In this document: positions 1 to 33,821 of the stretch, in pieces
How the letters are laid out: each line of letters opens with the position of its first letter
How positions within the stretch are numbered: position 1 is the stretch's first letter
Source of the DNA: Octopus sinensis
Taxonomy: Eukaryota
DNA: 33,821 nucleotides
Direction of reading: 5' to 3'
NCBI RefSeq assembly: GCF_006345805.1
Contig: NW_021832097.1
Location: 1 to 33,821, forward strand
Made by a program: the position numbers and the translations under genes
The notes under the pieces: model-generated
Told to the model about the DNA's origin: nothing
The model's input: only the letters and a program-made list of their open reading frames with translations
Databases searched by the model: none

Positions 1-1
1 T

Positions 2-47
<46 letters not shown>

Positions 48-50
48 ATA

Positions 51-156
51 CTCAACTAGTTGTCATATGGAATTAATGATAAAGCTTATATTCTAGAATA
101 TATAGAAATATTAGCGACAACTCTCTCAAACTAAGTCATATTCTCTTAGAATAAAG
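51..156 (+). repeat. Dispersed ~105-bp repeat, copy 1 (copy 2 at 2789-2896)
   Basis: CTCAACTAGTTGTCATATGGAATTAATGATAAAGCTTATATT...ATATTCTCTTAGAAT recurs with few changes at 2789. Both copies start immediately after a microsatellite. Confidence 0.85.
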
Positions 157-745
157 GGATCTACGGCTCGGTACTCGTCCTCAACTCGAAGACAAGAGAG
201 GCAGCTACTGCCTTAAAGGAGTGGACACTCAAGATGGGAGAGGCAAATTCAAGAGCTGCTCTAGGCTTCGGCCTCCAAGCTGCTCCTATTCTAGGTACCC
301 CACTGTACTAAAGCTGATGCAAGATTTATGTTGATTCATTTGCAGTAGATATTCATTCTACGCTACGATGCGAGTGGGTGAAGCGAAGTCAGGCTTTACC
401 TATCGAGTGAAGGACTGTGTAATTGATTCTCTTAATGTTTCTTATCATTCGATGTGGTTAGCCAGATCTGGATTATATCAGAGTGCTAACAAGGTACCTG
501 ACCGGATTCCAATTTTCTATTCTTTTATGTTGCATGTGTGTCTGTGTCTATCAGTGTGTGTATGTCTGTGTGTTTATGTGTAGGTGAGTGTATAAATACT
601 TGAATGTGAATTACTAGGAAGAAAGAACATAACCATTACTAAAGCAGTAATGCAGCTAAGGGAATGGGGAGGCGGGCGATGGGCCACTACCGGCGAAGCT
701 TTTATAGGGGCGGCGCATTTGGGTCTGCTGTTCAAGCCTGTATAA

Positions 746-1029
746 CAGCGGTTCCCAACTTATTTTTGCACCAACCAATGACAGTTTGATGCAGAACAAT
801 ATTTATACAGACCGGGGGGAAACCCCTGCATAACGAAACACAATGAAGTGCACAATCTACATTTTAATTCTTACTGCATTTATAATGCAAAATGCCTTGC
901 ACACTTCCAATCAATAGAAATAAAATTACGAAATTTATTCTTTCTCTGCGGCCTGATACCAAAGGGTCTGCGGCCCGTTACTGATTCGGAGCCGGTGCTC
1001 GTCTGCGGCTTGTTGGTTTGGAACGTCTG
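746..1029. mobile_element. Degenerate non-autonomous hAT (Charlie/MER1-like) MITE
   Basis: Left end CAGCGGTTCCCAAC; right end reverse complement CAGACGTTCCAAAC. GC-rich CGGCCCG subterminal motifs. Flanking 8-mers CTGTATAA and CCGAATAG match at 5/8, a possible decayed 8-bp TSD. Confidence 0.6.
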
Positions 1030-1481
1030 CCGAATAGAATTGGAGCACGGAGATAGGAAGAGCAAATTCAAGGGCTGCTCTGGGCTTCGGAACCCGGGCG
1101 ACACACATTCTAGGTACGCCTCGGTCTGAAGCTAAAATATTATATTTTACCGAAAGCTGAAATTTCACAAATCGCTACTCCGAGTTTCCAGTTTCTTTGG
1201 AAACAAGGAATTAGACATAACAAGGGAAGATGTGCTATGTTACTGACTCCATCAGCGTGTCATATAATATGTACATCTTATGTAATGTAATACAATATAA
1301 TATCTACCGATTACACATACATTATTATATGTACGTAATATACATCTGCCACAACACACATTCCACAAAACGCACGCGTGTACACACACACATATTGATA
1401 TATACATGCATATATGTATACACATACTCACACGCACACACATATCGATAGTTTCACAGACAAACAGGCAGACAGACAGGC

Positions 1482-1689
<208 letters not shown>

Positions 1690-1959
1690 CAGTATAGAAT
1701 GAGGTTTCCAATCAGACGAAAACAGACAGAAATATAGCAGAGCCACTGTAAAAATGTCTTCTCAGACTCTAACAGGCTTAAACTGACCCTAGCCAGACAA
1801 CTCCAGACACCAATATGGCATGTTCAGAAAATAGGCTGCGAGTGTCTGATTGGATTGCCCACACTTCATAAATCTTCTGAAGCAAGTCGAAGCAGACTAG
1901 TTTCTGCATTAACAACAAAAACAACATAGAAACCACTGAACTGTCAACTCTAATATATG

Positions 1960-2034
<75 letters not shown>

Positions 2035-2055
2035 CTCTATCTATCTATCTATCTA
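1960..2055. repeat. (TATC)n microsatellite
   Basis: Directly visible. Confidence 0.95.
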
Positions 2056-2057
2056 AA

Positions 2058-2166
2058 CCTACCCCACCTCCTTTTTACCCCATAAAGAAAAGCTCTACTT
2101 TGTAATCTGTCCCGTCTGTGTGCAGCCCTGTGTGGCTAATAAAGAAACATATCTATCTATCTATCT
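2058..2166 (+). mobile_element. Short 5'-truncated retroposon 3' end with AATAAA and (TATC)n tail
   Basis: AAAGAAAAGCTCTAC...TCTGTGTGCAGCCCTGTGTGGCTAATAAAGAAACA followed by TATC repeats. A near-identical end occurs at 2490-2580. Confidence 0.7.
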
Positions 2167-2257
2167 TGACTATGATTCTATGAACCGTAAAAATTAATAC
2201 AGAGAGTTGCTTATTTGCAAAAAAAATAATAAAAGAAAGAAATATAACATGTGACTT

Positions 2258-2575
2258 CATTGACCGAGGTTACCGTGGTCTTTTCCGTAGGCTTTTCTTT
2301 CCACGGGTAAACCTCACCTGTCCTCCCCTTTACACTTCATATTGACATTTCTGTGATTATGATCCCTATTGATCAACATTTTTTCCTCTCCCCTTTTCTT
2401 TTTTTTCCCTCACCCCCCTTTTTATTTTAAATCCTCCCATTTTTTGTCCTCTTTCTTTCCTTTTACGATCCCTTTTGATCGAAAACCAGCCCCCTTTTTT
2501 TTACCCCCAAAAGAAAAGCTCTACCTTGTAATTTGTTCTGTCTGTGTGCAGCCCTGTGTGGCTAATAAAGAAACA

Positions 2576-2631
<56 letters not shown>

Positions 2632-2652
2632 CATCCATCCATCCATCCATCC

Positions 2653-2699
<47 letters not shown>

Positions 2700-2704
2700 C
2701 ATCC

Positions 2705-2787
<83 letters not shown>
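2258..2787 (+). mobile_element. Longer copy of the same retroposon 3' UTR with an expanded (TATC/CATC)n tail
   Basis: Same 3' terminus as 2058-2166, a pyrimidine-rich UTR, and a tail at 2577-2787. The 5' boundary is approximate. Confidence 0.65.
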
Positions 2788-2788
2788 G

Positions 2789-2896
2789 CTCAACCAGTTG
2801 TCATATTGAATTAATGATAAAGCTTATATTTCCTAGAAATAATAAAAATATTAGCGACAGCTCTCTCAAATTAAGCCATATTCTCTTAGAATGAAA
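2789..2896 (+). repeat. Dispersed ~105-bp repeat, copy 2
   Basis: Direct diverged copy of 51-156. Confidence 0.85.
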
Positions 2897-3027
2897 ATTC
2901 AGGAAGGGAAACATTATCTCAATGTCTTAATTATAAGTTACTCTTTTTATGTATGGCTCTTTTAAATGGTATATTTTTTTGTAGGCCACAACTCCTTTTC
3001 CTTAGAGCAGCAAAATTGTTACAAATT

Positions 3028-3034
3028 GTATGTG

Positions 3035-3098
<64 letters not shown>

Positions 3099-3152
3099 GT
3101 ATATAATATATATAATATATATATATGTATATATATATACATGTATATATAT

Positions 3153-3202
<50 letters not shown>

Positions 3203-3226
3203 TGTATATATATATAATGTATACAC

Positions 3227-3286
<60 letters not shown>

Positions 3287-3380
3287 GTATATATATAATA
3301 TATATATGTATATATATATACGTATATATATATGTGTGTGTGTGTGTATGTACATGTGTATGCGTGTGTGTATGTATGTA
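3028..3380. repeat. Compound (TA)n/(TG)n microsatellite
   Basis: Directly visible. Confidence 0.95.
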
Positions 3381-3691
3381 TCATGCTTTATGTAAATACG
3401 TCGCCAAAAGGCAAATTTACTTCGGTATTCATCCGGAGATAAAATCCCTTATGTAAGTAAAAAGAGACGAAAACTGTGCCAGCAGCATCGGCTTGTGAGA
3501 ACGCGGGGTGCATTTCTTTCTCGTTGAGCTTTGTCAATGGCGTGTATTGACAATCAGATACATGTTCTGATGAGATTTGTTGCCAACGATTTCTAGGTGA
3601 AAACAGAGAATAAAACACTTACAGATATTGCGAAAGCCGCCAGGCTGAAAAAAAGTTCATTTGGTGCAATAGAACAATTATACAAGTAGAC

Positions 3692-3796
<105 letters not shown>

Positions 3797-4087
3797 TTAA
3801 ATGCACACCACACACACAATACCCACACATCTGTATATACAGAGATAGAGATATGCTCAAAGATTACATTTACTTGTAGAAAATATCGCTAGGAAACTTA
3901 ACCCTGACAACGTGATATACATCCGTATATATTATTGGATGTTTGTGTGTATGTTTTTCTGTGCATTATGGAGGCACATATGAAAGAAAAAAGAACGGGC
4001 GATAGAGAATGCAAAAAAAAGCAAGGTGAGACAGGTGTGCGCGTATATGTGTGCGTGTGTATGTGTGTGTATATATACATATACATA

Positions 4088-4836
4088 TATTTCACGTTCA
4101 TTATATATAAAAACATTCATTCTTATATTATTGCGGCGTTACGTGCACTCCCCCGTTTGTTTGCCCAATTTTAAACCCTGCACGACTTCTATACACACTG
4201 TCTTTCCTACCCGCCATTGCTTCTTCACCAAACTATTTTGGCGCCCTCCGATTCTTCCCCCCTCTTCCTCCCATCCTCCTCCCCTCTTCCTCCCATCCTC
4301 CTTAATCCCTTCTTTCTCCTTTTCTCTTGGTCACTGATTCTGTCCCCTGCCTTCCACCCTCTTTGATTCCCTCTCTCTCTGTCTCTCTTTCTCTCTCTCT
4401 CCTGCAACCTGCTGCTTCTTAACCATTCTGTTGGCCATCGTATCTCGACCAACATGTGTCCCCGACTACGAAACGTAATTATTTCTACGCCAGCTGCTAT
4501 GTGTTGTTGTTTTGTCTCATTTGGTCTAAAGTCGTATGACAACCACCGTTATATACATTTTGTTTATTCATTACTGTTTTCAATTTCGTTTTCGTCTCTT
4601 GTATTTACATCCGTCTTGTGCGTTCACATTCCTGTCTTCTACCAGAAATCTAATGCTTACAGCTTAGTTTTTTTCTTGGGGCTGGCCGAGTTCGAGCAAA
4701 TATCAGAATTGAACAGCCGAAATTTGCTATGATGATTCGGTGTCTGACTGAAGATTGAAGGCTTCGAATGATTTGTCTGTGTTCCGTGTTCGTCCCTTCC
4801 TGTATTTCACGTTCATTATATATAAAAACATTCATT
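4088..4836. repeat. Segment bounded by a perfect 34-bp direct repeat (4088-4121 and 4803-4836)
   Basis: TATTTCACGTTCATTATATATAAAAACATTCATT occurs twice. Confidence 0.85.
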
Positions 4837-4880
<44 letters not shown>

Positions 4881-5260
4881 CATATGAATATATGTATATA
4901 TATATATGTGTTTGTGAGTGTGTATATATATGTATATATTTGTATATGAGCTACTACATTCATACATACATTATACATCCAGTCATTAATACCCCCCCCA
5001 CACACACACACTTAGCTACGCATATGTAAACGGACACACTTGCAGCCATACAGGTATGAATAAGTTTTGCTGTACATTCTATGTATGCAAAATTAGAGAG
5101 GATCGGGTACACAAAAGATGGAAAGAACGAGAGGAAAGAAAAAGAAGGAGAGACCTAAAGAAAGAAAATAAGAAACAAAGAGAATATACATATATATATG
5201 TGTCGTCTCTGTGGTGTTTCATGTTCTTGTCCATGTCTGTAATTATTTTTACTGTTTACC

Positions 5261-5390
5261 TATATATATATATATATATATATATTATGTATGTATGTAT
5301 ATATATATGTATGTATGTATGTACATATATACATTTATATGTATATATATACATATATTTATATATATACATATACATTTATATATATAC

Positions 5391-5423
<33 letters not shown>

Positions 5424-5600
5424 TTGTGTGTATGTATGTATGTATATATGTATATATATATATATTCATATATACATATTTACATATATATGTATGCATA
5501 TATGTACATATATACATATATATGCATATATATAAATATACATATGTGTGTATATATATGTGTGTGTGTGTGCGTGTTTATACATGCATACATATGTGTG
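5261..5600. repeat. Compound (TA)n/(TATG)n/(TG)n low-complexity tract
   Basis: Directly visible. Confidence 0.9.
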
Positions 5601-5998
5601 GGGGCGGGGGTTGAACACAGAACGGAAAACGAGAAAGATTAAAGATTAAAGTTTAAGGGGTGAGTGAAATGATGGATGAAAGAGAGAATAAAAGGATTGG
5701 TGCTGGACTTAACATATTCTAGACGCATTTCAATTTTCCAGCCATTAATGCTTTCTTAATGTGGCACAGAATGAGAGAGAGAGAGGGGGGAGAGAAAGAT
5801 GGGAGAGAGAGAGAGAGGGGGGGAGAGGAAGGGGAGAGAAAGAGAGTGTGTGAGAGAGAGAGAGACCAATTGAATTAAGTGCAACAGAAGCCAAGCGGCA
5901 ACACGTATCTACATAGATGGCCGCCACTATTCTTATGTTCTGTCCCACTTCGGATGTGAGAAACACAATGTTATATAGAGTTACCTATTAATCGATTT

Positions 5999-6015
5999 AT
6001 GTGTGTATATGTATG

Positions 6016-6073
<58 letters not shown>

Positions 6074-6165
6074 ACATACACACACACATACATATACATT
6101 CATACGTATAGGTATATATATATATATATAATATTATATATATATATATATGCATGTATGTATAT

Positions 6166-6206
<41 letters not shown>

Positions 6207-6300
6207 CATATGCATATATAAATATACATGTATCTATAACGTACTTCTTCCGTCGCTAATTATACACATACGAACATGTCTATCTATGTATGTATGTATG

Positions 6301-6337
<37 letters not shown>

Positions 6338-6366
6338 GTATACATACACACACACACACATACACA

Positions 6367-6417
<51 letters not shown>

Positions 6418-6440
6418 ATATATTATATATATATATATAT
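5999..6440. repeat. Compound (TA)n/(TATC)n/(CA)n tract
   Basis: Directly visible. Confidence 0.9.
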
Positions 6441-7047
6441 AAACGTACATATGCATATGTCCGTGCGTAAACGCGCAGACACACACGCTTAAGTTTTTTT
6501 TTATGTATATGAAGGAAAGAACACAGGTTTTTCTCTCTCACTCTGTTAACCACACACACATATATGTGCGTACACATACACAGTACCACACATACACACA
6601 GATATACACTGCTGCATGCACACATATATATACACACACCCACATTGATTCATACATACGTGCACACATACATGCTGCAATTTAGGTCTCGTTGGGACAT
6701 TACGGAACAGTGTTAGAAGGTGCAAGAGACACGCGAATGAGTGTATAGACTGCTGGTTGAATGTATGTATGGATGTATGGATGGATGGATGGATGGGTGG
6801 ATGATTAGTCTATTAGTTAAGTGGTTGGGTGGGATGTATTTATTTTTTCTATAACCAGGGAATAACTGCTAATACACACGGGCAGTGGTAGATTACAATG
6901 GGAAGTGAGGATTGGAGAGAGCAACAACAGTGTGGCTGTCATTAACTCTTTTTATAAGCCGTGAGCGAACGCGTGTGTATACAGGTGTGTGCACGTGTAC
7001 CTCTGGGTGTGTTTCTATATACAAATACATACATACACACATACACA

Positions 7048-7096
<49 letters not shown>

Positions 7097-7126
7097 ACAC
7101 ACACACAGGTATGTATATATATATAT

Positions 7127-7497
7127 ACTCTTTTACTCTTTTACTTGTTTCAGTCATTTGACTGTGGCCATGCTGGAGCACCGCCTTTAGTCGAGCAAAT
7201 CGACCCCAGGTTCTCATTCTTTGTAAGCCCAGTACTTATTCTATCGATCTCTTTTGCTGAATCGCTAAGTTACGGGGATGTAAACACACCAGCATCGGTT
7301 GTCAAGCGATGTTGGGTGGACAAACACAGACACACAAACATATACATATACATACATATATATACGACGGGCTTCTTTCAGTTTCCGTCTACCAAATCCA
7401 CTCACAAGGCTTTGGTCAGCCCGAGGCTATTAGTTGTGGGACTGAACCCGGAACCATGTGATTGGTAAGCAAGCTACTTACCACACAGCTACTCCTA
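7127..7497 (-). mobile_element. tRNA-derived SINE family A copy with an internal deletion
   Basis: Reverse complement of the 16242 copy: A box TGTGTGGTAAG region, B box GGTTCAGTCC, internal TA/TG microsatellite, and GTAAAAGA tail. Confidence 0.9.
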
Positions 7498-7510
7498 CAA
7501 AATTTTTTCT

Positions 7511-7980
7511 TTCATCTTTTACTTGTTTCAGTTGTTGAACGGCAGCCATGCTGAGGCAGCATCTTTAAAGTTTGTCGAACAAATCGATCTTCCCTAGCAA
7601 TGATATTTTTAAGCCTAGTACTTTAACAATATGTCTCCTGAGCCGAACTGCTAAGTTACGGAGCCGTAAACAAACCAACATCACTTGTCATGCGGTGGAG
7701 AACAATCATGTAGACAATGACGGACAAAATCATGGATACACACACGCACACACAGACACACACACACACATACATATTCACATACATACACATACACACA
7801 CGCATATATATATATACGCCCGGCTTCTTTCAGTTTCTGTCTACCAAATCCACTCACAAGTCTTCGGTCGGCCTGGAACCTTAGTAGAAGACACTTGTCG
7901 ACGGTTCCACGCAGTGGGACTGAACCCAGAACCATGAGTTTGGGAAGCAAACCGCTTGCCACACAGTCCCACATGTGCCT
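7511..7980 (-). mobile_element. SINE family A, older diverged copy
   Basis: Colinear similarity to other family A copies (CAAATCCACTCACAAG, GTGGGACTGAACCC). Confidence 0.85.
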
Positions 7981-8044
7981 AGTCACCATGATAGATCGTT
8001 AGCTACTACACATTTTTTTCTCTCCTTGTTTTTTTTCTGTGTCC

Positions 8045-8080
8045 CTTTCTGTAGAAGAGCGTAGGCTCGAAACGCAAAAG
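8045..8080 (+). ncRNA. Degenerate Penelope-type minimal hammerhead ribozyme motif
   Basis: CTTT-CTGTAGA-A-GAGC(GTAG)GCTC-GAAAC-GCA-AAAG. Stem I (CTTT/AAAG) and stem II (GAGC/GCTC) are present, but core A6 and the NUH triplet deviate. Confidence 0.45.
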
Positions 8081-8247
8081 ACTTTTTCTATTCCTGAGCG
8101 TTATACTAATACATCTGTTTGTTTTGTATACCACCTGTCTTCGTCTTTTGTTTTTTTTCGTAAACTCTCCCTATATTATAACATTATATATATATATATA
8201 TATATAATATATATATAATAATATTAATATATATTATATATAATATA

Positions 8248-8730
8248 TATATTAATTATAATAAAGGGTTAATTGCAACAAGTTGCTCAAAACCACATAC
8301 CGAAAATATTAGAAATAGCAGCCAAATAGCCTACTATTTCTACTACTAGTAAAAAAGTCTCCACTAACAAACAGAATTTGTAACCCGTATATGGTAAAGA
8401 GAAAGAAGACAACGAAATCCCAGCCTATTGTATTAATTATAGACGAAATCGTTTCTGGATTAGAACCGAAAGTTCATTTCCTTTTCAACATAATATTTCC
8501 TATAAATCTAGATATGCTAGGAAAAAACTCACCAATTATATTAATTCGATCAGGCGACATCGAACGATATAACGGTCCGCTAGCATCTCTACATTTATAT
8601 AGACAGGCGAATTCGTATCTCCCTCCAAAATTACCACGTGGGTTACAAAAACATTACCAACGAAACGAAGTTTCGCAGATTCATTGTAAGGGAGTAATAG
8701 TATTCAATATGCATAAAGGGTGAAATATAA
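8248..8730 (-). repeat. Unclassified repeat, possibly a Penelope pseudo-LTR-like segment; its end is repeated in inverted orientation at 11795-11854
   Basis: A ~60-bp near-perfect inverted copy lies at 11795-11854. The minus strand carries TATATAAA and GGTGAGT motifs. The segment abuts (TA)n. Confidence 0.45.
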
Positions 8731-11700
8731 TTTCATTTTCATTTCATTTCATTTGGGTTTGAGTCCATGCTCAGGCCAAGTCGAAGACTCCACCTTCAGA
8801 GTCTGGTGTGGTTGCCAGGTTGTATTCTCTGCTTAATTTTGACATGTGTAGGAGCGAGTTTGAGTCAGTTTGTGCTCGTTGTGTATATCCTGGGAGATGG
8901 GGTTCATCTCTAATGGTGCTTAAGTATCTATCCAGTTGCAATTTGAATGATTCCACACTGCATCCTGATAGATTTCTGACATGTACCGAAATGGAGTTGA
9001 ACAGTTGTGCTCCTCGAACCAACAGACTTGATTCTCGCAGGGTTTTTGCTGCCTGGCCAGTTTTGTTGATTGGTGGCAGCTGGCAGCGTCTTCCGTGGTG
9101 CAGTGAGTGGTAGGTTTTGATACCAAAGTTTGGCACCTTCTGCTCTATCATTTTCCAAATGTATATAATTCGGTATCGCTCAAATCTTCTTTCTATTGAG
9201 TACATCCTCAAGGTTTTGAGTCTTTGCCAATAGTCCAGGTCCCTCGTTTCTGAGAAGTATGAGGTAAAATTTCTTTGGAGCGATTCTATCTTAGATAGTT
9301 GGCCCTTGTTGTTGGTGACCACAACTGAGAACAAGTAGTCAATCCTAGGAAGTATCATACTGTCCAGAGGGTTTTCATTGTTGAGGTATCTCTTGATTTG
9401 AAGGTGCGCGCAAGATCCACTCGCTGTACTTCTTGCAGTAAGACAGACTGAGTCAAGGTGTTCTCTGAATTTTAGGTTGGTCCCATGTGGATGCCTAAAT
9501 CTTTCACATACTGTTTTTCCATTATTTGTTGTCCTGATGGGTTTCTGTAGTTTGTTGTATTTTCAGATCTTGATCTGTTCCGTAGCGAATTAGTTCAAAT
9601 CTTATCATTGAACAACATGTTGTTTGTTTCCTGCTATTTATATATGGTGGTCAGGTCCTTTTGTAAGGCCTCTGTATCCACCTCGTCTTTGATTTGTCTC
9701 ATGACCCTGGTGTCATCAGCAAAGGATGAGACGTTGCTGGTTGTATCTTCATCTATGTCAGAGATGAGATGAGAAAAACAGGATTGGGCCGAGTACTGTA
9801 CCCTGAGGAACACTGCTGGTCACAGGTGATGGTGTTGAATGGGTTCCATTCACAGTGACTGTTTGAGTTCTATTTGTAAGGAACTCATGTATCCATGTAC
9901 CGACTTTTCCTCCTACTCCTAGCTTTCGAAGTTTGTGACCCAGGATGCCATGATCTACCTTGTCAAATGCCTTGGCAAAGTCGAGATAGATAACATCTGT
10001 GTTGTATCCATTCTCTAGATTTTCTAGGATTTGGTCATGGTGTGCCAGTAGTTGGGAAAGGCATGATCTACCTAACCTGAATGCATGCTGGTTGCAATTC
10101 ATCAGATTGTTGGATTCCAGGAACTCAACCAGTTTTCCACGAACTATTCTTCGAAGACCTTGATAATGTGTGATGTCAGTGAGATTGGTCGGTAGTTCTT
10201 TGGTTTTGATTGCTGTCCCCTTTATGTATTGGAGTTATGTGTGCTTCTTTATATGTATTGGTATTTTGCCATTCTCCATAGATTCCCTCCATATCATGTA
10301 AAGGGGTTTCGACAATTGTACCTTGCAGTTTTTAAGTATCATGGCATTGAAACCGTCAGGCCCCGCAGCCGAGTGCATGGAGAGCTTGTCTATGGCTCTT
10401 GCTATTGTCTTCTGGGTTGAAATCAATGTCGGATAGGGTAGGTTTAGTATGGTCGATATCCTTGAAGAATTTTCCTGGGTCATGGATCTTCATGGTTTTA
10501 GATGGCTCACTGAAGACACTTTCATACTGTTGACCCAACATTTCTGCCATTTCAATAGGGTTATTCACTACATCCCCATTTTGTCTCTGGAGAGGTCCTA
10601 TTGTTGACTTGGTGTTCGAGTATTTCTTTGCAAAACTGTAGAAACATTTTAGATTTTTCTTGATGTTTTCTATGGCTCTCTTCTGCATTGTTACGTTCTT
10701 CATCATAGTGTTGTTTTAGATTGTCTTCTAATCTGTATATTTGGCCAAGGACTTTCTGTAATTCATGTTTTGATGTCAGCTTAGATGTTTTGTTTTCTTA
10801 GTCTTGACCTTTTGCGCATCAGGATCTTTCGCTCCCGTGGTACAGGTTTTTTGTGGACTTGGTTTTCTTTAGAGGAACATTTTTTTCACATATTTCTTCG
10901 ATCTTGTTTAAGAATTTCTTGTGTTTATCTGGCCCAGTAAGGTAGAGATCCCAGTCAATGATTTGTAACTGGTTGTTAATAGTTTCCCAATTTGCCTGGT
11001 GATAATCATACCTGCATAGCTTTGGCATGTCCTTTTGTTTTTTAAGAGTTGTGGCATTGGGCTCATTACCAATGTGTAAATGCATTTCAATAATATTGTG
11101 GTCTGAAAGGATTGTTGGGGTTGAGTGAAGGTCAAATAGCGTGTCCTCGTTGTTGGTGAAAACCAAGTCGATCGTATTATTATTTCTTGTTGCTTCTGTC
11201 ATCATTGTTTGAGGTATAATTTCTCTGTGACTTCCAACAGTTTGGCTGCCTGTATTTGTTCAGCTTTTGTCCCCAGTTTTAGTATGTGTCCATGTGGCCA
11301 GATGATGTTAGGGAAGTTGAAGTCACCAAGGAGGATAATGTCTGGCATTGGACTTGCCATGTTTCCCAGAATTGTTGGAGCTTCGTCAGTGGCTCAGTGA
11401 AGGAAATGTTGGGCTGTTTGGCGGTCTGTACATTATTGTTACAACTGTATTAAGTTGGATGATTTTTATGCACAGCAGGTTGCAGTAGGCATTTGATTCA
11501 TTGACAAGTTCTATGCATGCATAGGTATCATGGATATACATGATAACGCCCCCATGGGATCTGCCTTGTCTATCACATCTGAAGATGTTGAATCTATTGA
11601 TTGTGATTTCGCTGTTGGGGATGTTTTCGTTGAGATGACTTTCAGTAATTCCAATTATTTTGGAGTTGTTTTCTGTTGCTAATTCTTCCAAGAAAGGGAC

Positions 11701-11747
11701 TTTACACTGTTTTGTTTTCGGATAAAGACCCTGGATATTTGCTGTTA
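8731..11747 (-). mobile_element. Non-LTR retrotransposon (CR1 group), ORF2 APE endonuclease plus reverse transcriptase, frameshifted and lacking ORF1
   Basis: APE motifs ANIQGL, GITESHL, GGV, YRPP, GDFN, TIDLVFT and SDH. RT motifs GPDG, YLDFAKAFDKVDH, VPQGTVLGP and FADD. CR1-like C-terminus (YSIERR...LFNSI...LDRYL). (GAAAT)n tail at 8731-8753. Confidence 0.93.
8771..11747 (-). pseudogene. LINE ORF2 (endonuclease-reverse transcriptase) split into at least 6 ORF fragments
   Basis: Consecutive minus-strand ORFs 11386-11691, 10819-11205, 10356-10706, 10235-10483, 9758-10102 and 8771-9358 fall in the expected domain order. Confidence 0.9.
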
Positions 11748-12240
11748 ATTAATTTAATAAAATTAATAAATTTCACCTAGCATTTTTTTTTTATATTTTC
11801 GGTATGTGGTTTTGAGCAACTTGTTGCAATTAACCCTTTGTTATAATTAATATAATTCTTACCAATATGGTCATTTCCATACCGAAAAAACTACTAGGTG
11901 AAATTTATTAATTTTATTAAATTAATTATATTTCTACTCGTGTGGAATAAAATATCGTTGTTTTCTCTATTTATGTATATACCTCCTTCGTTTGTGTGCG
12001 CACGCGCGCGCGGTGTGTGTGTATACATTTATATGCAATGCAGATGGCTCTTTTATTCCAATACTGCTACTGCTGCATATCTTCATATGGGCCACACGCG
12101 CGCGCGCAACAAATGAATAACAAGAGACAAAATCAAATGCGAAAAGCAACAAACGTATAAAGATGGTCACAGTTAATATTATTAAGTTGAAGCTCAAAGA
12201 AGGAAAAATCTTATCAAGTGGAAGATATTGAGTAAAACGT

Positions 12241-12273
12241 ATAACGTTTCAGACATTGTCCTTCGTCAGGTAT
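12241..12273 (-). ncRNA. Penelope-type minimal hammerhead core
   Basis: Minus strand reads CTGACGA-A-GGAC(AAT)GTCT-GAAAC-GTT. The CUGANGA/GAAA core is intact and stem III is palindromic (AACGTT); stem I pairing is weak. Confidence 0.5.
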
Positions 12274-13040
12274 ATTTATACTTGCGGGGCCTATAAGTGT
12301 ATGCGTGTGTGTATGCATCTGAATATCTGACAAGTTATCCATAGACCTTGCTGTAGGAAAATTATATCGTTACCTACCGTATTTTCCTGCATGCAAGTAG
12401 AATTTTTAAAACCAATCTTTACGGCCCCCAAAAAGCTAAGTTGCTTTATACACCAAGTCGGAAAGTTCCATGTGAAATGCAGCAGAATTTGAAGAGATTG
12501 TGATGATGTTTCATTCTTTACACTAAAATGTTTACAGTAAATACTACGGCGATATTTTTGTATGCCGGAAAATATGGCATATAATTTAGCTCTAAAGACA
12601 ATTTCCAGTTTAACTTATTTGCTGCAGAAGAGCAAATATCTTCACAGAGTGAAGATGTATAGTGGAAAATGTTGTTTTCGAAAAATAATAAAAAAGAATT
12701 CTAGTTGCGATTGGAGGTACATTTAAGCATTGAGAAGGAATAAAACAGTTAATATTTAGTTAGAAGATCGCAGGAAAGAGTCGCAAGATGGAAGCCGTGA
12801 AAGATTCAAGACGTGCTATTGAGAGATGACCAGGAGTAGACCAATATAATCTCATTCGGTCACACTTGGGAATCCAGCTGGAAAGTGTGATAACGGTTGC
12901 TTCCTATAAGACCCTAAAGGAGAGACTCCATCCCCATGACCACCCCGGGAATAGTGAGCGACGAAAATGAATGTATGTGTGTGTATGGTGTATGTAGATA
13001 TATATGTATGTGTATCTGTATATATGTATATATATATGCA

Positions 13041-13078
<38 letters not shown>

Positions 13079-13367
13079 AGGTTGAAAAGAAACATACAAG
13101 TTGATATATATGGAACACAGAATCAAGGCAGAAAATGCTAAAATTATTTTATAAAAAAACATTTCAGTACCGGTTTCAGTCATTGAGACTTTTTCAATTG
13201 TAAGCATAGAAAACAATTTAATTTTGGAAAAATTAAGAGAAAAGTTTTTAAAAAGAATATTTGCATAGTATTCAAATACAAGGGGCATTTTTCTTGTTTC
13301 TGCCTGTCTCTGTCTCTCTTGTTTACTCTTATGGGTTCGAGGTCGTTGTGAATTCTTGGTAGATAGG

Positions 13368-13445
13368 GAAGAAGAAGAAGAAGAAGAAGAAGAAGAAGAA
13401 GAAGAAGAAGAAGAAGAAGAAGAAGAAGAAGAAGAAGAAGAAGAA
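13368..13445. repeat. (GAA)26 microsatellite
   Basis: Perfect trinucleotide run. Confidence 0.97.
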
Positions 13446-13786
13446 TGCGGGAGTGCCATGATAGTAGTATGTTAAATGGTCAAGTGCCCTGAAAGTGACC
13501 CGTTGTGGATGGTAGTAGTGATTGAATTCTTGAGACATCTCTTTTGAATGTTTTGTTTATAAAATTTGCGTAGGTGTTATTCTAAACTGCAATAGTAGTA
13601 AAGTTAGGAAGGAGGTGGTGGAGAGGAAGAAGACGAAGAGAAGGGAGAATAAGAAGGAATTTAGGTAGTATGATAGTAGTTGGGTGTTAAATGGTCAAGT
13701 GACCGAAAAGTGGTGCGTTATGGATTATAGCAGTGATTGGGACTGTTTTTTAATGAATTCTTGGGAATCTCTTGAGTGTATCATTT

Positions 13787-14165
13787 TTAATATTTGCATG
13801 TGTGTTTATGTTTTTCTAAGGCCGTGGTGGATATGTCGTTTGTTGTAGACGCGTTCAAAAGGGATCTGTATTTTGTAATAAAGAGAGCCTCTTTACTAAT
13901 TCGTTGGATACAGGTTGTATCATCCTTGAACTGGTAGAGGGGGAAAATTGTGAAGCTTAGATCTTTGTTGTTGGTGCAAATGTCGATATGTTGGCCGAAT
14001 GCTATTTTTCTGTCTAGGGGAATTTTGATCTGGGATCTGTGCAGAGCCATTCTTTTACGTAGACTGTTTTTTGTTTGGACAGTGTATTGCTCTTGACACC
14101 CAGAGCAGGTTAGTGCGTATATCAGGTTCTCTGAAGCACATGTGAAATTGCTTTTCACCGTGAAA
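13787..14165 (-). pseudogene. GIY-YIG endonuclease of a Penelope-like element
   Basis: FTCASENLIYALTCSGCQEQYTVQT...LRKRMALHRSQI...H...R..KE..FI...LN matches the PLE GIY-YIG pattern with CxxC. The YIG motif has decayed to YTV. Confidence 0.85.
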
Positions 14166-14174
14166 CGTTATGTT

Positions 14175-14645
14175 CACAGAAATTACCCATATCAACATAT
14201 GCACAAACAAAAACACAAACCAAGCTTCAGCAAAAAAGAATGGGCTGAGCTGAACAAATTAAAAGATGACAAAACAATAACAATCAAAGAGGCTGATAAA
14301 GGGAGTGCAGTTGTCTTAATGGATACGGTATTCTATATAACTCTAGTACTATCCATATTGGAAGACACAACATATTATGAAAAGGCCCAAAACTACAGTC
14401 AGCAGAAAATAATGAGAGATCTAAAATCCATGTTAAACCTATACAGAGAAGGGCTCACCGACAAAGAATTTGACTATATGACCAATTTCAAAAGTAAAAT
14501 CAGTCAATTCTTCGTTATTCCCAAGATACACAAAAGTTAGAAAATAAGTAACGCATGCAAGATAGCCACAGACATAATAATCAAAGTCCCTACTCCAAAT
14601 GACCTCAAATTGAGACCTATAATAGCAGGTCCCGCATGCGAAACC
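14175..14645 (+). pseudogene. Penelope-like reverse transcriptase, N-terminal fragment
   Basis: IKEADKGSAVVLMD (DKG motif), PKIHK, then one in-frame stop, then LRPIIAGPACET. Confidence 0.88.
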
Positions 14646-14841
14646 TCTATTGGAATAGAGGTTGATTACATCGAAAGATACTAGTAGGGTATTTTTGTTT
14701 ATTGTTTCAGGAAGGTGATTGAGCATATCCAGGTCGTCCTATATATAGCTTTTGACATGCTTGAGGAATGGTTTTAAGAAGGTATCTAAAACGTTACTGA
14801 GGCGGTGGGTTTCGCATGTGGGACCTGCTATTATAGGTATC
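14646..14841 (-). pseudogene. Penelope-like reverse transcriptase, next fragment, inverted
   Basis: Minus strand PIIAGPTCETHRLSNVLDTFLKPFLKHVKSYI*DDLDML...LLVSFDVINLYSN contains the PLE RT motif SFDVxxLY. Confidence 0.88.
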
Positions 14842-15056
14842 ATCTGATCGTGCTTACCTCTTGTTTTTCTTTTAGTTTTTAAAAAATTCTTTTGACTTGA
14901 GTGGAAGTAGACAACAAGCTGAAGGGCAAACGTGAGCGTAGAACATACTCAAAAGTGTACATGGTCAGGTGGACCGCATATTAAAGTGCAACCCCTTGAT
15001 GTACATATTAAATACAGACTCTGCTTTGAATTAATGTTATCTTTTCCCCTTTACAT

Positions 15057-15470
15057 TTTATCTTTTACTAGTTTTAGTCATTGGACATTCTGGGTATTCT
15101 GGGCATTCTGGGGCAACGCCCTGAGGAGTTTAGTCGAACAAATCGACCACAGGAATTAATTGTTTTAAAGCTTGGTACTTATTCTACTGACATCTTAATG
15201 CTGAACCGCTAAGTTACAGGCCGCACACAAACCAACACCGGTTGTCAAGCGGTGATGCAGGACACATACGCAAAGACAAACACACATATACACGCACTAT
15301 ATATAAACGACGAGATTCTTACAGTTCTTGTCAACCAAATCCACTTCAAAGGCTTTGGTCGGCCCGGGGTAATAGCAGAAGATATCTGCCCAATGTGCCA
15401 TGCAGTGAAACTGAATCCGAAAGCATGTGGTTGGGAAGCGAACTTCTTACCACATGGCAACGCCTGCGTC
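15057..15470 (-). mobile_element. SINE family A, diverged copy
   Basis: Colinear with other family A copies. Confidence 0.85.
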
Positions 15471-15550
15471 ATACATTTCTTTCTCAGAAATGCTTTTTCA
15501 TTGTAACTCACACTCAACTTATAATCATCTAAACAGAATACGTGTCCTCT

Positions 15551-15551
15551 G

Positions 15552-15624
<73 letters not shown>
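15551..15624. repeat. (TG)n microsatellite
   Basis: Directly visible. Confidence 0.95.
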
Positions 15625-15625
<1 letters not shown>

Positions 15626-16072
15626 TGCATAAAATAAGCTCTAAAGGCCATGTAAATAAGTTACGTGACAACCGACCATCCAAAATCTTCGGAGCTGAGT
15701 GTGACATCTTAGTTTTCGTTTGTTCTGGGTTTCTTTCTATCTCGGAACGGCGAATGTTTATTGTGAAACACTTCCTGTAGATACAGTAATACAAAGAGCA
15801 ATAGTATTTACGGACTAGTATTACCTACATTTGCAGGAAATTTTATCCAGAAGACCTGATATACTTGTATATGCCTGTCTTATAGACAGACATGTGCACG
15901 TACATTCACACATAGACACACGTATACAGATACACATACACGTAATGCAGATGCACATAGACACAGACGTTTTCACGTATGCTTACGTGCATACATCGCA
16001 TACACATGCAGATTCACACCCCTATGTTAAATACTGGTTTCAAATTCTGATATAGGGCTGTTAGTTGTTTCA

Positions 16073-16210
16073 GAAGTACTTATTTTATCGGCCCCAAAAG
16101 GATGAAAGACAAAGTTGACTTCGAAAGAATTTGAACTCAGAACGTAAAGACGGACGAAATACCGCTAGGCATTTTGTCCGGCTTGCTAATGGTTCTATCA
16201 GCTCGCCGCC
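16073..16210 (-). mobile_element. tRNA-derived SINE family B, 5' part
   Basis: Reverse complement GGCGGCGAGCTGATAGAACC...GGTATTTCGTCC...GAGTTCAAATTC...CTTTCATCCTTTTGGGGCCGATAAAATAAGTAC, homologous to the 32.8-kb array. Confidence 0.85.
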
Positions 16211-16241
16211 GTTATACTTATGTTAAATATATAAACACGTA

Positions 16242-16650
16242 GGCGCAGGAGTGGCTGTGTGGTAAGTAGCTTGCTTACCAACCACAAGGTCCTGGGTTCA
16301 GTCCCACTGCGTAGCATCTTGGGCAAGTGTCTTCTGCTATAGCCTCGGGCCGACCAATGCCTTGTGAGTGGATTTGGTAGACGGAAACTGAAAGAAGCCT
16401 GTCGTATATATGTATATATATATATATGTGCATGTGTGTGTATATGTTTGTGTGTCTGTGTTTGTCCCCCTAGCATTGTTTGACAACCGATGCTGGTGTG
16501 TTTACGTCCCCGTCAATTAGCGGTTCGGCAAAAGAGACCGATATAATAAGTACTGGGCTTACAAAGAATAAGACCCGGGGTCGATTTGCTCGACTAAAGG
16601 CGGTGCTCCAGCATAGCCGCAGTCAAATGACTGAAAGAGGTAAAGAGAGA
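16242..16650 (+). mobile_element. SINE family A, full-length copy (tRNA head, CORE-like CTTGGGCAAGT segment)
   Basis: A box TGGCTGTGTGG, B box GGTTCAGTCC, internal microsatellite. Many copies in this window. Confidence 0.92.
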
Positions 16651-16699
16651 ATACGTATCTGGCTATGTTTCGAATCAAACATGAAGGCCGTTAATCTTT

Positions 16700-16905
16700 C
16701 ACTCGACCTGCTAGAAATAACAGCATAGCTAAATCTACCGCAAAATTCATATACTACGATCTTAGACAAGAGCAGACAACATCGGTTAATGTAGTCTTAG
16801 ATGCAGTGTACCATAAAATGAAAATAGACGGAATGGTCACAAATGAGAAGCTTTTGGTGATAGGAGAGATAAATCAAGATTTACCAAAGACCTAAACATA
16901 GACAA
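16700..16905 (+). repeat. Old dispersed repeat (GCTAGAAATAACA...GTCTTAGAT...), related to 28918-29105
   Basis: Patchy colinear similarity to 28918-29105. Confidence 0.5.
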
Positions 16906-17143
16906 TAGCTCCCGGGTAGAAATACCCACAATCACTTTCTCTTGGAGCTTTTTATACCATCATGAATTTTCTGTAGACATTTAGTACCATTGTATTTGTT
17001 CTTATATCTCAGTGTCAAATCTTGTATTTTAAATATTGTTTCCAAAGAATTCAGTTGGCGATATTGCGACCCGCAATCACTCGACACGGCTCTCTATTCT
17101 TTCATCTAACTATGCTATTGTTTGTTCATACAAGAAACGATTT

Positions 17144-17343
17144 ACACATACATATTTAAACACACACATACACACAAACACACACACACACTTACATACA
17201 TATATACATACATACATACATACATACATACATACATACATACATACATACACACATACATACATACATACATACATACATACATACATACATACATACA
17301 TACATACATACATACATACATACATACGTACGTACATACATAC
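17144..17343. repeat. (TACA)n microsatellite
   Basis: Directly visible. Confidence 0.95.
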
Positions 17344-17716
17344 AAGCGTGTTGACTATATAAATATTTTTATATTCGAAGACCTGGCATACTTGGAGAAC
17401 ACACGACACAGACAAACATGAGTACATACACTCTCACACAGACACACACACACACACACACACATGTTGCGCGTATACATACGGATATACATGCTTATGC
17501 ACGCACACACGCACATCCATGCACACACTCACACACACTCACTCGTTATGAAGGCCGCTCCCCCATATACGCATTGCCTTGATTCCTTCCCAAAGCACAT
17601 ATAATTCCACACGACCGTTATGTATGTGTATATTGCATTATTCATGTAATAAGTTCCTCTACAAGACTCCATAATACAACACAGAGAGGAATTTTTCTTT
17701 CTCTCAACCTCTTAAA

Positions 17717-17753
<37 letters not shown>

Positions 17754-17859
17754 CCCCCCCCTTTCAGCTGGCCCATTATACAAAACATATTAGATACACC
17801 ATCTGTTACAACAGATAATGCGCCTAAACATGTGTACGACCTCCTATGTGTCAGTGGGT

Positions 17860-18177
17860 GTGTACATGTATGTATGTATGTATGTATGTATGTATGTATG
17901 TATGTATGTATATATGTATGTATGTATGATGTATGTATGTATGTATGTATGTATGTATGTGTGTATGTATGTATGTATGTATGTATGTATGTATGTATGT
18001 ATATATGTATGTATGTAACTATGAATGTACGTACGTACGTACGTATGTATGTATGAATGTATGTATATGTATGCATGTATGTACATATGTACATATGTAT
18101 ATATATATATATGTATATATGTATACACGCACACACACATATATATTGTATGTATACACATATATATATATATATAT

Positions 18178-18209
<32 letters not shown>

Positions 18210-18350
18210 TACAGAAAACTATATGGAAATATATATGTGAGTGTGGGTATAAATTCACGTAAATATATGTGTGTGTGTGAATTTGTGTATGTGCACATTT
18301 GTGTATGTGTACTTATACATGTGTGTGTGTGTTTGTATATGTGCGCATGT
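17860..18350. repeat. (TATG)n/(TA)n/(TG)n compound microsatellite
   Basis: Directly visible. Confidence 0.92.
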
Positions 18351-18407
18351 GTAGTTAGAAGGGGAGAGGGGGAGAGAGAGAGAGAGAAAGAAAGAGAGAG
18401 TTATTAA

Positions 18408-18527
18408 AAGTGAGAACAAAATCGGTGCAGCGCTTTTCTGAAAGATTCCAGTTTATCATCAGGTCCATGTAATAACACACACACACACACGCACACACAG
18501 GCACGCACGCACACACACACACACACA

Positions 18528-18568
<41 letters not shown>

Positions 18569-18656
18569 ACACACGTATACCACACCACCACATTTATATT
18601 TACAGACACAAAGACATACTTGTATACAAACGTTTATACAATTATATTGTGTGTTC

Positions 18657-18692
<36 letters not shown>

Positions 18693-18899
18693 GAACACAC
18701 AATATACTTATATATTTTCACAAGTATATTGTGTGTTCGTGTGTGTGTATATATATATACATACATATAAATGTGTATGTGTGTGTGTGTGTCTGTTTGT
18801 CTATGTGCAGATGTATGTGTGTGCGCATGTGTTATTACAAGGACCTGATGACGAGCAGAAATCTTTCAAAGAAGCACTGCTCCGATTCTGTTCCCACTT
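18408..18899. repeat. Inverted duplication (71-bp arms at 18408-18478 and 18829-18899) enclosing a 64-bp palindrome
   Basis: The arms are reverse complements with 12 mismatches in 71 (manual count). The inner palindrome is 18643-18706. Confidence 0.9.
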
Positions 18900-19446
18900 A
18901 TACTCTCCCCACCTCTCTCTCTCTCTCTCTCTCTCTTTCGTCCATTACACACACACACACACACACATACACACACACACACATACACGGAAGTGCCTGT
19001 AGCTACTTCCGCATCAGAGTTTCATTCAGGTATCTAGGAATTTGGACACAGTGATCGTCTCCGTGAATTTTGCCGTAATTGCTGAAGCAAACATCAATAT
19101 GGAGTCGTATCACGAGTTATGTGACGTCAGCACTGCTTTGGCCGTTGCCTTGAAAAGTAAAATCACACGTCACACATACACACACATGTACTTGCATCCG
19201 CAAACGCACACAGGCATCAGCACAAACACACCTTCACGTTCATACGCATAGGGAACATTAAATCCAAATAACCAACCACAATGTGCTCGCTACATTAACC
19301 ATAAAGACCGGTTGATCGTTGGCATTCAGTGTTGTTTTGAACTGCTTACCGCCTCTTACTACGTAAACTACAGTACACTACACACACATACGCACACACA
19401 CAGGCACACACAGACACACACATACACACACACACACACGTAAATA

Positions 19447-19577
19447 CAGGGTGTCCCCAAAAAATGTATACACATAGTGGTTCGGCAAAAGAGAACGATA
19501 GAATAAGTACTAGGCTTACAAAGAATAACAAATTTACAATTATTTAAGGTGTGTATACATTTTTTTGGGACACCCTG
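19447..19577. mobile_element. 131-bp Tc1/mariner-type MITE
   Basis: 28-bp TIRs CAGGGTGTCCC(C/A)AAAAAATGTATACACA with 1 mismatch; TA on both sides. Confidence 0.88.
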
Positions 19578-20009
19578 TATATATTAATAAGTATATACAT
19601 TTTTTTAATTATTACTAATCGGCTGAAGTTACGGTGATCCAGGTCCCGAGTGTTTCTTGCGTTGGTACTCATGAAAATGGTTTCAATTTTGAAGCCAATT
19701 TGATGTGAAAAAGACGATGAAACGAACCGAACAAGGGTTAGTTCAGAGTTATGTCCCTTGGTACCAAAACACTATTTCTGGAGATGTTGCAAGGCGACAA
19801 CATTTTTAAAGGAAAGAGTGTATGGGTGGTGGGAGGGCCGAAATTGGCGGGGCTTGTAATTATACTCATGATGGGGGCATGCAGGTATGATATATATGTA
19901 TATGTATGTACTGGCCACCTACCCTTGTGCCTATAAAAGAGAGGATAGGATTATTATTATCATCATTATTATTTTCAACACACACACACACATATGCATA
20001 TATAGATGG

Positions 20010-20146
20010 AACCCGGAACCATGTGATTACTTCCCAACCCCATGGTTCTGGGTTCAGTTCCACTGCGGACCACCGCAGCTTTCTACTTCAGCCGACCAAA
20101 GCCTTGTGAAGGGATCTGGTAAGTGGAAAGTTAAAGAAGCTTCTCG
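20010..20146 (+). mobile_element. SINE family A 5' fragment with a fold-back
   Basis: CATGGTTCTGGGTTCAGTTCCACTGCG...GCCGACCAAAGCCTTGTGA. Confidence 0.7.
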
Positions 20147-20334
20147 AATCTTTCTATCGCTTAGTTCCGCCAATGCCCGCGAGAACATTGACCAGCGAGT
20201 TAATGTCACTACTTTCCGTTGGCTGCACTTTTTTTTGCATCCGGGTATTTGATATTGGCCTCTGTCATGTTGGTTATGAATGTTCTGCACCATGTAGCTT
20301 TCTGTCTTCTCTTACTTTTTCCTTCCGGTAGTGT

Positions 20335-20560
20335 TCATTTTTAGAGCAGTTTCAGATTGACGTTGTTCACTATTCAAATGGGACACGGAAGAACACGTTC
20401 GAATCGACAGAGCGCTAGAGATGTTCCACTAAAGATGCTTGGGAATCATTAATGAAGACATTCTAAAGAGAGCCATCAGAAGACCACTCAGTGAAATCAT
20501 CATCACAAATCGAAGATTAAAACCAGCTGGTCGAATATATCCAGACTTGCTGTAGATTTG
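20335..20560 (+). pseudogene. Decayed RTE-clade LINE C-terminal fragment
   Basis: From 20412 it translates to ALEMFH*RCL-GIINEDILKRAIRRPLSEIIITNRRLKPAGRI, resembling the RTE consensus LExFHxRCLR...NEEVL.RA...RRLRxAGH. Confidence 0.55.
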
Positions 20561-20896
20561 CTTTCCAATGCATAGGACAAGCACACTCTGATGAGAGACA
20601 GAGGAGCAACACCAAGCAATGTCACTCGATACAGAACTCAGAATGTTTGTTTGCAGTTATGTACGTATTTGTTCGAAGGTACGATGCGTTGTCTGATGGG
20701 TTTTAATTAGTTTTGGATCCTACAGTCGTGGCTATGCAACGTTTTAATACAGTCTGATTCGAGGCTGAATTATTTGACATTCAGACCTTTTAATGGTTCT
20801 CTAGTTTAAATGTTTCACACATCTCTCTCTCTCTCTCTCTCTCCCTCCATTTCTCTGTATGTGTGAGTATCTACATATATGTATGTGTAATGTCTA

Positions 20897-20950
<54 letters not shown>

Positions 20951-21595
20951 CCCCTCTCTCTTCGTGTATACTTCAACGCACACGTGCATGTTTGCGTCCA
21001 ATGCCAAAATGTACTGACGCCAAAATGGATTGAATCTCCAGTAAGCCGTGCCAGATCTTCAGCGTCCAAACAGCAGCGCCCTTTCGTCCCATTCCGCTCC
21101 ATCTCTTCTTTAACCTCGTGCAGATTTAAATCCAGAATGACGCTTGGTTGTGCTTCAAAAGATCAACATTGTTTCCTCATGATTCAGTCAACGCGAATTG
21201 GTGAGATGTTTTTCAGACAAGTAAATAAATAAATAGAAATGAAAACAGAAAAGCGTATTACTATTGCGTGTTTTCATCTTCATTTCATCTTAATATTTCC
21301 AACAATCACAGTCGTGCTGATGTACGCTTATGTGTCTGTTCAGCAAGAGGTCCGGTTTCAAATCCGACCTGTACTAATTCAGTTTTGTTGTTAAATATAC
21401 ACCAGACAACCCTCTCAGCTTCAGGACCACCATAGACACACTGTATGCAGTTGAAGCGAGCGGGTTACGTTGCTGGTACATCTTGCACTGATACACCGTA
21501 AGGTTTTAGATTCGGATGGAACCAAACAGAATTAAACAAATTGTTACAACAATGCCTTCCTTGTTGATTACCAAAAGTCTTCTTTGATCTTTGAT

Positions 21596-21819
21596 TACTC
21601 TTACTCTTTTACTTGTTTCAGTCATTTGACTGCGGCCATGCTGGAGCACCGCCTTTAATCGAGCAACTCGACCCCGGGACTTATTCTTTTGTAAGCCCAG
21701 TACTTATTCTATCGGTCTCTTTTGCCGAACCGCTAAGTTACGGGGACATAAACACGCCAGCATCGGTTGTCAAGCAATGCTAGGGGGACAAACACAGACA
21801 CACAAACACACACACACAC

Positions 21820-21859
<40 letters not shown>

Positions 21860-22038
21860 TATATATATATACATAAATATCGACAGGCTTCTTTCAGTTT
21901 CCGTCTACCAACAATCCACTCACAAGGCTTTGGTCGCCCGAGGCTATAGTAGAAGACACTTGCCCAAGTGCACACAGTGGGACTGAACCCGGAACCATGT
22001 GGTTGTAACAAGCTACTTACCACACAGCCACTCCTGCC
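21596..22038 (-). mobile_element. SINE family A, young near-full-length copy
   Basis: High similarity to the 16242 and 26552 copies. Confidence 0.92.
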
Positions 22039-22417
22039 ACTCATTCTTAGTTTTTCTTTTTATTATGAGCCACCGATGGTGCATCCATGTTTTCGCTCCA
22101 CCTGTTGTGACTAGCAGCTGAGTATCTCTTGTATCACATCTTACCGTCTTAAATCTGTATTTCCTACTCACGTAAACCAGCCAAGTATCATTATTTTCAC
22201 AAACAACCGTCATCAAAGATAAATCTAGATATACAAAATAGATGAGATGGCCAACTTTGGAATACCTTTGTCCATATGTCTGCTCCATAGACGGTTTCTA
22301 GGATAGAAACTATAACAACAACAACAACAACAACAACAACATACACTTGTTATATTTCTTACAAGCCAGAAGATAGCATCCTTCAATTGGTTCTATTATT
22401 CTCCAGTAATTCTCCAG

Positions 22418-22635
22418 AGCGGCGATCTGATAGAATCGTGAGTCTGCTGGACAAAATGCCAAGTAGAATTCTTCCGGCTTTACACTCTTAGCGGTATCCT
22501 TTCCGGCTGTTCAGGTTCTGAGTTCAAATACTGTTCCACTCAAAGTATTGCGGCCGATGAATGGGACTTTCCTCCCATCCCCACCCCTCTCCTTAAAATT
22601 GCTGGTCATGAGCTAACAGTTAAAAATATTATTAT
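22418..22635 (+). mobile_element. SINE family B, degraded
   Basis: GCGGCGATCTGATAGAATCG head, GTTCTGAGTTCAAAT B box, AAAATTGCTGG tail. Confidence 0.65.
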
Positions 22636-22957
22636 TGTTCTTGTAGTATTTATCATGGTACTTTATGTTCTGTACATTTCAACTTTGCATTTCTTCCTTT
22701 CAGAGTTCCACCGACCAAATGTGAACCCACTGGCGTTTCGTTCCGGGGGAATGTGGGACTGCTCGCTTCGCCAGCGGAAAAAACATCATTCCAAAAGCTT
22801 CAGCAATCCGTAAAGCTGTATTACGACCTCGACGTATAACAGCATCCGATAGTCTGGTCGGTCCCGTAACACAGTAATACACCTAGGTGTGTATGTGTGT
22901 ACGCGCGCATGTGTGTGTGTTTGTGTGTGTGCATACGTATCTGAACGTCTGACAAGC

Positions 22958-23200
22958 TATCTACTTATCTATCTATCTATCTATCTATCTATCTCTATCT
23001 ATCTATCTATCTATCTATCTATCCATCCATCCATCCATCCATCCATCTATCTATCTATCTATCTCTATTATCTATCTATCTATCTATCCATCCATCCATC
23101 CCATCTTCTATCTATCTATCTATCTATCTATCTATTCTATCTATCTATCTATCTATCTATCTATCCTCATCCCTATCTATCTATCTATCCATCTATCTAT

Positions 23201-23261
<61 letters not shown>

Positions 23262-23262
23262 C

Positions 23263-23329
<67 letters not shown>

Positions 23330-23356
23330 CATCTATCCATCTATCTACCTACCTAC

Positions 23357-23438
<82 letters not shown>

Positions 23439-23478
23439 GTCTACCTACCTACCTACCTACATACTCTTATCTATCTAT
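22958..23478. repeat. Long (TATC)n/(CATC)n/(TACC)n microsatellite
   Basis: Directly visible. Confidence 0.96.
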
Positions 23479-23663
23479 TTCTCAATATATCTGGAGATTG
23501 TTATTTTAAGTAACAAACAAATATTATCTTGTTTCATGCGTAAGATATTACCTTCCTCCATGTTGTTATAATCCTTCACCTTTTTACTTTACGCACAATT
23601 TCCTTCTCCGTCTCCACACTCACATCTCTTCTCATTGTTTTCCTTTCTCTTCGTCGAAACACC

Positions 23664-23771
23664 ATATATATATATATTATATATATATATATGCGTGTGA
23701 GTGTTTGTATATGTGCATGTATGTACATATATATATGTGTGTGTGTGTATGTATATATATATATGTATATA

Positions 23772-23865
<94 letters not shown>

Positions 23866-23895
23866 TGTGTGTATGTGTATGTATATGTACATACA
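23664..23895. repeat. (TA)n/(TG)n compound microsatellite
   Basis: Directly visible. Confidence 0.93.
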
Positions 23896-24343
23896 CATGG
23901 GTATTATACGTGGATGTGTAATATTTGATTGCATAAATATATAGACATACGAATACACGAGACAAAATAAATGTATAAGCACACATTACACACATATATA
24001 TATTTACATGTATGTATATACATATATATGTACGCATGTATGTAAGTGTGTATGTGTATATATATATATATTTTTTTTTATGTATGTATATATATATTTC
24101 TCACTCTTACGGATAAATGACACGCATTTTTGTGTGCGTGTCTGTGTTTGTGTGCGTACAAATATATACAAATATAGAAAAACTCACATGTGCAATATAT
24201 ATATATATATATATTTATCTGTGGGGGCGGCGTAGCAGTGTAATCGATAGTTTGTGCAAAGGATCATTTATCCTTCCTTCAACAGATCGATTCACCTCGT
24301 TTATTGAACTGTGTGAGATATCGATCTCCGGCGCACACTTCCT

Positions 24344-25310
<967 letters not shown>

Positions 25311-26009
25311 CGTTATATCTGCATGTACTTCTGGATTAAAAATAACTGTTCAGGCCGTGGTCAGACCATCCTCTACACTCCATTGTATTACGTAGCTCTA
25401 TATTTATAATGGTCAAGAAGGACGGTAAATTAACGGCTGGAAAAACCTTCTTGGTCAGAGCTGATCTCGGGTTAAACAAACCAATAAACTGATCTCTGAT
25501 CGCTGATCCTTCTATCTCCATTCACAACTGAATGAGTGTTCATCCCATCTATCATTTTCAGCCAATTGAATCTAGAATCACAAGAGACCCTCAATGATGA
25601 AACCGTAAATTTATCATAAATACACAATGTTATCAGAGAGCAGTATTTCTGTTCTACATTCTACCGTTTGTAGTTAATATTTTGTTGAAGAAAATTGCCA
25701 TCCAGGAAGTAAAGCTTGTATTTCAGACTATGTCTTTTAATGTAATCGCTATTGACCATCAAGGTGGTTGACCGCTGTTATGGTTCTGTTCCCATCCACG
25801 TCCTTCACCTTTTTAATAGAATTTTTTTCATTTAGATAATTTTAAAATATATGAAGTGTGTGTGTGTGTATGGGAAGGTATTTATTCGATGAAGATTTGA
25901 CCTCCCCCCACATAGCGACCGACCTACCGTAAACAATGTTTCCTAAGGTTACATAAATGGATTGTGATATTTTGGTTTCTTTTTGATATTGTATTATTAG
26001 AAACAAACA

Positions 26010-26147
26010 TGGCAGCGAGGTCGATTTTGCCTTTCGTCCTCTTGGGTGTCGATAAAATAAATACTAGTTAAGCATTGTTCTCGATCATATCGAGTTATCC
26101 CTTCCTCTAAAATTGCTGGCCTTGTGCTCAAATTTGAAACCATTATT
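26010..26147 (+). mobile_element. SINE family B, 3' part
   Basis: GAGGTCGATTTTGCCTTTCGTCCT...GTCGATAAAATAA...AAAATTGCTGGCCTTGTGC. Confidence 0.75.
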
Positions 26148-26551
26148 AGTAGCAATTATCTTGCCAGGTGGACTTATGCTCATCAGGATCCCTGCGCTAG
26201 AGCACTCGATCTCTTATTGCTCTCATTGCAGCATTTAAAAACAAAAAAATAAGACCGTCTTATACGCCGTCAAATACGCTATATCACTTGGTATACTACA
26301 ATGAACGAACACTGGTGACTTCCTTGAAAACTGCTATATTTCTTGTAATGGAATTTTTGTGAGAAAATATAAATGTGGTTTCCAGGTGTTTTCTTTCGTG
26401 TAATTTTCTTCACAAGAGACATCAAGTTGCCGGCTGAGATATAGACAAGTTTTCCTCAGCTACCAGGACACGTTCAATGTAAGACACTGGAACGAACATC
26501 CAGAAGACATTTTCTCCAGTACTGCTAAGTCCACATCCATAGACCGTATTT

Positions 26552-26707
26552 GAGTGGCTGTGTGGTAAGTAGCTTGCTAACCAACTACATGGTTCCGGGT
26601 TCAGTCTCACTGTGTGGCATCTTGGGCAAGCGTCTTCTACTATAGCCCCGGGCCGACCAATGCCTTGTGAGTGGATTTGGTTGACGGAAACTGAAAGAAG
26701 CCTGTCG

Positions 26708-26788
<81 letters not shown>

Positions 26789-26996
26789 TGTCTGTATTTG
26801 TCCCCCTAGCATTGCTTGACAACCGATGCTGGTGTGTTTACGTCCCCGTCACTTAGCGGTTCGGCAAAAGAGACCGATAGAATAAGTACTGGGCTTACAA
26901 AGAATAAGTCCCGGGGTCGATTTGCTCGACTAAAGGTGGTGCTCCAGCATGGCCGCAGTCAAGTGACTGAAACAAGTAAAAGAGAGAGAAAGAGAA
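26552..26996 (+). mobile_element. SINE family A, near-full-length copy
   Basis: High similarity to the 16242 copy. Confidence 0.92.
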
Positions 26997-27000
26997 TATT

Positions 27001-27108
27001 GACCTCAGAGGATTAGATGTAAAGTTGACTTCGGCCTGACTTGAACTCAGAACGTAAAAATCCGTGACATATAACGCAAGGCTCTCACAATTCTGCCTAT
27101 TGGCCGCC
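27001..27108 (-). mobile_element. SINE family B 5' fragment, degraded
   Basis: AAAGTTGACTTCGGC...TTGAACTCAGAACGTAAA...GCCGCC, as in 16073-16210. Confidence 0.7.
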
Positions 27109-27784
27109 TATTCCTACCTCTTCTCGTATATCGTAGCAGCGAGATTTGGCTGGCATTCGGTGAGCGGTGCTTCCAACTGAGGAGATCAAATAGCCCGAAA
27201 TCACGGGATATGGGGAATTTTGGTGCCATTGACGGACGAATTTCATCTGCTAGGATCTATGTGTCTACTTTTATGCACCAAACACCTACATGAGAGGATC
27301 TCTCACAGCTAATAACGTAGGATTTAGTTTTCCAACAAGGCGTCCAGGATATATGCATACATACAGAGAGAGAAGGGGGGAAGAGGGGGAGTGAGAGATG
27401 GAGAGTATATACAAAGAGTTTTCGTCAATTGATGTAATGTAATAATTGTGTACTATGAATCGTCAGTTTGGTTTAACGCTAAAACTCCCGCTTCCACTGC
27501 AACTGAAAAATGTACTGCTGAAAATGCCTATCAAAGGTGGCTAGAAGTGGTTTCTCCTTGAGCGGGTGGATATAGATTGAAATTTTAAAAAAAAACAAAG
27601 ATATTTGACACCACTCGAAAAAAAAAACATATATATAATTTAGATAAAGAATATAAACTTAGTGCAGAATAATTATGATAAAAAAGATCTTTTTATCATA
27701 ATTATTCTGCACTTAGTTTACATTCTTTATTTAAATAAAATGTTTTCAAGTGATGCCAATGTTTTGCCTTTTCATTTTATATAT

Positions 27785-27794
27785 ACACACACAT

Positions 27795-27832
<38 letters not shown>

Positions 27833-28015
27833 CACACACACACACACACAAACACACACACCTTTCGTACAGTTTCCACCTCCTAAATTCTCACACAAGG
27901 CATGGGTCGTCCCGAAGTTACAGCATAAGATACCAAAGGTGCCAAGTAGTAAGAGCGAACTCGAAATACCAGGGTTGCAAAGCGAGCTTCTTCACCACAC
28001 AGCTATGTGTGCAGC
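27785..28015 (-). mobile_element. SINE family A 5' half, strongly degraded
   Basis: CAGTTTCC...AAATTCTCACACAAGGC...CCAAAGGTGCCA...CACCACACAGC. Confidence 0.6.
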
Positions 28016-28584
28016 CATCACAAAGATGATGCTGGAAATTTACATCTGACGAAATTACCGGACAGAACAAATTCTAAGCAAAATCCTGAAGAAATGATGT
28101 ACGGAACGAGCCAAACTTGCCCCGGGGCGAAATAAGAAAAAAAACAATAAGAACAACAACAACAACAACAACAACATACAGCACTTTCATTTCATTGATC
28201 GCCGCCGCCACCACCACCACTACCATCACTCCACTCACACAGCCATAACAACAGTACCATCAATATATCACCACCAACACTCTAAAAACAACTACTCTCA
28301 CCACCACTACAAAGACTACTATCGCTATCACCATCACCATCACCGCACTGTTCTTCTTCTTCTTCTTCTTCTTCTTCTTCGACGTCGTCGTCGTCTCCAC
28401 CACAGGGTATGCTGTTGTGACTAAAATTATGAGGTCAGAACGATAAAGGTTAATTTTTAAAAGTACATAAAAATTTTTGATATGACTTTTAAAGAAATAT
28501 CGCCTCGTTTTGTTGAGCAGAGACGTGATTTAAGTCGGAAAAAAATTAAGGGAGAACCTTTCACAATATAGAAACACTTCTCAT

Positions 28585-28795
28585 GGCATCAGCAGACAAA
28601 ATGGAAAAGGCGTTGCTCCGGAGGATCACGAGGGAGATGCGCTGGAACAGCCAGTCTGGCTCGCGGGGATCGTACTTGCGGAGCCCGGACTGGTAGCTGA
28701 CAACACCAAGATGCTGCTGGAGAAGGTGTCAAGGTATGTGGCATCCCAGACGAGGGGCCTACCGCCACGGAACGCGGAAATTGTCATAGGAAAAG
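28585..28795 (-). pseudogene. Remnant of the restriction-like endonuclease / C-terminus of a CRE-clade non-LTR retrotransposon
   Basis: GRPLVWDATYLDTF...SATSPGSA, then in another frame WLFQRISLVILRSNAFSILS. These match the recalled CRE motifs GRxLVWDATCxDT and QRLSxAIQRGNA. Confidence 0.7.
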
Positions 28796-28917
28796 AGGAA
28801 AAGGGTCCTGAGCCAAGCAAAAGCAGGGTTCTGCTGGAATATTAAATATACAGGTCTCACCAACTGGTTCGACTGTCAACCTGTGTGTTTTATGTGAGTT
28901 CCGGAGATGCTGTGTGG

Positions 28918-29105
28918 ACTCTTGATTAGCTAGAAATAACAAATAAATTTCTTTCTATAATCCATTTCCATACAGTCTTGAAAATGAAGGACGTTGATTT
29001 AGTCTTGGATACACTATATCTAAAAATCCAGATAGGATCTTCATTGCTGGCGTTTCTTTAATCATAGGTCTTATTTACCTGGGATGACCCGGAATAAAAA
29101 CCAAC
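28918..29105 (+). repeat. Old dispersed repeat related to 16700-16905
   Basis: GCTAGAAATAACA...TAGTCTTGGATACACT...ATAGG. Confidence 0.5.
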
Positions 29106-29280
29106 GGGGAAGATAAAACGACCACAAGATGGTCTATTGATATTGATCTATTGATTTATCGATGTGATTGAAGGTTAACTTACATCCACCAAACAAAATT
29201 GATTGGTACACATCATATTTACACATACAATGCACAGTGTCTGAGGGATCTTATTGCTTATATTAGAGACATGAAAAGAA

Positions 29281-29480
29281 GGTGGCGAGCTGGCAGAATC
29301 GCTGGCACGACAGGCAAAGTACTTTGCAGCAGTTCGTCCGTCTTTACGCTTTCAGAAGGAATTCCACCAAAATCTACTTAACGGTTTAATCCTTCGGGAT
29401 CGATGAAATAAGTTCCAGTTGAGCACTGGAGTCGATGTAATCGACTTACCCCTCCCCCAAAATGTCAGGCCTTGTGCTTA
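29281..29480 (+). mobile_element. SINE family B, full-length diverged copy
   Basis: Head GGTGGCGAGCTGGCAGAATCG, body CCAGTTGAGCACTGGAGTCGATGTAATCGACTTA, tail GGCCTTGTGC. Confidence 0.82.
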
Positions 29481-29581
29481 AGAAAATGTGTTGCAGACAC
29501 CAGTGTCTCATAGGGTAAGAAACAAGGATCTCTGCAAAGATTCAAAGCTTTAACGGTTAAAACCAGATATAATTTCGCTGT

Positions 29582-29964
29582 GGAGGCGCAATGGCCCAGT
29601 GGTTAGAGCAGCGGACTCGCGGTCATAGGATCGCGGTTTCGATTCCTAGACCGGGCGTTGTGAGTGTTTATTGAGCGAAAACACCTAAAAGCTCCACGAG
29701 GCTCCGGCAGGGGATGGTGGTGATCCCTGCTGTACTCTTTCACCACAACTTTCTCTCACTCTTACTTCCTGTTTCTGTTGTACCTGTATTTCAAAGGGCC
29801 GGCCTTGTCACTCTCTGTGTCACGCTGAATATCCCCGAGAACTACGTTAAGGGTGCACGTGTCTGTGGAGTGCTCAGCCACTTACACGTTAATTTCACGA
29901 GCAGGCTGTTCCGTTGATTCGGATCAACCGGAACTCTCATCGTCGTAACCGACGGAGTGCTTCC
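29582..29964 (+). mobile_element. tRNA-derived SINE family C, full length with 13-bp TSD
   Basis: A box TGGCCCAGTGG, B box GTTTCGATTCC; ATAATTTCGCTGT at 29569-29581 and 29965-29977. Confidence 0.9.
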
Positions 29965-30063
29965 ATAATTTCGCTGTAGTCGAGTTACACTTTTATAACC
30001 ATCGATTACTGGATTTGACACCGCTAAACATTTTATAAGAGAGTCTTAGACAATTTAAACAAG

Positions 30064-30210
30064 CTCAGTATTTGCTGGCTACTTCATCGATCCGAGCAGA
30101 TGAAAGGCGAAATCGAATTCGGTGCGATTTGAACTCCGAACGTAAAGGAATGTACTAAATACAGCAAGACAGTATATTTTGTACACTGTTGGTTGGGTTT
30201 CACTGCGTCA
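30064..30210 (-). mobile_element. SINE family B, degraded
   Basis: GATGAAAGGCGAAATCGAATTCGG...TTTGAACTCCGAACGTAAAG. Confidence 0.7.
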
Positions 30211-31369
30211 CTCTAATTATACTAATAATTATTAGTAACATTTGAATGTTCAGTAAAGCTGAAGTGGTTTCTACAAAACTCAGCCTTATAAGTATTTAAA
30301 CTACGTATTTTAACAACCGCCTTCACCACTATCACGCCATCGTTCTCACAAAGTCTAATTTAAGACTTATTAAAAGCGAGTATAATCAAAAACGATGCAT
30401 TGTATTTTTATAAACTACATTTCATTAGTTTTAAGCACAACAACAACAACAACAACAACAACAACAGAAGCAGATATAGCATCGCCAATTTTTTTTTTTC
30501 AATGTCTGACACAACGAAAGCAGACTTCGTTCATTCGTTTTGCTCGTTCGTTAATCGATCCCCAATTTTGCTTTGATCGTTTTGTGTGTGTAGCAAATAT
30601 CGATTGAATTTTTTTTTTATTTCTTTATTTTACTTTATTTTTGTTTATTTATATATTTTCTCTTATTTTCTTTCTTTTTTTTTTCTGTCGAAAAAAGTTT
30701 GTCTGAAAATATGAAAATGTTGGCTTGATGCAGTCTGAATTTAGTGTAAAGAGTTTAATTACCCGCTGATTCAAGCCAAAAACAATATTTGCGATAAAGT
30801 CTTTGGAGTGGGGTTGGGTGGGGTGTTGAATTGGTTGAAGCTGCTGAAGTTCTGGTCTAATTCTTTAAAAAAAGAGCGGGAAGTACTAAAGACTATTTAG
30901 TGTCAGGTTTCTACGTTCTCCGTTCGAAACCAACTTCACCCTTCAGTCGCTACGTTGGCTGAAATAAATACCAGGCATGAACATGGGATCCAATTGAATC
31001 TATGTTAATAAAATAATCGTTTGTATTGTGCATAGCAGAAACTGTGATAAGGCCCTAGGAAAAGAAGTCCAAAACACTATTTCAGTTGATTGATTTCAAA
31101 AGCACATCACCAAAAGCTTCATCGCTTCAAATCGTCAGGTTTCGAAAATAAGTCGCAAAGAAAATGAAAACAGATATTTTTAATAGTCTCAGCTGTCAGT
31201 AATGGTCATCGTCAAGACGCGTTTTTGTCTGCTGTTTTTGAATCGATAGAAGACACACAAAAAAAAAAAGAAATTGAATTGAAATTCAAACTGAAATATG
31301 TGTCTTTTTCTAAAGCCCTGGGTCCACCATCTGAGTAATTTGGAAGACGAAAATTGTGTGGAAATACAT

Positions 31370-31399
31370 GTGTGTATGTGCGTGTGTGTGTGTGGTGTG

Positions 31400-31437
<38 letters not shown>

Positions 31438-31640
31438 TGCGTGTGTGTGTGTGTATTTGTGTTGGTGTTTGTACCATTACTCCGCTTGACAACCGGTGTT
31501 GTTTGTTTACGTCTCTGTACCTTAGTGATTCGGTAAAAGCGACTGATAGAATGAATACCAGACTTTGAAAAAACAACAAATAAGTACTGAGGTCTGGTGC
31601 CTCAGAATGGCCGCAGCCCAATGAAGAATTAAAAGATAGA
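31370..31640 (+). mobile_element. SINE family A 3' half, degraded
   Basis: GCTTGACAACCGGTGTT...TTTACGTC...GATAGAAT...ATGGCCGCAG. Confidence 0.7.
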
Positions 31641-32314
31641 GACAAAATACCTCCGAATAGCTGGAATTGTTTTTGCAATTACGCAATATTCTGACTGCCC
31701 AACATTCGAAACCCTTAAATTACATCTAGCAGATTCCCGCACACTTGCTATCACAAAACACACTTTCACTCACAAAACCTGGATCTAATGGAGAGAAATG
31801 TAAATGACACTTGCTTGAGGTGCCACGAAGTTAGATCGAACATACTTATAATTCGAACTCCTCAACCATTCGGGCATGACGTCCACTATTCAAAAACAAA
31901 AAAAACTGTTAAAAACTCTGAACTCAAACTAAATGCATTTATAGATTGTTTAAGCATTCAAGCTTGCTCTTTAGCTCTAAAATTGCTCAAAAAAGTGGGG
32001 GCAAGTATTGATATAAAAACAAATCGTTGGGTGGGGCAATGAGCTCAGAAGCTAAGATATTATGTTTCATTATCTTGCCTCTTAAGATTGACACACATTG
32101 ATCAGTTTATGTCCACAGTTTGCAATGTAAGTTCGAAGAGCCACCATTGTTGCAGTACAGTGCAAGCTGCTGACATCACTCGCTCGTGAGTGACGACTTG
32201 GTAATATGTATAATGCTGTCTGTAGTTGTTTTAGATATTTCTGTAATCCTGGGCAGATATACTTACCTTCTTAGTACATTTATCCTTGATGCAACGGAGC
32301 ATCCAAGATGAGAT

Positions 32315-32317
<3 letters not shown>

Positions 32318-32357
<40 letters not shown>
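32318..32357. repeat. (GA)n microsatellite
   Basis: Directly visible. Confidence 0.95.
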
Positions 32358-32360
<3 letters not shown>

Positions 32361-32364
32361 TGGT

Positions 32365-32509
32365 GACTGCCCCATCACTCATCGCAAGCGAGTAAACTGA
32401 AACAGCGAAATACGAAGAACCATGCTCAAAGACTCATAAGGCACCAGTCCAGGAATTGAACCTACGATCATTAGCCAAATACCCTAACCACAAAACCATG
32501 CGCTTTCAC
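32365..32509 (-). mobile_element. Degraded tRNA-headed SINE
   Basis: Reverse complement GTGAAAGCGCATGGTTTTGTGGTTAGGG...GGTTCAATTCC shows A and B boxes. Confidence 0.6.
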
Positions 32510-32802
32510 ACCCTTCCCAGGTGACGATAAGTAAGGTGACGTCGGCCAGTATCGAGAGAGTACGTGTAGACTGTGTTGATAGTCGTGTCTGTGCTGACGT
32601 AGTAATTCTACTTTGATACTAGGTGGACGTTGTAACGATCCTATCTTTTGAGGATAATAACGCTGTACGACTGGGAGTCATATACAGAACCATTCTATCG
32701 ATGACTTTGGAATATAGCAATGTCTGTCAGAGCGACATCCGTCGTCAAAAGACAGGCGCAACAGTGGCAAAAGACCACTTTACAATACCTTGTACGTCAG
32801 GT

Positions 32803-33507
32803 TACGTTCTGGGTTCAAATTTCGCCGAAATCAACTTTGCCTTTCTTCCTCTCAGGGTCGATAAATTAAGCACCAGTTACGCACTGGGGTCGATGTAATC
32901 GACTTAATCCGTTTGTCTGTCCTTGTTTGTCCCCTCTGTGTTTAGCCCCTTGTGGGTAGTAAAAAAATAGTTATTTCCTCTGCCGCTACGTTCTTAGTTC
33001 AAATTCCGCCGAGGTCGACTTTGCCTTTCTTCCTCTCGGGGTCGATAAATTAAGCACCAGTTACGCACTGGGGTCGATGTAATCGACTTAATCCGTTTGT
33101 CTGTCCTTGTTTGTCCCCTCTGTGTTTAGCCCCTTGTGGGTAGTAAAAAAATAGTTATTTCCTCTGCCGCTACGTTCTTAGTTCAAATTCCGCCGAGGTC
33201 GACTTTGCCTTTCTTCCTCTCGGGGTCGATAAATTAAGCACCAGTTACGCACTGGGGTCGATGTAATCGACTTAATCCGTTTGTCCCCTCTGTGTTTAGC
33301 CCCTTGTGGGTAGTAAAAAAATAGGTATTTCATCTGCCGCTACGTTCTGAGTTCAAATTCCGCCGAGGTCGACTTTGCCTTTCTTCCTCTCGGGGTCGAT
33401 AAATTAAGTACCAGTTACGCACTGGGTTCGATGTAATCGACTTAATCCGTTTGTCTGTCCTTGTTTGTCCCCTCTGTTTTTAGCCCCTTGTGGGTAGTAA
33501 AGAAATA
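32803..33507 (+). mobile_element. Tandem tetramer of head-less SINE family B (units of 167, 184, 170 and 184 bp) within one 19-bp TSD
   Basis: Units start at 32803, 32970, 33154 and 33324. AATACCTTGTACGTCAGGT at 32784-32802 and 33508-33526. Confidence 0.92.
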
Positions 33508-33644
33508 AATACCTTGTACGTCAGGTATTTGATCCAAGAAGTATATTTGTAAATTATCAGCATCAGTCAAATATCTTTTGTGGTGCGGTGTAGTAGTATT
33601 AGAGATCTTTGATAGGCATTCCGGTCATGACTACCACGCATATC

Positions 33645-33790
33645 AAGACGTTTGTTTACGTCCCTGTAACTTAGCGGTTTGATAAAAGAGACCGATAAAA
33701 TAAGTGTCGGACTTTATAAAACACGTATTGTCTTCAATTTGTTCGACTAAAACGTTTCAAGGCGGTGCCCCACCTTGGCTGCAGGTAAAA
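33645..33790 (+). mobile_element. SINE family A 3' fragment
   Basis: GTTTACGTCCCTGTAACTTAGCGGTT...AAAAGAGACCGATA...TCGACTAAA...AAGGCGGTGC. Confidence 0.78.
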
Positions 33791-33821
33791 AAAAAAATAA
33801 CTGAATTAAAACCGTAAAGCA

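Follow-up and report, generated by a model that had tools for sequence, protein, structure and literature searches.

Dispersed tandem arrays of SINE units enclosed by a single pair of target-site duplications (TSDs), written TSD1-(SINE)n-TSD1, have been described in the blood clam Scapharca broughtonii, where they reach up to 15 units (PMC11481361). In squamates, tandem repeats of part of a SINE (sSat) have units of 70–290 nt; unequal recombination was proposed for their origin, and the same report mentions SINEs that amplify as dimers (PMC10702118). SINEBase defines complex (dimeric, trimeric) SINEs, such as Alu (PMC3531059), and metazoan non-LTR retrozymes are defined by hammerheads and circular RNA (PMC7761336).

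The locus analysed here lies in Octopus sinensis, and the window is the whole stretch of 33,821 nucleotides, which constitutes an entire, microsatellite-rich 33.8-kb contig (C8568) of the 2.72-Gb assembly. Four tandem units of 167, 184, 170 and 184 bp sit flush inside a single perfect 19-bp TSD. The features are as follows:

32521..32788, + strand: older unrelated dispersed repeat, ~82% identical to its relatives, with the array inserted at its right end
32784..32802, + strand: left TSD, 19 bp, exact, flush with unit 1
32803..32969, + strand: unit 1, 167 bp, 5'-truncated, without the 49-nt head and unit bases 1–17
32970..33153, + strand: unit 2, 184 bp
33154..33323, + strand: unit 3, 170 bp, with an internal 14-bp deletion relative to unit 2
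33324..33507, + strand: unit 4, 184 bp, terminal, with the T/G tail haplotype
33349..33361, + strand: B-box-like motif GAGTTCAAATTCC of unit 4, a visual match to the Pol III box consensus
33465..33507, + strand: LINE-derived 3' tail (unit columns 142–184), assigned by identity to LINE 3' ends
33508..33526, + strand: right TSD, 19 bp, exact, flush with the end of unit 4

The TSD sequence has two copies in the whole window, both bordering the array, and the three internal junctions fall at the identical base each time. A first-pass annotation of this DNA had described four head-less tandem units within one TSD pair that is absent from the internal junctions, with internal units starting at the same base and a first unit shorter by 17 bp, and each of these observations held, unit 1 beginning at unit base 18. 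The 14-bp deletion of unit 3, which the annotation did not mention, lies between two GTTTGTC repeats, and gaps at this column are found in other arrays too. By TRF, the array has a period of 184, 3.9 copies and a score of 1214. Each unit has one candidate B-box-like motif, with the A-box-like motif located in the head that is missing from this copy, and a private change in unit 4 creates a T5 run at 33477–33481. The motif CTGAnGA is absent from both strands of the array, in agreement with the annotation's remark that there is no CUGANGA core. Older copies of the SINE body, 77–82% identical, reside elsewhere in the window (16076–16163, 26016–26097, 26997–27056, 29360–29448 and 30080–30144). The target site at 33508–33529 is a small inverted repeat with 7-bp arms and an 8-nt loop, of which the right arm resembles the start of the tail|body junction (J1) described below, probably by chance.

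J1 has 31,548 exact matches in the genome, with 0 for the reversed control, and the matches include many unlinked, TSD-flanked arrays. Among the first 100 listed matches, on contig C1, 81 arrays were parsed and seven overlapping loci were left out. A 49-nt head with the A-box-like motif stands at the start of 72 of the 81, which comprise arrays of two (51), three (20), four (7), five (1) and ten (2) units, and 31 close with a shorter B-type last unit that has a different tail. Across all loci fetched, 159 of 176 multimers are head-first. Flush TSDs of at least 10 bp were found for 50 of 174 multimers and 27 of 52 monomers, and in the control for chance, using mismatched flank pairs, such a flush repeat appeared in 3 of 864. 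The flush TSDs vary in length from 10 to 22 bp (73 of 276 elements), as is characteristic of tRNA-type SINEs; 71 of these 73 TSD-flanked elements start within the head, this array being one of the two exceptions, and 46 of the 73 have at least two units in a sample enriched for multimers. Monomers are common, making up 19 of 24 and 22 of 26 elements in samples chosen by tail. The tens of thousands of exact tail or junction matches describe an interspersed, short, high-copy family, again in keeping with tRNA-type SINEs, and its multimers are amplified as a unit with position-specific monomers, in the manner of a complex SINE. The family is thus built as head + (184-bp unit)n, and because of this layout the head missing from the present copy represents a 5' truncation, with 66 nt lost. 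We considered whether unit base 18 is a recurrent 5' stop, and rejected this, as with a TSD it occurs in this copy alone.

A- and B-box-like motifs were recognised in family members by eye, by comparison with the consensus. ARAGORN found no tRNA in the array, and Rfam searches of the array and four head-bearing loci gave no ribozyme (E up to 10) and no tRNA, with chance matches to microsatellites and one hairpin as the only output. A long, near-perfect, MITE-like inverted repeat with a (TA)n loop at L316:3020–3197 was the source of spurious miRNA matches. Ohshima and Okada reportedly described the octopus tRNA-derived SINEs OK, OR1 and OR2 in 1994; we take the head and body to be like these elements, and the family is presumably one of them. 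CORE-SINEs form a superfamily with a central CORE domain of ~60 bp, which the middle of the unit may resemble. Fourteen arrays stop part-way through the last unit (columns 28–109), and one of them, L093, is nevertheless bounded by a 23-bp TSD, which hints that priming took place within the RNA. Two further SINE-derived tandem arrays were noted, one on the T/G tail with ~30 matches at ~53-bp spacing (G000:C1:13006832–13008481), and one on tail B with six matches at 175-bp spacing and its own junction (G000:C10695:10705–11607).

The first-pass annotation had proposed the junction search, expecting that many unlinked arrays with the same junction would support a multimeric or circular-RNA route. 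The arrays were found as predicted; however, the junction of a circle is also the genomic junction, so the recurrence of J1 does not separate a circle from an inherited junction. J1 follows a Y/G tail 31,548 times and a C/A tail 691 times, whereas tails without a following G are of the C/A type in 21,273 cases and of the T/G type in 18,794. Were J1 remade by a jump to a free RNA end, the preceding tail should mirror the RNA pool, which it does not. Joins of tail B near the J1 start base number 13, of which two are direct and the others have head bases or other filler in between. A C at column 172 marks 30 of 38 terminal units but 7 of 127 non-terminal ones (p = 4e-19), and terminal units are also set apart from non-terminal ones at columns 126 and 153, positions outside the search pattern (p = 3e-8 and 5e-8), with the segmental duplicates L141/L142 and L171/L172 kept in these position counts and in the two-unit sharing reported below. 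Where an array ends in tail A (37 cases), its final pair of tails is T/G then C/A in 20 and T/G twice in 5. For 25 dimers, the distance between units within an array (0.109) exceeds that between one first unit and other first units (0.093, p = 0.005), and no within-array distance is below 0.04. Haplotype linkage and unlike dimer units are the prediction of inheritance from compound masters, while copying from one circle would be expected to yield like units that lack the head. From these patterns, J1 looks to be inherited from compound masters, and the tandem master locus that the annotation had offered as an option fits the family layout.

The J1-linked tail carries AGTAAA in place of the AATAAA of the LINE and of the C/A tail (columns 172–178, for example 33495–33501); speculatively, loss of this polyadenylation-like signal at an internal tail might aid read-through. 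A second fixed junction, J2, has 3,205 matches (for example L119, L124, L134 and L181) and is placed where the tail end and the head at base 17 have 5 nt, AGAAA, in common; the tail involved is mostly of the C/A type. In a sample enriched for both, the internal junctions comprise 198 J1, 40 J2 and 14 others. The J2 dimers L124 and L134 have near-identical units (distance 0.027–0.028), so J2 may have formed anew from monomers. Nesting of young A copies into old B copies was also considered and is not favoured, although it may apply to the first origin: the heads of A-B dimers look A-type in age (0.10 against 0.155 for B monomers), first and last units have diverged to a similar degree (0.084 and 0.100, respectively, p = 0.07), and B monomers, at 0.129, have diverged further than the last units (p = 0.04).

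The growth of the array to four units can be followed through the variants that its units share. The annotation had cautioned that units 2 and 3 share variants, and indeed these units alone carry those at columns 2, 9 and 26 and have 0 substitutions between them. Relative to the family majority, variants at columns 61 and 66 are present in all four units, and those at columns 86 and 179 in units 1–3. Unit 2 is like unit 4 over columns 27–69 and like unit 1 over columns 86–184, a pattern that a crossover between the end units near columns 70–85 would give; units 2/3 differ from units 1 and 4 at ~4% of sites. Because 17 bases present in the internal units are missing from unit 1, the inserted cDNA must have contained two or more units, and an origin by duplicating a truncated monomer is ruled out. 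Repeated copying of one RNA would produce a star pattern, which the nested subsets of the array do not fit; in a star simulation that assumed uniform mutation, five subset-shared variants as in the array arose in 1 of 200,000 trials. Of the annotation's proposal that the array was inserted as one multimer, the part that stands is an insertion of at least two units, whereas the nested variant sharing speaks against four at once.

Among 54 arrays with at least three full units, rare variants are shared by subsets of units in 39, only across all units in 4 and not at all in 11. In arrays of this size, left-shared variants have a median column of 148 (n = 26) and right-shared variants one of 43 (n = 23; p = 1.6e-5), and 37 shared variants are scattered rather than polar. 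Longer arrays show crossover polarity, and this array fits it. The polar sharing in arrays of three or more units corresponds to the hallmark of sSat, in which part of a SINE expands locally in tandem and is homogenised. Higher-order repeats of two-unit blocks, with alternating haplotypes or deletions, were observed in L181 and L301. Adjacent units of two-unit arrays share 0.57 rare variants per pair compared with 0.076 for unrelated units, and 6 of 56 such arrays share at least two against an expected 0.3%, so conversion or some same-template copying occurs. These samples are non-random, being mostly the first matches on contig C1 chosen by junction or tail patterns, and 28 sampled arrays were chosen by their likeness to this array. 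The pairs L141/L142 and L171/L172, candidates for sibling retrocopies, were rejected as such on finding that their flanks are shared, which identifies them as segmental duplicates. A 32-mer private to the array has four copies in 2.72 Gb, none of them outside this array's units, and the best other genome match to units 2–4 is 94%, hence there is no near-identical or recent source in the assembly.

The SINE tail matches the 3' ends of zf-RVT LINEs with up to 88.6% identity over 44 nt, including the last AATAAAGAAAT, and so has the LINE-shared 3' end expected of a tRNA-type SINE. In one copy of the partner LINE, ORF1 has a zf-CCHC domain and ORF2, of 1128 aa, combines endonuclease, RT and zf-RVT domains, a layout that we take to be of the L1/Tx1 type, the clade being assigned by domain layout and not from a tree. 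An exact look-up of the LINE ORF2 gave no match, and the ESM Atlas placed it in RT/zf-RVT clusters that bear no clade name. L1-Tx1 elements have been listed among the recently active LINEs in Octopus vulgaris (PMC13282606). Site-specific targeting of the junction by the partner LINE is weakly rejected, since the J1 sequence follows 0 of 21 exact LINE tails, a small sample. The window also contains, at 2108–2147 and 2240–2577, the 3' ends of another zf-RVT LINE family sited in (TATC)n runs, many copies of which are 95–97% identical. The last 42 nt of this family are 76–80% like the SINE tail, and the LINE end at 2240–2577 was accordingly rejected as the tail source, being more distant than the zf-RVT family at 88.6%. 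At unlinked loci, several zf-RVT LINE families (L278, L279–L284, L260/L261 and L268/L273) precede the same sequence, as would be expected of target-specific elements. The sequence downstream of L278 has the appearance of the 5' end of U1 snRNA.

Read support was obtained for both ends of the array. A short-read contig from run X1 covers the 5' end (32687–32843) with 0 differences, and one from run X4, a different study, covers the 3' end (33486–33678) with 3 differences in 193 bp. Among the contigs listed for four runs, no read or contig spans the array, and because of this the unit number of four is without independent confirmation. An empty site was not found among the 15 joints listed in the four runs' contigs (360 more exist), nor was an empty site or haplotig seen in the assembly, where the upstream flank matches only the older repeat family, at no more than 84% over its length. 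The unit count could be wrong through misassembly of a small unplaced contig, with fewer units in the true allele; the window is the whole 33.8-kb contig, units 2 and 3 are nearly identical, and the array is unspanned by any listed read or contig. Against this, the 14-bp deletion is peculiar to unit 3, units 1, 2/3 and 4 are distinct at many sites, the short-read contigs match both array ends, and chromosome-scale contigs commonly carry multi-unit arrays, which together make such an error very improbable.

Among explanations that accept four units, the extra units may have been made at insertion, by a reverse transcriptase that slips or switches between units of a dimer RNA or between SINE RNAs. 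Slippage of this kind predicts the observed left/right polarity. Recombination between copies is evident from mixed A/B-end arrays with both junction types, rare variants are shared within dimers a little more often than chance predicts, the 3,205 J2 matches lie at a 5-nt AGAAA match of tail and head, and GGTA follows 12 of 50 terminal T/G tails compared with 0 of 50 C/A tails, a hint of priming inside multimer RNA. However, units 2 and 3 are free of substitutions, carry three changes absent from unit 4, and stand ~4% from units 1 and 4, so that their duplication would have come well after the split of units 1 and 4, and the two-unit blocks repeated in L181 and L301 are usual in DNA-level expansion. 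At this locus, only the young age of the unit 2/3 pair counts against slippage, which we judge quite unlikely here. A broader proposal, unlikely in our estimation, is that multimers are still built at the RNA level, the L1/Tx1-type reverse transcriptase priming inside multimer RNAs and switching templates between SINE RNAs. If true, the SINE would spread as an open-ended modular chain with shuffled units, junctions and tails, tens of thousands of TSD-bracketed satellite seeds would have been planted, and part of the unit number would be set at insertion, with neither ribozyme nor circle.

The perfect 19-bp TSD, and the two private variants common to all four units, would also suit a whole tetramer that was recently retroposed in one piece from an expanded, homogenised tandem source locus (the tandem master of the annotation), and head-bearing, TSD-flanked arrays of 3–10 units that could be transcribed do exist. 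A recent source should be near-identical unless it is missing from the assembly, and yet no source or sibling was found there, the private 32-mer being confined to this array and the best other match reaching 94%. The 3' junction is moreover present in another study's sample, where 3 of 193 bp differ; this points to an insertion of some age, and we consider a one-piece tetramer decidedly improbable. One route of the kind that the first-pass annotation had put forward, a ribozyme-free 184-nt circular RNA copied by rolling-circle reverse transcription in the manner of a retrozyme, could account for a fixed junction at 31,548 places, the single TSD pair that encloses the array, the missing head of this copy, and the 4 of 54 longer arrays that share variants only across all units. 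It sits poorly with the head, which lies outside the unit and begins about nine in ten arrays (72 of the 81 sampled through J1 and 71 of the 73 with TSDs), with dimer units that differ by haplotype, with the 31 of 81 arrays that terminate in another tail, and with nested sharing in this array unlike one-template copying. No ribozyme was detected by the CTGAnGA motif or Rfam, and the predicted fold of the unit is no more stable than those of shuffled sequences (z = 0.74), in contrast to retrozyme circles, for which extensive self-pairing is described (PMC7761336); the head plus body start also has no unusual stability (z = −0.27). The array does not point to a circular-RNA route, for which we see hardly any probability, and the annotation's claim of a circular or de novo multimer origin is not sustained.

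Our preferred reading, to which we assign a probability of roughly 70%, is that a compound SINE, bearing an inherited junction and truncated at its 5' end, was retroposed in the form of a dimer or short multimer, and that unequal exchange at the locus later raised the number of units to four. It draws together the observed family layout, the linkage of haplotype to junction, the nested sharing of variants, and the identity between tail and LINE; the transcription, the enzyme and the order of events are inferred. Pol III would start at the A box of the head and the B box of the first unit, reading through across the units, which normally have no T4 run. An L1/Tx1-type LINE sharing its 3' end with the tail would then prime reverse transcription at a tail, and its machinery would make the 19-bp TSD, with reverse transcription halting 66 nt short of the 5' end so that the head was lost. 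A crossover or slippage involving units 1 and 4 near columns 70–85 would produce a mosaic middle unit, which would mutate and then duplicate again to give units 2 and 3. Several points weigh against this course, among them the scattered shared variants and the excess sharing between units of two-unit arrays noted above. The variants at columns 61 and 66 are in all four units, beyond what expansion alone would give, and so expansion plus contraction, gene conversion, or a pre-homogenised source would be needed; a change private to unit 1 at column 69 (a CpG site) adjoins the column 61/66 tract; and RT slippage on a dimer RNA would give identical polarity.

In comparison with the described systems, the octopus arrays can be set beside those of the clam: in both, a mollusc genome contains dispersed tandem arrays within one TSD pair, with the full head (tRNA-related in the clam, putatively so here) in the first unit and later units cut at the same head position (PMC11481361). 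They differ in that clam internal units lack part of the 3' tail, whereas octopus units each have the full tail, and in that ~3% of clam copies are tandem, while here the J1 count of 31,548 is of the order of the terminal-tail counts; the clam report's passages on tandem structures contain no test of junction inheritance. Similarly to squamate sSat, terminal units are longer and homogeneity rises with unit number, although the present array is short, with two middle units, and the sSat study mostly counted four or more (PMC10702118). With complex SINEs as defined in SINEBase (PMC3531059) this family has in common that a transcript of several units, each specific to its position, is amplified as a single element; the octopus family departs from them in its open-ended unit number, in later units with a B-box-like motif but no A-box-like one, and in the coexistence of three alternative last units (tail A T/G, tail A C/A and tail B) and two fixed junctions. 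Retrozymes likewise have 150–300-bp tandem units inside a TSD (PMC7761336). The octopus array, by contrast, has neither a hammerhead ribozyme in each unit nor a stable self-paired fold, and the family has a putative Pol III-type head, a LINE-derived tail and units that are non-identical by position; the head in 72 of 81 arrays and the haplotype difference between dimer units are not those of a single circular template. In a literature search, outside the 1994 octopus SINE paper and repeat databases, we found neither the multimer layout of this family nor its L1/Tx1-type partner.

The locus itself is ordinary, and it is the family that provides a useful system: its dispersed SINE multimers, delimited by TSDs, run to many thousands, have one inherited junction in common and carry marked end units, with a tail that ties the SINE to an L1/Tx1-type LINE. 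The array also carries a warning, that a single TSD around a tandem array does not prove one-time insertion of the whole array. With such a family, the first steps from retroposon to satellite, namely the rate, breakpoint position and homogenisation, can be measured across independent loci.
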